64,000 nucleotides of DNA from Chloroflexota bacterium (GTDB lineage Bacteria > Chloroflexota > Dehalococcoidia > UBA2979): the NCBI GenBank assembly GCA_027593235.1, contig JAQCIU010000007.1:32001-96000 (forward strand). Direction: 5' to 3'. Shown here piece by piece: positions 1 through 64,000 of this stretch. Positions within the stretch are counted from its first letter, which is position 1. Every line of letters begins with the position of its first letter. Under the pieces are notes generated by a model. The model was not told where the DNA came from and did not search any database. It saw only the letters and a list, made by a program, of their open reading frames with translations. Made by a program: the position numbers and the translations under genes.

Positions 1-672
1 TGCGACGCCGCCGTCGTCCGCGACCCCGCCGGCGCCTTCGTCGCCGCCATCCACCGCTTCGTCCCCGGCTCTCCACCTTCGACTCGCACCATCCGAGGCG
101 CGCGCCGCGACCGCCTCGCCACGCAGATCGGCACCTTCCTCCACGAACTCCACGCGGTGCCTCGGAGCGTCGCGAAGCGACACGGCGTCCGCGAGATGGA
201 CCTCTGGCCCGACCGTTACCAGCCGCTGATCGCCAACAGCCTGCCCCACCTCGGTCCGGGCGGCCGCGCCTGGCTCGAGGCGCAGGGCGCCGCCTTCGCC
301 GCGGCGGGCGGCACCTCCGAGGCCCCGCGCGCCCTCATCCACGGCGACATCGCGGGACCGCACCTGCTCCTCGACGACGACTCGAACCTCACCGGCGTGA
401 TCGACTTCGGCGACGCGATGCTCGCCGACCCCGCGCTCGACTTCGCCGGCATCCTCAACGAGTTCTCGTGGTCATTCCTCGAACGCGTCCTCGTCGCCTA
501 CGAGGCCGCCGGCGGCGCCATCGACGGGCGCGCGCGCGATCGCGCCCGCTTCTACATCGAGGTCGAGCCAATCTTCCAGATCGAGTACGGCGCCTATGTC
601 CGAGGTGGTGCGGAGCGCCTGACCGGCATCCGCCGGATCGCCGCCCGCGCCGGAGGCGCATCAAAGAGATAG
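1..672 (+). CDS. Aminoglycoside phosphotransferase (APH)-family kinase, 5'-partial
   Basis: Frame is open from base 1; HGD catalytic loop (LIHGDIAGPHLLL) and GVIDFGD motif. Confidence 0.85.
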   Translation, partial: CDAAVVRDPAGAFVAAIHRFVPGSPPSTRTIRGARRDRLATQIGTFLHELHAVPRSVAKRHGVREMDLWPDRYQPLIANSLPHLGPGGRAWLEAQGAAFAAAGGTSEAPRALIHGDIAGPHLLLDDDSNLTGVIDFGDAMLADPALDFAGILNEFSWSFLERVLVAYEAAGGAIDGRARDRARFYIEVEPIFQIEYGAYVRGGAERLTGIRRIAARAGGASKR

Positions 673-735
673 CTGCGCTGGACGCGCATCGCGGAAATAG
701 CCACGCGGCCGCCGCGAACCGCGCGCGGGCGTGAG

Positions 736-1224
736 CTACAGCAGGGTGTAGAGGTACGCCTGGAGCCGGTCGTAACTCTCCGCCGCGCCCTGCTCGAGGC
801 CTGACTCCAGCATCACGTCCAACAGCTCCGGTGATGGATAGCGAGAGACGATCGTCATCGTCGTGACGTTGTCAGATTCCTCTAGCGTCATCGTCTCGAT
901 CGACTCTGCATCAGCGAATGGCTCGACGTCGTAGGTAAACGTCTGGACCACGCGTACCGGCGGGGTGATCTGGTGATAGACACCCGTGAAAGGGTGCTCC
1001 CTGCCGTCCTCGGCCATCGTCACAACACGCCACCGACCGCCGACGCGAAGGTCGAGCTCGGTCACCGTGGCCTGATAACCATGTGGCCCCCACCAGCGTT
1101 CGATGTGTCGGGCCTCGACCATCGCGCGGAACACCATCTCGCGAGGCGCGCGGAACTGTCGAGTCATCACCGCTGCTCTGTCGGAGATCACGTGGAGCCT
1201 CAGCGAAGGCCGAACGTCAACCAC
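736..1224 (-). CDS. SRPBCC/AHSA1-family protein
   Basis: TRQFRAPREMVFRA...RWWGP...DLRVGGRWR signature. Confidence 0.85.
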   Translation of the reverse strand: MVDVRPSLRLHVISDRAAVMTRQFRAPREMVFRAMVEARHIERWWGPHGYQATVTELDLRVGGRWRVVTMAEDGREHPFTGVYHQITPPVRVVQTFTYDVEPFADAESIETMTLEESDNVTTMTIVSRYPSPELLDVMLESGLEQGAAESYDRLQAYLYTLL

Positions 1225-1422
1225 CGCGTCCCCCTAACCGAACGATCGACCACTCGAAGACTGAGCCGCAGGCGAGTCTGATACGACACTGGCGGGAAGC
1301 TAACCATCGCGACGATCGATCCGCAAGTCACGGCCATGCAACTCCCCCGACCCAGCTCCGCGATGCGTACCGGGGCGCTGACGCCGCCCGGATCAGGCCG
1401 TCCGCTTCGGGCAGAGCGACGG

Positions 1423-2814
1423 CTACTCCCCGCGCACCAGCCCGGGCGACACTTCCGCGATCACGCCGGCGGGCACCTCGGCAGGCACGCCGGGCCGCAT
1501 CCAGGCGCGGATCCGCCCGGCACCGAAGTACAGCAGCAGCAAGGCAGCGAGCAGGATGCCCGCGGCCGCCTGCGTTTCCACCGCACCGAAGTGATCGATC
1601 GACCAGCCCATCGGTAGCAGCGCCACCGGGCTCAGCGAGAACGTCAGCATGTAGATGCTCATCACGCGCCCGTAATAGGCGCGGTCCGTCCGCTCCATAA
1701 TCATCACGCTGTTCAGCGTCATGTACCCCTGGCTCGCCAGCCCCACCACCGCCAGCACGACCAGCGACAGCCCGAGGAATGGCGACAACGCGAACGCCAC
1801 GAGGAGCGCGCCGAACGCGATCCCGGCGAACATCTGCAGACGCGCGCGGGTCTCCGCTCCCTGGATCGCACCGACCGAGAGCGATCCGATCAGCGACCCA
1901 ACTCCGACCGCCGCATACATGAAGCCCAGCGACGCCTCGCCGACGTGGAGCACGTCCTTCTGGAACACCGGCAGCAGTTGCTGGAACGGCATCCCGATCA
2001 TCACCGGAATGAACGCCAGCACGATTAGCGACCGCAGCGCCGGGTTCGCGCCCACGTAGCGCACGCCATCGACCATGTCGGCCAGCGCCGACCGCGACCG
2101 CTTCGCCGCCGGCGCCAGCGAGGGCAGTCGCAGCAGCATTAGCGCCGCCATCCCGTAGAAGACGGCGATCAGATCGAAGGCCAACGCCGGATGCCACGCC
2201 AGCAGCAGGCCAGCCAGGCTTGGCGCCAGCACGCGGTTCAGATTCATCCCCGACGAGTTCAGCGCCACCGCGTTCGGTAGCTGATCCTCCGGGACAATCT
2301 CCGGAATGATCGCCTGCCGTGTCGGCATGTTGAACGCGAAGATCAGCCCTTGCAGCACGCTCAACACCACGAGGTGCCAGACCTGCACGATGTCCAGGTG
2401 CACCAGTACCGCGTTCACCGCCGACAGCGCGGCGAGCATGAACTGCACAGCGATCAGTAGCGCCTTCTTGTTCGCCCGGTCCGCGATCGCGCCGCCGAAC
2501 AGCGACAGCGCGCTCTGCGGCAGCCCTCGAGCGAGCGACACGAGGCCCAGCGCGACCGCCGAGCCGGAGATGGTGTAGGCCAGCCACGCCCGCGACACCA
2601 GGTTCATCTGCATCGCCGCCTGGGCGAACAGCATCCCGAACCACAACATGCGGAACTGCGCGTTTTGGAGCGCCGTGAACGCGTCACCAATACGCGGCTT
2701 CGAGCGCGGCGGCGGTACGGGTGCTGACTGCGGAGTTGCCTGATCGGGACGGCGGGACGATGCCATCGGAACCCTCGCGAAGTGGCTCGGTCTGCCCGTG
2801 GGCAGGTCGCTCAT
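1423..2814 (-). CDS. MFS transporter
   Basis: Multiple TM segments, GAIADR motif A; start uncertain (2766-2883). Confidence 0.85.
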   Translation of the reverse strand: MSDLPTGRPSHFARVPMASSRRPDQATPQSAPVPPPRSKPRIGDAFTALQNAQFRMLWFGMLFAQAAMQMNLVSRAWLAYTISGSAVALGLVSLARGLPQSALSLFGGAIADRANKKALLIAVQFMLAALSAVNAVLVHLDIVQVWHLVVLSVLQGLIFAFNMPTRQAIIPEIVPEDQLPNAVALNSSGMNLNRVLAPSLAGLLLAWHPALAFDLIAVFYGMAALMLLRLPSLAPAAKRSRSALADMVDGVRYVGANPALRSLIVLAFIPVMIGMPFQQLLPVFQKDVLHVGEASLGFMYAAVGVGSLIGSLSVGAIQGAETRARLQMFAGIAFGALLVAFALSPFLGLSLVVLAVVGLASQGYMTLNSVMIMERTDRAYYGRVMSIYMLTFSLSPVALLPMGWSIDHFGAVETQAAAGILLAALLLLYFGAGRIRAWMRPGVPAEVPAGVIAEVSPGLVRGE

Positions 2815-3039
2815 CGACTCCCGAGCCTGCGAGGTTAGCTGTCGGGTTCGGGCGGGAAGCCCGTCCGCATCACGCGGATTCACCCCAGAACTGGTTCCCC
2901 CGTTCCGCCCTGTTCACGGGCGGATTCGGCTATCGGCGAACGTACTCTCACGTGCACGTCATGTCTATGAGCGAGCCCGCGAATCGTGCGGTCGAGCACC
3001 GAGTAGCCCGGCCGTGAGGCGAGGCACTACCTTGCTGCA

Positions 3040-3492
3040 ATGACGGCGGTTGAATGGTCCACCTTCCGCGACTCCGCCCCGACCCTAGAGGCGATCGGTC
3101 GCATGCGGCTGCACGGTCGGACTTGCTACCTCGCGACCTCTCGCCGCGGAGACGGTGCGCCGCGCGTGCACCCGGTGACGCCCGATATCAGCGCCAGCCG
3201 CCTCTTCGTTTTCATGGAACCAACATCGCCAAAGGGTCACGACCTACGGGTCGACCCACGCTTCGCGCTGCATTGCGGAGTCGAGGACAACGCCGGCGGC
3301 GAGGGGGAATTCTTCGTCAGCGGCGCGGCGGTCTTAACCGACGACCCCGAGCTACGCACCGAGGCAGTCCAGGCCGGGAGCTACGCTCCGGCGGATCGCT
3401 ACATCCTGTTCCATCTCCTCATTGACCACGCGACGCTCCGCCGCTACGAGGACGGCACACCCGTTCACCAACGCTGGCGAAGCGACGACTGA
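3040..3492 (+). CDS. Pyridoxamine 5'-phosphate oxidase-like (split beta-barrel, flavin/F420-binding) protein
   Basis: [17 protein letters not shown]...[14 protein letters not shown] pattern. Confidence 0.8.
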
Positions 3493-3584
3493 CCGGCAGC
3501 CCTCAACCCCAACCCACGCTAGACTCGCGCCCGCACCCCGATCGAAGGGCGCTGTCCCAGGCGCGCCGAAAGGATCCCCACCTC

Positions 3585-4679
3585 ATGGCCACGTTCGACA
3601 TCCTCGTCCTCCCCGGCGACGGCATCGGCCCCGAAGTCACCGCCGAGGGCGTCCGTACCCTCGAGGCCGTCGGCCAGCGCTTCGAGCACGTCTTCCGCAT
3701 GACCGACGACGTCGTCGGCGGCGCCTGCATCGACGCGCACGGCGTCGCCATCCGCCCCGAGACCATCGAGGCGGCACGAGCTTCCGACGCGGTGCTGTTC
3801 GGCGCGGTCGGTGGACCGAAGTGGGACGACCCGACGGCGAAGGTGCGGCCGGAGCAGGGCCTGCTCGCGCTCCGTTCGGAGCTGCAGCTCTGGGCGAACC
3901 TGCGGCCCGTGGTCGCCAACCCGGCGCTGCTCGACGCCTCCACCATCAAGCGCGAGGTCCTGGAGGGCGTCGACCTGCTCGTCATCCGCGAACTCACCAG
4001 CGGCGCCTACTTCGGGAAGCCGAAGGAGCGGCGCATGGAGAACGGCCTGCGCGCCGCCGTCGACACCATCTACTACCGTGAGGACGAAGTGGAGCGCGTC
4101 GCGCGCCTCGGCTTCAAGCTCGCCCGCGAGCGGCGCAACAAGCTGACCAGCGTCGATAAGGCGAACGTCCTCGAGTCGTCGCGCCTCTGGCGCGAGATCG
4201 TGCACGAGGTGCGCGCCGACTTCCCGGACGTGGAGTACGAGGACGTGCTCGTCGACGCGATGACGATGCACCTGATCCGCCACCCGAAGAATTACGACGT
4301 CATCATCGCCAGCAACATGTTCGGCGACATCGTCACCGACGAGGCCTCGATGCTGATCGGCTCCATGGGGATGCTCGCCTCGGCGTCGCTCGGCACGATG
4401 GAGGACGGCGGCACCGCGCTCGGTATGTACGAGCCGATCCACGGCTCGGCGCCGGACATTGCCGGCCAGGGCATCGCCAACCCGCTGGCGATGATCCTCT
4501 GCACCGCCATGCTCCTCCGCCACTCGTGTGGCCTCGAGGAAGAGGCGCAGGCCGTCGAGGCCGCCGTGCAGGCCGTCATCGAGGCCGGTCTCCGCACCGC
4601 CGATATCGCCGCCCCCGGCGCGCCGACGCTCAACACGAAGGCGATGGCGGACGCTGTCCTCGCGCAGCTCGGGAGCTAG
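3585..4679 (+). CDS. leuB: 3-isopropylmalate dehydrogenase
   Basis: [41 protein letters not shown]. Confidence 0.97.
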
Positions 4680-4714
4680 GCCACGGGCCGAGGGCCGTCG
4701 TTACTGGCCGGGCG

Positions 4715-5224
4715 TTACTGGCCGGTCGCGATCGGCGGATCGGGGTACTCGCCCGCGATGATCGCGGGCAGCAGCTCGGCGAGGCGCAGCGGCGACACCA
4801 TCTCCGCGCAGTTGGCGATCTCCTCGAGGCTGAGCCAGCGGTGTTCCAGCAGCGACACCATCTCGTCGTCGACCTGCGGTCGCAGTGTCGGCGCGGAGCC
4901 ATCGACGCGCGCCGGGTAGAAATACTCGAACGTGTCGTACCAGGTGTCGTACGCGCCGTAGTACCAGACCCACTCGCGTTCCCAGACACACGGACCCAGC
5001 TCCGGTGTGAATCCGGTCTCCTCGAACAGCTCGCGGCGCGCCGTCTGCAGCGGTGTCTCACCCAGATCGGAGCCGCCACCCGGCGTCATCCAGATGATGT
5101 CCTCGTCGGGCTTGGTGGGATCGGGCGCCGTCCGGAACAGCAGCAGCCGGTCGTCGCCATCGAGCAATAAGACCCGCGCGCCGGGCCGCGGAACGGGATC
5201 AGCCTCGGTGCCAGCGTGGCTCAT
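4715..5224 (-). CDS. NUDIX hydrolase (third of tandem triplet)
   Basis: Nudix box GGGSDLGETPLQTARRELFEETG; ATG at 5224 overlaps upstream TGA (ATGA). Confidence 0.88.
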   Translation of the reverse strand: MSHAGTEADPVPRPGARVLLLDGDDRLLLFRTAPDPTKPDEDIIWMTPGGGSDLGETPLQTARRELFEETGFTPELGPCVWEREWVWYYGAYDTWYDTFEYFYPARVDGSAPTLRPQVDDEMVSLLEHRWLSLEEIANCAEMVSPLRLAELLPAIIAGEYPDPPIATGQ

Positions 5225-5736
5225 TCGAACAGCTCCAGCGGCATCCCGGAGAAGTCGCTTTCGAGGATCGGCGGCAACAACGAGGCAAGTTGGCGCGGCA
5301 CGATCCGTTCCGCTCCCCGGTGCGCCCGGATCTCGTCCAGCGACCACCAGCGGTACCACTGATCGCCCGTCATCCATGCTTCGTCGGCCTGCCGCGCCGC
5401 CGGTTCCGGCTTGAACGATGGGGTTCGAACGACGAAGTACCGCTCATCGAAGCGCCACCGCTGCTGGCCCTCGAACTCGATCGTTCGTCGCCAGACCAGC
5501 GGACCCAGTTCGGCGTTCGCCAGACCGGCCTCTTCCCACAGTTCGCGGGTCGCCGCCTCCTCGTAGCTCTCGCCCGCCTCGACACCACCACCTGGCGCGA
5601 ACCAGTACAAACGCCCTCGATCGCGCTGCACCAGCTCGGCGCGCAGCAGCAAGAGCCGATCAGCCTCGTCGATCAACAACACCCGCGAGGTCGGGCGGGG
5701 GACGGGTTCGCCGGACCGCGGCCGTTCGCTGCTCAT
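5221..5736 (-). CDS. NUDIX hydrolase (second of triplet)
   Basis: GGGVEAGESYEEAATRELWEEAG; ATGA overlap at 5733-5736. Confidence 0.88.
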   Translation of the reverse strand: MSSERPRSGEPVPRPTSRVLLIDEADRLLLLRAELVQRDRGRLYWFAPGGGVEAGESYEEAATRELWEEAGLANAELGPLVWRRTIEFEGQQRWRFDERYFVVRTPSFKPEPAARQADEAWMTGDQWYRWWSLDEIRAHRGAERIVPRQLASLLPPILESDFSGMPLELFE

Positions 5737-6236
5737 CGCAGCAGATCGATCGGCGCGTCGGGCAAGCGTCCATCGAGGATCGGCGATAGACGATGGCTCA
5801 GGTCGGGCGGCAGCAGCAGATCCGGGCCGCGGTGCGCACGCAGCTCCTCGTGGCTCCACCAGCGGAACCAACCCTCTTCAATCATGTAGCGCTCGTACTC
5901 CGGATCGGGCGCACCCGGCACTGGCTCGAACGACTCCGTGTAGATCACGAAGTAACGCTCCATGAAGCGAATACCTCGGTACTCCCGATCACGCTTCCAC
6001 ACCCAGGGCCCAACATCCGGCACCGTCAGGCCCGTCTCCTCCCACAGCTCGCGGCGCGCGCCCTCCTCGTAGCTCTCGCCGGGCTCCACGCCGCCGCCGG
6101 GCGTGAACCAGAGCATCCGATCCGGGCGCTCGTCACTGGGAGCGCGAAACAGCAGCACCCGACGCAACTCGTCCACGATCAGCAATCGTGAGGTCGGACG
6201 CTCCTGAGGAAGGTGTGCGGTCCAATCGGCCACCAT
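5733..6236 (-). CDS. NUDIX hydrolase (first of triplet)
   Basis: GGGVEPGESYEEGARRELWEETG; SD GAGGAG upstream. Confidence 0.9.
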   Translation of the reverse strand: MVADWTAHLPQERPTSRLLIVDELRRVLLFRAPSDERPDRMLWFTPGGGVEPGESYEEGARRELWEETGLTVPDVGPWVWKRDREYRGIRFMERYFVIYTESFEPVPGAPDPEYERYMIEEGWFRWWSHEELRAHRGPDLLLPPDLSHRLSPILDGRLPDAPIDLLR

Positions 6237-6335
6237 TGCTCCTCGAACGCTCCCCTACCCAAACGGCCGGAACGGCCCTCGGGGAGTTCTTCATTGCTGC
6301 TGTCCGCGCGGCCAGTCTAGACTGGCTACATCGTG

Positions 6336-6413
6336 ATGAAGACGCCAACGACGTTCGAGGTGGTGCGCGCCGTCCGGTCCCTGCGGCCGACGGCTTCGCT
6401 CATTCTGAGCTAG
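6336..6413 (+). other. Putative 25-aa leader peptide (uORF) upstream of cimA
   Basis: ATG...TAG, MKTPTTFEVVRAVRSLRPTASLILS, ending 58 nt before cimA; TAGACT -10-like hexamer at 6318-6323. Confidence 0.35.
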
Positions 6414-6471
6414 CCCCTACCATTCACCTCGACAGCGCGGCCCCAGCCGAGCACCTCACGAAACGACAACC

Positions 6472-8082
6472 ATGACACTCCCCGACGCCAGGGCGATCCG
6501 CCTCTACGACACCACGCTGCGTGACGGTCTCGGCATGGAGGGGCTCAGCCTCTCCCTGCAAGACAAACTGCTGCTCCTCGAAAAGATCGACGAACTCGGC
6601 GTGCACTACATCGAGGGCGGCTACCCCGGGTCGAATCCCAAGGACGCCGAGTTCTTCGAACGCGCGCGCGACGTCAAACTGAAGCACGCGAAGCTCGTTG
6701 CCTTCGGTTCCACCCGCCGCGCCGGCGGTACCGCCGCGACTGACGCGGCTCTGCGCAGCGTCCTTGATGCCGGCACCGAGGTGATCACCCTCGTCGGCAA
6801 GTCCTCGCAACGCCAGGTCATCGATGTCCTCCAAACCACCGAGGAAGAAAACCTCTCGATGATCACCGACTCCGTCGCCTACCTGCGTGAGCAGGGGCGC
6901 GAAGTGGTCTTCGACGCCGAGCACTTCTTCGACGGCTTTCGCGCCAACCCGGAGTACACCCTCTCCACGCTGCGTGCGGCCGAGCGCGCCGGCGCCTCCA
7001 CCGTCACGCTCTGCGACACCAACGGCGGTGCCACCTCCGACGAGGTGCGCGCCGGCGTCGAGGCCGCTCGCGCCGCCGTCGACTGCGCGATCGGCATCCA
7101 CTGTCACAACGACGCGGACCTCGCGGTCGCGAACACGCTGATTGGTGTTCAGGCCGGCGCGACCCAGGTCCAGGCCTGCGTGAACGGCTGGGGCGAACGC
7201 ACCGGCAACGCCAGCATGATGTCGGTGATCCCCAACCTGAAGCTGAAGCTCGGCCTCGATGTGGTCACCGACGAGCAGCTCGCGCGGCTCACCGAAACGG
7301 CGCTCTTCGCGACGGAGCTGGCCAACCTCAACCTCGACCCGCAGCAGCCCTACGTCGGTTCGGGCGCCTTCGCCCACAAGGCTGGGCTCCACGTTGCGGC
7401 GATCACCAAGAGCCCCGGCTCCTACACCCACGTCGATCCGAGCGCCGTGGGCAACCGCGAGCGCGTCCTCGTCTCGGAGCTGTCCGGTCGCCGTAACGTC
7501 GTCGAGAAGCTGCGTGAGCAAGGCGTCGCGATCGAGCTGAGCGACGCTGCCGCCTCGGAAGCCCTCGCCCAGGTGAAGCGCCAGGAAGCCGCCGGCTACC
7601 AGTTCGAATCCGCCGAAGCCTCGTTCGAGCTCCTCGTGCGCCGGCTTGAGCCGGGCTACGTGCAGCCGTTCGACCTCGAGGATTTCCTGATCGTCCAGCG
7701 CCGCCGCCACGTCGCCAACGGCGGTGAGCGGGTCGAAATGCAGGCCGAGGCGATGGTGAAGCTGCGCATCGGCGACCACCTGAGTCAGGTTGCCGCTGAC
7801 GGCAACGGCCCGGTCTCCGCGCTCGATGCCGCGGTGCGCAAGGCCCTCGAGGAGGTCTATCCGGAGATCGCCCGCGTCCACCTCGTGGACTACAAGGTGC
7901 GCATCATCGACTCCGGCGCCGGTGCGGACGCCGCCGTCCGCGTGCTCATCGAGTCGAGCGATCGCTTCCACCTCTGGCGCACCGTCGGCGCGTCAACGGA
8001 CGTCGTCGAGGCGTCATGGCTCGCCCTCCAGGACGCGTACGAGTACTGGCTGCTGCACTGGAGCGGCGCCGCGCCGGATTAG
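6472..8082 (+). CDS. cimA: Citramalate synthase
   Basis: DTTLRDG, EGGYPGSNPKD, DAEHFFDG, HCHND, GERTGNA, DYKVRI regulatory domain. Confidence 0.92.
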   Translation: MTLPDARAIRLYDTTLRDGLGMEGLSLSLQDKLLLLEKIDELGVHYIEGGYPGSNPKDAEFFERARDVKLKHAKLVAFGSTRRAGGTAATDAALRSVLDAGTEVITLVGKSSQRQVIDVLQTTEEENLSMITDSVAYLREQGREVVFDAEHFFDGFRANPEYTLSTLRAAERAGASTVTLCDTNGGATSDEVRAGVEAARAAVDCAIGIHCHNDADLAVANTLIGVQAGATQVQACVNGWGERTGNASMMSVIPNLKLKLGLDVVTDEQLARLTETALFATELANLNLDPQQPYVGSGAFAHKAGLHVAAITKSPGSYTHVDPSAVGNRERVLVSELSGRRNVVEKLREQGVAIELSDAAASEALAQVKRQEAAGYQFESAEASFELLVRRLEPGYVQPFDLEDFLIVQRRRHVANGGERVEMQAEAMVKLRIGDHLSQVAADGNGPVSALDAAVRKALEEVYPEIARVHLVDYKVRIIDSGAGADAAVRVLIESSDRFHLWRTVGASTDVVEASWLALQDAYEYWLLHWSGAAPD

Positions 8083-8086
8083 ACCG

Positions 8087-9544
8087 CTAGCTGGCGGTCA
8101 GGACGAGCACCGCATCGCCAGCCGCGTTCGACGCGACCGACGACACCGCCCAGAGCCGAGGCGCCGATCCTACGATCGCCGTCTCCGCGGTCAGCGCGAA
8201 GCCGATCGCGCCGCGCGACCCGTCGAGGATGATCCGCGTGTCGGTCAGCAGCGTCACCGTTCCGCGGAACACCGTGAGATCACCAAACGTCGCCGCAACC
8301 GACGGCGCATCCGCAGGCACTGATGTCGCATCCGCGGGCGCCGGCGTCGCATCCACCGGTGCCTCGGCGCGCGGCGCGGCGTCACGCATCGCATCCGCCA
8401 CCAGTGCCTCGATCCGACCGCGAAGTCGCTCCCCGAGTTGATCGATGAACACTTCGGATCCCAGGAACGATCGCAACGCCTCGAGGTCGTCGAGTTGCCC
8501 GCTGAAGCGCTCGGGTGTGGCCGTCGCGTTCGGCAGCGCTGGATCGAATCGGTCGCCCGGCACCACCTGGATCGGCGGTCCCTGAGGGAACTTCGCTTCG
8601 ATCGTCAACCGCCGGTCGCCGCGCTGAACGAGCAGCTCGATCACGTGCACGATCGAGGATCGCTGTCCCCGTTCCAGCGTGGTCCGCGGCAGCGCATCGC
8701 GGAGCGTCTCGACGTCGCTCGCCGCTACCCCTTCAACCTCGAGGATCACGTCGCCTTCCTCGAGCCCGGCCACCGCCGCCACTGAGTTGGGATCGACGCT
8801 GACGACGCGCAACCCGTCGTTCGCCTGCACCACCGCGATCCCGAGCACGGGTCCCAGCCGCTGCCGCCCAAAGCGATCCGGGGCGGGCTGAGACTGACTG
8901 CCTCCCCCGCCGCTGGGTGCGAACCCAAAGTCCCGCAGGTCGAAGTTGCCGAAGTCGTACCCCCGGAGATCGAACCCCTGCCCCGCGAGTTGCTCGAGGA
9001 ACGAGGTGATCGCTGGTTCGATGCCAAGGCCGCGCGCGACCGTCAGCGTGTGTTCGTCGCCGTCGCGCCGGATCTCCAGTTCGTAGTCGTCGCCCACCTC
9101 GATCGCGGAGACCGCGGCGCGCAACTGCTCGCTGGTCTCGACACGATCGCCGTTCACCGCTCGTATCTCGTCGCCGACCTCGATCCCGGCGTCATCCGCG
9201 GGACTGTCCGCGTCAACGTGACCGACGACCAGCGTCCCGTCCGCCTCGCTGACGCTAACGCCCAGCACCGCGCCGCCCATCAGGAACTGTTCGAGCAGCC
9301 CGCGCAGTCCCTGATCCGCGAATGGACCGTCCTCGAACGCATCACGGGCAAACGGGCCGTCCGCGAACAGGCCGCCCCGCCGGTTCGCGGTGTCGGCGGT
9401 CGGCACGCGCACGTCGTCGTCACGGCTGCGATCGACGACCACCACGATCGCGCCAACGATCGCGACAATCGCCGCGACGCCAACGATCAGCGGTGGCAGA
9501 TTGCGACGGACGTAGCTTCCGGTGGAGCTGGGTGGCGTACTCAT
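8087..9544 (-). CDS. Single-pass membrane protein with two PDZ domains
   Basis: N-terminal TM helix; two LG(V/I)...GD(E/V)I PDZ repeats; no protease motif. Confidence 0.8.
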   Translation of the reverse strand: MSTPPSSTGSYVRRNLPPLIVGVAAIVAIVGAIVVVVDRSRDDDVRVPTADTANRRGGLFADGPFARDAFEDGPFADQGLRGLLEQFLMGGAVLGVSVSEADGTLVVGHVDADSPADDAGIEVGDEIRAVNGDRVETSEQLRAAVSAIEVGDDYELEIRRDGDEHTLTVARGLGIEPAITSFLEQLAGQGFDLRGYDFGNFDLRDFGFAPSGGGGSQSQPAPDRFGRQRLGPVLGIAVVQANDGLRVVSVDPNSVAAVAGLEEGDVILEVEGVAASDVETLRDALPRTTLERGQRSSIVHVIELLVQRGDRRLTIEAKFPQGPPIQVVPGDRFDPALPNATATPERFSGQLDDLEALRSFLGSEVFIDQLGERLRGRIEALVADAMRDAAPRAEAPVDATPAPADATSVPADAPSVAATFGDLTVFRGTVTLLTDTRIILDGSRGAIGFALTAETAIVGSAPRLWAVSSVASNAAGDAVLVLTAS

Positions 9545-9561
9545 CGCAGTTCCCTTCTCGG

Positions 9562-11010
9562 CTACGGCCGAGGTGACGCTTCGGGGTTGCCAGGTCCGCC
9601 GATCGGCAGCCACACGCTGAACGTGGTGCCCGCGTCGCGCGACGACTGCACGTGGACCGAGCCACCGTGTGCCTGCACCAGCTCCTGGACGATCGAGAGT
9701 CCGAGGCCGCTGTGCCGCGACTCCGCGCGCGCCGGATCGACCTGGTAGAAGCGGTCGAACACCGCGGCGAGGCCCTCCTTCGGGATCGGTTCACCGCCGT
9801 TGTTCACCTCGATCGCCGCTTCGTCCTCCAGCGCGTAGGTGCGGATCAGCACCTCGCTGCCGCTCGGCGCGAAGCGGATCGCGTTGTCCACGAGGTTGGC
9901 CAGCACCTGCTCCAGCCGCCGCCCGTCCGCGCGTACCGTCGGGCCATCGAGCACCAGCCGCAGGCTCACCGCCGCCTCGTCCGCCTGGAACCGGAACCGC
10001 GCCGCCGCGTCCGCGACGATTGCGTCCAGCCCCACCCGATCGAGGTTGAGCTGCAACGTGCCCGACTCGAGCTGGGAGAGGTACAGCAGGTCATCGACCA
10101 GCACGCGAATTCGTTCGGTCTCGCCGACGATCACGCCGGACATCTCCGCATAGTCCTCGGGCTTCGTCGCCAGGCCGTCGACCATCGCCTGCCCGAATCC
10201 CTGGATCGAGGTCAGCGGCGTCTTCAGCTCGTGCGAGACGTTGGCGATCAGGTCGCGCATCGCACTGTTGCTTCGCGCCACCTGCGTCGACATCTGGTTG
10301 AACGCCGCCGCGAGGCGGCCGATCTCGTCGTCGCCCTCGCCGCGGATGCGCTGATTGAGGTCACCGCGAGCCATCGCTTGCGACGCCCGCGTCATGTCCC
10401 GCACCGGCGTCGTGATCCGCGCAGCGAACAGGAACGCGAACAGCACCGCCACCACGCCGGCCCCGACACCCGCGATCGTCAACCGCGGTAGCAACGCCGC
10501 CCACGCCGAGTTCACGTCCCCGGCCGGCACAGCCAGCACGAGCTGACTGCCCGGCACCCGCGGGAACGAGATGTCGGACGACGTGGTCGCAACGCGGAAG
10601 AAGTACAGATCGTCATTGTTCATCGTCATGCGGACCGATTGGAACGGAGCGATCTGGCCCACCTCGGCGGGCGCTCCGTCCGGAAGCTCCAACACCTCGC
10701 CGAGCGCCGGGTGTTCCGGATCAGTATCGATCAGCACCTCGTTGTTCGAGTCCAGCATCAGAATGCGAATGTCGTAGTAGGTTGCGAATTCGACGAGCTG
10801 CGTGCTGATCTCCGAGCGTGGCCATTTCTGCAGTTCCATACGCTCGACACTGGAGTTGATCGGACCGACCAGGATGCCGATCCGCTGCTCTGCGGCCTCC
10901 GCCTGTTGCTCACGAAGCAGCAGCACGAACGCGGACGCGGAGAGGAACAGCGTCAGGAGAATGACGATGCCGAACCCGGCGAGCAGCCGGGCCCGGAAGC
11001 TACCCAGCAT
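9562..11010 (-). CDS. HAMP-domain sensor histidine kinase
   Basis: Two TMs, HAMP, SHELKTPL H-box, NLVDNA, GLGL. Confidence 0.95.
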   Translation of the reverse strand: MLGSFRARLLAGFGIVILLTLFLSASAFVLLLREQQAEAAEQRIGILVGPINSSVERMELQKWPRSEISTQLVEFATYYDIRILMLDSNNEVLIDTDPEHPALGEVLELPDGAPAEVGQIAPFQSVRMTMNNDDLYFFRVATTSSDISFPRVPGSQLVLAVPAGDVNSAWAALLPRLTIAGVGAGVVAVLFAFLFAARITTPVRDMTRASQAMARGDLNQRIRGEGDDEIGRLAAAFNQMSTQVARSNSAMRDLIANVSHELKTPLTSIQGFGQAMVDGLATKPEDYAEMSGVIVGETERIRVLVDDLLYLSQLESGTLQLNLDRVGLDAIVADAAARFRFQADEAAVSLRLVLDGPTVRADGRRLEQVLANLVDNAIRFAPSGSEVLIRTYALEDEAAIEVNNGGEPIPKEGLAAVFDRFYQVDPARAESRHSGLGLSIVQELVQAHGGSVHVQSSRDAGTTFSVWLPIGGPGNPEASPRP

Positions 11011-11698
11011 CTCCGGCGGGCACGAACTTGTAGCCCACGCCCCAGACGGTCTCGATCGCGGGCTTGCCGCCCTTGAGCTTGTCCCGCAACCACGCTACGT
11101 GGACGTCGATCGTCCGCGCGTCGCCGTAGAAGTCCTCGCCCCAGACCATCGCCAGCAGCCGCTCGCGGTCCAGCGCCACGTTCGGATGGCGCATGAACGC
11201 CTCGAGAAGATCGAACTCGCGCTGCCGGAGCTTCACCCGTTCGCCCGCCACGTTCACGTCGCGCCCGGCCGGGTCCAACGTCACATCGTTGATCGTCACC
11301 GGACTCGGTCCGTTGTCGCCCTCGATCTTGTCCCACTCGCGCCGGCGCAGCACCGCTTTCACGCGCGCGACCAGTTCACGAGGGTTGAACGGCTTCGTCA
11401 CATAATCGTCCGCCCCCATCTCGAGGCCGACGATCTTGTCGACGTCGTCGGAACGGGCGGTCAGCATGATCACCGGCACATCGGACTGCTTGCGAATCTC
11501 CGTGCACACGTCGAATCCGCCGATCTCCGGCATCATCAGATCCAGCAGCACGAGATCGGGATTCTCGGTCGCGAACCGATCGAGCGCTTCGCGCCCGTTG
11601 CGCGCTACGACGACCTCGTAGCCCTCCTGGCGGAGGTACAGCCGCAGTAGTTTGGTGATGTTCTGTTCGTCATCGGCGACGAGGATTTTGGCGGTCAT
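11000..11698 (-). CDS. OmpR/PhoB-family response regulator
   Basis: Receiver domain DD/LDLMMP/KPF plus winged helix (ETVWGVGYKF). Confidence 0.96.
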   Translation of the reverse strand: MTAKILVADDEQNITKLLRLYLRQEGYEVVVARNGREALDRFATENPDLVLLDLMMPEIGGFDVCTEIRKQSDVPVIMLTARSDDVDKIVGLEMGADDYVTKPFNPRELVARVKAVLRRREWDKIEGDNGPSPVTINDVTLDPAGRDVNVAGERVKLRQREFDLLEAFMRHPNVALDRERLLAMVWGEDFYGDARTIDVHVAWLRDKLKGGKPAIETVWGVGYKFVPAGDAG

Positions 11699-11950
11699 GG
11701 GTACGCCTGGACGGTGGGGGGTGGAGGTCGGGGCCGAGCCAAGTCACCACAAGGGTGACCCCGTCGTCGTTCGCAACCGCTCCCACCACTTGCTCTTTTC
11801 GACGAACGTCGCCGGGTTGGCTCGGCCCCTACAGTCCATAGGATGCCGGAAGCCCATTGGCGCGCCGCTATCCAAGTGTAAACGAACTATGATCTTTACC
11901 CGGCTCCAATTCACCGGAAAAACGCCCTATTTCCGGGGCGATCCCGCCCC

Positions 11951-12184
11951 TTACTGCGGCGGACGCCGCAGCCGCCGAAGCTGATCGGTTCCCACGCTCG
12001 GCCGCACCACCGCTTCGCGGTTCTCGCCGGCCACCTCGGCCAGCAACTCCTCGCGTAGGACCGAGATCGATCGAGGCGCGTCGATGCCGATCTTCACCCG
12101 CTCGCCGTCAATCGACAGCACGCGAACGATCACATCGTTGTTGATCACAATTCCTTGCTCAACCTTGCGCGTCAGAATCAGCAC
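11951..12184 (-). CDS. csrA: Carbon storage regulator CsrA
   Basis: MLILTRK...VKIGIDAP...REEL; C-terminal ENREA extension typical of FliW-partnered CsrA. Confidence 0.93.
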   Translation of the reverse strand: MLILTRKVEQGIVINNDVIVRVLSIDGERVKIGIDAPRSISVLREELLAEVAGENREAVVRPSVGTDQLRRLRRPPQ

Positions 12185-12250
12185 GCTGGGCCTCCTGCCG
12201 CTCGTGCGCTCTGGGGACGGCGCCGAAGCACCGCTCGAGGGCGGTTAATC

Positions 12251-12692
12251 TCAGGCGCTGGCCGCCAGGCCCAGCATGGTGAAAACGGGTCGTCGAAGCG
12301 CGTACTCGGATTCCTGCAGCACCACCTGGCGTGCCAGGTGCGTCCGCCGGCAGAACACGATCGGCGCCAGCAGGTTCGCCGTAATGTCCTCCGGCACCTC
12401 GCGCAGCGTCAGGATGCACCGGACGAACGCGTCCTCCGGGCTCTCCATCCCCAGCTCCTCCGCATCCCGATCGGGAAGCTCGAAGCCAAAGTCAGGCTCG
12501 AAGAGGAACGGCTCCAACAGCGGCAGCGCGATGTCCGGATCCTCGACCGACTGCAGCCACTCCACGGGCGAATCGTTGCCGTCCGGGATCAGCGCGAAGC
12601 GGCGAAGCTGCTCGAACCCACCCAGTGGTGGCTCGAACGCAAACGATGCGCGGGCGGTACCGCGCGGATCTGCTCCGCGACTTCGTGCTCAT
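12251..12692 (-). pseudogene. fliW: Flagellar assembly factor FliW, apparently frameshifted near 12640-12645
   Basis: FAFEPPLGGFEQLRRFAL...EWLQSVEDP...ITANLLAPIV...RQVVL; this frame has no start codon upstream of the GFE motif; true 5' end uncertain. Confidence 0.8.
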
Positions 12693-12937
12693 GCTGGGAT
12701 CGCTTGAGCTCCCGGATGAGGGGATGCTGACGCCGTTGCACCCCCCGTTGGAGGCTGCAAAACCCGCGTTCCGGTCGCCGACCATCTAGCGACGATCGGC
12801 TTGCGGCGCGCTGTCAGGCGACAGCAGGGTCGATCATGTACGGCGGCGGGGCCGCACATGTCCACGGAACTGCGTCGACGACGTTCCTTCGCCCGGGAAC
12901 CGATCCCGAGCCCCAAAGAACCGCCGAGGGTTGAACC

Positions 12938-13150
12938 CTAGAGGCGCAGCTTGCCGTGCGAGGGCTGACGGCGGCGCTGCTTGCCGGCCATCAAACGCTC
13001 TTCTTCTTCAATGTCCTTGGGGTCACAGCGCTCGCTGTCGTGGACAAAGCCACAAGCGATGCAGGTGCCGAACTTCCCGTACCAGTCGTCCTCGATAAGC
13101 ATGAGGCCGCGGCAACGCGGGCAGTTCTTTGGCGGGGCGCTTGAAATCAT
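12938..13150 (-). CDS. Small zinc-ribbon protein (CPRC...CIACG) with acidic then basic tail
   Basis: SD GAGGAG; two CxxC motifs; downstream of riboswitch. Confidence 0.8.
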   Translation of the reverse strand: MISSAPPKNCPRCRGLMLIEDDWYGKFGTCIACGFVHDSERCDPKDIEEEERLMAGKQRRRQPSHGKLRL

Positions 13151-13207
13151 GGCCCGCACTCCTCTGTCTGTCGTGCGTCCGGCGTCCCGCCGGCTGGGCC
13201 TGAATCG

Positions 13208-13335
13208 TCTGCTTCCGGGGTTAGCTGACGGGTTCGGGTCGGTCCAGGTTGACCCGTCCTCCCATTGGAGGATTCACCCCTAGGATTGGTTCCCCCGGTC
13301 TCGACTGTCCTGGCGGGCAGCCGAGATTCAGCAGA
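13208..13335 (-). ncRNA. c-di-AMP riboswitch (ydaO/yuaA leader)
   Basis: Minus strand reads UCUGCUGAAUC...CCGGGGGAACCA...GGGGUGAAUC...CGGGUC...GACCCGAACCCGUCAGCUAACCCCGGAAGCAGA, matching the conserved blocks and pairings of this family. Confidence 0.92.
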
Positions 13336-13393
13336 GCGCTTACGCGCCATAGCACAATTACAAGCGGAATCCGTTCGTGATTGTGCTAACAAG

Positions 13394-13421
13394 AGCATAC
13401 CCCGGCGCCTCGTCATGTCAA
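13394..13421 (-). promoter_or_regulatory. Sigma70-type promoter for the riboswitch transcript
   Basis: TTGACA-N16-TATGCT. Confidence 0.7.
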
Positions 13422-13526
13422 GGTTCGGTAAATGGCGTTTACGCACAGTCTCATCACGGCTGATCGACCGCTGCTTCGATAGGATTAGCCCCTGAATCCC
13501 GCTTGCAGCCGGCGAAAGGTCGCCCC

Positions 13527-14627
13527 GTGTCCGCCCTTCCCGATCCTCGCACGGTCATCCACGACACCGTCACTCGCATCGCTCCGGTCAGCGACCTAGC
13601 CGCGGAAACGGCGCGCGCACGCCACGGTCAGCTCACCAAACCGCCCGGATCGCTGGGCCGACTGGAGGATCTGGCGGTGCGGATCGCGGCGATCCGCGAC
13701 GAACCGCGCCCGCGGCTGGATCGGCGATTGATCGTCGTGGCGGCGGCGGATCATGGCGTGACCGCACGCGGGGTCTCCGCCTACCCGGCGGAGGTAACGG
13801 CGCAGATGGTGGCGAATTTCCTGGCTGGCGGCGCGGCGATCAACGTGCTGGCCGATCACGCGGGAGCGCGCGTGCGTGTGGTGGACGCAGGCGTCGCAAC
13901 CGACACCGGCGACCACCCGGCGCTGGAGACACTGCGACTGGGTCGCGGCACCGCCGATATCACCGCGGGGCCAGCGATGCCGCAAGCGGTGGCGGAACGC
14001 GCGCTGGCCGCCGGGATCGCCATCGTCGAGGACGAACTGGACGCCCGAGGCCTGAACCTCGTGGGGTGTGGGGAGATGGGGATCGGCAACACGACCGCGG
14101 CGGCGGCGATCGTCGCGGCGGTGAGCGGACGACCGCCGATCGCGGTGACCGGGCGCGGGACGGGCATCGACGACGCGACCCACGCGCGCAAGGTGGAGGC
14201 GATCGAAACGGCGTTACGGGTAAATCACCCGGATCCGCTGGACGGTGTGGACCTCCTCGCGAAGATCGGCGGCTTCGAGATCGGGCTGCTGGCGGGCGTT
14301 TATCTCGGCGCGGCCGCGCGGCGGGTGCCGGCGATCGTCGACGGCCTGATCTCGGGGGCGGCCGCGCTGATCGCGGTTGCGATCGAGCCACGGGTGCGCG
14401 ACTACCTGATCGCGTCGCACCGCTCGGTCGAGCCGGGGCACACGGCGACGCTAGAAATACTGGGGCTCGACCCGCTGCTGGAGCTGGACCTGCGGCTCGG
14501 CGAGGGCACTGGCGCGGCGTTGGGGATGACGATCTGTGTCGCCGCCTGCCGCGTGCTGGACGAGATGGCCACGTTCGCGGAGGCCGGCGTCTCCGACTCC
14601 GACACGGTGATCGAACCGGAAGGATGA
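13527..14627 (+). CDS. cobT: Nicotinate-nucleotide-dimethylbenzimidazole phosphoribosyltransferase
   Basis: LTKPPGSLGRLE, AADHGV, GEMGIGNTT, LRLGEGTGA. Confidence 0.96.
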   Translation: MSALPDPRTVIHDTVTRIAPVSDLAAETARARHGQLTKPPGSLGRLEDLAVRIAAIRDEPRPRLDRRLIVVAAADHGVTARGVSAYPAEVTAQMVANFLAGGAAINVLADHAGARVRVVDAGVATDTGDHPALETLRLGRGTADITAGPAMPQAVAERALAAGIAIVEDELDARGLNLVGCGEMGIGNTTAAAAIVAAVSGRPPIAVTGRGTGIDDATHARKVEAIETALRVNHPDPLDGVDLLAKIGGFEIGLLAGVYLGAAARRVPAIVDGLISGAAALIAVAIEPRVRDYLIASHRSVEPGHTATLEILGLDPLLELDLRLGEGTGAALGMTICVAACRVLDEMATFAEAGVSDSDTVIEPEG

Positions 14628-15412
14628 ACGCGATCGGGCGCGTGCTGAGCGGCGCGCCGATCGCCCTCGAATTCCTCACCCCGCTGCGGCTCCGCGCGGT
14701 GCAGCGTCATGACGACCGCGTGTTCGCGGAGGCGGTCGGCTGGTACCCGGCGGTCGGCCTGCTGATCGGCTGCGGGCTGCTCGCGCTGGACCGAGGGCTC
14801 TCCGAACTGCTCCCGCCGGCGCCGACCGCCGCGCTGCTGATTGCGGCGCTGGCGCTCGTTTCGGGCGGGCTCCACCTCGACGGCGTCGCCGACACGGCCG
14901 ACGGTCTGGCGGTACAGGGCGACCGCGAGCGCCGGCTCGCGGTCATGCGCGACAGCACGACAGGGCCGGCCGGCGTGATGGCGCTGGTGTTGGTGCTGTT
15001 GGTCGGCTGGTCCGCGCTCGCCGCGCTGGAGGATCCGTTCCGGTCCGGTGCGCTGGTGCTTGCGCCGGCCCTCGGACGGTGGGCGGTGATCCCGGTTGCC
15101 GCGACCTTCACCCCGGCACGCGCGGGCGGCCTGGGCCAGACGATCCACCGCGGTATCTGGCCGTTCGCCGGGCCATTCGGCACGCTGACAGTCAGCGCGG
15201 CTGCCGTCGCGCTGTTCGGCCTCGGCGGGCTCGTGCTGGTGCTGATCGCGGGCGTTGCCGCGTTGATCGTCGCGGCTGCGGCGGCGCGGCTGCTACGCGG
15301 CGTGAGCGGCGACATCTTTGGCGCGTGCATCGAGGTGGCGCAGGTGGTGAGCTGGCTCGCGATCCTCGCGGCGGCGCAGCGCGACTGGATCGACGCGGCG
15401 CTGCTGGGCTAG
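14624..15412 (+). CDS. cobS: Adenosylcobinamide-GDP ribazoletransferase (cobalamin synthase)
   Basis: GGLHLDGVADTADG, MRDS, GVSGDIFGA; ATGA overlap with cobT. Confidence 0.93.
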   Translation: MNAIGRVLSGAPIALEFLTPLRLRAVQRHDDRVFAEAVGWYPAVGLLIGCGLLALDRGLSELLPPAPTAALLIAALALVSGGLHLDGVADTADGLAVQGDRERRLAVMRDSTTGPAGVMALVLVLLVGWSALAALEDPFRSGALVLAPALGRWAVIPVAATFTPARAGGLGQTIHRGIWPFAGPFGTLTVSAAAVALFGLGGLVLVLIAGVAALIVAAAAARLLRGVSGDIFGACIEVAQVVSWLAILAAAQRDWIDAALLG

Positions 15413-15441
15413 GGCGGCTCGAGGGAAGAGGCAGGGCGGCA

Positions 15442-16002
15442 ATGGGCCAGATCACATTCGTCACCGGTGGCGCGCGCAGCGGGAAGAGCGCCTTCGCAGA
15501 GCAGATCGCGGCGGCGTCTGACCAGCCGGTCACCTACATCGCCACGCTCGAGCCGTTGGACGCGGAGATGCGCGAGCGAATCGCTCGGCATCGCGAGCAG
15601 CGACCGACGGCGTGGCAGACCATCGAGGCGCCTCGAGACGTCGCGGCCGCCTGTAGCGCCGCGCCGAACGACACGACGATCCTGCTCGACTGCCTTTCGC
15701 TCTGGGTGTCGAACCGGCTCCTCGCACTGGGTGACGAACCCAGCCTCGAGGGCGTGCGATCGCTGGAGCAGGCGTTGGATGCCGAGATCGACCAACTGAT
15801 CGGGCTCGCGCGCGGGCGTCCGGGTGCGCTGGTTGTGGTCAGCAACGAGGTCGGCAGCGGCGTGGTGCCGCCCTCGGCGTTGGGCCGCGCGTACCGAGAC
15901 GTGCTGGGGCGCGCGAACCAGCGGGTATCGCTGGCGGCGGACCGCGCGTGGCTCCTCGTGGCCGGGCGCGCCCTCGAGCTGCCGTCGCCCGAAGGACGCT
16001 AG
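15442..16002 (+). CDS. cobU: Adenosylcobinamide kinase / guanylyltransferase
   Basis: GGARSGKS, DCLSLWVSN, SNEVG. Confidence 0.95.
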   Translation: MGQITFVTGGARSGKSAFAEQIAAASDQPVTYIATLEPLDAEMRERIARHREQRPTAWQTIEAPRDVAAACSAAPNDTTILLDCLSLWVSNRLLALGDEPSLEGVRSLEQALDAEIDQLIGLARGRPGALVVVSNEVGSGVVPPSALGRAYRDVLGRANQRVSLAADRAWLLVAGRALELPSPEGR

Positions 16003-16023
16003 CGGGGACGGCTGGCGAACGGA

Positions 16024-16512
16024 CTACGCGCCGGGTTTCACGACCATCAGGTAGGGGAAGACGATCAACAGGATCGTGAGCACGGCCCCGATCGCCTTCA
16101 CCTTCGGCGAAGCGAACTCGGCTTGCAGCTCGGCGCTCGCGGACACCCCGCTCGCGATCAACTCGTCGGCCTTCGCCCGCATCTGCTTGGCGTGGGGCCC
16201 CATCACACCGGTGCCCAGTCCCATCGCGACGAACCAGAGGAGGAACGAGGCGCTCACCCACGCGTCGCTGAACTCGACTCCGGGATGGTCGATGACCAGC
16301 AGGCTGCCGAAGACGATCGCCAACAGCGCTCCGGGAATGGTCAGCACGTATTCGAGCTTGTGCTGCAGATCGGCCGCGACGCGCATCGTGTGGACCGCCG
16401 TGCCGTTACCCGCGTAGATCCCGAGCGCCGTCGCCGCGAGTGACCCACCGGCAATCATGAAGGCACCCGCGATGTGAACGATCAGATACAGCTCGTACGT
16501 GCTCAAGATCAT
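16024..16512 (-). CDS. DUF2269-like four-TM membrane protein
   Basis: VHI in first TM, ends LMVVKP; SD GAGGAGG. Confidence 0.7.
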   Translation of the reverse strand: MILSTYELYLIVHIAGAFMIAGGSLAATALGIYAGNGTAVHTMRVAADLQHKLEYVLTIPGALLAIVFGSLLVIDHPGVEFSDAWVSASFLLWFVAMGLGTGVMGPHAKQMRAKADELIASGVSASAELQAEFASPKVKAIGAVLTILLIVFPYLMVVKPGA

Positions 16513-16560
16513 GCCTCCTCGACCGGCGACCTTGCCGGTCACGCAGCGCACGCTACACCA

Positions 16561-16592
16561 GCAACCCCGGTGGTTGTAGCCACCGGGGTTGC
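16561..16592. repeat. 13-bp perfect inverted repeat (terminator-like hairpin or operator)
   Basis: GCAACCCCGGTGG-N6-CCACCGGGGTTGC between the protease stop and the next gene. Confidence 0.6.
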
Positions 16593-16624
16593 AGTGTGGA
16601 GGTACTTGGGCCGACCCGCGGGGG

Positions 16625-17749
16625 CTAGCCGGCCCAGGTCTGTAACGTTGCGGTCAACTCCAGATCGGAGCCTCCGCGGAGGATGCTGAGCGTCACCTGA
16701 TCGCCCACCTCGTAGCTGTCGATCTCCACGGCGAGTTCCTCGAACGACTCGATCGGGACGCCCTGGATATGGGTGATGATGTCGCCGGCTTGCACGCCAG
16801 CCTCAAGGGCAGCGCCTTGGAGTTGGCCGCCGACGCGGAACCCTCGGGTGACGGGGAGGCCTTCGTCCGCGGCCAGCACTTCGTCGACGGTGGCACCACC
16901 GACGCCAAGCTGGGTGTGTTGGACCACATCGCCGGCGATTAGTTGCGGCAGGAAGCGGAGCGCGGTGTTGGACGGGACGGCAAAGCCGAGCCCAACGCTA
17001 CCGCGGAACCCCTCCGGACCGGCGATCGAGGTATTGATGGCGATGACCTCACCCTTCGCGTTGAAGAGCGGGCCTCCAGAGTTGCCGGGGTTCAGCGCGG
17101 CGTCCGTCTGGATGACGTTGAGGATCCGACGATCCGTGAAACTGGAATCGGTGTAGCGCCCGGTGCCACTGACGATCCCGGTGGTCACGGTGAAGGCGTG
17201 CGAGTAGGGGTCGCCGATGGCAAACACGGCATCACCCACGCGTGCGGCGTCCGAATCGCCCAGCGTCGCCGGGTGGAGCAGCGCGGGATCGAAGTCCGCC
17301 TGAATGACCGCCAGATCGCTGCTCGGATCAGTCCCCAGCACCGTCGCGACCGCAGCGCTACCGTCCGGCAGGTACGCGACGATCCGCGTCCCGGACTGCA
17401 GGGAGTCCTCGATGACATGGAAGTTCGTGAGGATGTGGCCGTCGGTGTCGAGGACCACGCCGGAACCTTCGCTGTTGCCGATGGAGAGCTTGACCACGGA
17501 GGGCATCACCGACGCAACGAGCGTCGGGAGATCATCAAACGATGAGAGTTCGCTGATTGTCACTTCGGTCGCGGAATCATCTGGGGTGCGAACGACCGGT
17601 AGTGAGCCGCCGCTGAGATCGCCCTCGGCGGTTGCGGCGGGCGCGGCCGTTGGCGCGTCACCGTCCACCATCTGGGCGGTCACGAATCCGCCGACGAGCA
17701 TGGACGCGACCACCAGCAGTGCGATCCCGCCTGCACGTAGTCCCGCCAC
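16625..17749 (-). CDS. HtrA/DegP-family serine protease with PDZ domain
   Basis: TNFHV, DLAVI, NPGNSGGPL triad; C-terminal PDZ. Confidence 0.93.
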   Translation of the reverse strand: MAGLRAGGIALLVVASMLVGGFVTAQMVDGDAPTAAPAATAEGDLSGGSLPVVRTPDDSATEVTISELSSFDDLPTLVASVMPSVVKLSIGNSEGSGVVLDTDGHILTNFHVIEDSLQSGTRIVAYLPDGSAAVATVLGTDPSSDLAVIQADFDPALLHPATLGDSDAARVGDAVFAIGDPYSHAFTVTTGIVSGTGRYTDSSFTDRRILNVIQTDAALNPGNSGGPLFNAKGEVIAINTSIAGPEGFRGSVGLGFAVPSNTALRFLPQLIAGDVVQHTQLGVGGATVDEVLAADEGLPVTRGFRVGGQLQGAALEAGVQAGDIITHIQGVPIESFEELAVEIDSYEVGDQVTLSILRGGSDLELTATLQTWAG

Positions 17750-17885
17750 CGCACACCTCCACTGCCAACCGTTCAGTCAGACCATCTTCGGACGCGCGCA
17801 CCAACCCCGCGTCTTCAAAGTGTGAAGGGGCTGCTAAGGCTCCGGGAGCGCGGGGACCCCGATCTGGCGGCGTGCGGACCCGTAG

Positions 17886-18692
17886 CTAGCGGCCGACGAA
17901 GTTGGGGGCGCGCTTCTCGCGGAACGCCAGCGGTCCTTCCTTCGAGTCCTCGGTGGACTGGACGATCGTCATTGCGTGCTGGGCGGCGTTGAGCGCCTCC
18001 ATGAAGGAGAGCGTCTCGCTGCGGCGGACGAGTTGCTTGGCGAGCTGGATCGCGACGGGCGGGCCGGCGGCGAGCTTCAGCGCGTAGGCGCGCGCCTCTT
18101 TCATCAGCGATTCGTGCGGGACGACCTTGAGCACGTAGCCCATCTCCAGCGCCTCAGCCGCGCCGAACATCGTGCCGTTCCAGATCAGATCGAGGGCGCG
18201 CTGCTTGCCGATGAGCCGGGGCAGCAGCCAGCCACCACCGTCGCCGGGAATGAGCGCGACGTTGACGTACGACATCGCGAAGCGCGCCTGCTCCGAGGCG
18301 ATGCGGATGTCCGCCATCGAGACCATGTCCATGCCCGCGCCGACGGCCGCGCCATTGACGGCGGCGATGTACGGCTTGTCGAGGTATTCGAGGGCCTGAG
18401 GCACGCGGTGGACACTGTAGCGGAGGGAGTTGCGGCGCTCGGCCGGGCCTCGATGCTGCTGGAGGGCGTAGTCGTCGTCGCCCTGCGCCTTCAGATCGGC
18501 GCCGGCGCAGAAGGCGCGGCCGGCACCGGTGATCAGCACGACGCGCACATCGTCATCGTCCTGGCAGCGGATCACGGCGTCCGCCCACTCGGTCAGCAAT
18601 GCCTCGCTAAACGCGTTCATCCGCTCGGGACGATTCAGGGTGATCGTGGCGACGCCACTCTCGATCTCGAAGAGAATCGCCTCGTACGCCAT
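17886..18692 (-). CDS. Enoyl-CoA hydratase/isomerase family protein
   Basis: LNRPERMNA, FCAGADL, AAVNGAAVGAG. Confidence 0.92.
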   Translation of the reverse strand: MAYEAILFEIESGVATITLNRPERMNAFSEALLTEWADAVIRCQDDDDVRVVLITGAGRAFCAGADLKAQGDDDYALQQHRGPAERRNSLRYSVHRVPQALEYLDKPYIAAVNGAAVGAGMDMVSMADIRIASEQARFAMSYVNVALIPGDGGGWLLPRLIGKQRALDLIWNGTMFGAAEALEMGYVLKVVPHESLMKEARAYALKLAAGPPVAIQLAKQLVRRSETLSFMEALNAAQHAMTIVQSTEDSKEGPLAFREKRAPNFVGR

Positions 18693-18863
18693 GCCGCCAC
18701 CTCGATCTCAACGTGTGCCCGTGTTCGCTGGTCAGATCGGGAGTGTACGTGCGCGCTGTGGATGACGCGTCCCCGTCGGGAATCCGTCAATTCTGGCCGG
18801 AATGCGGATCATCACGTCCGGCGCTAGTCAGCGGTTGCGTGGAGACAGTACGGTGGCGCATCG

Positions 18864-20480
18864 ATGTCGCGAACTGGTCTTGTCGCACTCCTCCTCCTCG
18901 TCGCCTCGATCCTCGCCTGCGAGCAAGCTGGCGATCTGATCCCTGGCCAGGGGTCCGCGACGCCCGAAAGCACCGTGGGTACAGACCCGACGCCGATCGT
19001 AGTGACGCCCGATCTGCAGACCGGTAGCGACACGGCCACGCCGACGCCGTCGATCCCGGATCACGAACTGGCTCGATCCGTGGTCCAGATCCGGGCGGTC
19101 GATACGGCGAACGGACTGGAACGAACGACGCGCGACGGCAGTGGCGTGATCGTCGACAGCGAGGCCGGTCTGATCCTGACCGCGTATTCGATCGTGCGTC
19201 CGTATCTCTCAACCGGCGCACCTGCGTACACAACGATCGCGATTGGCGTGAACGACGGAAACGGCGGCGCGCCACGACTGGAGTACGAAGCGCGGTTGGT
19301 CGCGCTCGACGAGTTGCTTGGTCTGGCGGTGCTCCGTGTGACGAGCGAATACGGGGGCGACGCACTGCCCTCGGACGGCCTCGTCTTTCCGGCAGCGGAC
19401 CGTGGCGACGCCTCGATCGTGGAACCGGGGAACGCGCTGCGGCTGTTCGGGCACCCCGGGCTGTCGGGTTCCTCGGCGGAGTCGCAGACGCTGACGGTGA
19501 CCGAGGGCAAGGTGACCGGGCGGCGCGGCGAACCGGATCACGCAGGCACGACGCGGTTGAAACTCGACGTGCAGCTCCCCTACGGCACCACCGGTGGGCC
19601 GGCCTTCAACCGAGGCGGATCGGTAGTGGGCATCCTGGTGCCGGAGCACTACAACGTGGGCGCGCCGGTCACCCAACTCCGCCCGATCAACGTCGCCGAG
19701 GCCCTGATCGCGAGTGCACGCGCACTACCGGAAGGCGTTCCGTTCATCGCGCCGCTCCACGCCCAGGAGCCCCCGGGCGGGTTCGAGGCGCCGATCCCGA
19801 CGGACCAAATCTGGGTCAGCGAGCCCTACTTCGCGGAAAACACGACGAACACAGCGGGACAACTCGATCTGTTCGACTACGAGCGCGGGTTTGTGAGCGG
19901 GACCCAGGAGCTGTACTTCGAGTACGTCGTCCAGGGCGCGCAGACCGGCGCGATGGTGGAAGAGCGCTGGTACCTGAACGATGTCCTCCAGGACGCGCTC
20001 TCATCTGACTACGCGTGGGATCGATCCACGTTCGCGTTCGTCGCGGACAAGATCAGCGTCGCGGGCGCGGCGCTGCCGGATGGACGCTGGCGACTGGAAG
20101 TCTGGGTGAACGGCACGCTCCGCGCGGATGCCACGGCGGTGGTAGGCGTGGACCTGGATCCACCGGTGATGTTCAACCCGGTCTTTGGATCGCTGGCCGG
20201 CGCGTCCGGTCAGAGCCTGAGCGGACCGACCGCCGCAGCCAGCCAGATTCTGCTCTTCTTCGATTACACGGGGATGGACATCACCGGCGGTGTGCGCTGG
20301 TTGATCCAGCGCGACGGCGAGCTGATGTACCAGTCGCCGGAGATGCGCTGGCCGGGTGATGCGCACGGACGGTTCTGGATCGGCTTCTCCACGCCTGACG
20401 GGGTCGGTGCGGGGCGCTGGACGTTCCAGGTGCTGGTGGACGGCGCGCAAACGCTGGAGTCCGCCTGGGACGTCTTCTAG
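18864..20480 (+). CDS. Lipoprotein with degenerate trypsin-like domain and two beta-sandwich repeats
   Basis: Lipobox ILAC; GSGVIV...LILTAYS, LGLAVL, GTTGGP at the triad positions. Confidence 0.75.
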   Translation: MSRTGLVALLLLVASILACEQAGDLIPGQGSATPESTVGTDPTPIVVTPDLQTGSDTATPTPSIPDHELARSVVQIRAVDTANGLERTTRDGSGVIVDSEAGLILTAYSIVRPYLSTGAPAYTTIAIGVNDGNGGAPRLEYEARLVALDELLGLAVLRVTSEYGGDALPSDGLVFPAADRGDASIVEPGNALRLFGHPGLSGSSAESQTLTVTEGKVTGRRGEPDHAGTTRLKLDVQLPYGTTGGPAFNRGGSVVGILVPEHYNVGAPVTQLRPINVAEALIASARALPEGVPFIAPLHAQEPPGGFEAPIPTDQIWVSEPYFAENTTNTAGQLDLFDYERGFVSGTQELYFEYVVQGAQTGAMVEERWYLNDVLQDALSSDYAWDRSTFAFVADKISVAGAALPDGRWRLEVWVNGTLRADATAVVGVDLDPPVMFNPVFGSLAGASGQSLSGPTAAASQILLFFDYTGMDITGGVRWLIQRDGELMYQSPEMRWPGDAHGRFWIGFSTPDGVGAGRWTFQVLVDGAQTLESAWDVF

Positions 20481-20538
20481 CGTTCTTGGGGCCGAGCACG
20501 CGGAATCCCGTGGCGAGCGACCCCTCAGGCCAGCACCG

Positions 20539-21492
20539 TCAGCTCAGCAGTGCCTGTAGCTGTGCGCGCGTGACGTTGGCACCGGAACAGACGAGGACGA
20601 CGCGACGGCCACGGAGCCGTTCGCGCTGAGCCAGCGCCGCAGCACCTGCCGGTTCCACCAGCAGGTGCTGCAGATCCAGAAGCAGCACGACCGCCTGATT
20701 GATGGCGTCATCATCGACGAGCAGGAAGTCGTTGAGGCTGCCACGCATGATCGCGAGCGGGAGCGCGAAGCCCTCGCCGGTCGCAAGGCCCTCGGCAGTG
20801 GTCAGGTTCGGACGGACGACCAACTCGCCGGTTCGCCAGGACTCGTAGGCGGCGGGTGCCTGCGCGGACTGGACGCCCCAGACCTCGGCGGGATGCCCGA
20901 GGCCGTCGCGAACGGTCAGCCAGCCGCAGACGCCGCTCCCGGCGCCGACGGGCACGATCACCAGCTCGATGTCCGGCTGCTGGTCCTCGAGGACCTCGAG
21001 GGCGGCGGTGCCCACGCCGGCGATCAAGGCCGGCTCGTCGGCGGAGGAGACGAAGCGCATGCCGGTGGCGTCCGCATGCGCCTTCGCGGAGCGGATCGCG
21101 TCATCGAAGCGGGCGCCACCCTCGTGAATCTCGGCGCCGAGCCGGCGGATCGCGGCGACCTTGTCGGGATTGGCGCCCTCAGGGACGAAGATCGCGGTAC
21201 GGACGCCGTAGATCCGTCCGGCGTACGCGATCGACTGGCCGTGGTTACCGGTCGAGGCAGTGACGAGGCCGGCGGCGCGTTCGTCGGCGGAGAGCTGCGC
21301 GCCGAGGTTGAGCCCGCCGCGCACCTTGAACGCGCTGACCGGCGTCGCCAACTCCAGCTTCAGCGACACCTCGGCGTCCAGCAGCTCGCTGAGCGCCGGG
21401 GACGCGACCAGCGGCGTGGGAAGCGAGAGCGCCGAGGCGATCTCAACCGCCGCCGCTCGAACATCCTCGATCGTCGGCGGCCGGATCGTCAT
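20539..21492 (-). CDS. PLP-dependent threonine/serine dehydratase-family enzyme
   Basis: AFKVRGG, STGNHGQS, VPVGAGSG, SGAN. Confidence 0.88.
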   Translation of the reverse strand: MTIRPPTIEDVRAAAVEIASALSLPTPLVASPALSELLDAEVSLKLELATPVSAFKVRGGLNLGAQLSADERAAGLVTASTGNHGQSIAYAGRIYGVRTAIFVPEGANPDKVAAIRRLGAEIHEGGARFDDAIRSAKAHADATGMRFVSSADEPALIAGVGTAALEVLEDQQPDIELVIVPVGAGSGVCGWLTVRDGLGHPAEVWGVQSAQAPAAYESWRTGELVVRPNLTTAEGLATGEGFALPLAIMRGSLNDFLLVDDDAINQAVVLLLDLQHLLVEPAGAAALAQRERLRGRRVVLVCSGANVTRAQLQALLS

Positions 21493-21529
21493 CGCTCGCT
21501 CCTCGGATCAGCGCTCGATCGGCGCGCGG

Positions 21530-22654
21530 TCAGTCGAGCGCGCCTGATTCGTACAGCGCATCGACGAACGAGGCGATGAATGCCTCGTTGACATCGGTGG
21601 GCTGCTCAATCACCTCGAACTGGATCAGGAGATCGACCAGCGCCTGCCATTGTTCCGGATCGGAGCGACCAATGCCGTCGGCACGCTGCGCGGCGGCGAG
21701 ATCGGTCTCCAGCAGGAACCGCTGGTGCTCGGGATCGGCTCCGTCGGCGTAGACGAGGGTGGCCTCGACCGCGGCGTCCAGGTTGTCCTCGATGAACGCG
21801 ACCGCGCGCAGCGTGGCGCGGAGGAAGCGCTCCACGAGCTCCGGATCGTTCGCGATCGTTGCCTCGGTAGCCATGTAGGTGAGGCCGAGGGTGGGGACGC
21901 CGAACGCGTCCGGATCGATCACGTTGATGTCGACGCCGGCGCGGCGGACGGTGTCCGGCTCGTTGTTCAGGAAGACCGGGTAGATATCGACCTGGCGCTC
22001 GATGAAGGCGCGTGGATCGAAACCGACGGCGACCAGCTCGACATCATCGACAGTGAGACCGACGGTCGCGAGCAGCGCGTGTAACTCCGCGGGTACGACG
22101 CCGGCCTTGAAGCCGACGGTGTGCCCGGCGAAGTCGGCCGGGCCCTCGATGCCGGAATCGGCACGGGCGATGAAGCCCTGGTCGCCGCGCTGGCCGAAGA
22201 GCGCGATCGCGCGCACGGGCAGCTCGTCGACCCGCCGACGGATCACCTGGGCGGCAGTGCCGGTGGTGAACGCGATCTGACCGTCGAGCAGCAGCTTCAG
22301 GTGCTCGTCCTGGCCGGACGAGTGCTGGATATTGACATCGAGGCCCTCATCGGCGAAGAAGCCCTGGGCCTCCGCGACGTAGACGGCGACGAACGGCAGG
22401 TTCGCCTGCGGCCGGAAGCCGGCCATGAAGGTGATCTGGCGCGGTTCGGGCGTTTCGGTGGGCGCCGTGGTCGCCGATTCCGTGGCGACGAGGGTGGCCG
22501 TCACCTCGGCGGTGGCGCTGGGTGAGGCGGTGGCGGCGGACGAGTCGCCGTCGTCGCCGCAGGCGGCAGCGACGAACAGTAGCGACGCGGCAAGTACGGC
22601 GAACAGGACAAGGCGCGGCGATCGGGCAGCCGCCGGTGCGACAGAACGCAACAT
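21530..22654 (-). CDS. ABC substrate-binding lipoprotein, NMT1/THI5 family
   Basis: Lipobox AAAC; GFRPQANLPFVAVYVAEAQGFFADEGLDV. Confidence 0.85.
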   Translation of the reverse strand: MLRSVAPAAARSPRLVLFAVLAASLLFVAAACGDDGDSSAATASPSATAEVTATLVATESATTAPTETPEPRQITFMAGFRPQANLPFVAVYVAEAQGFFADEGLDVNIQHSSGQDEHLKLLLDGQIAFTTGTAAQVIRRRVDELPVRAIALFGQRGDQGFIARADSGIEGPADFAGHTVGFKAGVVPAELHALLATVGLTVDDVELVAVGFDPRAFIERQVDIYPVFLNNEPDTVRRAGVDINVIDPDAFGVPTLGLTYMATEATIANDPELVERFLRATLRAVAFIEDNLDAAVEATLVYADGADPEHQRFLLETDLAAAQRADGIGRSDPEQWQALVDLLIQFEVIEQPTDVNEAFIASFVDALYESGALD

Positions 22655-22755
22655 GACAGGGACTCCAGAGTGCGGAGCGTGCATCCGCGCCGTTGGCGCG
22701 GGCGCTACACGCGTGGCGAATTCGTTCGGGACGCATCCGCGGCGTTGCGCGGGAG

Positions 22756-23628
22756 CTACGACCCGGTCATCGAGGCGTGCCAGAACAGCACGCGACGTTC
22801 AATGTACGCAACCAGCGCGGTGAGGATCACCCCGAGCGTGGAGAGCACCACGATTGCGCCGAACAGAACGGGGGTGTCGAAGTCGCCGTTCGCGATCAGG
22901 ATGAGCTGTCCCATCCCCGAGGAACCGGAGAGGAACTCGGCGACGACGGCGCCAATCAGCGACAGCGGCACGGAGATGCGCAGCGCCGCGAACACGTACG
23001 GCAGCGCCGACGGCAGCCGCAGCGACCAGAGCACGCGCCAGCGCGAGGCGTCGAGGGCACGCATGAAGTCGAGGGCCGCCGGGTCCACGGCGCGCAGCCC
23101 GATCAACGCGTTGACGAGCATCGGGAAGAACGCGATCAAGGCGGCGATCGCGATCTTCGGACCGATGCCGAACCCGAACCAGATCGCGAACAGCGGGTAG
23201 ACCGCGACGATCGGCGTGACCTTGATCATCAGCGCCGGCGGATAGAGCGCCCGCTCCAGCAGGCGTGAGTGCGCCATCACGACGGCGAGCGCGAACGCAC
23301 CGAGACTGGCCACCAGCAATCCGCCGAGCGCGGCGGCGAGCGACTCGCGCGCGGCGGTCGCGAAGCGCCCGGGATCGTCGCGCAGGGCCTCGAAGACGGC
23401 GGAGGGGCGGGGGACCAGGTACTCCGCGATCTGGCGTTCACGCACCCAGAACTCCCAGGCGATGACCAACACCACCAGCGCGACGAGTGGCGGGAGCGCG
23501 ACGGCGAGCGAGCGACGTAACTGCACGCCGAGACTCGCCCGTGGCGCGCGGACCACGCCCGCGCCGCCCGTCACACCGGGCGCATTGGCGGCGCCGGGCA
23601 CGCCGTCGAGCCAGCCGGTTTCCTGCAT
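22756..23628 (-). CDS. ABC permease (SsuC/ThiX-like)
   Basis: LRLPSALPYVFAALR, GAVVAEF. Confidence 0.9.
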   Translation of the reverse strand: MQETGWLDGVPGAANAPGVTGGAGVVRAPRASLGVQLRRSLAVALPPLVALVVLVIAWEFWVRERQIAEYLVPRPSAVFEALRDDPGRFATAARESLAAALGGLLVASLGAFALAVVMAHSRLLERALYPPALMIKVTPIVAVYPLFAIWFGFGIGPKIAIAALIAFFPMLVNALIGLRAVDPAALDFMRALDASRWRVLWSLRLPSALPYVFAALRISVPLSLIGAVVAEFLSGSSGMGQLILIANGDFDTPVLFGAIVVLSTLGVILTALVAYIERRVLFWHASMTGS

Positions 23629-24455
23629 CAGGCGCCCGCCCGTAACAGTGCGCGGATGTGCTGCTCGGCCTCGAGGAACGCGGGCGCGCTCAGCAGCGCG
23701 TCGCTGCGCGGGCGGGGTAGCGCGACGGCGACGTCCTCAAGGATCCGTCCCGGCGATCCGCTCATCACGACGACGCGATCGGAGAGCAACAGCGCCTCAC
23801 GGATCGAGTGGGTGACGAACAGCACCGACATCCGTTCGCGCTCCCAGAGCGCGAGCAGTTCCAGGCGCATCGCCTCGCGCGACAGTTCATCGAGCGCGCC
23901 GAACGGCTCGTCCATCAGCAGCAGTCGGGGCCCAACGGCGAGCGCGCGCGCGAGTGCGACGCGCTGCTTCATCCCACCGGACAACTCGCCCGGGTAGAGG
24001 CCGGCGTAGCGATCGATCCCGACGCGCTCGAGCCAGCCGTGGGCGGCGCCGGCTGCAGGCGAAGCGGCACTCGATCCCGCGAGGTCGATCGCGAGCTGGA
24101 CGTTCGCCTGCACGGAGCGCCACGGCAACAGGCCCGGATCCTGCGTGACGAGTCCCAGCGCGCGATCCCGACGCGCCAACCGCGGCGACGCCCCGAACAC
24201 CTCGATGCGACCGCCCGAGGGCTCCAGTAGTCCGGCGACGGCGCGCAGCAGCGTGGTCTTGCCGCAGCCGGACGGCCCGACGATCGAGACGAATTGGCCG
24301 GCCTCGATGGTCAGATCGACGGCGCTCAGCGCGCTGACGGTTCCGCTCTCCGCCGCGTAGGTGTGTTCGACGCCGCGAATCGCGATCGCCGCCGCGGCGC
24401 CCTCCGGGGTGGCGCCGGCCGGCGATGAACGATCGACGGTCGGACTGGGGGTCAT
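23628..24455 (-). CDS. ABC ATP-binding protein (SsuB/TauB-like)
   Basis: GPSGCGKT, LSGGMKQR, DEPFGALD. Confidence 0.93.
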   Translation of the reverse strand: MTPSPTVDRSSPAGATPEGAAAAIAIRGVEHTYAAESGTVSALSAVDLTIEAGQFVSIVGPSGCGKTTLLRAVAGLLEPSGGRIEVFGASPRLARRDRALGLVTQDPGLLPWRSVQANVQLAIDLAGSSAASPAAGAAHGWLERVGIDRYAGLYPGELSGGMKQRVALARALAVGPRLLLMDEPFGALDELSREAMRLELLALWERERMSVLFVTHSIREALLLSDRVVVMSGSPGRILEDVAVALPRPRSDALLSAPAFLEAEQHIRALLRAGA

Positions 24456-24514
24456 CGCGTTCCGTCCGGTGCACGCGCCGTTCCGGTATCCGATCGGGCG
24501 CGCAGATGCGCAAC

Positions 24515-24529
24515 GAACATTGTATGTTC
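24515..24529. promoter_or_regulatory. Palindrome overlapping a TACAAT -10 element of the ABC operon
   Basis: GAACAT-TGT-ATGTTC; minus strand contains TACAAT. Confidence 0.4.
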
Positions 24530-24683
24530 CGAGGCGGTCGACTCCGCTTGCTCGGACGGCCCTCAGCAGTCGCACGGTCGTGATTCCATCGCGGCGCCAC
24601 CGTCCACCCTCGATCACGCGGAAGCGCCGACGAACGGATCGCCGAGCGACCGGCACGCGGATCAGATACAGATCGGAACCCCC

Positions 24684-25367
24684 ATGACTCATCGCATCGC
24701 GCTGGTCGGCGGCACCGGCCCCGAAGGCCGCGGCCTCGCTACCCGCTTCGCCAAAGCAGGCCACACGGTGGTCCTCGGTAGCCGCGACGCCGCGCGCGGT
24801 GCGGAGGTGGCGGCGGAACTGGCGGCCAGCCTCGCGGTCAGCGCTCCCTCGGCCACTACGGTCACCGGCAGTGACAACGAAACCGCGGTCGCGGACGCCG
24901 ACGTCGTCGTGGTCGTCGTGCCCTACAGCGCGCACCGCCCCACCCTCGAGGGCCTCGGCTCCGCGCTGGACGGCAAGATCGTCGTCGACGCGGTCGTGCC
25001 GGTGCAGTTCGATCGCGGCCCGCGGCCGATCGAGGTCGCAGCCGGATCCGCCACCGAGGAAGCGAAGCAGATCCTCCCGGAGGCGCGCGTCATCGGCGCG
25101 TTCCACAACCTCTCCGCGGAGGTCTTGCTGGAGCCCGATGCACCGCTGCACGCGGATGTGCTGGTCACCGGCGGCGACCAAGAGGCGAAGGCGCTGGTCA
25201 TGGCGCTCGCCAACGAGATCGAAGGCGCACGCGCCGTGGACGCCGGTCCGCTGCGCTTCTCGCGGTTCGTCGAAGGGATCACGATCTTGCTCATCGGCAT
25301 CAACGGTCGCTACAAGACACATTCCGGCATCCAGGTGGCCGGGCTCGATGGCGAGGCGTCGTCATGA
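24684..25367 (+). CDS. npdG: NADPH-dependent F420 reductase
   Basis: GGTGPEGRGLA, GSR, GSATEE, AFHNLSA, LIGIN. Confidence 0.9.
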   Translation: MTHRIALVGGTGPEGRGLATRFAKAGHTVVLGSRDAARGAEVAAELAASLAVSAPSATTVTGSDNETAVADADVVVVVVPYSAHRPTLEGLGSALDGKIVVDAVVPVQFDRGPRPIEVAAGSATEEAKQILPEARVIGAFHNLSAEVLLEPDAPLHADVLVTGGDQEAKALVMALANEIEGARAVDAGPLRFSRFVEGITILLIGINGRYKTHSGIQVAGLDGEASS

Positions 25368-26167
25368 CCCCTCCCAGCGATGCGCGAAGCAACGTGCCGA
25401 GCAACGCGGCGGCAAGCGGCGAACTGCGGATCATCGGCCTGCGCGGCATCCCGATCGTGCAGCCGGACGACGACATCGCCGCGCTGATCATCGAGGCCGC
25501 GACCGCCCAGGGCGTCGGGATCGAGGACGGCGACGCGATCGCCGTCACACAGCGGATCGTTTCGCGCGTCGAGCACCGCCTGCGCCCCCTCGAGGAGTTC
25601 GAACCCAGTCCGTTCGCGCTCGCCTACGCCGAGCGGACGGAGAAAGATCCGCGCGTCGTCGAAGCGGTGCTTCGGGAATCGGTGCGGGTGATCCGCCAGG
25701 TCGGTGGGGTGTTCCTCACGGAAACCCGCCACGGGTTCAAGTGCGCGAACGCGGGTGTCGATGGATCAAACGTGGGGAGCGAGGGCGTGATCTCCCTGCT
25801 GCCAATCGACCCGGACGGCTCGTGCGCGCGGATCCGCGCGCGAATCCTGGAGCTGACCGGCAAGGACGTGGCGATCGTGATGACGGACACCTTTGGGCGT
25901 CCGTGGCGTCACGGCCAAACGAACGTGGCGATCGGGGTCGCCGGGATGCTCCCGTTCCGCGACTACGTGGGGAAGCCGGACATGGACGGTCACGAACTTC
26001 GCGTCACGACGATCTGCATCGCGGACCAGATCGCCGGGACGGCGGAACTGGTGATGGGCAAATCCGATGGCGTGCCGGTCGCGATTATTCGCGGCTACGA
26101 CTACCCGCGCGGCGAAGGGGCCGCGTCCGAGATCGTTCGTGAGTCGGCGCTTGACCTGTTCCCCTAA
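25364..26167 (+). CDS. cofE: Coenzyme F420-0:L-glutamate ligase
   Basis: ETRHGFKCANAGVDGSN, DPDGS, TDTFGRPWRHGQ. Confidence 0.92.
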   Translation: MTPPSDARSNVPSNAAASGELRIIGLRGIPIVQPDDDIAALIIEAATAQGVGIEDGDAIAVTQRIVSRVEHRLRPLEEFEPSPFALAYAERTEKDPRVVEAVLRESVRVIRQVGGVFLTETRHGFKCANAGVDGSNVGSEGVISLLPIDPDGSCARIRARILELTGKDVAIVMTDTFGRPWRHGQTNVAIGVAGMLPFRDYVGKPDMDGHELRVTTICIADQIAGTAELVMGKSDGVPVAIIRGYDYPRGEGAASEIVRESALDLFP

Positions 26168-26240
26168 GCAATCGATTTCTGACAATCGGCGAAATAGTGC
26201 GCGCAGCGTGGCCCGGGAGCAACGCAGGCTCTAGCCTGCT

Positions 26241-27575
26241 GTGATGTTCGAGGCAGAAACCAGCGACGAGGATCCAGCGCTCCTCGAGTCGATGGAGCGC
26301 AACCTCCGGCTCCTCGGCTGGTGGTGGTGGCTGCGCGTGTTCTGGCTCGGCGAGGCGATCTGGGTCGTCTACCTGACCGAGGAGCACGGGCTGACGCTCG
26401 GCCAGATTCTGCTCTTCGAAGCCGCCTACGCGGGAACCGTGCTGGTCACCGAGGTGCCGTCCGGGATATTGGCCGATCGCTTCGGTCGCCGTCGCCTGCT
26501 GCTGGCGGCAGGCGTGATCTTCATGGCCGGGCTGCTGATGTTTGGTCTTGGCACCGGCCTGCTGATGCTGATCATCGCCTACGCCGCGTTTGGCGTATCG
26601 GACGCGTCGATCTCCGGCGCGGACAGCGCGATGCTCTACGACTCACTCCAACCGCTAAAACGCACCGACGAGTTCGAGCCAAAACTGGGGCGGTTGAACG
26701 CGTCGTTGATGGGCGGCTTCGCGGCGATGACGATCGCCGGATCGTTGATGGTGCGGTGGACGTCGCTCTCGTTCCCGATCCTGCTCTCGGCCGCGCTGAC
26801 GCTGCCGAGCCTCCTATTCGTCCTGAAGATGCGCGAGCCCCCGCGCGAGCACCAAAGCTCAAGCTTCCGTGCGATCGGCATGAGCACGCTCAAGAAGATC
26901 GTGACGACCCGTTCGATGTGGTCGGTGGTGCTGCTCGGCACGGTAACGCAGCAAGCGATCGTGCTAATGGCGATCGTGCAGCAGCCGGTGCTGCTGCAGT
27001 TCGGGTTCCCGATCTGGAGCCTTGGCCTGTTCGTCGCGGTGCAGATGCTGGTGGGCGCCGCCGGATCGTGGACCGCCGGGGCGTTAGGACAGCGGATTGG
27101 CCTGCGCACGCTGTTCCTGGTGGTCCCGTTGATCAGCGCGCTCTCACTGCTCGCGGGGATCTCGGATTGGCCCTGGATGTACGCCTTCTTCATGCTGCCG
27201 GGGGCCGGGTTCCACCTGGTCTTCCCGCACGCCTCCGGGTTCCTCGCTCGCCGTGTCAGCGAGGGCGAGCGCGCGACCGTGATCTCGATGGCCTCGATGG
27301 TTGCGAGCACGGCAACGCTGGTGGTGGCGCCGGTGGTCGGTCTGCTGGTGGACCGCTCCAGCCTCGATACGGGGCTGATCGCCGCGGCGCTCAGCCTCGC
27401 GGCGCTGGGACTCTTCGCGTACCTCGTGTGGGTCACAAGCGACGACACGAACCGCGATCCGCGGGGCGCGGCGCGCCCGACGCTCGAGGGCGTCGCCACC
27501 GCGGCGGACAGCGGCCCCCCGTTGCCTCGGAGCGACGAGGCGCCGCCGTTCGTCTTCCCGCACGGCCACCCGTAG
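26241..27575 (+). CDS. MFS transporter
   Basis: EVPSGILADRFGRR, SGADSAMLYDSL. Confidence 0.88.
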   Translation: MMFEAETSDEDPALLESMERNLRLLGWWWWLRVFWLGEAIWVVYLTEEHGLTLGQILLFEAAYAGTVLVTEVPSGILADRFGRRRLLLAAGVIFMAGLLMFGLGTGLLMLIIAYAAFGVSDASISGADSAMLYDSLQPLKRTDEFEPKLGRLNASLMGGFAAMTIAGSLMVRWTSLSFPILLSAALTLPSLLFVLKMREPPREHQSSSFRAIGMSTLKKIVTTRSMWSVVLLGTVTQQAIVLMAIVQQPVLLQFGFPIWSLGLFVAVQMLVGAAGSWTAGALGQRIGLRTLFLVVPLISALSLLAGISDWPWMYAFFMLPGAGFHLVFPHASGFLARRVSEGERATVISMASMVASTATLVVAPVVGLLVDRSSLDTGLIAAALSLAALGLFAYLVWVTSDDTNRDPRGAARPTLEGVATAADSGPPLPRSDEAPPFVFPHGHP

Positions 27576-27629
27576 CATCGAACCGGCACGACACCGCGCG
27601 ACACCGCGCCGCGCGCGAGGGGGTTCGAT

Positions 27630-27962
27630 GTGACCGAGGACGCCCGCACGCCCGAGACCAGCGAGACCGCCGGGACCCCCGAGGGTGCCGCGGACAGCAC
27701 CGGCATGGAGAACGCGCACGAACCAGCCGCTGTCGCGTCCGGCGCCGGCGAGCTGCTGCGCGACGCGCTGGTGGACGCCGACGATCCGCGGTTCCCGATC
27801 TGGTTGCCGTTGCCCGGCATCGCCGCGGCGAGCGGCTGGGCGCTCTACGATGCGAGCGCGGCGGGCGGATCGTTTCTCCCGACGCTGCTCTGGCCGGGGA
27901 TCGCGATCTTCCTCGGCACGACCCTCGCGAGCTGGCTCGGCTGGCAGCTCGACATCGACTAG
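27630..27962 (+). CDS. Small two-TM hypothetical protein
   Basis: SD GAGGGG, acidic N-terminus, two hydrophobic segments. Confidence 0.65.
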   Translation: MTEDARTPETSETAGTPEGAADSTGMENAHEPAAVASGAGELLRDALVDADDPRFPIWLPLPGIAAASGWALYDASAAGGSFLPTLLWPGIAIFLGTTLASWLGWQLDID

Positions 27963-28009
27963 ACGCGCCGCGCGACAGCGCCCGCCGCGATGACACACCC
28001 GGGAACGCG

Positions 28010-29050
28010 ATGCTGCACGTCTACTACGGTGCCGATGACTTCCGCGCCAGCGAAGCGCTCACCGAACTGCGCGAGTCGCTGAACGGCGACGGGATGCTGA
28101 TCAGCAACACCTCGGTGCTCGCCGGGCGCGGACTGACGCCGGGACAACTCACCCAGCACGCGATGGCGGCGCCGTTCCTCGCGGAGTCTCGACTCGTGAT
28201 CGTGGAAGGCCTGCTGACCGCGCTGGGCTCGCGTCGCGGGGTCGCCGACGAGTGGCAGCCGTTCCTGGACGCGGCGGCGCAACTCCCGCCCTCGAATCAC
28301 GTGGCGCTGGTGGAGCCGGCGCTCAAACGCGGCGATCGCGAGGGCGTGAGCCGGTCGCCGGTACTGCGCGCCCTGAAGGCGGTCCCCGGCGCGGAGATCC
28401 GCGAGTTCGGGGAGCTCAAGACCTGGGATCGCAGCGGCCCGAGCGAGGTCGGTCGCTGGCTCTACGATCGCGCGAGCGCCCGCCAGATCGCGATCGAGGA
28501 CGCGGCGATCGACACGCTCGTCGATCTGATCGGCGCGAACCTCCGCGCGCTGGCGCAAGAACTGGACAAGCTCGCGGCCTACACGGCAGCGATCGATGCG
28601 CCCTCGATCACGGCGGCGCACGTCCGTCTGCTCACGCCGCAAGCGCGCGAAGAGAGCATGTTCGCCGTCGTCGACGCGATCGTCGAAGGCCGCGCGGAGC
28701 TGGCACTCCGGCTGCTCCGCAGCGTGCTCGACGACGGCAGCGTCGCACCGGCCCTGCTGCAAGTGATGATCGCGCGCCAGCTCCGGCACCTGATCCGCGC
28801 CACCGAACTCCTCGAACGCCACGCTCCCCAGAACGCGATCGCGGAGGCGACGGGCCTCCGCGGCTTCCCGCTCACGAAGCTGATGCGCCAGGCACGTGGC
28901 CTCAGCCGCGCCGCAGCGGAAGCCAACCTGCGTGACCTCGAGCACGCCGATCATTCGGTCAAGACCGGCCGGATGAGCGACGAGCTCGCCCTCGAACTCC
29001 TCGTCTGCAGCCTCGCCGAGCGCACCCCCCGAGCCTTCGGCTCTCGATGA
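28010..29050 (+). CDS. holA: DNA polymerase III delta subunit
   Basis: MLHVYYGADDF, PFLAESRLVIV, QELDKL, DHSVKTG. Confidence 0.92.
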   Translation: MLHVYYGADDFRASEALTELRESLNGDGMLISNTSVLAGRGLTPGQLTQHAMAAPFLAESRLVIVEGLLTALGSRRGVADEWQPFLDAAAQLPPSNHVALVEPALKRGDREGVSRSPVLRALKAVPGAEIREFGELKTWDRSGPSEVGRWLYDRASARQIAIEDAAIDTLVDLIGANLRALAQELDKLAAYTAAIDAPSITAAHVRLLTPQAREESMFAVVDAIVEGRAELALRLLRSVLDDGSVAPALLQVMIARQLRHLIRATELLERHAPQNAIAEATGLRGFPLTKLMRQARGLSRAAAEANLRDLEHADHSVKTGRMSDELALELLVCSLAERTPRAFGSR

Positions 29051-29450
29051 CCCCCCGGGGCCTTCGGCCCTCAATGACGCTTCGCGGGGTGTCGGCCTTC
29101 CTCGGCGGTCACGCGACGCCCTAGCACCCCAATCGGAAGTCAGGTCCGAGCACCACCGCCGCGAGCCATCACCAAGGACCCGAGCAACGACCGGAACGGT
29201 CAAGAAGCCCCGAAGGGACCTTCGGCCCTCGATGACGCTTCGCGGGGTGTCGGCCTTCCTCGGCGGTCACGCGACGCCCTAGCACCTCGATCGGGACGCG
29301 GTCAGGACCGGGCCGGATCGGTCATCGCCGCGAACCCGCGCTGCCGCGCCGACGTGCCAACGAGGGACGCAGCGTCCAAGCACCGCCGCCACAAACCGAC
29401 ACCCGAGATTCAAGTAACGACCGGAACGGTCAAGAGCGCCCCGAAGGGGC
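29031..29450. repeat. Intergenic palindromic repeat mosaic with a 68-bp direct repeat (29061-29128, 29219-29286) and a ~20-bp repeat AACGACCGGAACGGTCAAGA x2
   Basis: Directly visible; one mismatch between the 68-bp copies; several TTCG-loop hairpins. Confidence 0.85.
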
Positions 29451-30464
29451 CTAGCGGAGGGGGACGGCGATTGGGTTGTAGCAGGCGGCGAAGTGGCCGG
29501 GCTCGTCGCCAACGGGCGCGAGGGGTGGGGCCGGATCGATACGGCACTGCGAGATCGCTTTCGGGCAGCGGGGGAGAAACGGGCACTGTGGCGGGAGATC
29601 GGTGAGATCGGGCGGCTGACCGCGTAGCGGGCGCAGGCGCGCCTGATGTGGGCCGGGCAGGCTCTGCAGCAGACCGTGGCTGTAGGGGTGACGAGGAGCG
29701 CGAAAGATCGTGCGGACATCGGCGCGTTCCACGATCTCGCCGGCGTACATCACGTGGACTCGATCGGCCATCCGCGCCACCACGCCGAAGTCGTGGGTGA
29801 TCAGCAGCAGGCCGACGCCTGCCTCGTCGCGGAGCTGCTCGAGGATTGCCAGCGTCTCCATGCGGACACCGGGATCGAGGCTGGCGGTCGGTTCGTCGGC
29901 GATGATCACGCGCGGCTTGAGCGCAATCGCCAGTGTGATCATCACCCGCTGCGCCATACCGCCGGAGAGCTGGAACGGATACGAATCGAAGGCGCGCTCC
30001 GCATCGGGCAGGATCCGTTTGAGGGCCGCCAGCGCCTCGACTTCCGCCTCGTGCTTGGTGATGTCGCGATGGGCCTGGTACAGCTCGACGAGCTGTTCGC
30101 GTACGCGGAGCGTTGGGGTGAGCGCGCTCAAGGCGTCCTGGAAGATCATCGATATTTGTTCGCCGCGGATCTTGCGGAGCTCTTCGCCAGGGAGATCGAG
30201 CAACGATCGACCGCGGTACCGTAAGGCGGTGGCGGTCACGGTGGCGTTCGCCGGGAGCAGCCCGAGTACGGCGTGACCGACGGTGCTCTTGCCGGCGGCA
30301 GATTCGCCGACCAGCGCCAGCGTCTCCCCGGCGCGCACCTCGAGCGATACGTCCCGAACGGCGGCGATCGTGTCATCGTCCGCGCGGTAGCCGACGGAAA
30401 GGCCCTCGATCGAGAGCAGCGGCTCTTCGGACCAGCGCCCGTCCGGCCCCTTACCCGATGTCAC
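29451..30464 (-). CDS. Oligopeptide/dipeptide ABC ATP-binding protein (OppD-like), orphan
   Basis: GESAAGKS, LSGGMAQR, HPY, C-terminal Cys-rich CPFLPRC...C...C. Confidence 0.92.
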   Translation of the reverse strand: MTSGKGPDGRWSEEPLLSIEGLSVGYRADDDTIAAVRDVSLEVRAGETLALVGESAAGKSTVGHAVLGLLPANATVTATALRYRGRSLLDLPGEELRKIRGEQISMIFQDALSALTPTLRVREQLVELYQAHRDITKHEAEVEALAALKRILPDAERAFDSYPFQLSGGMAQRVMITLAIALKPRVIIADEPTASLDPGVRMETLAILEQLRDEAGVGLLLITHDFGVVARMADRVHVMYAGEIVERADVRTIFRAPRHPYSHGLLQSLPGPHQARLRPLRGQPPDLTDLPPQCPFLPRCPKAISQCRIDPAPPLAPVGDEPGHFAACYNPIAVPLR

Positions 30465-30721
30465 GCCGCGCCACCCTCGCGTTCCATCGCGACAGCCTAC
30501 CCCCTTCGGGGGCTTTTTGACCCTTCGGGGTTGGGTGCGGGACGTTTGTGGGCTGGGCGAAGCGACGGGGCCGCTTCAGCCGCTGCTGTTGGGAGCCGGA
30601 TCTCGCGCGCGTCGCCTCGTCCCCGCGGTCCTCACGTCTGAACCCGGGGACAGCGGAAGAAACGAAACGCCCGCAGAAGGACGCCCGCACGCAGCGAAGC
30701 CCAGAAGGGGGTCGAAGACCC

Positions 30722-31375
30722 CTAGAGGGAGCGGATGGCGGTGACGACGCGGCCCTGGACCTCGATGTTGTCGGCGCCGGTGTAGATCGGGGCCATCGTC
30801 GAGTTCATTGGCTGGAGGCGGACGCGATCACCTTCGTGGAAGAACTTCTTGAGGGTGGTCTCATTCTCCGCCTTGAGCCAGACGGCGACCATCTCGCCGT
30901 CGTCGCAACTCTGGGTCGGCTCGAGAACCACGATGTCGCCATCGTTGATCAGCGCATCGATCATCGAGTTGCCCTCGACACGGAGCGCGAACACGTTGCT
31001 GCGGCCGCCGGTCTGCTCTTCGGTGAGTTCGATCGTCTCCATGGCGGTCTCCGCCGTGGCCGAATCCGGGGGCGTCGGGATCGGGATCCCGGCCGCGATC
31101 TTGCCGAGGAGCGGCACGGGGATCGTGCGGCGACGGCTGCCGTTGGTGCCACCGAGGAGTTCAATCGCTCGCGAGACCTCGCGGTCGCGGCGGATGAAGC
31201 CCTTCTCTTCGAGCCGTTTCAGGTTGTAGTCCACCACCGAGGTGGAGGAGATGTCACAGCCGGACTGGATGTCGCGAATGGACGGCGGATAGTCGTGATC
31301 TGAGATGAAGGCTTCGAGGAAGCGCAGGATCCCCTGCTGCTTGCTCGACAGTTCCTCGAATTGCGGATCAGCCAC
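30722..31375 (-). CDS. lexA: SOS repressor LexA
   Basis: YPPSIRDI, AAG cleavage site, GNSM, TLKK; GTG start with SD GAGGAG. Confidence 0.96.
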   Translation of the reverse strand: MADPQFEELSSKQQGILRFLEAFISDHDYPPSIRDIQSGCDISSTSVVDYNLKRLEEKGFIRRDREVSRAIELLGGTNGSRRRTIPVPLLGKIAAGIPIPTPPDSATAETAMETIELTEEQTGGRSNVFALRVEGNSMIDALINDGDIVVLEPTQSCDDGEMVAVWLKAENETTLKKFFHEGDRVRLQPMNSTMAPIYTGADNIEVQGRVVTAIRSL

Positions 31376-31506
31376 GGTTATCTCCTCTGCCCTCCGGCCG
31401 GCTCCACGCTGAGAGCACGACAACCGAGGAACGTTGCGCCCCACCGCGCGTGTCCCGGATCCGCCAATCGGTCCGCGGCCACTGACCACGGTAGCCGGCG
31501 GCTCCG

Positions 31507-31558
31507 GCACATATGTTCTGTTCCGAACAAACGTACCGCCCGTCCCGAAACACGTCAA
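31507..31558 (-). promoter_or_regulatory. lexA promoter with two SOS boxes
   Basis: TTGACG-N17-TACGTT; GAACAAACGTAC (31525-31536) and GCACATATGTTC (31507-31518) fit GAAC-N4-GTTC with one mismatch each. Confidence 0.8.
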
Positions 31559-31707
31559 CAACGCCAGCGGTAGCCGCGCGCCGCGGCCCGCGCGGTAGGA
31601 TCCGCTCGCTGCGCGGCCGCACCCGACCGACCGCGACCGACGGGGCGCGATACGGAACAGCGGCGGACCGCGCCACGAGCGAACATGGGACAAGGCGAGG
31701 AGCACGG

Positions 31708-32460
31708 ATGGCGGCCGGACTCGAGGATCTGTTTGGGCGCGAGGCTCCCGGTGAGCCAGACGAGGCGGCCGGCGAGCTGCGCCGCGCACTCGTGGTTGCC
31801 GCGCACCCGGACGACGCCGACTTCGGCGCGGCCGGCACCGCCCACCTGCTGGCGCAGGCCGGCTGGGAGGTGCGCTACGTCGTCGCGACCGACGGCTCGA
31901 AAGGGTCGGACGATCCGGCGCTGACGCCCGATCAGCTCGTGACGATGCGCGCCCAGGAGCAACGCGATGCGGCGGTGCTGCTCGGCGTGCAGAGCGTCGG
32001 GTTCCTCGGGTTCACCGACGGGGAGCTGGTGCGCGATCTCGTGCTGCTCGAGGCGGTGGTGCGCGAGATTCGCGCGTTCAAACCGTTCGCGGTCTACACG
32101 CACGATCCGGAGCCGGTGATCATTCGCAACGGGTTCGTGAACCACAGCGATCACCGGGCGACCGGGCTCGCCACCGTTGACGCGGTCTATCCGGCGGCGC
32201 GCGATCGGCTCAACTTCCCGCAGCACCTCGCGGAGGGGCTGACGCCGCACAAGGTGCGCGAGCTCTACCTCTGGGGCGCGAATGAGCCCAACTTCGAGGT
32301 GGACATCACCGACGTCGTCGACGTGAAGATCGCGTCCCTCGTCGCCCACGACAGCCAGTTCGACGTGAACGACGAGTTCCTCGCGGCGATGCGCACGTAC
32401 TGGAGCAACGCCGACGGGCGCTACGTCGAGGAGTTCCGCCGCATCACCCTCTTCCGCTGA
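31708..32460 (+). CDS. PIG-L/LmbE-family deacetylase
   Basis: AHPDDAD, HSDH, AHDSQ. Confidence 0.9.
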   Translation: MAAGLEDLFGREAPGEPDEAAGELRRALVVAAHPDDADFGAAGTAHLLAQAGWEVRYVVATDGSKGSDDPALTPDQLVTMRAQEQRDAAVLLGVQSVGFLGFTDGELVRDLVLLEAVVREIRAFKPFAVYTHDPEPVIIRNGFVNHSDHRATGLATVDAVYPAARDRLNFPQHLAEGLTPHKVRELYLWGANEPNFEVDITDVVDVKIASLVAHDSQFDVNDEFLAAMRTYWSNADGRYVEEFRRITLFR

Positions 32461-32585
32461 GCCTTCGGCTCCTTGGCCACGATCTTGCGGTGCTGGTGGC
32501 GGTCGGTCGGGGCGTTGGGTACTGGGCCCGGTCGTTCGAGGGCCGGTCGTTCAAGGGCGGGCGCGGGGGAAGGTAGGTGGGGGTT

Positions 32586-33125
32586 GTGGCGACGGTGACA
32601 CCGGCCTTCTGTCCGCGTTGCGGTGGGGCGATCCCGGAAGCGGCCGCGGGTGATCGACCGACCTGCCCCGCCTGCGGTTACGTCTCCTACGCCGATCCGA
32701 AGGTCGCGACCGGCGTGCTAGTGTCGCGACCCGCGAGGGCGCCCGCCACTCTCGATCACACCGGCGGCGCCGGCCTCGAGCTGCTGCTGGTGCGGCGCAA
32801 TCACGAGCCGGCCCTCGGGCGCTGGGCCTTTCCCTCGGGGTTTGTCGACGCCGGCGAGGTGGTCGAGGAGGCGGCGGCACGGGAGGTGCGCGAGGAGACG
32901 AACGTCGAGGTGCAGCTCGACGGGCTGATCGGCGTCTATTCGGAGGCCGGCAATCCCGTGGTCTTCATCGCCTTCGCCGGTACCCACGTCGCCGGGGAGG
33001 CGGTCGCCGGTGACGAGGCGTTCGAGGTCGCCTGGTTCAGCCCCGACGCGCTACCCGATCTGGCGTTCCCTCACGACGGTCGAGTCCTCGAGGATTGGCG
33101 CGCCAGCTTCGCTCCAGAGCTGTGA
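32586..33125 (+). CDS. NUDIX hydrolase with N-terminal zinc ribbon
   Basis: FCPRCG...CPACG; GFVDAGEVVEEAAAREVREET; start uncertain. Confidence 0.9.
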   Translation: MATVTPAFCPRCGGAIPEAAAGDRPTCPACGYVSYADPKVATGVLVSRPARAPATLDHTGGAGLELLLVRRNHEPALGRWAFPSGFVDAGEVVEEAAAREVREETNVEVQLDGLIGVYSEAGNPVVFIAFAGTHVAGEAVAGDEAFEVAWFSPDALPDLAFPHDGRVLEDWRASFAPEL

Positions 33126-33260
33126 CGAACGTTCGGACCAGTCAGGAACGACTGGCGAAACGACGCTGATCCAGAATGGGCATCGGGTTATGCTCGGGCG
33201 CGAATCCCAACCCGCAATTCGCTGATGCACGCTGAATGATCTGGACCGAGGAGCTTCCCC

Positions 33261-33596
33261 ATGAAAGTCACGCTCACCCTGACCGAACGCGGCGCCGATC
33301 ACCACGAGCAGGTACGCGCGCTGCTGCGCGAGGCGCTCGACGATTCGGGCCTGCAGGAGGTCCAGGTCGAAGAGACGACGATCCGCGACGATGAGGACGC
33401 GATCAAGATCAAGTGCCTCGGCTCGCCGACGATCCGGATCAACGGGTTCGACGTGGAGTACCAGGAGCGCGAGCCGGACGAGACGACCGCGGGCGTGCGC
33501 TACTACAACACGCCGGCCGGCTGGAAGTCGGTCCCCGAGAAGGGGATCATCCTGCGCGCCATCGACAAGGCAATAGAGGCCGAAGCCGCCTCCTAG
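33261..33596 (+). CDS. Thioredoxin-fold protein resembling the DUF2703/DF family, lacking the usual cysteines
   Basis: GSPTIRING.D motif; SD GAGGAG. Confidence 0.6.
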   Translation: MKVTLTLTERGADHHEQVRALLREALDDSGLQEVQVEETTIRDDEDAIKIKCLGSPTIRINGFDVEYQEREPDETTAGVRYYNTPAGWKSVPEKGIILRAIDKAIEAEAAS

Positions 33597-33811
33597 CCCC
33601 TTCGGGGCTCGACGGTGCTTCGCCAGGTCACTCGGCCCCTTCGGGGCTCGACGGTGCTTCGCCAGGTCACTCGGCCCCTTCGGGGCTCGACGGTGCTTCG
33701 CCGGGTCGTTCGAGGCGGGGTGCCGCGCTTCGCGGGGCCACTTCGTGGCTCGACGGTGCTTCGCCAGGTCACTCGAGGCGGGGTGCCCCGCTTCGCGGGT
33801 GCCCTTCGGGA
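33596..33811. repeat. Tandem array of 39-bp palindromic units (4 copies plus two ~24-bp linkers)
   Basis: GCCCCTTCGGGGCTCGACGGTGCTTCGCCAGGTCACTCG at 33596 and 33635, variants at 33674 and ~33737. Confidence 0.9.
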
Positions 33812-33865
33812 GTCGGCGGTCGATTGAGGCCACGGGGCCGGGCTGCAGCGGTTACGATCGTGGTG

Positions 33866-34375
33866 ATGACCAACGACGATCAGCACACGCCAGATCCGCC
33901 GCTGGGCGGCACGCCGCCGGATGCGCGGACCTCGTTCCGGTCGGCGCTGCGCGGGTTGCTCCGCGCGGCTTCCGAGGTGGCGGAGACCGGCGTCGAGGAA
34001 GCACGCAAGCTCGCCGAGGCCGCGCGGCCAGAGGTGGAGCGCCGCGCCCGACAGGCGAAAGCCGCCGCAGAGGCCGCCCGTCCGCACATCGAGGGCAAGG
34101 CGCGCGAAGCGACGGACTACGTCCGCGATCACCAGGACGACATCGTGCGCGCCTCGAAGCGGGGGGCGGAGGTCGCTGCTTCGACGGCGGCGCACGCGGT
34201 GACGCCTCGGCCGCTGCGACCGGCGATCGACGCGATGAGCCGCGAGCTGCGCGGCTCGGCAAAGCCGCGGTCAGCCGATTCCGACGCCGCGCAGCCCTCG
34301 ACCGCGCCTGACGCGCCCGAGTCCGCCGCTCCCGAGACGAGCGACTCCGAGCCCACAGACATACCGACGGCGTAG
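33866..34375 (+). CDS. Helical Ala/Glu/Arg-rich hypothetical protein
   Basis: Typical codon usage; amphipathic repeats; acidic disordered tail. Confidence 0.6.
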   Translation: MTNDDQHTPDPPLGGTPPDARTSFRSALRGLLRAASEVAETGVEEARKLAEAARPEVERRARQAKAAAEAARPHIEGKAREATDYVRDHQDDIVRASKRGAEVAASTAAHAVTPRPLRPAIDAMSRELRGSAKPRSADSDAAQPSTAPDAPESAAPETSDSEPTDIPTA

Positions 34376-34458
34376 CCGGGCCCCTCCCCGCAACTGATTG
34401 CGGGCTGATCAGCGACCGACGCCCAGTACCCAATACCCGCTCGACAGGCGCGAAGCGC

Positions 34459-35760
34459 TCAAGAAGGGGTCGAAGACCCCGAAGACATCCCCGCGCGGGC
34501 GGCGGCTTCGCGGAAGGTGGGGCGGCGCATCAGGATGGCGGCGGCGGTCCAGAGCAGGGCCGCCAGCACGAAGCCACCGGTGTAGAGGCCGAACGGGATC
34601 GAGTACGAATCGGTCAGATCGAACAGGAACGCGCCGGCGAGCGGGCCGGCTACCTGCCCGCCGAAACTGATCATCGAGACGAGCCCGCTCACCGCCCCGT
34701 AGTGGCGCACGCCGAAGGCGCGGGTGATCAGCAACGGCTCGATCATCGGCGCGAACGCGCCGCCGAGGCCCCAGAACGCCACCCAGGTCAGGATGCCGCC
34801 AGTCCCCGTGCTGGCCACTAGCGCCCCCGTCGCGATCGCCTGCGCGATCGCCACCGCCACGCCGAGGGCAAAGACTCGATCGACGCGGTACAGGACCAGG
34901 CTGAGCGGCGGCCGTGCCACCGTCCGGATCAGCGCCGTCGCCGCGAGCAGAGCGGCGCCCGATGAGACCTTGTGGCTGTTGAAGAAGTCGACGATCAGGT
35001 TGTTGACGGAGCCCTGGCCCAGGAAGAACAGCAGCATCCCCAGCGCGACGAGCCAGAACACCACCGACCGCAGCGCCTCGCGCGAACTGAACCCCCACTC
35101 GACGACGTCGATGTCCTCCTCGCCGACCGAGCCAACCGGGCGCAGCCCGAGGTCACGCGGGCGATCCGCGACGATCAGCAGCGCGACGATGCCGTGCAGC
35201 ACGAGGATCGCGACACCACTGGTGAACATCACCTGCTGCCAGCCGGAGATGCTCTCAACCCAGGCAAAGATCGGGAGCACGACCGCCCCGCCCATACCGA
35301 AGCCGGTCGTGGCGAGGCCCAGCGAGGTCTGGCGCGGACGGCCCTCGAACCAGCGGGTGATCAGCCAGTTGTACGGAATTGGCATCAGGAACGGCCGGGC
35401 GAGGCTGACCGCGATCCAGCCCAGGTAGAACTGCCAGAGATTCGTCGAGAACGACGTCGCAATGAACGCGGCCGGCATCGCGAGACTGCCGATCAACAGC
35501 ACGCGCCGCGCCCCGTTGCGATCGATGTACCCGCCGATCCACGGCCCGATCAGCGCGAACAGCACCTGTCCGACCGTGAACGCCCCGACCACCGCAGTCC
35601 GGCTCACGTCGAAGTCCTTCGGGATCGAGGTGATGTAGAGCGCGACGACCCAGAACGTGCCGCCCGCGGTCACGCTGTTCGTCAGGATTGCGGCGACGAC
35701 GATCACCCACCCGTAGTGGACGGGCGATCGCTGCGCGAGCGCTCTCATCAGCGGAGCCAC
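34459..35760 (-). CDS. MFS transporter
   Basis: HYGWVIV, GGYIDRNGARR, FGVRHYG. Confidence 0.88.
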   Translation of the reverse strand: MAPLMRALAQRSPVHYGWVIVVAAILTNSVTAGGTFWVVALYITSIPKDFDVSRTAVVGAFTVGQVLFALIGPWIGGYIDRNGARRVLLIGSLAMPAAFIATSFSTNLWQFYLGWIAVSLARPFLMPIPYNWLITRWFEGRPRQTSLGLATTGFGMGGAVVLPIFAWVESISGWQQVMFTSGVAILVLHGIVALLIVADRPRDLGLRPVGSVGEEDIDVVEWGFSSREALRSVVFWLVALGMLLFFLGQGSVNNLIVDFFNSHKVSSGAALLAATALIRTVARPPLSLVLYRVDRVFALGVAVAIAQAIATGALVASTGTGGILTWVAFWGLGGAFAPMIEPLLITRAFGVRHYGAVSGLVSMISFGGQVAGPLAGAFLFDLTDSYSIPFGLYTGGFVLAALLWTAAAILMRRPTFREAAARAGMSSGSSTPS

Positions 35761-35949
35761 CTGCCGGTCGGGTACTCGATGGGGTGCTCGGGGGAACGAT
35801 CACGATAGGCGCGCATCGAAGCACGAACCATTACCGAGCCTTGAACTTCATCACCCCTGCAATCGACTCGTTCGCCCGGCCCAACGCCTCTGGTATCGTG
35901 CGCCGGGCGCGACCAGCGCTCGCAGCGAGATCACAATGGGGGACTTCCG

Positions 35950-37020
35950 ATGAAGGTAGCGATCAGCCTCGGGCGCGAAGCGATCACCGACTGGGACGCG
36001 GTGTCCACCTACGCGATCGAGGGCGAGAAGCTCGGCGTCGACTGCATCTGGACCGCCGAGGCCTGGGCGCACGACGTGATGACACCGCTCGCCTACCTCG
36101 CGGCAAAGACCGAGAAGATCCACCTCGGTACCAGCATCATGCAGATTGGCACGCGCACGCCCTCGCTGGTGGCGATGACGGCGATGGCGCTCGACGGCAT
36201 GTCGAACGGGCGCTTCCGGCTCGGCGTCGGCAGCAGCGGCCCGCAGGTGATCGAGGGCTGGCACGGCATCCCCTTCGCGAAGCCGCTGCAGCGGACGCGC
36301 GAGGTGATCGAGATCGTCCAGCGGATCTTCAACGGCGAGAAGCTGAGCTGCGACGGGGAGTTCTACCAGCTCCCGCTGCGCGACGGCGGATCCGGCGAGG
36401 GCAAAGCGCTGATCCCGGGCGCGCCGTCACCCAAGAACGTTCCGATCTACATCGCGTCGCTGGGCCCGAAGAACCTGCGCATGACCGGCGAGTTGGCCAA
36501 CGGCTGGTTGGGCACCTCGTTCCTCCCCGAGCACGCGAGCCTCTTCCTCGACCCGATCCGCGAGGGCGCCGAGGCGCACGGCCGCCGCTTCGAGGACATG
36601 GACATCCAGGTCGGCGGCACCGTCTGGTTCACGGACGACATCGACGCCGCCGCGCAGGCGCTCAAGCCGGGGCTCGCGTTCCAGTTGGGCGCGATGGGTT
36701 CGAAGGCCCACAACTTCTACAACGACGCCTACCGCCGCCAGGGCTGGGCGGACGAAGCGCTCGAGATCCAGCGGCTCTGGCTTTCCGGCGAACGTGACGC
36801 CGCCCGCGCGCGCGTCCCCGACGAGATGGTGCTCAGCGGCAACCTGATCGGTGACGAGGACACGATCCGCGAGCGCCTCCGCGCCTACCGCGACGTCGGC
36901 ATCACCACCTTCCGCGCCGGACCGCGCGGCACGGACATGGCGGAGCGCCTCGAAACGCTCGGCCGCTTCATGGACATCGTGGCGCAGGTCAGCGCGGAAC
37001 CCGTCGGCGCCGCGAGGTAA
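35950..37020 (+). CDS. LLM-class, probably F420-dependent, oxidoreductase
   Basis: WTAEAW, GRFRLGVGSSGPQVIEGWHG, GPKN. Confidence 0.9.
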   Translation: MKVAISLGREAITDWDAVSTYAIEGEKLGVDCIWTAEAWAHDVMTPLAYLAAKTEKIHLGTSIMQIGTRTPSLVAMTAMALDGMSNGRFRLGVGSSGPQVIEGWHGIPFAKPLQRTREVIEIVQRIFNGEKLSCDGEFYQLPLRDGGSGEGKALIPGAPSPKNVPIYIASLGPKNLRMTGELANGWLGTSFLPEHASLFLDPIREGAEAHGRRFEDMDIQVGGTVWFTDDIDAAAQALKPGLAFQLGAMGSKAHNFYNDAYRRQGWADEALEIQRLWLSGERDAARARVPDEMVLSGNLIGDEDTIRERLRAYRDVGITTFRAGPRGTDMAERLETLGRFMDIVAQVSAEPVGAAR

Positions 37021-37085
37021 CGCGAGCGTCACCTTCCCACCGAGGGATCAGCAGCCGTCCACACCCCGTGTCGAGGCGCGAAGCG

Positions 37086-38363
37086 TCAGGAGGGGGTCGA
37101 AGACCCCGAAGACCCCTCGCGGCCGAGGGTGAGGCCGAGGACGTTGGACAGCTCGATGAGTGAGGGGATCGCGGTTTCGCCACCGACCTGACCGCTCTCG
37201 ATCTCTTGCGCGAGCTGGATCAGAGCGCGGATCGCGCCCGGGGTATCGAGGTCGTTGTCCATCGCGTCCATGAATGCGTTGCGGAACGGCTCGGCGCGCA
37301 ACGCGCCATCGCCGGCGGCAGCGGTTCGCTCCGACGCGCGCAGCAGCAGTGCCGCGTTCTCCTCTTGCGAGGCAAGCGCGTCTTCCGAGAAGTCGCGATC
37401 GGCGCGGTAGTGCACGCTCAGCAGCAGCAGCCGGATCGCGTCGGGCGTGTGCCCGGCGCCCAGCAACTCGCTCACCTTCACCAGGTTGCCCAGCGACTTC
37501 GACATCTTCACGCCATCGAGGCCCATCGTCCCGTTGTGCACCCAGTAGCGGACGTACGGACCGGTCCCGGTGAAGCACTCGCTCTGCACGATCTCGCTGT
37601 CGTGGTGCGGGAACGCGAGGTCGCGCCCGCCGCCGTGAATATCGATCTGATCGCCGAGCGCCGTCCGCGCCATCGCCGAACACTCGATGTGCCAGCCGGG
37701 GCGGCCCGGTCCCCAGGGCGAATCGAAGGTGGCGCCCGGATCGTTCGAGGGCTGCCAGACCAGGAAGTCGAGGGGATCGCGCTTCAGGTGATCCGGCTCG
37801 TTCGGCATCGTGTCCGTACGCGGCCCGGTTCGCAGTTCCTCTTGCGTACGCCCGGAGAGACGACCGAAGTGCGGCGTGCCGGACCGATCGAAGAAGACGT
37901 AGCCGTCGACCTCGTAGGCGTGACCCGAGGCGACGAGCGACGAAACCATCTCGATGATCTGGGGGATGTGCTCGGAGACGCGCGGGAACGCGTCCGGGCG
38001 CTGCACGGCAAGCGCGTCCATCTCCTCCAGGTAGATGCGGTGGTTCAGATCGGTCAGCCCGGCGATCGTGATGCCGAGTTCCCTGGATTTGCGGACCATG
38101 TCGTCGTCGATGTCCGTGATGTTCTGGATGTGATGGACGGTGTAGGCGTTGAACTCCAGCCAACGCCGGAGCGTGTCCTGGACCACGTAGACGAGTGCAT
38201 GACCGAGGTGCCCCACGTCGTACGGGGTGACGCCGCAGACGTACATCTTGACGACGCCTGGCTCCAGCGGCTCGAACGGCTCCAGCTCACGGGAGAGCGT
38301 GTTGTAGAGGTGAAACCCACCGTGTGGGCGCGGTTGCAGGTCGTCACGCGGGGGTTGCAGCAG
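37086..38363 (-). CDS. CysRS-like ligase without anticodon-binding domain (MshC-like), probable CTG start
   Basis: LYNTLSR, MYVCGVTPYD, HLGH, GRPGWHIECS, KMSKS; ends right after the DLDTP helical bundle. Confidence 0.85.
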   Translation of the reverse strand: MLQPPRDDLQPRPHGGFHLYNTLSRELEPFEPLEPGVVKMYVCGVTPYDVGHLGHALVYVVQDTLRRWLEFNAYTVHHIQNITDIDDDMVRKSRELGITIAGLTDLNHRIYLEEMDALAVQRPDAFPRVSEHIPQIIEMVSSLVASGHAYEVDGYVFFDRSGTPHFGRLSGRTQEELRTGPRTDTMPNEPDHLKRDPLDFLVWQPSNDPGATFDSPWGPGRPGWHIECSAMARTALGDQIDIHGGGRDLAFPHHDSEIVQSECFTGTGPYVRYWVHNGTMGLDGVKMSKSLGNLVKVSELLGAGHTPDAIRLLLLSVHYRADRDFSEDALASQEENAALLLRASERTAAAGDGALRAEPFRNAFMDAMDNDLDTPGAIRALIQLAQEIESGQVGGETAIPSLIELSNVLGLTLGREGSSGSSTPS

Positions 38364-38668
38364 GGGTCTACTCCTCGTTCGCCGGCCAGCGGCGCCCGCA
38401 CCGATCCATGCCTCGCTCCGGAGGAAGGCGGGCGGACCGAAATCGTAGCACGCAGGCGGACCCTGCTGGCCCCGCGATCAACCAGCGATCATCGGCCGAT
38501 CACGGGGCCAGCGAGACGGCTGACGAGACCGCCAAACCGCCGAGCAGCGCCGCGCGGGCAGGGCCGCAACACAGCGTCGAGGCGGTCGAATCAGGAGTCG
38601 CGTAGACTGCCCCAACGGTCGATCTCAGACCGCCGTCCCCACCTCTGTCGCTGCCACGGGAGTCCGAG

Positions 38669-40309
38669 TTGGCCCGTCCTTTGCGCGTTGCGCTCCTCCA
38701 ACTCGAGGCCCGAGAGCTCGCCGATCACGACCGCGCCTGGGGCGAGTTGTTGCGCGCGATCGATGAGGCGGCGCTCCAGGATCCCGAGCTGATCGTGCTC
38801 CCCGAGGCCAGCTACCCGGCCTACTTCCTGCAGTCACGCGAAGCCTACGAGGACGCCGCCGTCCATCCCGATCAGCAGGTGCTGAGCACCCTGGCCGCGC
38901 GCGCGAGCCAGCACGGCGTCTACCTGGCCGCCGGGCTGGTGCTGCGCGGCGCCAACGGCCTGGAAAACACCTGCGTCCTCTTTGACCCGGATGGGCACGA
39001 AGTCGGCCGTTACGTGAAGAGCTTCCTCTGGCACTTCGACCGGCGCTGGTTCCAGCCCGGCAGGCAATTCCCCGTCTTCGAGCTGACCTTCCCGCGTGCC
39101 GGTCGCGCGAGCGCCGGGATCCTGATCTGCTCCGATAGCCGCCTGGAGGAGATACCGCGCGCCTACGCAATCGAGGGCGCGCGACTGATCATCGATCCCA
39201 CCGCCTGGGTCTCCTCTGGCCGCGACCCGCAGCACCTCTCCAACCCGCAGATCGAGTTCCTGATGCCCGCCCGCGCCGTGGAGAACGGCACCTGGATCGT
39301 CTGTGCGGACAAGACCGGGAGCGAGGCCCACTCGGTGGTCTACGCCGGCCAATCCGGCGTGATTTCGCCGACCGGTGAGTGGGTCGTGCGCGCCCCCTCC
39401 TCCGGTGCCGGCATCGTGGTCTATGAGCTGGATCTCGACGCGGCGGCCGGCCCGCCGATCGCGCGCCGACCGGAGCTGTTTGGCGACCTCGGGATGACCG
39501 CCGATCTGTCGGAAGCGGCCCGGCTCGCGCGCGAACCGCTGATCGCGGAGGACGCCGCCGCTCGCGTCGGGGCCGCCGCGATGGACGCATCGCCCTCGGC
39601 GGTGGCACTCGTCGAGGGCGCACGCCAGCTCGTGCGCGCCGCCAGTACACAGGACGCCGCGATCGTCGTCCTCCCGGATCTCGCCGGCGCGGACACGCAC
39701 GCGGTCACCGAGCGGGAGACGCTGCCGTTGTTGGAGGCGCTGGCGCACGAATGCTCGACGATGATCGCGGTCGTGCTCGCGGAGCGGGTTGACGCCGCCA
39801 CGTTCAAAACGCAGTACCTGATCGACCCTTCGGGGGTGATCGCCTCGCACCGCCAGACGCACCTCTCCGACCGCGAGCGGCGAGCCGGATTCACGGCCGG
39901 CGATCGCCAGCCGCCGGTGATCGAAACCATCGTCGGACAGATCGGGCTCCTCGCGGGCGCCGAGGGGCTGGTCCCCGAACTGGCGCAATCGCTGAAGCTC
40001 CGCGGCAGCGAGCTGATCGCCTGGTCGGCAGGCGACATCGGGACGCCGCTCCGCACCTTCGCGCGGGCACGCGCCCTCGAACATCACTGTTATGTCGTGG
40101 CCGCTGGTGCCACCGGTGACGATGGTGGCGGCTACGTGATCGCTCCGGCGGGCGGGGTGCTCACGGAGACGCTCCCCCACCGCGCGATGGTGATGACGGC
40201 TGACATCAACCGGTTGCTGGCGCGCTGGAACGACATGGCCCCCGGTACCAACCCGATCCTCGATCGCGCGGCACTCCACGCTGGCACCGTCCAGCGCGCT
40301 GGACGCTAG
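38669..40309 (+). CDS. Carbon-nitrogen hydrolase with two nitrilase-fold domains
   Basis: Domain 1 has LPE/YVK/ICSD triad; domain 2 has LPD/HRQ/LAGAE (degenerate). Confidence 0.85.
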   Translation: MARPLRVALLQLEARELADHDRAWGELLRAIDEAALQDPELIVLPEASYPAYFLQSREAYEDAAVHPDQQVLSTLAARASQHGVYLAAGLVLRGANGLENTCVLFDPDGHEVGRYVKSFLWHFDRRWFQPGRQFPVFELTFPRAGRASAGILICSDSRLEEIPRAYAIEGARLIIDPTAWVSSGRDPQHLSNPQIEFLMPARAVENGTWIVCADKTGSEAHSVVYAGQSGVISPTGEWVVRAPSSGAGIVVYELDLDAAAGPPIARRPELFGDLGMTADLSEAARLAREPLIAEDAAARVGAAAMDASPSAVALVEGARQLVRAASTQDAAIVVLPDLAGADTHAVTERETLPLLEALAHECSTMIAVVLAERVDAATFKTQYLIDPSGVIASHRQTHLSDRERRAGFTAGDRQPPVIETIVGQIGLLAGAEGLVPELAQSLKLRGSELIAWSAGDIGTPLRTFARARALEHHCYVVAAGATGDDGGGYVIAPAGGVLTETLPHRAMVMTADINRLLARWNDMAPGTNPILDRAALHAGTVQRAGR

Positions 40310-40387
40310 CCGCGCGCGACGAACCTCCGCACTCCGGCCCCTCCCGAGCGGTCAGCGTCGCGCCCAACCTCGACGATCCGCAGCACG

Positions 40388-40435
40388 AGCCGAAGGCCCG
40401 TCAAGAGCCGAAGGCCCGTCGAGAGCCGAAGGCTC
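40388..40435. repeat. 18-bp tandem palindromic repeat between convergent genes
   Basis: GAGCCGAAGGCCCGTC(A/G)A x2 plus GAGCCGAAGGCTC. Confidence 0.8.
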
Positions 40436-40850
40436 AGTCGTCCCAGAGCTTGCGGCGGCTGGCGCAGTGCGCGCAGAGGACGGCGGTCACCTTCCGAGGC
40501 GGCAAGTAGCGCCGCTCCACGATCTGCATAGCCTTCAAGTGATCGTTGCAGAAGAGCAGGCGGCAGCGGCCGCATTCATGCTTCATCCGCGTCTGGCAGC
40601 CCTCGATCGCGCAGATCGAGACGCTGTTCGCGCCGCGCACGCGGGCGATCCACGCCTGGTGTGATTGGACGTCATCGAACTTCGCGCGACACTTGGGGCG
40701 GTCGCAGACCTCCAGGTAGTCCTCGCCGTGCATCCCGTGATCCTCGCAGAACGGATCACCGCAATAGACACACTGGCCCGTGGCGTCCACGCCACATGAA
40801 CCCCTCAAGAACCCCTTGCTGAACGAACAGGTCAACCCAACCTGGATCAT
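40434..40850 (-). CDS. Cys/His-rich zinc-finger protein with two CxxC-x3-FCxxH repeats
   Basis: CVYCGDPFCEDH and CGRCRLLFCNDH, extra Cx4C and CxxC motifs. Confidence 0.75.
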   Translation of the reverse strand: MIQVGLTCSFSKGFLRGSCGVDATGQCVYCGDPFCEDHGMHGEDYLEVCDRPKCRAKFDDVQSHQAWIARVRGANSVSICAIEGCQTRMKHECGRCRLLFCNDHLKAMQIVERRYLPPRKVTAVLCAHCASRRKLWDD

Positions 40851-40936
40851 TGGAGCAATCCCCGTGCGCGTCGCTATCCGCCCATTCTGGCATGGGCGCG
40901 CAAGCCCGGCGTACGGGATCTCACTGATCCCTGCGT

Positions 40937-41878
40937 CTAGGGCGAACGCCTGATGATCGCGCCGGTCGCGCTCCCCACCTGCAACTCACGAAGGAACGAG
41001 GCCGTGCGCACATCGACGATCGAGATCGCTCCACCCACCACGTCGCTCACGTAGAGCTGGTGGCCAGACGCGTCGAATACGAGGCCGTCCGGCACCCCGG
41101 CAACATCGACGCGACGTACCTCGCCAGAGCGATCGACGAGCGCGACCGCACCGGCCGCCGACAGCGCGACGGCGATCAGTTGGCCGTCCGGCGAAAACAG
41201 CACGCGCACCGGGCGCCCAGCGAGGGTGACCCGCAGCTCCTCGTCACCATGCGCGTCGAACAGCTGGAACTGGCCGCCAACGGCCCCCGCCGTCGCGATC
41301 GCACCATCCGCGGCGACGGACACCGTCTCCGGCAACGCCGACACCGGGAGTGCGCGATCCCCGAAACGCAGCGCGTTGTCGCGGGCGGCGGCGACCACGA
41401 GGCGGCCGTCCGCCGTCAGCGCAATCGCGTGCGGCCAGTCGCCCGTGGCGCTCGCCGGCAGCTCGCCCCAGCCATCGAGGGCGAAGCGTCGGATCTGGTT
41501 CGTCGCGCGATCGGTCACGAGCAGCGTCGAGCCCTCGAGCGCGAGTCCGTGCGGCGTGCCGCCGACGGCGATCTCCGTGACCTCGGCAGTGTCGAGGTTC
41601 ACCACAGCAAGCAGGCCACGCTGCTCGATCGAGACGGCCACGCGGCCGTCCGGGAGCGTCAGCAGCTCGTGCGCCCCGCCGGGAAGCGGGATCCGCGCGC
41701 TGACGACGCCGTCCTCGGGGTTGACGAGCAACAGCTCATCGGCCCGCAGATCGGCGACCACCAGCGTGGTTGGCGGCTCGGCGGCAATCACGCGATCGAG
41801 GGTGGGCCTGGCGATCAGCAGCGCGAGTACCGCCAGCGGGAACCAGATCGGGATACCGCCGGAGCGTGGGGCCGTCAC
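40937..41878 (-). CDS. YncE/YVTN-like beta-propeller protein, exported
   Basis: N-terminal hydrophobic segment; repeated G.PH/PxGL blades. Confidence 0.78.
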   Translation of the reverse strand: MTAPRSGGIPIWFPLAVLALLIARPTLDRVIAAEPPTTLVVADLRADELLLVNPEDGVVSARIPLPGGAHELLTLPDGRVAVSIEQRGLLAVVNLDTAEVTEIAVGGTPHGLALEGSTLLVTDRATNQIRRFALDGWGELPASATGDWPHAIALTADGRLVVAAARDNALRFGDRALPVSALPETVSVAADGAIATAGAVGGQFQLFDAHGDEELRVTLAGRPVRVLFSPDGQLIAVALSAAGAVALVDRSGEVRRVDVAGVPDGLVFDASGHQLYVSDVVGGAISIVDVRTASFLRELQVGSATGAIIRRSP

Positions 41879-43281
41879 TACGCGGACTTCTTCGCAGCCT
41901 CGAGTTCGGCCAGCAAGCGGCGTGCGTCGGAGAGGCGTTCGCGCGCCATCCGTTCCAGACCGCTCTGCTTTTTCGAACCCGGGAAACGGGTCGCCGTCGA
42001 TCCCGTGTCGTTGGACGCAAGCACCAGTTGATCGCCGGACGGTTCGTAGTACGCCGTCACGCCGGCGGTCGACTGGTTGATCCGCGTCATCAGCTTGGAG
42101 AGCGAATCCGTCGCCGTGTCGTAATCGAACGAGACGCCATTGATCTCGAACGTCCCTGTCGCGATCGGCTGTGTGGCGAAGCGTGCGGTGAGGATCGGCT
42201 CGCCGATCAGCGTGCCACCCATCCCGCTAACACCATCCCGGGTGGTCGTTCCAGGCGACGCCAGCAGGTTGGTCGCTTTCAAGAAGTTGCTGGAATCGCT
42301 GCCGGCGCCCAGCAGCACGGACTGGGCGCCGTTCACCGGATCGTCCGCGATCCGCAGGATGTTCGGTCGTCCGGACGCGTCGTTTTCGATACTCGCGATC
42401 ACACCTGCGCCGGCGACGTTGATCATCAGCACGACATCGTCGAGCGAAATGAGGCTGGTGCCGTCAACTTCGACACCGACCTTCGCGCCGCCGCCGTCCA
42501 GCAACTCCACGGATTCCAGGAAGTTGCCGGTGGTGTCACTCAACGTGATCAGCCCCGGGCCGTTCGTCTTGTTGACGAGCGTGAAGGTGTCGGTCGCCGA
42601 ATCGAACGAGGCGGTGACGCCTGCCGCGGACTGGTTGACGCGCGTGATCACGCCGTTCAACGTGTCCACGGCCGCATCGAAGTTGATCGTCACGCCGTTG
42701 ATGACGAACGACCCGGTGACCGGCGTCACGTCGAAGCCGGCCGTTGCGAGAATCGCCGTCCCACTGTCACCGGTGCCAATCGCGCTGGCGCTTGCCAGGC
42801 TGGCGCCGGTCGCGGCCGCGACCGTGAATTCCGTGCTGTTGATGGTGAAGGTACCCGGCACGAAGGCTTTGCCGAAGCCCGCTTGATCGAGCGGGACGGC
42901 GGAATCGATCGCCGCGCCCACCGCAACGTCGCTACGCGCGCGCGTCGCCGTCGCGATCTGAGTCACGGCCAGCTTGAAGCTGCCCAGGGCCGCGCTGCCG
43001 TTCGCGGTGGCCAGCACCTTGCCGGCGTCCTGGGTCTGCGCCAGCACGCTCGTCCCCTGGGTCGCGAAGGTGGAGGTCTTGGTGAGCGCTTCCGCCTTTC
43101 CGGCCAGCGAACTGAGCGACGAACCAACCGCCTGAAGCGCGTTTCGCTTCTGCTGCTGGGCCTCACGGCGAAGCTCTTGCGTACCGATCGGCCGCCGCTG
43201 GATGTCCATCAGCGCGGTAATGATCGCGTTGGTATCCAGTCCTGAGGCCAGGCCGCCGAAGGTGATGCGGTTCTGAACCAC
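41878..43281 (-). CDS. fliD: Flagellar filament cap FliD, C-terminally truncated and fused to a non-FliD tail
   Basis: GLASGLDTNAIITALM N-terminus, repeated IN insert domains; no C-terminal FliD helices. Confidence 0.8.
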   Translation of the reverse strand: MVQNRITFGGLASGLDTNAIITALMDIQRRPIGTQELRREAQQQKRNALQAVGSSLSSLAGKAEALTKTSTFATQGTSVLAQTQDAGKVLATANGSAALGSFKLAVTQIATATRARSDVAVGAAIDSAVPLDQAGFGKAFVPGTFTINSTEFTVAAATGASLASASAIGTGDSGTAILATAGFDVTPVTGSFVINGVTINFDAAVDTLNGVITRVNQSAAGVTASFDSATDTFTLVNKTNGPGLITLSDTTGNFLESVELLDGGGAKVGVEVDGTSLISLDDVVLMINVAGAGVIASIENDASGRPNILRIADDPVNGAQSVLLGAGSDSSNFLKATNLLASPGTTTRDGVSGMGGTLIGEPILTARFATQPIATGTFEINGVSFDYDTATDSLSKLMTRINQSTAGVTAYYEPSGDQLVLASNDTGSTATRFPGSKKQSGLERMARERLSDARRLLAELEAAKKSA

Positions 43282-43289
43282 GGAAACCC

Positions 43290-43652
43290 CTAGGAAGACA
43301 CCCGGAGCAGGAGTCCCGGGGGGAGGCCGGTATCCTCGGCGAGTGCCTTCAACTCCTCGGGCGTGATCAACGCCACGGTCTCGTTTCGGGAGCGGTCGGT
43401 GATCCGGATCAGCGGTTCACCCTCGGAACCCAGTTCGAATCGCGCGGTCAACGACTCGCCGCGATCGGATTCCGAAAGCGCGACCGCCAACTCCTCGGCG
43501 CCTGGCGCTCGCTCTGCGTGCGGTTCCGGCTCGTGCCCAGGACCGCGACCGCCGGAGCCAGCATCATGTGACACCGCTACCGGGCGCTCTGCTGATGCGT
43601 CGGTGTGCTGAATGCGTAGATCGGCCACAACCTCTGCTCCCGGCTCCATCAT
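43290..43652 (-). CDS. FlaG-like small flagellar protein
   Basis: IRITDRSRNETVALITPEEL...GLLL; directly upstream of fliD; start may be GTG 43628. Confidence 0.6.
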   Translation of the reverse strand: MMEPGAEVVADLRIQHTDASAERPVAVSHDAGSGGRGPGHEPEPHAERAPGAEELAVALSESDRGESLTARFELGSEGEPLIRITDRSRNETVALITPEELKALAEDTGLPPGLLLRVSS

Positions 43653-43744
43653 CGGGAGCCGGAGGGCAGGTCCGCACTGGGGAACACGCTCAGTCAGGGA
43701 ATCAACAACCCCGCCGTAGCCCCGTGAATCGGCGGCTCCTGGAC

Positions 43745-44908
43745 CTAGTTCGTCCCGCGACCCACCTGGATCTGCACGATCACGCTATTCAGGTCCTGAT
43801 CGGATTCGAACTGATCGATGTTCGCGACACCCACCATGTTGTTCGGGATGTGCTCGAAATTCAGTAACGTCCCGAACCCCTGCGCCTCATCTCCGGTCAG
43901 CTCCCAACCCGCCGAGGCCAGCGCGTCGCGGTACTGCTGAGCGACCTCGGTCCCCGAGCGCGGCGTGACCATCGTCACTTGGTAGATGTCGCCGGTCGGC
44001 TGGTTGTTCCACGTCACCTCGACGACAGTCAGATCGTCGATCACGAGGAAATCGGCCGGAAATCCCTCGGGCAGCGGACGCGCCGCCGGGATCGCGAACA
44101 CCGGATCCTCCACTACCGCCGGGGACTGAATCGTCAGCCGGTAGAGCACCGCGGATCGTGGTTCGTCGCCTCGTCCGAGCGCTCGATAGCCCGTGAACAG
44201 ATCGAGTGCGCTCACCACCGGCATTTCGCCAACGGCGGTGATCACGTCACCCTCCTGAAGTTGCCGATCGGAGAGCACCTGCGTGACCTCCAGCCCATCC
44301 GAAAGCTCCCGGAAGCGCGCATCGATCTCCGGGATGAATGCCCCTCGAGGCAGCTCCAGCTCCAACGTCTGATCGCCCCGCCGCACCGTCACACTGAAGG
44401 TCGGGGTCGCCGGCAGTGACTGCACGGTCGCAAAGCCCTCGATGTCGCCGGAGCGCGTGCTCTGGAAACTGATCGCCGCGAACAGTTCGTTCGACTGACC
44501 GCCGGTTACCTGCCACGGCGTCTCATCGAGGAGCTGGCGCAACGTCTCCTCAATCGCCGTGTCCACGAATGGCACGTCGTACGAGAGCCAGATCTCGTTC
44601 GTCCCGTCTCGCCGGCGGACGTGGTACGAACCGATCAGCACGCCGTCCGCAGGGACCGGCACCGCAATGATGTCCGCGTCTGGCGTGTCCTCGGTCATCC
44701 CGGGGTTCAGCAGCTCCGCGAGGTCAGGCGGCAACGCCGCGTCGTAGACGAAGAGGCTGGACCCGAAATCGCGGACCTCGAACAGTCGCAGGTAGCGATC
44801 GCCGACGCTCGATCCGGCCGTACCGTCCGGCGTGGCGTCCGATCCACCGCAGGCCAGCGCCAACAGCACCGGGACAACAACGAGGATGGAGAGCCAGCGG
44901 AGACGCAC
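43745..44908 (-). CDS. Lipoprotein with PDZ-like domain
   Basis: Lipobox ALAC; LQEGDVITAVG. Confidence 0.7.
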   Translation of the reverse strand: MRLRWLSILVVVPVLLALACGGSDATPDGTAGSSVGDRYLRLFEVRDFGSSLFVYDAALPPDLAELLNPGMTEDTPDADIIAVPVPADGVLIGSYHVRRRDGTNEIWLSYDVPFVDTAIEETLRQLLDETPWQVTGGQSNELFAAISFQSTRSGDIEGFATVQSLPATPTFSVTVRRGDQTLELELPRGAFIPEIDARFRELSDGLEVTQVLSDRQLQEGDVITAVGEMPVVSALDLFTGYRALGRGDEPRSAVLYRLTIQSPAVVEDPVFAIPAARPLPEGFPADFLVIDDLTVVEVTWNNQPTGDIYQVTMVTPRSGTEVAQQYRDALASAGWELTGDEAQGFGTLLNFEHIPNNMVGVANIDQFESDQDLNSVIVQIQVGRGTN

Positions 44909-45072
44909 AGGCGGACCTTTCGCGGTGTGGGAGCGGGAATCGTAGCACCGCGAGGAGGACCGACCGGAAACGGATCGCGCGACGGTGAGTCGGCGGACGT
45001 CAACGCGTCAGCCAAGGACGGTCACCGCTCAGAGCACAAGCGACACGGAGTTATCGGCCGGAGGGGGTTCGA

Positions 45073-45149
45073 TGGGGTGGGTGAGGGGACTTGAACCCCC
45101 GATCTCCAGGGCCACAACCTGGCGCCTTAACCACTAGGCCACACCCACC
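45073..45149 (-). tRNA. tRNA-His (GTG)
   Basis: GGTGGGTG...TT-GTG-GC...GGTTCAAGTCC...CACCCACCCCA; G-1:C73 pair and encoded CCA. Confidence 0.97.
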
Positions 45150-45223
45150 ATCGAGACACGCCGGTGGGCAACCCTCCGACGCGTCGGCGATCGTAGCATT
45201 CGCGGTGAGACCGGACTATGCGT

Positions 45224-46324
45224 CTAGAGCGGAAGAACGTATCGACGAGGGTCGAGCGAGCGTCCCTCGTAGCTGATCCCCAGACGGAGCTGCGCGTTCT
45301 GTTCAGCCGCTCCCGGCAGCGTGCCCAGCAGCTCGCCACGCTGAACCGTATCGCCGGCCGCGAGTCCCACCTCGCCAAGACCGAACAACGAGGTCCGCCA
45401 GCCGTTCCCGTGATCCAGCAACACCGAGTGGAATCCGCCGATGCGATCGACCGAGACCACCTGCGCCGCCGAGGGCGCTCGCACCTCGCTGCCACCATTC
45501 GCGAAGTAGTCCAGCCAAGTCGGGCCGCTGCTCGTACTGGTCGCCTGGACCGGCGTGCTCAGCACGCCACCCGGCCCGCGCCCGCCGAACACCGCTACCT
45601 CCGAGGGCGCGACGGGATCGTAGCGAGGCACATCCGACCCCAGGATCGCGTTCAGATAGTCCTTCGTCTCCGCCGGCAGCGCCTGTTCCCACTGATCGCC
45701 GTGTGCCTCGACCAGCGATCGCACGCGGCCGAGTCCCGCGTTGTAGGACGCCAGCGCTTTCCGCACGTCGCCATCCCACGCCGTCAGGTAATGCCGCATC
45801 GTTTCCGCGCCGGCCTTCAACCCGGCCTCCGGATTCGCGCGATCCACGCTCGGGTAATACTGCGGCATCAGTTGCGCGATGCCCTCGGCACCCGCCGTCG
45901 AGACGCGCTCGCCGAACACGACGTCCGGCGAGAACCCGGACTCCTGGCCGATCTGACGCTCGAACAACCAGCCGTAGCCGGGCCCAATCACCTGCTCCGC
46001 GGTGTCGCGTGCCATGGCGCGCCAGCCGTACGGATCGTCTACGTCGCCCGTCGCGTACTTCGCCGCCAGCGCAGCCACGTCCCGTGACTGCCGGCCGCCT
46101 GACGAGGTGATTGGAAGCTCGCTGCCGGCCGGGGCGAACAGCGCGCCACCGCCGCGCAGTGCGGCGATCTCCGCGCGCACGCTCGCGATCTCGCTCCGGG
46201 GCCGGTCCAGGTGGCGCGTCAGTACCGCCGCGAACTGATCGATCGCCGGCGAACCCGCCGGACGCGCGGATACCGCCTCGGAGCTACGAGGTTCGCTTGT
46301 GCCGCTGATCGAATCGATTGCCAT
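45224..46324 (-). CDS. Lytic transglycosylase (SLT) plus M23-like domain
   Basis: QESGF, GIAQLMP, ASYNAG, ETKDY; M23-like C-terminus lacking HxxxD/HxH ligands. Confidence 0.85.
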   Translation of the reverse strand: MAIDSISGTSEPRSSEAVSARPAGSPAIDQFAAVLTRHLDRPRSEIASVRAEIAALRGGGALFAPAGSELPITSSGGRQSRDVAALAAKYATGDVDDPYGWRAMARDTAEQVIGPGYGWLFERQIGQESGFSPDVVFGERVSTAGAEGIAQLMPQYYPSVDRANPEAGLKAGAETMRHYLTAWDGDVRKALASYNAGLGRVRSLVEAHGDQWEQALPAETKDYLNAILGSDVPRYDPVAPSEVAVFGGRGPGGVLSTPVQATSTSSGPTWLDYFANGGSEVRAPSAAQVVSVDRIGGFHSVLLDHGNGWRTSLFGLGEVGLAAGDTVQRGELLGTLPGAAEQNAQLRLGISYEGRSLDPRRYVLPL

Positions 46325-46449
46325 CGCACCACCCTGGATGCGATCGCAGCCTAGGACCGGCGGGAGACGTTGCGTATGAGGGATGACCCGCGGACCGCGG
46401 ATCGGCGCGTCGCCAGCGACGGGGTTGCGCTTGGCCTCGCTAGGCCCCG

Positions 46450-46953
46450 CTAGGCCTCGTCGCCAAGCAGCCGGTAGCGCCCGCGATGGAACAACAGCGG
46501 CGCGAGGTCGGGGGCGCCGAAGCCAACGGCGGTCGCCTCGCCGATCACAATCATGTGATCGCCACCCGGCAGCCGCTCCATGATCCGGCATTCCGCGTAA
46601 CCCAGCGTGCCCTCCAACAGCGGCACGCCGCTCTCCCCGGTGCGGTACGCGAAGCCGCCCATCGGCTCCTCGGGCGCGCCATGCTTGGCGAAGAGATCGG
46701 AGATTGGCCGCTGATCGGCGGCAAGGATGTTCACACCGAATCCGTCCGCGTCCACGAACAGATCGTGCATCGATCCCGTCTGCTGCACGCACACCACCAC
46801 CAGTGGCGGATCGAGGGACAACGACAGCACCGCGTTTGCCGTCATCCCGCGTGGCTCGCCGTCAACATGCAAGGTGACGACCGTGACGCCGGTCGCGAAT
46901 GCGCCCATCACGTCACGGAACTGGCGCTGATCGACCGCGCTCTGCTCACTCAT
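46450..46953 (-). CDS. Flavin reductase family protein
   Basis: FATGVTVVT, SLSLDPPLV, GGDH. Confidence 0.93.
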   Translation of the reverse strand: MSEQSAVDQRQFRDVMGAFATGVTVVTLHVDGEPRGMTANAVLSLSLDPPLVVVCVQQTGSMHDLFVDADGFGVNILAADQRPISDLFAKHGAPEEPMGGFAYRTGESGVPLLEGTLGYAECRIMERLPGGDHMIVIGEATAVGFGAPDLAPLLFHRGRYRLLGDEA

Positions 46954-47097
46954 CGGGTTGGCCCTCTCGTTCGCCTGGCACTGCCCGTGGAGCCGCACCT
47001 TACCTGCGCGGATGGCCTGTCGCCTAGGCCTGCCGGGACGACCGGTCGCGTAGCAGATTCGCGTGCGGAATGCTGACGCCGTGCAACGGACCGGGGG

Positions 47098-47361
47098 TCA
47101 ACTGGCATGGCTCTCGGACGGGTCCTCGGACGATCGCGCGGGACGACCACGCTCCGCGATCAGGTACGCCAGCCGGCCGCGGAGGTGGTCGGTGCATACG
47201 CCGCAGACCTGCACATCACGCAGCCGGGAACGATCGGGCGTCACCCGGATCTGGGACTCTCCGTAAACGAACGCCCCACGCGAGTACTGGACCTGCGTCA
47301 CTTGCCCCTCGATCGTCGCGAGGCAGAGATCGCAGCCGAAGTACCCGCTCGCCGTGCTCAC
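47098..47361 (-). CDS. Small CxxC...CxxC protein
   Basis: CDLC...CGVC; GTG start overlaps upstream TGA. Confidence 0.6.
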   Translation of the reverse strand: MSTASGYFGCDLCLATIEGQVTQVQYSRGAFVYGESQIRVTPDRSRLRDVQVCGVCTDHLRGRLAYLIAERGRPARSSEDPSESHAS

Positions 47362-47597
47362 GAGAGCGCCCCGTGCTCGGCGGTATCTGCCTGTCGTGCC
47401 ATCGCCCGCCCCACCAGTTCGCCAAACCCGTGCTCGAAGTACCGCGCGCACGTGCGGCAGAGCAGGTACTGGTCCAGCCCATCGGGAACCGGGAAGAGGC
47501 GCCCCTGCCCATCGACGACAAACGGGCGGAACGTCACCCCCACCAGGTTGCCTTGCATCCGGTAGCCGCAGGCCGCACAGGGGATCGAGAGCGCCAT
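47358..47597 (-). CDS. Small CxxC...CxxC protein
   Basis: CAAC...CRTC; SD GAGGAG. Confidence 0.65.
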   Translation of the reverse strand: MALSIPCAACGYRMQGNLVGVTFRPFVVDGQGRLFPVPDGLDQYLLCRTCARYFEHGFGELVGRAMARQADTAEHGALS

Positions 47598-47736
47598 GAT
47601 CTGACTCCTCTGCTGATCGTCGGCAGCGGATCATCAGGCTGATGCGGAACTCCCCCAATACGCCCCGCCGGCCGTCAACCGCCCCCACGGATCGCGGGCC
47701 TCCTTCGCTTGCACGTCGTCGACCCGTACGCTGGCT

Positions 47737-49154
47737 ATGCGGACAAGGATCGAAGTGACGCAGGCCCCTGAACCCAGCGAAGACATGGCAGTCGAGGTCG
47801 CCGAGGAGCCGGTACGGCCCTCGGATGCGGTCGAGGCGCTCCTCGATGCCGACGACCTTGCGGGCGCAATCGAGTACGCCCGCACACTTCACGGCGCGGA
47901 ACTCGCCGACGTCTTCGAACAGCTCGACGACGACGATCGCGACCAGGTCCTTGGCGCCCTCGATGCCGAAACAACCGCCAGTGCGCTCAGTTATGTCGAG
48001 TCACATTTCCGTGGCGAGCTGCTCCAGAACATGTCCGCGAACCAAATCGCGGAAACGCTGGTCCTGGAAGACGACGACGTCGCCACCGACATCGTCCAGT
48101 CGCTGGCCGCCGATACCGCCGAAGAGGTGCTCGACGCGCTTCCCGACGGGCGCCGCGAGGCGATCGACGCGCTACTGATCCACGAACGAGACACCGCCGG
48201 CGGTCGCATGACCGGCCAGCTCGTCACGCTCGCCCCGGACTCCACGGTCGACGAGGTCCTGGACCAGCTTCGCGGAGCCCCGCTGGACGTCTCACAGCCG
48301 TTCTACCTCTACGTCTGCGACAGCGATCGCACCCTGGTGGGCGTCCTCAACCTGCGAGGCCTGATCGCCGCTTCGCCGCTTCGCCGAGCGCGCGGGCCCG
48401 CGATCTGATGGTCGCCGACCCAATCTCCGTCCCGGCGGACACCGACCAGGAGGAGGCAGCTCGCCTCCTCAAGCAGTACAAGCTGCTCGCGCTGCCCGTC
48501 GTCAATGAACGGAACCACCTACTGGGCGCCCTCACCGCCGACGACCTGATCGACGTGCTCGAGGACGAAGCGACCGAGGACATGTTCCGCATCGTCGGCG
48601 TCAGCGAGGACGAGGACCTCCGGAGCATCTGGCGTTCGGTGCGTCACCGTCTGCCGTGGCTGACCGTGAACCTGGTCACCGTGCTCGCCGCGGGCTGGAT
48701 CGTCTCGCTCTTCGAGGACACGGTGACCCGCGTTGCGGTGCTCGCGGCCTTCCTCCCGGTAATCGGCGGGATGGGCGGCAACGCCGGCATCCAGACCGTC
48801 ACCGTCGTGGTCCGATCGCTCGCCCTCGGACGCCTCGCGATCGGCGACACCGTCGAGGTGATGAAGCGAGAGATGCTCGGCGGGATGATCGTCGGAGTCG
48901 TGACCGGCGGCGCGGTGACGATATTGACCGTGGTCTGGCAAGGGAATCCCTGGCTCGGCGCCATCGTCGGACTCGCGCTGTTCGGAAACGTGGTCGTTGG
49001 GGTCGTCGCCGGCGTGCTGATCCCCATGACGCTGCACCGCCTGGACCAGGACCCGGCGCTCTCCAGCGGGATCTGGCTCACCACTGCCACCGACCTGCTG
49101 GGCTTCCTCGGGTTCCTCGGCCTCGCCGCCTTGCTCGTCGAACGCATCGACTGA
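47737..49154 (+). pseudogene. mgtE: Magnesium transporter MgtE split by a frameshift (47737-48408 and 48408-49154)
   Basis: MgtE-N, TAGGRMT CBS, RLPWL, GGNAGIQ, DPA; extra 8-bp unit at 48365-48386. Confidence 0.9.
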
Positions 49155-49200
49155 TCCGCCGCCGTTCCGAAGGCGAGTGCGCCCACGGCGCGGACGCGAA

Positions 49201-49228
49201 GACGCCCCCGCGTTGCCGCGGGGGCGTC
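49201..49228. terminator. Strong hairpin between convergent mgtE and fliC
   Basis: GACGCCCCCGCG-TTGC-CGCGGGGGCGTC; weak U tract. Confidence 0.55.
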
Positions 49229-49288
49229 CCCAGATACTCCGACCGCCTACCGACGTCGTGGTCGGCGGTCGGATACCTCGAATGTTGC

Positions 49289-50461
49289 TTACTGGAGCAG
49301 CGAGAGCACCGCCTGCGGGGACTGGTTGGCCTGAGCCAACACGGAGACACCCGCCTGCTGCATGATCTGACGCGTCACCAGCTCAGAGGACACCATCGCG
49401 ATGTCCGCGTCACGGATACGTGACTCGGATGCACTCAGGTTCTCGACGGAGACCGCGACCGAGTTGATCGCCGACTCCATCTGGTTCTGAGCCGCACCCA
49501 GCTTCGCGCGCTGGGTGCTGACCTGGCTGATCGCCGTGTCGAGTGCACCGAGCAGAGCGTCCGCCAGCGTCGTGGTCCCGACAGCGGTGTTATCCGCCAC
49601 CAGCGTGGTCAGCGTGGTACCAGTACCACCGAGTGCCGACGCGCGCAGGTCGGAGAATCCGACCGTCACGTTGTCGGTCGTCTCCGAGCCAACACGGAAC
49701 GTCGCGTTGCCCTGACCGGTGGTGACGACGTCGGCACCAACACCGATGTCCAGCACGACCTCGGCCGCGGTGATCGCGCCCGCGCCGGTCTGGGTCACCG
49801 TGAACTTCACGCCCAACGCATCGAAGTTCAACACCTGCGTGTCGCCGATCGAACCGCCCATGGCGGCCGCCGTGATCGTCTGCGCGACGTTCGTGGTGCC
49901 GTTCGTCACCGTCAGGTTGTTGCCAGCGCTGGTCAGCGCGTACGTCACGCCAGCCTCTGCCTTCGAGACGTCGATCGCCGTCGTCGCCGCACCGGTGTCG
50001 GCAATCGCACCACCGGCGGTCGCCGTCGTCACCGACAGCGAACCCGTCAACAGGTTCAGGCCGTTGAAGCGCGAGCGACTGGCAATGTTGTCCAGCTCGT
50101 TTCGCAGCGTCAGCAGCTCTTCGCCGACCGACTCGCGGTCCGAGACCGAGAGGATCGTCGAACCAGCCTGCACCGTCAGCTCACGCATACGCTGCAGGAT
50201 CGCGTGCGTCTCGTTCAACGCACCTTCTGCGGTCTGAATCATCGAAACGCCGTCCTGGGCGTTCCGCAGACCCATCTGCATACCGCGAATCTGTGAGCGC
50301 ATCTTCTCACTGATCGCCAGACCGGCCGCGTCATCCGCTGCTCGGTTGATGCGCAAACCACTGGAGAGCTGTTCCAGCGCCTTGCTCATCTTGCCGCCAG
50401 TCACGTTCAGGTTTCGCTGAGCGTTGATCGCGGCAACGTTCGTGTTGATGAACATTCCCAT
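49289..50461 (-). CDS. fliC: Flagellin
   Basis: INTNVAA, LSSGLRINRAADDAAGLAIS, SRIRDAD, LAQANQ. Confidence 0.98.
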   Translation of the reverse strand: MGMFINTNVAAINAQRNLNVTGGKMSKALEQLSSGLRINRAADDAAGLAISEKMRSQIRGMQMGLRNAQDGVSMIQTAEGALNETHAILQRMRELTVQAGSTILSVSDRESVGEELLTLRNELDNIASRSRFNGLNLLTGSLSVTTATAGGAIADTGAATTAIDVSKAEAGVTYALTSAGNNLTVTNGTTNVAQTITAAAMGGSIGDTQVLNFDALGVKFTVTQTGAGAITAAEVVLDIGVGADVVTTGQGNATFRVGSETTDNVTVGFSDLRASALGGTGTTLTTLVADNTAVGTTTLADALLGALDTAISQVSTQRAKLGAAQNQMESAINSVAVSVENLSASESRIRDADIAMVSSELVTRQIMQQAGVSVLAQANQSPQAVLSLLQ

Positions 50462-50467
50462 GGGTGT

Positions 50468-50502
50468 GGCCTCCTATGCCTTGGGAGCCGGCATCCGTAC
50501 CG
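50468..50502 (-). promoter_or_regulatory. Two CsrA-type GGA hairpins in the fliC leader
   Basis: CGGUA-CGGA-UGCCG and GGC-AUAGGAG-GCC (overlaps SD). Confidence 0.7.
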
Positions 50503-50554
50503 ACTCGCCCCATGTCCCCCCGGCCAGAACACCGACAGGGACTCTCAGCCGAAA

Positions 50555-50581
50555 TCATCGGCGTTGGTCGCCCGTTCCTTA
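50555..50581 (-). promoter_or_regulatory. Sigma28 (FliA/SigD) promoter of fliC
   Basis: TAAG-N15-GCCGATGA versus consensus TAAA-N15-GCCGATAA. Confidence 0.8.
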
Positions 50582-50706
50582 GGGGGTCCACCGGATGCCA
50601 CACCTGACGACTCGGTGATGAGATCGGCTCCCGGCGGGGTGCGCCACCCGCGATGTAGGGGGATTCCCCGAGGTGGAACCAGCGGGAAGCTCCGTAAGTT
50701 CCTCAT

Positions 50707-51699
50707 ATGAAACGACTCGTCGTCTGTGGTTGGGATGAACAAACCGCCGCACTGCTGCGCGCGGTTTCCCTGCGCTCCGACTTGCGCGCTGTCGCCATTG
50801 GCGACGATCGACCTGCCGCGCTCGTGCGCGCGCGCACGGCGACCGGACTGCCCTGCTACCAACATCTCCGCGAGATGCTCCGTAGCGTTGAGTTCGATGT
50901 CCTCCTCGTTGGCGACACCGCGGACCGAGAGGCGCTGATCGAACTCGCCACGGAACAGGGCGCCTCGATCATCCTGCGCGGCGATGCCGCCGATGCCCGC
51001 ACCCTCGGTGCCGCGATCGACGCCGTGCCGCTGGGCGCCGGCGGATTGAACGTGACGCGACCGGACCTCAATCGGGCCGGAATCGATCTCCTCGCAAGTC
51101 TCACTTCCGGCGATCCTGACTGGGCGCCCGATCTCTTGCACATCGAACTGAGTAACCCGAACGGCGTCGAGTCCGCCCTCAACACCGCGGTCGCGCTGCT
51201 GGCCCGCCTGCAGCCGGAAACCGCCACCCAGACCGCCGCCGCCGCACTGCGCGGACACACGGACATGGTGCTGAGCGCCAGCGTCCAGGTCCGTCACGAG
51301 GACAGCGCGGTCACGATGTTGACCGTCCAGGGTCATCAGGCCGACCGCTGGCGGATCGCCGTCCAGTCCCCCGCCGGACGCGCGGAACTGCTGAGCGAGA
51401 ACGGCGAATCGACCCTCACCCTCGAGCCGATCGATGGCGGCGCGGATCGCTCGGAGCTCGTCTATGACGATCTCGTCGATCTCGAGGCGGTGCGCATCGC
51501 CAACCCGGCCAGCCGCCGCCACGACGAGCGCTTCGCCCCAATCGAGGCCGCGATCCTGACCTCGATCGAGGCATCGCTGAACACCGGCTTCGTCACACCC
51601 GTCCGCGATCCCGGAGCGCGCGGCAACCTGCGCGTCCTCGAGGGCGGGCAGGCCACCACCTCCCGACGCCAGGGGCATCTCCGCATCCTCGGCGGCTAG
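50707..51699 (+). CDS. Divergent Gfo/Idh/MocA-like protein
   Basis: Rossmann-like N-terminus (LVVCGW...YQHLREML...DVLLV) without GxG or EKP motif. Confidence 0.55.
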   Translation: MKRLVVCGWDEQTAALLRAVSLRSDLRAVAIGDDRPAALVRARTATGLPCYQHLREMLRSVEFDVLLVGDTADREALIELATEQGASIILRGDAADARTLGAAIDAVPLGAGGLNVTRPDLNRAGIDLLASLTSGDPDWAPDLLHIELSNPNGVESALNTAVALLARLQPETATQTAAAALRGHTDMVLSASVQVRHEDSAVTMLTVQGHQADRWRIAVQSPAGRAELLSENGESTLTLEPIDGGADRSELVYDDLVDLEAVRIANPASRRHDERFAPIEAAILTSIEASLNTGFVTPVRDPGARGNLRVLEGGQATTSRRQGHLRILGG

Positions 51700-51816
51700 C
51701 GCCCCGACACCCCACACCCAGCAGCCTCACCGCGCGGCAGTCGAGGGGTTCGACCACCCGTTTCTCGGGCGGACTCCGATGCGATCCCAGACCCAATACC
51801 TCCCTACTGGAGGCGT

Positions 51817-53973
51817 TTGGTTCCGGGAGGATTCGTGGACCGACTACCGCTGTTCCCGCGCGCAAGCGCGCGTATCGCCCTCGCCGCCGCGCTTGCCGCG
51901 CTCGCGCTGGCCCTCGTGCTCTCCGCGGACGGTCGCACCCAGACCACCAGCGCCGCCACCGCGGTCAGCGGCCGGCTCACCGTGCCCCGCCCGCAGGGGA
52001 TGACCGTTGGCTACGCCGGCACCGGCGACCCCGCGCTCTTCGCGCAGGCACAGTCCTTCCAGGTCGCGTCGGTCTCCATGTTCCACATCCCCTCGCAGAC
52101 GTGGAGCTCATACGTCCCCGGCGCGCCGGCGTTCGCCAACAGCCTTACCACCCTCAACCTCCGCTCCGACAGCATCGTCTTCGCGAAGCGAACCGAGTCG
52201 ACGAAGCTGGTCGCGGCGCCCGTCCCGCTGGCCGGCCCGCCATTCGTCGAGATCATCGATCAGCCACAACGCTTCGAGGTGCCGCCGGCCAACGGGCTGA
52301 CGATCGGCGTCAGCGGCACCAACATCCCGGAAGCGCTGATCGCCTCCCAGTTCTTCAACACCTCGACGATGAACGTCTGGAGCATCAGCCGGCAGCGGTA
52401 CCTCACGTACATCCCGGGGGCGCCGGCGGCGGTCAACACGCTATCGGCGTCCACGTTGCGTGCGACCGACGTCGTCTGGCTGAAGGCGCTGGGCGGTGCG
52501 ACCGGCGGCGTGGTCCTAGAGGACACCCCGTTCATTGCGCGCCTCGTTCCTCCCGGCCAGGCCGGCACGCTGGTCGGCGTCGGGGCACCGGAGCACGGGA
52601 AGCTGATCGAGAACGGCGACGGCAGCGTCACCTACGTCCCAGAGAAGAACTACAGCGGTCCGGACAGCTTCACCTACACCGTCATGACCCCCAACGGTCC
52701 CGAGGTCCGCACGTTCCGTATTGAGGTCACCTCCGAGAACGACGCGCCGATCGCGGTCGACGACGTGGCGGTTGCGTCAGGCGGCCTCCCCACCGTCATC
52801 GCCGTCCTCGACAACGACAAGGATCCCGACAACGACCCGATCAAGATCCTGCGCACGACCCAGCCCGCGCATGGCATCGTCGCCGTTTCCGGCAACGCCG
52901 TGATCTACACACCTGAGCCGAAGTTCACCGGCACCGATGTCTTCGAGTACGAGATCACCGACGGCATCGCCGAACCCGGGAACAAGGACTCGATCGCGAC
53001 CGTCTTCGTCGCTGTCGGTGGGGCCGCCCTCGCTGGTCCGCCGCCCGCCGGCGGCGGTGGTGGCGGCGGTGGTGGCGGCGGTGGCGGCGGTGGCGTCACC
53101 CCACCCCCCGGCGGTGATGTTGGCGAGGGCGGCGTCCCGCCGTTCCTCACCGACGACAGCGCTTCGCTCGAAGTCTGTGACACGCCGCCCGTGATCAACG
53201 TGCTCGCCAACGACGCGGGTGACGGCGTGACGGTCCTTGTCGTCACCGCCGTATCCACGCCGACGCTCGGTACAGCCGCCAACAACGGCGACGGTACCGT
53301 CACCTACACCCCGCCCGTCGCCTGCGAGGGCACCGACACATTCACCTACACCGTCCCAGACGGCGACGGCGTGGATCAGACCGCCACCGTCACGGTTTCG
53401 ATGGGCACCGCCGCAGGCGGTGGCACAGGCGGCGGCGGTACCAACCAGCTACCGCTGGCCGTCAATGACACCGTCAGCGCGTTCGCGAACGACCCGGCCG
53501 TGATCAGCGTGCTCGCCAACGACAGCGATCCGGACGGTGACCCGCTCACGGTCTCCGCGATCACACAGCCCAGCGGCGGGTCGGTCGTCAACAACGGCAA
53601 CGGCACGGTCACCTACACCGCGAACAACTTCGTCGGTCAGACCTCGTTCACGTACACGGCCTCGGACGGCAACGGCGGCGAGGCGATCGCAACCGTCTCG
53701 GTCACCGTCGAGAGCGCTCCGGTCTCTCCGGTTGGGCCGGTGCTCGTCAGTTCCGGCGGGCAGGTCACCATCCAGGTGATCACACCCAGCAGCTTCGTCC
53801 GGCTGGGCAGCGTGACCAACGGAAGCCACGGCAGCACGACGATGAACGCGGCCGCCGGCACGGTCACCTACAAGTCGCAGGCCGGGTACATCGGTGATGA
53901 CTGGATTACCTGGACGCTGATCTTCAACCACGGCGGCACGGCGCAAACGACGCTTCGCCTGAAGATGCAGTAG
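51817..53973 (+). CDS. Secreted adhesin-like protein with Ig/cadherin-like (Big_9-type) repeats and poly-Gly linker
   Basis: Signal peptide; repeated VLAND.D.DGD, NGDGTVTYTP, DTFTYTV. Confidence 0.85.
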   Translation: MVPGGFVDRLPLFPRASARIALAAALAALALALVLSADGRTQTTSAATAVSGRLTVPRPQGMTVGYAGTGDPALFAQAQSFQVASVSMFHIPSQTWSSYVPGAPAFANSLTTLNLRSDSIVFAKRTESTKLVAAPVPLAGPPFVEIIDQPQRFEVPPANGLTIGVSGTNIPEALIASQFFNTSTMNVWSISRQRYLTYIPGAPAAVNTLSASTLRATDVVWLKALGGATGGVVLEDTPFIARLVPPGQAGTLVGVGAPEHGKLIENGDGSVTYVPEKNYSGPDSFTYTVMTPNGPEVRTFRIEVTSENDAPIAVDDVAVASGGLPTVIAVLDNDKDPDNDPIKILRTTQPAHGIVAVSGNAVIYTPEPKFTGTDVFEYEITDGIAEPGNKDSIATVFVAVGGAALAGPPPAGGGGGGGGGGGGGGGVTPPPGGDVGEGGVPPFLTDDSASLEVCDTPPVINVLANDAGDGVTVLVVTAVSTPTLGTAANNGDGTVTYTPPVACEGTDTFTYTVPDGDGVDQTATVTVSMGTAAGGGTGGGGTNQLPLAVNDTVSAFANDPAVISVLANDSDPDGDPLTVSAITQPSGGSVVNNGNGTVTYTANNFVGQTSFTYTASDGNGGEAIATVSVTVESAPVSPVGPVLVSSGGQVTIQVITPSSFVRLGSVTNGSHGSTTMNAAAGTVTYKSQAGYIGDDWITWTLIFNHGGTAQTTLRLKMQ

Positions 53974-53982
53974 CGCCGCGGT

Positions 53983-54312
53983 CTACATCCGCTCGGAGCG
54001 TTCCAGTCCCAGCACGAACGCGACCGCGCCACCGGTGCGGACGTCCAGCATGTCCGCCTGCTGGCCCGACTCGTCGGCCAGCGGCAAGGAACTCCGCGAT
54101 ACCGGTTCGGTCATCGCCGGGAAGTGTTCGTGCAGCAGCGCCATCAGATCCGCGACTTGATCATCTTCGACGGCCACGAAGGCCGTGACGTTGCCACGCC
54201 GCAGGAAGCCGCCGCTTGAACCGACCTTCGTCGCGCCAAATTGCGCCTCGGCCAACCGATCGAGGAGTCGGTCTCCGTCGGCACCCGGCACGATCACGAC
54301 ACAGAGCTTCAT
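53983..54312 (-). CDS. PII-like c-di-AMP receptor (DarA/PstA family)
   Basis: ATKVGSSGGFLRRGNVT, GGAVAFV. Confidence 0.85.
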   Translation of the reverse strand: MKLCVVIVPGADGDRLLDRLAEAQFGATKVGSSGGFLRRGNVTAFVAVEDDQVADLMALLHEHFPAMTEPVSRSSLPLADESGQQADMLDVRTGGAVAFVLGLERSERM

Positions 54313-54403
54313 CCGCGGTTGCTCCCGCTGCGGCTCATCACCGCCGCCAGACTATCCGACCGAGGCAGGATGCGCCGTCCTCGGCATCCGGAGCACGCGC
54401 GGA

Positions 54404-55516
54404 CTACGCGCGATTCCCCGCGACCGCTTCCAGTACCGACAACACCTCGGAGGCGCGGGCGTCCCAGGTATTGGCCTCCAGCCACGCCCGGCGCTCGACG
54501 CTGTCGACCGCCGGCTCGCCGCCCAGTGCGGCATCCAGTGCGGCCAGCGCCGACGTCGCGTCACCAAACGGCACGACGTGCGGTGCGAACCACTTCGCCT
54601 CGTGGATCGCCGTCGTGAGGATCAGGCGATTCGTCGCCAGGTACTCGCAGAGGCGCAGCGGGAAACGTCGGTCGTTGTGCTCATTGATCGTCAGCGGATT
54701 CAGCAGCACGTCGCTCGCATTGAGGTAAGACGGCAGATCAGTTCGCGGCTTCGAGCCCAGCCAGTAGACGTTCTCCCGCGCGAACACCGCATCGATGCGC
54801 GCGCGGAGCGCAACCTCGGGCTCGCGGTTCGGACCGATGAAGACGAACGACACTTCCGGCCGCGCCTCCGCCAGCCGTTCGATCAGCGCCCAGTCGTACG
54901 TCCCGTTGATCATCCCGACGACCGCCACCCGAGGGCGCGCGATCGTCGCCAGATCCAGCGGCACCGGGAGCTGGCCGCGCGCCAGCTCCGCGAAACGGCC
55001 GCTGACGCCGTTCGGCAGCCGTGTCACCGCTTCCGCGCCCGCCGACTCGAACTCCTCGGCCAGCAACTCCGACACCGGGAATGACGCCCGCGCTCGTGCC
55101 AGCAGGGCGCGCTCCAGCCGCGCCGTGCGCGCCACCGGCCACGCATAGAAGCGGTAGGCATCCGTCGCCACGTAGGCAAGCGGAGCATCGATCGCGCTTG
55201 CGAACGGTTCGAGGTACGGCGAGTCGACCAGCACGAAGTCTGGCCGCCCAAACCTCCGCACCGCCGATCGGTAGGACCGTTCCAGCCACCAGCGCGAGAC
55301 CCCGGGGAACCGCCGGAGACCGGGCACGGCCACCACCGTCTGGTGATCCGCGTCCGCGACGTCCGCCCAGTAGAAGCCGCCGCGATCTTCGCGCTGCTGC
55401 TTGAGGTGCCAGAGCGGGCTCACCACCCGAAAGGCGTGCACCTCGACCTGCCGCGACAGCGCGTTGAGCAGCGCCGCGACGCTCTCCGGGTTCTCGTGAT
55501 ACGCGAACAACCGCAT
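54404..55516 (-). CDS. GT4-like glycosyltransferase
   Basis: LPNGV, YDWALI, FPLRLCEYLA. Confidence 0.8.
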   Translation of the reverse strand: MRLFAYHENPESVAALLNALSRQVEVHAFRVVSPLWHLKQQREDRGGFYWADVADADHQTVVAVPGLRRFPGVSRWWLERSYRSAVRRFGRPDFVLVDSPYLEPFASAIDAPLAYVATDAYRFYAWPVARTARLERALLARARASFPVSELLAEEFESAGAEAVTRLPNGVSGRFAELARGQLPVPLDLATIARPRVAVVGMINGTYDWALIERLAEARPEVSFVFIGPNREPEVALRARIDAVFARENVYWLGSKPRTDLPSYLNASDVLLNPLTINEHNDRRFPLRLCEYLATNRLILTTAIHEAKWFAPHVVPFGDATSALAALDAALGGEPAVDSVERRAWLEANTWDARASEVLSVLEAVAGNRA

Positions 55517-55563
55517 CGTTCCGCTGGTTCCCTGCTCTGCCGCGACGACCGCGTCTGCTCGCG

Positions 55564-56799
55564 TTATCCCCGGAAGTCCCGGACCGCGTCCGCATAGGCC
55601 TGGACAAGTTGATCGTTCAGCCGCTCGATGTCGAACCGATCCTCCACCAGCGCGCGCCCATGCGCACCCAGGCGGGCCCGCAGGCCCGGATCGGCCGCGC
55701 ACTCCGTCAGCCGCGCCCCCAGCGCCGCCACATCTCCCGGCTCCACCAGGTACCCGCTCTCACCGTCGTCGACGCCCTCGGGGATGCCGCCGATTCGCGT
55801 GGTCAGGACCGGCACGCCCATCGCCTGCGCCTCCTGGAGCACGAGGCCCTGCGCTTCCTCAGAGCCGTCCGCTGCGCGGATGCTGGGCAGCACGAACAGA
55901 TCGCTCTCCGCGTAGGCCGCGCGCACCTCCGCCTCGGAGGCCGCTCCGGTCAGCGAGACCACGTCCTCCAGGCCGGCCGCCGCCACCTGTGCGCGTAACT
56001 CGCCCTCGAGGGGACCGCCGCCGATGATCCGGTAACGCAGCGATGCCCCCGCAGCGACCGCCTGTGCCACCGCGGCAATCGAGTCCGCCACACCCTTCTC
56101 CGGCACCAGCCGCGCCACGGTCAGCACCCGCATCGGCCCCTCGGCGGCGGGATGCGCCAGCTCTGATTGCGGCGGCAACTCCACGCCCATGCGCACGATC
56201 CGCAGCCGATCCTCGGGACAGCCAAGCGCCACGGCCTTCTTCGCCAGGAATGCGGAGTTCGAGGTGAACACGTCGCAGTCCGCAAACAACCGGTCGTAGC
56301 CGCGGGCCCCCGGCCCGCCGGGCAGCACGTTGATGCCGTGGCCGTGGAACGTCGTGACGATCGGCGCGTTGAAGCACCCTGCGGCGCGAAGATCGGTCGC
56401 GATCACGCCGTTTGGCCCGAAGTGCGCGTGCACCACGTCGAATTTGCCCGCCCGCGCCCATCCGGTCGCCGCGAAGGGCAGTCGCAGGTTCAGCACCTCG
56501 CGCCCCCGGCGCAGCGGGTTCAGCGTGCGCGCCATCGAGAGCATCCCACGCGGCGGCTCACGACGCGCCGCGCCGAGCACCGCGCGTACGCGCGCCGGCT
56601 TCGAGCGCGGCGGCGCTGGCCGGAACACGGTCCGCTGCAACAGGCCGAACTGTTCAATCCGTTCATGCCGCGCCGGATTCCCCGAGGGCTCGCCGAAGAT
56701 CGTCACCTCGTGGCCGCGATCCAGCAGTCCGCAGATCTGGCGAACGATGAACAACTCGGAGATCACCGGGAACTCCGTGACCAGGAATGCGATGCGCAT
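55564..56799 (-). CDS. GT4 glycosyltransferase (WcaL-like)
   Basis: FPVISELFI, HAHFG, RLVPEKG, EAQGLVLQEA. Confidence 0.9.
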   Translation of the reverse strand: MRIAFLVTEFPVISELFIVRQICGLLDRGHEVTIFGEPSGNPARHERIEQFGLLQRTVFRPAPPRSKPARVRAVLGAARREPPRGMLSMARTLNPLRRGREVLNLRLPFAATGWARAGKFDVVHAHFGPNGVIATDLRAAGCFNAPIVTTFHGHGINVLPGGPGARGYDRLFADCDVFTSNSAFLAKKAVALGCPEDRLRIVRMGVELPPQSELAHPAAEGPMRVLTVARLVPEKGVADSIAAVAQAVAAGASLRYRIIGGGPLEGELRAQVAAAGLEDVVSLTGAASEAEVRAAYAESDLFVLPSIRAADGSEEAQGLVLQEAQAMGVPVLTTRIGGIPEGVDDGESGYLVEPGDVAALGARLTECAADPGLRARLGAHGRALVEDRFDIERLNDQLVQAYADAVRDFRG

Positions 56800-56943
56800 C
56801 GGTGCTTGCCTTCACTGCGCGCGGCCGATCCTCGCCGTGCGTTCCGAGACGAGGTGGCCGTCCGCGGACCCCGGCGGGTACGTCTCAGCTCGCGCGACGT
56901 TGCTACTGTAGGAAACCACGGATTCACAAGGACTAAGAGCTTC

Positions 56944-57717
56944 TTGATACGTCGGCTGCTGCGCTCCCTCCGTCCCCGCGCCGCCCGGTACTTCCGACGG
57001 CGCGTCTTTGCACGAGGTATCGACGAGACCGCGCGCACCACCGGGGCGCGCGCACTCATCCTCGCGCCCCACGCGGACGACGAAGCGATCGGCTTCGGCG
57101 CGCTGATCGCCCGCAAGGCCGCCGCCGGTACCGAGGTGCTGATCGTCATCGCGACCGACGGTCGCCACTCCGAGCGTGAAGCGGAGATCGGCGCCGACGA
57201 ACTCGCCCGCGTGCGGCACGCCGAAGCCCTCGAGGCCGCCGCCGCCGTCGGCCTCCCACCGACCGCGGTACGCTTCCTGGACTTCGAAGACGGCACGCTC
57301 GAGCAAAACCGCGCGCCACTCCTCGAAGCGATCCGCGCCATCGCAGCGGAGCTGCGACCGGACGAGATCTTCGCGCCGAACCCGGACGAGCACCCGGACC
57401 ACCGCGTGCTCGGACAGGTCGCGCAGGCGGCCTTCGCCACCTCGAACGACGCGCGACTCTACGAGTACCCGGTGCGCTACTGGGGCCGCGTGCCATGGGT
57501 GGTCCCCGCGACGACGAAGCTCGATGCGATCCGGCGGTTGATCCTGGATCCGATCACGGAGTGGCGCCGGCGCCCGGCAATGCTCGTCGAAACCGGTGAG
57601 TTCCTACCGCAGAAGCACGCCGCCCTCGCCGCTTACTCGGGGGAGATGGCCAGCGTCGGCTACTTCGTCTTCCAGTTCGCGGACGCGAACTACGAAGCGT
57701 TCTTTCCGCTCAACTGA
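56944..57717 (+). CDS. PIG-L-family deacetylase
   Basis: APHADDE, HPDH; start uncertain (TTG 56944). Confidence 0.85.
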   Translation: MIRRLLRSLRPRAARYFRRRVFARGIDETARTTGARALILAPHADDEAIGFGALIARKAAAGTEVLIVIATDGRHSEREAEIGADELARVRHAEALEAAAAVGLPPTAVRFLDFEDGTLEQNRAPLLEAIRAIAAELRPDEIFAPNPDEHPDHRVLGQVAQAAFATSNDARLYEYPVRYWGRVPWVVPATTKLDAIRRLILDPITEWRRRPAMLVETGEFLPQKHAALAAYSGEMASVGYFVFQFADANYEAFFPLN

Positions 57718-57803
57718 GCGGCGTCGGATCCGGCGTCGAACCCCAGCTCACGACGTGCCGCGGTCATCGAGGTCGCCGCGTGACCAGTCAGCGGGCCCGG
57801 CTG

Positions 57804-58127
57804 CTATGGCGTGACCATCAACAGCATCTTGAAGTTCTCACGCGCATCGACCGCGTGCGGGATGGTCGCGGGCAGAACGATCGCTTCGCCAGCACGAACC
57901 ACCGATGGCTTGCCATCGATCGTCACATCCGCCTGCCCGTCGAGCACGTAGAGCAGGGCATCGGCCGGCGTCGCATGTGCGCTCAAGCCTTCCCCCGCCG
58001 AGAACGCGAACAGCGTCAGGCTGGCGCCGTCGCCCTGGTTCAGCGTGCGACTCACGACCTGCCCCGGCTGGTAGTCCACCAGGGCAGCAAGGTTCACGAC
58101 TTCGGCCATTGGCAGGTTCTTGATCAC
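57804..58127 (-). CDS. Cupin-domain protein
   Basis: VVSRTL, FAFSAGEGLSAH, PHAV, FKMLL. Confidence 0.88.
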   Translation of the reverse strand: MIKNLPMAEVVNLAALVDYQPGQVVSRTLNQGDGASLTLFAFSAGEGLSAHATPADALLYVLDGQADVTIDGKPSVVRAGEAIVLPATIPHAVDARENFKMLLMVTP

Positions 58128-58176
58128 CTTGTTACTCCTCCGACTGCACTCGACTCGCGACCGAACGCGCGCGCCC

Positions 58177-59193
58177 CTAGTTGGCCCCGAGGCGCTCCAG
58201 CAACCCGTCCTCGAAGCTGAAGTCGAACGCGCGAGTCTGGTCGAGGCCTTCGCGTCGGAACCACTCGTAGGTCTGCTCGACCGCGGCCCGGAACCCGTAT
58301 TCCGGCTCCCAGCCGATATCGCCTCGAAGGCGATCGACGCTGAAGAAGACGCTCGAGTTCCAGCGGTGAATATGCGGCGCGACCTTCTGGATCAGCACGG
58401 CCGCCCCGCTGACGGTCTTCGCGTCGCCGTCCCACAGTTCGTCCATCACTGCCGGCGGTACGTACACCCGCTCCGGCTCCACGCCGACCACCTCCGCAAA
58501 CGTGTCGAGGTATCCATCGTCGGTGTAGCTATCGAGCCCGGTCAGGTTGTAGCGCTTCCCGAAGGTAACCGGGTTGCCCATCATCATCCGCAGCGCGCGC
58601 GCCTCGTCATCGACGTGCCCCACCATCCCGACGGTGGTGCCGTCGCCCGGCACCAACACCGGCCGGCCGAGGAGCAAGCGCTGGAACATGCGCTGTTCGC
58701 GGTCCGGGATGATGTTGTTCGGCCCGAACACCATCGAGAACGGCACGCTCGTCGCCGGGAACCGCTCCTGCCGGTACAGCCGGAACAGGTAGTCCTCGCA
58801 GATCAGCTTGTTGCGTGCGTACTCGCTCTGCCGCGGCGTCGCGTCGGTCGCCGAGGTCTCGCGAATCGGCAGCAGCCGCGTCGCGGCGTAGCTGACCGTC
58901 GAGCTGGCAAAGATGTAGTGCCCGACCCGCCCCTTCAGGATCTCCACCAGCATCCGCACCTGTTCGAGGTTGTAGCCACTGATGTCCTGCACGCAGTCGA
59001 ACTCGTCGTCGCCAAGGGCGGCCCGCAGCGAGTCCGCGTCGTTCCGATCGGCGGTCAGGCGCCGTACGCCGCGCGGAATCGCCGCCTCGGTGACACCTCG
59101 GTTGAGGATCGTCACCTCGTGGCCCTGCCGGTGCAGCTCGTGCACCAGCGCCAGCCCGTTGAATCGCGTCCCGCCCATCACGAGGACCTTCAT
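58177..59193 (-). CDS. NAD-dependent epimerase/dehydratase family protein
   Basis: MKVLVMGGTRFNG, YARNK. Confidence 0.88.
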   Translation of the reverse strand: MKVLVMGGTRFNGLALVHELHRQGHEVTILNRGVTEAAIPRGVRRLTADRNDADSLRAALGDDEFDCVQDISGYNLEQVRMLVEILKGRVGHYIFASSTVSYAATRLLPIRETSATDATPRQSEYARNKLICEDYLFRLYRQERFPATSVPFSMVFGPNNIIPDREQRMFQRLLLGRPVLVPGDGTTVGMVGHVDDEARALRMMMGNPVTFGKRYNLTGLDSYTDDGYLDTFAEVVGVEPERVYVPPAVMDELWDGDAKTVSGAAVLIQKVAPHIHRWNSSVFFSVDRLRGDIGWEPEYGFRAAVEQTYEWFRREGLDQTRAFDFSFEDGLLERLGAN

Positions 59194-59254
59194 GGTGTGT
59201 GTCTCCCGGTCGCCGTTCGTGCCGTTCAGCGGTCGCCCGTGTGGGTGGGCAACA

Positions 59255-59351
59255 TGGCGGGAGTGCGTGGGGGTCGAACCCACCCAGGACTACGACGTAG
59301 CCCCGCAACGGTTTTGAAGACCGCGCGCAACACCGGTCACGATCCACTCCC
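59255..59351 (-). tRNA. selC: tRNA-Sec (UCA)
   Basis: 97 nt; anticodon loop CT-TCA-AA; 6-bp D stem with 4-nt loop; long variable arm; G73 and CCA. Confidence 0.95.
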
Positions 59352-59574
59352 ACGCGCATCCTAGCGAACCGATCGAGGAGCGCGTCGCACCGGCTCGTTG
59401 CGCGAACGTCGCGACGCCCTCCGCGAATCCGGCGCGACATGCGCCCATGAGCGCTGATGCCACACCTCAAAGGCCGGCGGCTACGGCCGCGAACTCGACA
59501 ATGTCATCTCGCTGACAGTCGAAGCACGCGGTAAAATGTAGAATTCGCCCCGGGACCGGTGGGGGGTATCGGTA

Positions 59575-60252
59575 GTGGCCACAGGAAACCAGATACTCGA
59601 CGCGCTCCCTGGCGAGGAGAGCCAGCGATTGCTCCGTGATTGCACGGAGGTAACCATCGCCTTCGGTGAGGTCATCCAGGCGTCCGGACAGACACTCACC
59701 CATATCTACCTCCCAACGACCGCCGTGATCGCCCTCCTGGCAGTCGCGCCGGGCAGCGGGTCCGTCGCTGCGGCGATCGCCTCGAAGCAGGGTGCGGCGG
59801 GTATCTGCGGCCTGTACGGGCGTGCTGAGTCGCCATGGCAGATGGTGACCCAACTCCCAGGGGGTGCATTCCGCATCCCGGTTGGGCTGTTCGAGACCCA
59901 CCTGCAGCGCAGCCCCAGCCTGGCCGCCATCGCAAGACGCAACATGGGATTGTTGATCGGGGCGGTGGCGGAGACTGCGGTTTGCGGCCGTCTGCACACG
60001 TTGGAGCAGCGGTCTGCGCGCTGGTTGACCGCTGTCGATGAACTCGCCGAGAGCCGTCCCTTCCCGGCCACCGGGGAGCTACTGGCCCAGGTTCTAGGCG
60101 CTCGTCGACCAAGCGTGTCCGCCGTCCTGTCCAACTTCGTGACGCGAGAACTGCTCGCGCGTGAAGATCTCAGGATGCTGCGTGTGCGTGATCGCGATGC
60201 CCTGAACGCGCTCGCATGCGATCGAGGCCGCTTGATGCTCATCTGGCGCTGA
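59575..60252 (+). CDS. Crp/Fnr-family transcriptional regulator
   Basis: cNMP-like domain; HTLEQRSARWL; LAQVLGARRPSVS HTH. Confidence 0.85.
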   Translation: MATGNQILDALPGEESQRLLRDCTEVTIAFGEVIQASGQTLTHIYLPTTAVIALLAVAPGSGSVAAAIASKQGAAGICGLYGRAESPWQMVTQLPGGAFRIPVGLFETHLQRSPSLAAIARRNMGLLIGAVAETAVCGRLHTLEQRSARWLTAVDELAESRPFPATGELLAQVLGARRPSVSAVLSNFVTRELLAREDLRMLRVRDRDALNALACDRGRLMLIWR

Positions 60253-60420
60253 TCCGCCACGCCTCGGCCGGACCGGCGCCGCATGCGGGAGCGGCGATCC
60301 ATCGCACGAGGTCCGACCGGCGCCCGCCCCGTAGCCCGGCACACACCCTCACCCGCGCCCGCTCCGCTACGATGGCGCCACGCACAACGGCGCATTCGCG
60401 CCGGACGGACGGGAGCAGCG

Positions 60421-60936
60421 GTGACGATCGACCGCCCATCGGAAGAGGACCTCGCGCAGGCCTCGCCCGAGAACATCGCCAAGATGACGAAGTTCGTGGA
60501 GAACTTCGCCAACAAGAGCGGCAGCTATCTCCACCCGCAACGCGAGATCACGGACTTCCTGGTGATCGGCCTCGCCAAGAACATTGACGAAGTCGGCAAG
60601 CCACTCTGTCCCTGCATGTTCTTCCAGGACAAGCAGGAGGAGATCGACAAGAAGTTTTGGATCTGCCCCTGCGAGGAGATGCAGCGCTGGAAGTATTGCC
60701 ACTGACTACTCTTCTGCGACGAGGAAGGTCTTCCCGTCACCGAACACCTGCCAGAGGACCACGAGGGCCGCGAAGCTTACGGCCTGCGCGCGGATACGCA
60801 CCCTGACAAGGGTCGCGCCCTGACGCGCCTCGAGGAAAAACAGGGACGCCGCCTCGAGAAGGGCGTGCGTGCCGACGAAAGCGAGGCTCCACCACGAGGT
60901 GGCGGCGCCACCGACGAGCCGCGCAACGTGATCTAG
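60421..60936 (+). CDS. Ferredoxin:thioredoxin reductase catalytic subunit, selenoprotein (Sec at TGA 60703-60705, residue 95 of 171)
   Basis: CPC...CPC...CH(TGA)LLF; frame stays open for 76 codons to TAG; SECIS-like hairpin follows the TGA. Confidence 0.88.
60718..60738 (+). promoter_or_regulatory. Bacterial SECIS element
   Basis: GACG-A-GGAA-GGUC-UUCC-CGUC starting 12 nt after UGA; apical GGU and one bulged base. Confidence 0.8.
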
Positions 60937-60960
60937 CGCTCGTCGCTCGATCAGTACGAG

Positions 60961-60993
60961 ACAGGGGCAGCCCGACGGGCTGCCCCTGTTGTT
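60961..60993 (+). terminator. Intrinsic terminator after the FTR gene
   Basis: ACAGGGGCAGCCC-GAC-GGGCTGCCCCTGT then TGTT; 24 nt after the read-through TAG. Confidence 0.75.
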
Positions 60994-61014
60994 GTCTCGG
61001 GCACCGTCGCCGCG

Positions 61015-62058
61015 TCAGGCCCCGTCGGGCCGGCTCCCCAGGATCAGCCGATCGGCGATCTCCCGCCGCCATCGCTCGTCCGCGAACCGGCGGAGGTGCC
61101 GGTCTGTCTCTTCGAGGAACGGCGCAACACGCTCGTTGCCTTCCAGGAAGTACGCCGCGTACACCCAGGTCCCGTGTAGCCGCGTCTGCCACCACAGCTC
61201 GATGCCCTCGCGGCACTCCTCCTCGCTCAGCGTGACGTGCCGGCGGAAGCCTCGGAGGTAATGCGCCAGCAGATCGGTCTCCAACACCTGCGAGAAGCTG
61301 AGGGCGCGGACCAGCTCCCAGATCCGCGCCGCAGCCCGCGTCAGCTCCCAGTCCACCACCGCTACGACCGCGTCCTCGGCGCCTAGCAGCACCTGCTGAT
61401 CGTGAAAGTCGCCATGCAAGAGCTGACACGGCAGCTCGCCGATCGAGTCAATCGGCCGCGCCGCGCCGTTCTCCAGTAGCTCGCGCTGGAACCGCAATGC
61501 CTCCAGCACCGCCCGAGGCACACGAGGCGTGCGATCCGCCGAGGCGCGCGCCTCCACCTCGGCCAGCACCGCCAGCGAGCGCGCGGTGTTCCACGCGATC
61601 TCGCCGCTCAGCGTCGCCCAGTTCGCGCCCGGCGAACCCGGGTGCTCGGCCAGCGCCTGCTGCGTCCGCCCATGTATCGTGCCGATCGATTCCGCCTCGC
61701 TCGCCGTGATCGCGCCGCGGACGGGCATGCGACCGAGGACCCACGGGAACAACGACCAGCGCTCCGCACCGACCTCGATCACCGTCTCGCCGCCGGCGAG
61801 CGATCGAGGTGCAATCGCCGGGATTCCACGATCGGCGACCCAGCGCGTGATCGCGTGCTCGTGGCGGATCCGCTCGGCCGGCAGCTCTGGCCGGTAGCAG
61901 CGCGCGAAGACGGCGCCGCCCTCGATTGGCACGCGGAAATTGCGGTTCAGCGTGCCGGCGCTTACCCGCTCGGCTGGTCCCGCCGCGCGCAACCCGTGCG
62001 CGGTCAGCACCACCTCGAGGGCCGCGCGCTCGGACTCGGACGGCTCGGTCGACTGCAT
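61015..62058 (-). CDS. APH / homoserine kinase type II-like phosphotransferase
   Basis: GTLNRNF, LLHGDFH, VVDWE. Confidence 0.82.
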   Translation of the reverse strand: MQSTEPSESERAALEVVLTAHGLRAAGPAERVSAGTLNRNFRVPIEGGAVFARCYRPELPAERIRHEHAITRWVADRGIPAIAPRSLAGGETVIEVGAERWSLFPWVLGRMPVRGAITASEAESIGTIHGRTQQALAEHPGSPGANWATLSGEIAWNTARSLAVLAEVEARASADRTPRVPRAVLEALRFQRELLENGAARPIDSIGELPCQLLHGDFHDQQVLLGAEDAVVAVVDWELTRAAARIWELVRALSFSQVLETDLLAHYLRGFRRHVTLSEEECREGIELWWQTRLHGTWVYAAYFLEGNERVAPFLEETDRHLRRFADERWRREIADRLILGSRPDGA

Positions 62059-62112
62059 CGCGCTCCCTCGTCGACGAGCGTAGGCGCGGCGCGGGCTAGC
62101 GGGCACACGCAA

Positions 62113-62140
62113 GAAGGGCTGCCCTCGCGGGCAGCCCTTC
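62113..62140 (-). terminator. Hairpin terminator after trxA
   Basis: GAAGGGCTGCCC-TCGC-GGGCAGCCCTTC. Confidence 0.7.
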
Positions 62141-62166
62141 TGTTCAGTTCGATCGAGGGACGCGCG

Positions 62167-62496
62167 TTACGCGACGACTACCTCGTCCAGGTGCTTCGCC
62201 AGGTCGCTCTTCGGGCGGAACCCGACGACCTGACCAACCGCCTCGCCACCCTTGAAGATGAGCAGGGTCGGGATCGAACGGATCCCGTACTTGCCGGCGA
62301 CCACCGGGTTCTCGTCCGTGTTCAGCTTCACGAACTTCACCTTGCCGTCGTAGTCGTCAGAAAGCTCCTCGACGACCGGCGCGACCATGCGACACGGGCC
62401 GCACCACGGTGCCCAGAAATCGACCAGTACTGGCAGGTCTGACTGCAGCACGTCGGCGTCGAAGGTGCTGTCGCTCGTATCAGTTGGGTGTGCCAT
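62167..62496 (-). CDS. trxA: Thioredoxin
   Basis: [15 protein letters not shown]. Confidence 0.97.
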
Positions 62497-62555
62497 CGCC
62501 CATCCTTCCCATTCAGGGGTTCATGCGGCAGATAATCGAAAATCGGTGTCATTCA

Positions 62556-62610
62556 TTGACATTTCCGCATCGCCGGTCTAAATTCTATATACCCCCATGG
62601 GGTATGTCAA
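62556..62610. promoter_or_regulatory. Overlapping opposite-strand sigma70 promoters with a CsoR-type operator (62589-62605)
   Basis: Minus: TTGACA-N17-TAGAAT; plus: TTGACA-N17-TAAATT; palindrome ATACCCC-CAT-GGGGTAT. Confidence 0.8.
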
Positions 62611-62691
62611 CCCCGTTCGAACCGGGCGCGACACAGCCCCCACACGATCCTTCGCGGATCGGGCCGAGCACGGCCCGGGGCATTGAGAGGT

Positions 62692-63024
62692 ATGACGATG
62701 AGCGATCAGCCCACCACCGAGCAGATCCGCGCACGGCTCCGTCGCATCGAGGGGCAGGTCCGCGGCATCAGCAAGATGCTGGAGGATCGGCGCTCCTGCG
62801 AGGATCTGATCACCCAGCTCATGGCTGTCCGCTCCAGTATCGACACCGTCGGCGCGCTCGTGCTCGACGATCACCTGGGCGCCTGCCTGGATGGTGCGGC
62901 CGACCCCGTCGGGTCGTTGCGCGACTCTATGCGGCTATGGTGGCGTTTCGCCCCGGCAGCCGGCGCCATGGGCGCGGACCCGACCGAGGCCGGCGCGCAA
63001 TCACCTGTTCCGGAGTACGAGTAA
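62692..63024 (+). CDS. CsoR/RcnR-family repressor
   Basis: RLRRIEGQVRGI, Cys in RSCEDL, His and Cys in DHLGAC. Confidence 0.9.
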   Translation: MTMSDQPTTEQIRARLRRIEGQVRGISKMLEDRRSCEDLITQLMAVRSSIDTVGALVLDDHLGACLDGAADPVGSLRDSMRLWWRFAPAAGAMGADPTEAGAQSPVPEYE

Positions 63025-63069
63025 CCCTGGCGAAGGCCTGATCTGGCGCGCCTCCGCGGTCGCTGCCGG

Positions 63070-64000
63070 CTAGTCCGCGACTACCGTCGGCTCCATCGCC
63101 GCGACCACATCCGCATCGGTCTCCAGCGCCTCGTGGTCGGCGCTGATCGCCGCCCGCACCTGATCCAGCACCCCGAGGCGATCGGCCTCGTCCGCCGCGC
63201 GGATCGCGTTGGCGATCGCCTCCGCGTCGCTGCGGCCGTGGCCGATGAAGACCTTGCCGTTCACCCCCAGCAGCGGCACCGCGCCGTAGCGACGGTAGTC
63301 CAGCCGATCGCGTACCTCGCGCAGCGACGGGCGCAGCAACGCGCCACCGATCCGCCCGCGCAGCGAACGGCCCGCTTCGCGCCGCATCGCCTCGAACATC
63401 ATCTGGACGGTGCCTTCCATCAGCTTCAGGGTGGTGTTCCCGGTGAAACCGTCGGTCACGATCACCTGGTACTCGCCCGTGCTGACGTCTCGCCCCTCCA
63501 TGTTCCCGACGAAGTTGATCTGCGGCACCGCGCGCAGCAGCGCGTGCGCCTCCACGATCAACGAGGAGCCTTTCGACGCCTCCTCGCCGATCGACAGCAG
63601 ACCGACGCGCGGGTGCTCGTAGCCGTACATCGCCCGCATGTAGGCGGAGCCCATCTCGCCGAACTGGCGCAGGTGGTTCGGGCGCGCCTCGGCGTTCGCG
63701 CCGCCGTCGATCAGCAGCGTCGGTCCGCCCGGCGTCGGCAGCATCACCGCAAGGCCGGGCCGCTCTACGCCGGGGATCCGGCCGAGCGCGAGTAACGCGC
63801 CCGCCAGCATCGCGCCGGTGTTGCCCATCGACACGAATGCCTGCGCCTCGCCGCTCTTCACCAGCTCCATGCCGACCCAGATCGAAGAGTCGCGACGGCG
63901 GCGCACCTCGCGCGCCACCTGCTCGCCCATCCCAATCGCGTCGGCCGCGTGCGCAATCCGCAACGTCGAGGGCGTTCCGCCCTGACTCTCGATCTCCCGT
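63070..64000 (-). CDS. plsX: Phosphate acyltransferase PlsX, 5'-partial
   Basis: GNTGA, RPGLA, GEEASKG, DGFTGN, LLGVNG, GHGRS. Confidence 0.95.
   Translation of the reverse strand, partial: REIESQGGTPSTLRIAHAADAIGMGEQVAREVRRRRDSSIWVGMELVKSGEAQAFVSMGNTGAMLAGALLALGRIPGVERPGLAVMLPTPGGPTLLIDGGANAEARPNHLRQFGEMGSAYMRAMYGYEHPRVGLLSIGEEASKGSSLIVEAHALLRAVPQINFVGNMEGRDVSTGEYQVIVTDGFTGNTTLKLMEGTVQMMFEAMRREAGRSLRGRIGGALLRPSLREVRDRLDYRRYGAVPLLGVNGKVFIGHGRSDAEAIANAIRAADEADRLGVLDQVRAAISADHEALETDADVVAAMEPTVVAD

Follow-up and report, generated by a model that had tools for sequence, protein, structure and literature searches.

A predicted single-selenocysteine homolog of the ferredoxin:thioredoxin reductase catalytic subunit in Dehalococcoidia

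The window analysed here, a stretch of 64,000 nucleotides from an uncultured member of the Dehalococcoidia (Chloroflexota), carries at positions 60421-60936 of the forward strand a single gene of 171 codons. On comparative evidence, this gene very probably encodes a selenoprotein, namely, an Fe-S disulfide reductase of 171 residues belonging to the family formed by the catalytic subunits (FTRc) of ferredoxin:thioredoxin reductase (FTR), with the UGA at codon 95 read as selenocysteine (Sec). The gene is complete from GTG to TAG, and a GGGAG that may serve as a Shine-Dalgarno sequence (60411-60415, same strand) lies 5 nt ahead of the GTG. From the GTG at 60421 the frame runs as far as KYCH, meets a TGA at 60703-60705 (U95), resumes as LLFCDEEGLP and stays open for 76 further codons, up to the TAG at 60934-60936. 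The original prediction had placed this TGA at the site of the last Cys of the signature CPC-CPC-CHC, with LLF next and 76 codons to the TAG, and all of this can be read directly from the sequence and from a gapless alignment. The TGA is the only one in frame in the gene, the first redox position being a regular cysteine, Cys65 (TGC). Orthologs share the same start (MTIDRPS...), and public calls of the gene give 94-residue products ending in YCH, for instance P0054, P0071, P0085, P0090, P0105, P0118 and P0121. Transcription probably terminates only past the TAG, as had also been proposed, at a long G+C-rich hairpin (60956-60996, forward strand) situated between the FTR-like gene and a phosphotransferase gene that converges on it. 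The segment 60934-61005 folds with -39.8 kcal/mol (z -4.54), which was equalled by none of 200 shuffles; a simple terminator scan past the TAG made no call, because the hairpin is not followed by a clean T-run.

The product belongs to the FTRc family and fold. First, Pfam FeThRed_B (PF02943) matches residues 19-103 with 82.1 bits (cut-off 22; 77.1 bits for the same locus in the search of the genome), and it is the sole Pfam domain of the protein, no fused rubredoxin or glutaredoxin domain being present. Second, the top phmmer matches in the PDB are FTR catalytic chains, namely, 7bzk_A, 1dj7_A and 2puk_A, which align without gaps at E-values from 2.5e-21 to 9e-20. Residue n of the query corresponds to residue n-8 of 1dj7_A, such that C63/C65 fall on 55/57, C82/C84 on 74/76, C93 on 85 and U95 on Cys87; the pattern CPC...CPC...CH(C/U) is thereby complete as C63-P-C65, C82-P-C84 and C93-H-U95, with Sec at the last Cys position. 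Third, an AlphaFold model (mean pLDDT 83.2, confident for residues 1-148) superposes through its residues 12-104 on 7c3f_A, 7c2b_A and 1dj7_A with Z scores of 12.2-12.7 and rmsd of 1.3-1.4 Å over 90-93 residues, the best being 7c3f_A and 7c2b_A (Z 12.7, rmsd 1.4 Å, 93 residues), and Foldseek agrees on the FTRc fold of this predicted model with a probability of 1.00. These structure searches span mainly residues 12-105 of the model, so that the fold of 105-148 lies outside them. Because U95 aligns with Cys87 of 1dj7_A, that is, with the second Cys of CHC in Synechocystis FTR, selenium would sit at the site next to the Fe-S cluster, as originally suggested; here we take Cys57 and Cys87 of FTR to be the redox pair, Cys87 being presumably the cluster-proximal member. 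The roles of both residues were reportedly treated by Dai et al. in 2007. Our literature searches on Cys57/Cys87, and on FDR plus the variable subunit, returned nothing.

Conservation across the UGA was evaluated in two sets of relatives, which are non-independent samples. The first set consisted of 30 loci of related genomes (L021-L050), that of the window included: codon 95 is TGA in 29 of them and TGC in one (L048), and LLF plus some 55 conserved residues follow in all 30. The second set consisted of 80 named Dehalococcoidia/Chloroflexota loci, the best 80 of 93 relatives, and all 80 have the TGA and the same downstream protein. Since several genes of this second set end in a genuine TGA stop, TGA has not been reassigned genome-wide. 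Among the full-length database homologs sampled, CHC-[LM]LF followed by the C-terminal extension was found in 13 of 13, and two 94-residue records stop at YCH. The in-frame UGA is therefore placed opposite a Cys of natural homologs that continue as CHC-LLF with the extension, and coding conservation in TGA relatives goes on downstream in the same frame, which are the Cys/TGA pairs and the continuing protein that the original prediction had proposed to look for.

The TGA could instead be a true stop, giving a 94-residue protein devoid of the last redox Cys, with the downstream frame being a separate small gene or non-coding. Public gene callers do end the protein at YCH, and yet we consider this extremely unlikely: about 55 downstream residues are kept in frame in every TGA locus (29/29 and 80/80), both parts are contiguous in the Cys orthologs, and between them a start codon or a ribosome-binding site is neither needed nor seen. 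Moreover, the truncated protein would retain only one member of the family-defining redox pair, and the structural model folds residues 1-148 as a single unit. A sequencing or assembly error, or a recent pseudogene, is refuted and retains practically no probability, given that the TGA recurs in 109 loci from many assemblies and that contigs of independent runs agree on it. In runs X3, X4 and X19, which come from three other studies, no letters but TGA are listed at 60703-60705, and the codon is bridged by a contig of X4 (60300-60738) and by a contig of the RNA library X19 (60570-60803), with neither TGC nor TGT in its place.

The single-Sec form is common in the class. Of 401 Dehalococcoidia species genomes that were sampled, 61 contain the DNA motif K-[YF]-C-H-TGA-x-L-F, the reversed control pattern giving 0, and 43 have TGY at the same codon; these Sec and Cys counts were taken from DNA motifs, stop counts from protein searches being unreliable. 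One candidate, G055, scored as "1 TGA", was rejected as a Sec form, as it encodes a Cys there and its TGA genuinely ends the gene. In a FastTree phylogeny of 227 rows the Sec/Cys state changes once only, and therefore the contrasts between both forms, in the SECIS codons and in a Cys at +4, amount to one evolutionary event. This Cys, which makes up a U-x-x-x-C motif, is carried by 76 of 80 Sec forms versus 4 of 111 Cys forms, an association that is inseparable from common descent with one independent pair on the tree.

If UGA 95 is decoded as Sec, a SECIS element should follow it, and a candidate core hairpin was found at 60718-60738 of the forward strand, starting 12 nt past the UGA. It has 4 bp, a bulged A60722, 4 further bp and an apical GGUC (60727-60730), with G60718-C60738 closing the core; opening the last A-U pair would enlarge the loop to AGGUCU. 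A bulged hairpin with this apical hexamer had been predicted at this distance, and it is now backed by the fold, by conservation and by compensatory changes in the lower stem. First, among 80 distinct Sec-form sequences of 60 nt, 79 have the apical GGAAGGUCUUCC, versus 0 of 7 Cys forms, and 79 have GGAAGGTCTTCC, with adjacent third-codon positions variable. The codons GAA-GGT-CTT are used there by none of the seven Cys-form genes; in the long ORFs of the genome, which were pre-filtered for GC3 >= 0.75, their synonymous frequencies are 0.229, 0.133 and 0.039 (product ~0.001). Second, 94.7% of 640 cells are paired in the named structure, compared with only 34-62% in slid registers. Third, two stem pairs covary, namely, 18-34 (U-A 59, C-G 11, unpaired 10) and 19-33 (G-C 70, C-G 7, G-U 2), and the covariation score of the hairpin was reached by 0 of 500 shuffles. 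Run X3 also has a paired C>T / G>A change at 60720 / 60736, at equal depth and consistent with one contig.

The energy of the hairpin by itself is unremarkable (z -1.21, with 25 of 200 shuffles as good; z +0.91 for the 76-nt context), which counts to some degree in favour of a true stop at codon 95. Its significance comes from comparison across relatives and not from folding energy: the putative SECIS is conserved at synonymous sites and covarying, with its conserved apical G-U, in TGA forms only. With the SECIS of fdhF from E. coli K-12 it shares the apical AGGUCU, as the original prediction stated, and also a short bulged stem and a location within coding sequence just past the UGA. The differences are that the loop lies here 3 nt, or one codon, further downstream (nt 24-29 versus 21-26, the T of TGA being 1), as had likewise been stated, that the stems are unrelated and that Rfam models do not recognise the hairpin found here. 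Scanned against Rfam at E <= 10, the segment 60300-61100 returned chance-level matches only, none of them to a SECIS family.

The machinery for Sec insertion is encoded in the same genome, with every component over its curated cut-off. A tRNA-Sec gene (selC, anticodon TCA; ARAGORN) lies within the window itself at 59255-59351 of the reverse strand, with 72.7 bits for Rfam RF01852 (gathering score 47). It is located upstream of the FTR-like gene, at a distance of 1,069 nt and in divergent orientation; among 80 related loci, the best of 93, 25 share this selC neighbourhood. The genes selA (544 bits, cut-off 268), selB (299.7 bits, cut-off 242) and selD (359 bits, cut-off 125), whose presence had been suggested as a check, were all detected in the genome, and selD itself has one in-frame TGA. 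We also observed that the UGA of selD is followed by a GGGUC/GACCC hairpin with the loop UCGG. Of 10 other genomes with the Sec form, 8 have a selA above the cut-off and one (G300) has a partial selA at the end of a contig, whereas none was found in the tenth (G124, 95%-complete), which has tRNA-Sec; in five Cys-only genomes, selA is over the cut-off in two. A crude scan of the genome for TGA codons with high GC3 on both sides and a GU-loop hairpin returned 1,875 candidates, and then 634, too many to be meaningful.

These data bear on the possibility that the UGA is read by a standard tRNA, for example for Cys or Trp, without SelB, the hairpin serving read-through or mRNA stability. The missing match to any Rfam SECIS model, the spacing 3 nt off that of fdhF and the fact that the case for Sec is comparative throughout could all be accommodated in this way. 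Nevertheless, we judge it very improbable, as the apical loop equals the hexamer that SelB binds in fdhF, the full Sec machinery is present with selC adjoining the gene here and in relatives, and the site is a redox-active Cys, the usual place of Cys/Sec exchange. In addition, the same class harbours a sister family that is curated as a double-selenoprotein (L132 of G056, with CPU...CPC...CIU and 213.3 bits for NF041072). Decoding of UGA 95 as Sec would be carried out by SelB and tRNA-Sec, recruited by the SECIS within the D-E-E-G-L-P-V codons, 12 nt downstream.

Regarding the function of the predicted selenoenzyme, we infer selenium insertion, cluster binding, ferredoxin as donor, thioredoxin as acceptor and the chemical role of Sec. 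As Sec95 stands for the second Cys of CHC (Cys87 in Synechocystis), the redox pair would be a selenenylsulfide, Cys65-Sec95, beside a [4Fe-4S] cluster whose ligands would be Cys63, Cys82, Cys84 and Cys93. If the enzyme works as FTR does, ferredoxin would deliver two electrons in succession to open the Cys65-Sec95 bond, Cys65 would attack the thioredoxin disulfide, and Sec95 would bind the cluster transiently and then resolve the mixed disulfide. Gene context supports such a ferredoxin-dependent reduction of thioredoxin through [4Fe-4S]: a thioredoxin gene (62167-62496, reverse strand; WCGPC; Pfam PF00085, 116.6 bits), whose product is the likely substrate, neighbours the FTR-like gene, and among 80 related loci, the best of 93, 33 have an ortholog of it directly downstream. 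Both genes are convergent and not co-transcribed. The genome also encodes an NADPH thioredoxin reductase (TIGR01292, 359 bits, cut-off 343), so the FTR-like enzyme is not needed as the sole reductant of thioredoxin.

The latter enzyme leaves room for a different acceptor. The selenoprotein could be a ferredoxin-dependent reductase of some other protein or small-molecule disulfide, comparable to the archaeal and deltaproteobacterial FDR, namely, 4tpu from Methanosarcina acetivorans and the glutaredoxin-FDR fusion 7pwe from Desulfotalea, which resemble it in having an FTRc-like domain in non-phototrophs and no variable subunit. Both were matched by the protein (E 3.1e-8 and 1.6e-3; Z 6.6 and 7.3), the search of the genome for a variable subunit was negative, and nothing in classical FTR corresponds to the family-specific extension. 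We find this alternative unlikely, although it carries some weight. Classical FTRc is closer, with 36-39% identity, Z scores of 12-13 and rmsd of 1.3-1.4 Å, compared with 22-28% identity, Z scores of 6.6-7.3 and rmsd of about 5 Å for FDR; unlike 4tpu and 7pwe, the protein has no fused rubredoxin or glutaredoxin; and thioredoxin, the acceptor that we prefer, is the conserved neighbour.

The variable subunit of classical, heterodimeric FTR had been reported as missing from the window, and this holds for the whole genome (89.66% complete), in which PF02941 had 0 matches, with a control search positive in Synechococcus elongatus. In the sections of a review that deal with it, the variable subunit is described as exclusive to oxygenic phototrophs (PMC9025218). 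The AlphaFold model predicts order for only about 45 residues of the C-terminal extension (about 104-148), and disorder for 149-170. It may be that this extension replaces the variable subunit. The Cys orthologs bear the same extension as the Sec form, and hence it is not specific to the selenoprotein.

It is tempting to bring these observations together in a broader reading, which we put forward as speculative and, taken jointly, rather unlikely. It would comprise, first, a lineage-wide single-Sec FTR with an Fe-Se(Cys) intermediate, selenium rather than sulfur making a transient fifth bond to the cluster; second, the gene acting as the anchor selenoprotein on whose account these aquatic Dehalococcoidia retain the Sec machinery, so that the position of selC beside it would be explained; and third, the Cys of U-x-x-x-C protecting or re-reducing the selenol as a second partner. 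The mechanism of FTR depends on a cysteine that, in the one-electron intermediate, binds the Fe-S cluster. An enzyme that naturally has selenium at this cluster-binding position would offer a spectroscopic handle (77Se), and it would allow a direct test of what Sec contributes to an Fe-S disulfide reductase. There are also consequences for annotation, as hundreds of public records of this FTR-like protein stop after 94 residues and lack one residue of the active site, and the curated selenoprotein model of NCBI takes in double-Sec relatives only.

Sec-containing FTR is not new as a kind. Such homologs were predicted in 2008 from the GOS metagenome in a paper by Zhang and Gladyshev, part of which describes two FTR selenoprotein reads, one of them double-Sec (PMC2398784), and Sec-FTR is listed with the motif CxU in the relevant entries of two reviews (PMC9312934, PMC13188914). 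The prior statement that Sec-FTRs have been predicted from metagenomes and that none is known to be characterised is in agreement with this, as we found no characterised Sec-FTR of any kind in the texts searched. As far as the passages describing them go, these predicted Sec-FTRs share with the protein reported here the Pfam/COG family, Sec in place of a redox Cys in CxU, a SECIS after the UGA, the existence of Cys homologs and being known from sequence. The curated equivalog NF041072 of NCBIfam, "FtrB family double-selenoprotein", differs in having two Sec residues, compared with one here (CPC...CPC...CHU), and the single-Sec subfamily falls below its cut-off, our protein scoring 49 bits against 160. 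L132, mentioned above, is a true member of that family in the same class, and a search with P0001 matched the double-U protein of G056 distantly, at 34% identity over residues 22-109. The conserved extension of about 45 residues further distinguishes the protein from both the predicted Sec-FTRs and NF041072. When compared with classical FTRc/FtrB from cyanobacteria and chloroplasts (1dj7_A, 2pu9_A, 7c2b_A), the differences are Sec in place of Cys87, a genome in which no variable subunit was found, the extra C-terminal segment (about 104-148) plus a disordered tail, and a host from a non-photosynthetic lineage of Dehalococcoidia MAGs. The likeness consists of the gapless spacing CPC-X16-CPC-X8-CH(C/U), the identity and fold similarity given above, and a thioredoxin gene nearby.

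The ftr gene, which encodes a homolog of the catalytic subunit of ferredoxin:thioredoxin reductase (FTR) on the forward strand (60421-60936), opens with a GTG start codon having GGGAG five bases on its 5' side, and runs for 94 codons ending in KYCH before it reaches a TGA at 60703-60705. As originally described, the frame does not end there: it goes on as LLFCDEEGLPV and stays open for 76 further codons, up to a TAG at 60934-60936. The read-through product, of 171 residues, matches Pfam family FeThRed_B (PF02943) with 82.1 bits (cut-off 22), and aligns without gaps to FTR catalytic chains of solved structure (7bzk_A, 1dj7_A, 2puk_A and others; E values from 2.5e-21 to 9e-20). Query residue n corresponds to residue n-8 of 1dj7_A, the Synechocystis chain, which puts C63/C65, C82/C84 and C93 at its residues 55/57, 74/76 and 85. 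The TGA then aligns with residue 87, which is the second Cys of CHC and precisely the position proposed for it. Beyond the TAG, where a terminator had been placed, there is a very stable hairpin, although a simple terminator scan did not call it. The observation from which the original prediction started is confirmed at the coordinates given for it.

We then considered whether the TGA could be a sequencing error, the mark of a pseudogene or a true stop. The host assembly (3.39 Mb, 68% G+C, 78 contigs) has Dehalococcoidia/Chloroflexota MAGs as its named relatives, and protein searches found ftr in 39 of 61 related genomes and in 31 of the 36 genomes of its own family. Among the 30 loci returned, codon 95 is TGA in 29 and TGC in one (L048), and all 30 go on in frame with a strongly conserved LLF-x-x-x-x-GLP-x-TE-x-LP-x-x-HEG...YG...DP-x-P-x-x-GR-x-L. 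TGA followed by this same continuation was found in all 80 loci (the best 80 of 93 relatives) from a collection of named genomes, several of which also use TGA as the true final stop of ftr, so that this codon has not been reassigned. A large protein database contains 1,556 relatives; those of full length (133-174 aa, identity 50-68%) have CHC-LLF and the same C-terminal extension, and Sec forms appear there as 94-residue stumps ending in YCH. Thus, both the Cys/TGA pairs and the coding conservation downstream that had been anticipated are present. Of 401 species genomes sampled from the class, 61 (including one unpublished genome, G270) carry a DNA motif for K-[YF]-C-H-TGA-x-L-F, 43 carry its TGY version, and none has a reversed control motif. 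Likewise, contigs from sequencing runs of other studies, in which a TGC or TGT would have undone the proposal, have no alternative letter at 60703-60705, a codon bridged by one DNA contig (run X4) and by one RNA-library contig (run X19) coming from a relative about 94% identical. Together, the conserved frame in relatives, the motif counts and these independent contigs exclude, for practical purposes, error, pseudogene and true stop. One genome of the window's family, G004, has a Cys form on contig C61 alongside TGA forms on C57 and, at contig ends, on C31; these are paralogs, or else the bin is mixed.

Downstream of the UGA by 12 nt, as predicted, lies a bulged hairpin (G60718-C60738, forward strand) of 4 bp, a bulged A, 4 bp and the loop GGUC. 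Its hexamer AGGTCT, at nt 24-29 counting the T of TGA as 1, is identical to that of the E. coli K-12 fdhF SECIS, where it lies one codon earlier, at nt 21-26. Across relatives, GGAAGGTCTTCC is present in 79 of 80 distinct 60-nt stretches beginning at the TGA, while the third-codon positions flanking it vary freely, and the exception, locus L045, has another 5-bp stem in the same position with a loop containing GU. The three codons involved, GAA, GGT and CTT, are minor in the genome (fractions of 0.229, 0.133 and 0.039 among their synonyms across 931 long ORFs, whose pre-filtering for GC3 >= 0.75 somewhat exaggerates the bias), and none of the seven Cys-form genes read uses the GAA-GGT-CTT triplet. 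The named structure is paired in 94.7% of 640 cells, and slid registers give far less pairing. In 10 sequences, a shifted register eliminates the bulge. At pair 18-34, 59 sequences have U-A and 11 have C-G, where a Val/Ile change matches a synonymous one in an Asp codon; at pair 19-33, 70 have G-C, 7 have C-G and 2 have G-U; and the covariation score was reached by none of 500 shuffles. Two results count against a SECIS, namely, an ordinary single-sequence folding energy and the lack of any match to Rfam models in this region.

The genome encodes all four Sec components above curated cut-offs, including the three genes that the original prediction called for: selA (544 bits), selB (299.7 bits) and selD (359 bits, carrying an in-frame TGA), together with a tRNA-Sec called by ARAGORN (Rfam, 72.7 bits). 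The selD gene (G000:C16:112734-113672, minus strand; locus L019) is itself a selenoprotein gene, with a single in-frame TGA in the motif SCAG-U-AGK, followed by a short GGGUC/GACCC hairpin. In ten other Sec-form genomes, selA was above cut-off in eight, partial at a contig end in one and not found in one, which nevertheless has tRNA-Sec; among five Cys-only genomes it was above cut-off in two. 

The tRNA-Sec gene, selC (59255-59351, minus strand), lies 1,069 nt upstream of ftr, and this physical linkage to a selenoprotein gene was observed both in the window and in loci L051-L093. The 3-kb upstream flank of ftr includes tRNA-Sec in 25 of 80 related loci (L052, which wraps the locus ends, being a doubtful call), and in 17 of these 25 it stands divergently, on the opposite strand, within about 250 nt. 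In the window, selC and ftr are now separated by an intervening Crp-family regulator gene (59575-60252). Upstream, the longest ORF of an NAD-dependent epimerase gene (58177-59283, minus strand) shares about 29 nt with the 3' part of the tRNA-Sec gene, which has the same orientation; the true start of this ORF is probably further downstream.

On the other side, a thioredoxin gene, trx (62167-62496, minus strand), is a conserved convergent neighbour of ftr in 33 of the 80 loci, followed by genes for a CsoR-type repressor (62683-63024, plus strand; 23 of 80) and PlsX (63070-63963, minus strand; 30 of 80). In the window, ftr and trx are separated by an APH-family phosphotransferase gene (61015-62112, minus strand), which was found in only one of the 80 loci and is therefore probably a local insertion. 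Ancestrally, the genes seem to have stood in the order selC, ftr(U), trx, csoR-like, plsX. This neighbourhood supports thioredoxin as the substrate, without proving it. Elsewhere in the genome is a gene for a canonical NADPH thioredoxin reductase (G000:C66:52482-53381, minus strand; TIGR01292, 359 bits, cut-off 343), which gives the organism two potential routes to reduced thioredoxin.

In an AlphaFold model built on an 82-row alignment, residues 1-148 are predicted with confidence, whereas 149-170 are disordered. Over residues 12-104, the model fits FTR catalytic chains with Z of 12.2-12.7 and rmsd of 1.3-1.4 Å, a match also given by Foldseek, whereas the ferredoxin-dependent disulfide reductases 4tpu (archaeal) and 7pwe (deltaproteobacterial) are more distant (Z 6.6-7.3). 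In FTR, as Dai and colleagues reportedly established (2000, 2007), the [4Fe-4S] cluster is held by four Cys, at 55, 74, 76 and 85; Cys57 attacks thioredoxin, and Cys87 binds the cluster at the one-electron stage and afterwards resolves the mixed disulfide. By homology, Sec95 would take the role of Cys87, and Cys65 and Sec95 may form a selenenylsulfide beside the cluster. In FTR, the redox-active disulfide is formed by two Cys, as stated in PMC2398784. The variable subunit (PF02941) was not found in the genome, which is 89.66% complete; this is expected, because a review confines this subunit, which may shield the cluster, to oxygenic phototrophs (PMC9025218). Residues 104-148 of the ftr product are conserved in Sec and Cys forms alike and have no counterpart in solved FTR chains; they may act in the variable subunit's stead as a shield for the cluster.

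Four residues after Sec95 stands Cys99 (60715-60717; U-L-L-F-C). Of 80 Sec forms, 76 have C at this +4 position, whereas of 111 Cys forms 104 have V there and 4 have C. The residue may be a second redox partner or just a clade marker. A FastTree of 227 rows (110 Sec, some genomes appearing twice under two handles, and 117 Cys), built with the U/C and +4 columns masked, shows a single change of Sec/Cys state. It follows that the Sec forms make up either one clade or the complement of one, and contrasts between both forms amount to one event, which makes the +4 Cys association indistinguishable from descent.

The product of ftr is a real selenoprotein that gene calling conceals, as originally diagnosed. 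Its interest lies in the annotation gap, in the conserved selC-ftr-trx neighbourhood and in the chance that selenium offers a natural probe at the site where an iron-sulfur disulfide reductase interacts with its cluster. In agreement with the original prediction, no characterised Sec-FTR was found in the text of the literature searched, and metagenomic Sec-FTR homologs had indeed been predicted: Zhang and Gladyshev (2008; PMC2398784) report two such reads in GOS data, one of which carries a predicted SECIS and has Sec in both redox-active positions. The family also appears, with the motif CxU, in two reviews (PMC9312934, PMC13188914). Since Sec-FTR had already been predicted, ftr is a new, widespread and well-supported member, representing a single-Sec subfamily with an extension, and not a new class. 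NCBIfam holds an 'FtrB family double-selenoprotein', NF041072, from which the window protein differs by its single Sec and its 49 bits (cut-off 160). A true double-Sec FtrB (CPU...CPC...CIU) was observed in a different family within the class, at locus L132 (G056:C1:1338800-1339700, 184-648, minus strand), with 213 bits to NF041072 over the same cut-off of 160. Both Sec-FTR types thus occur in Dehalococcoidia.
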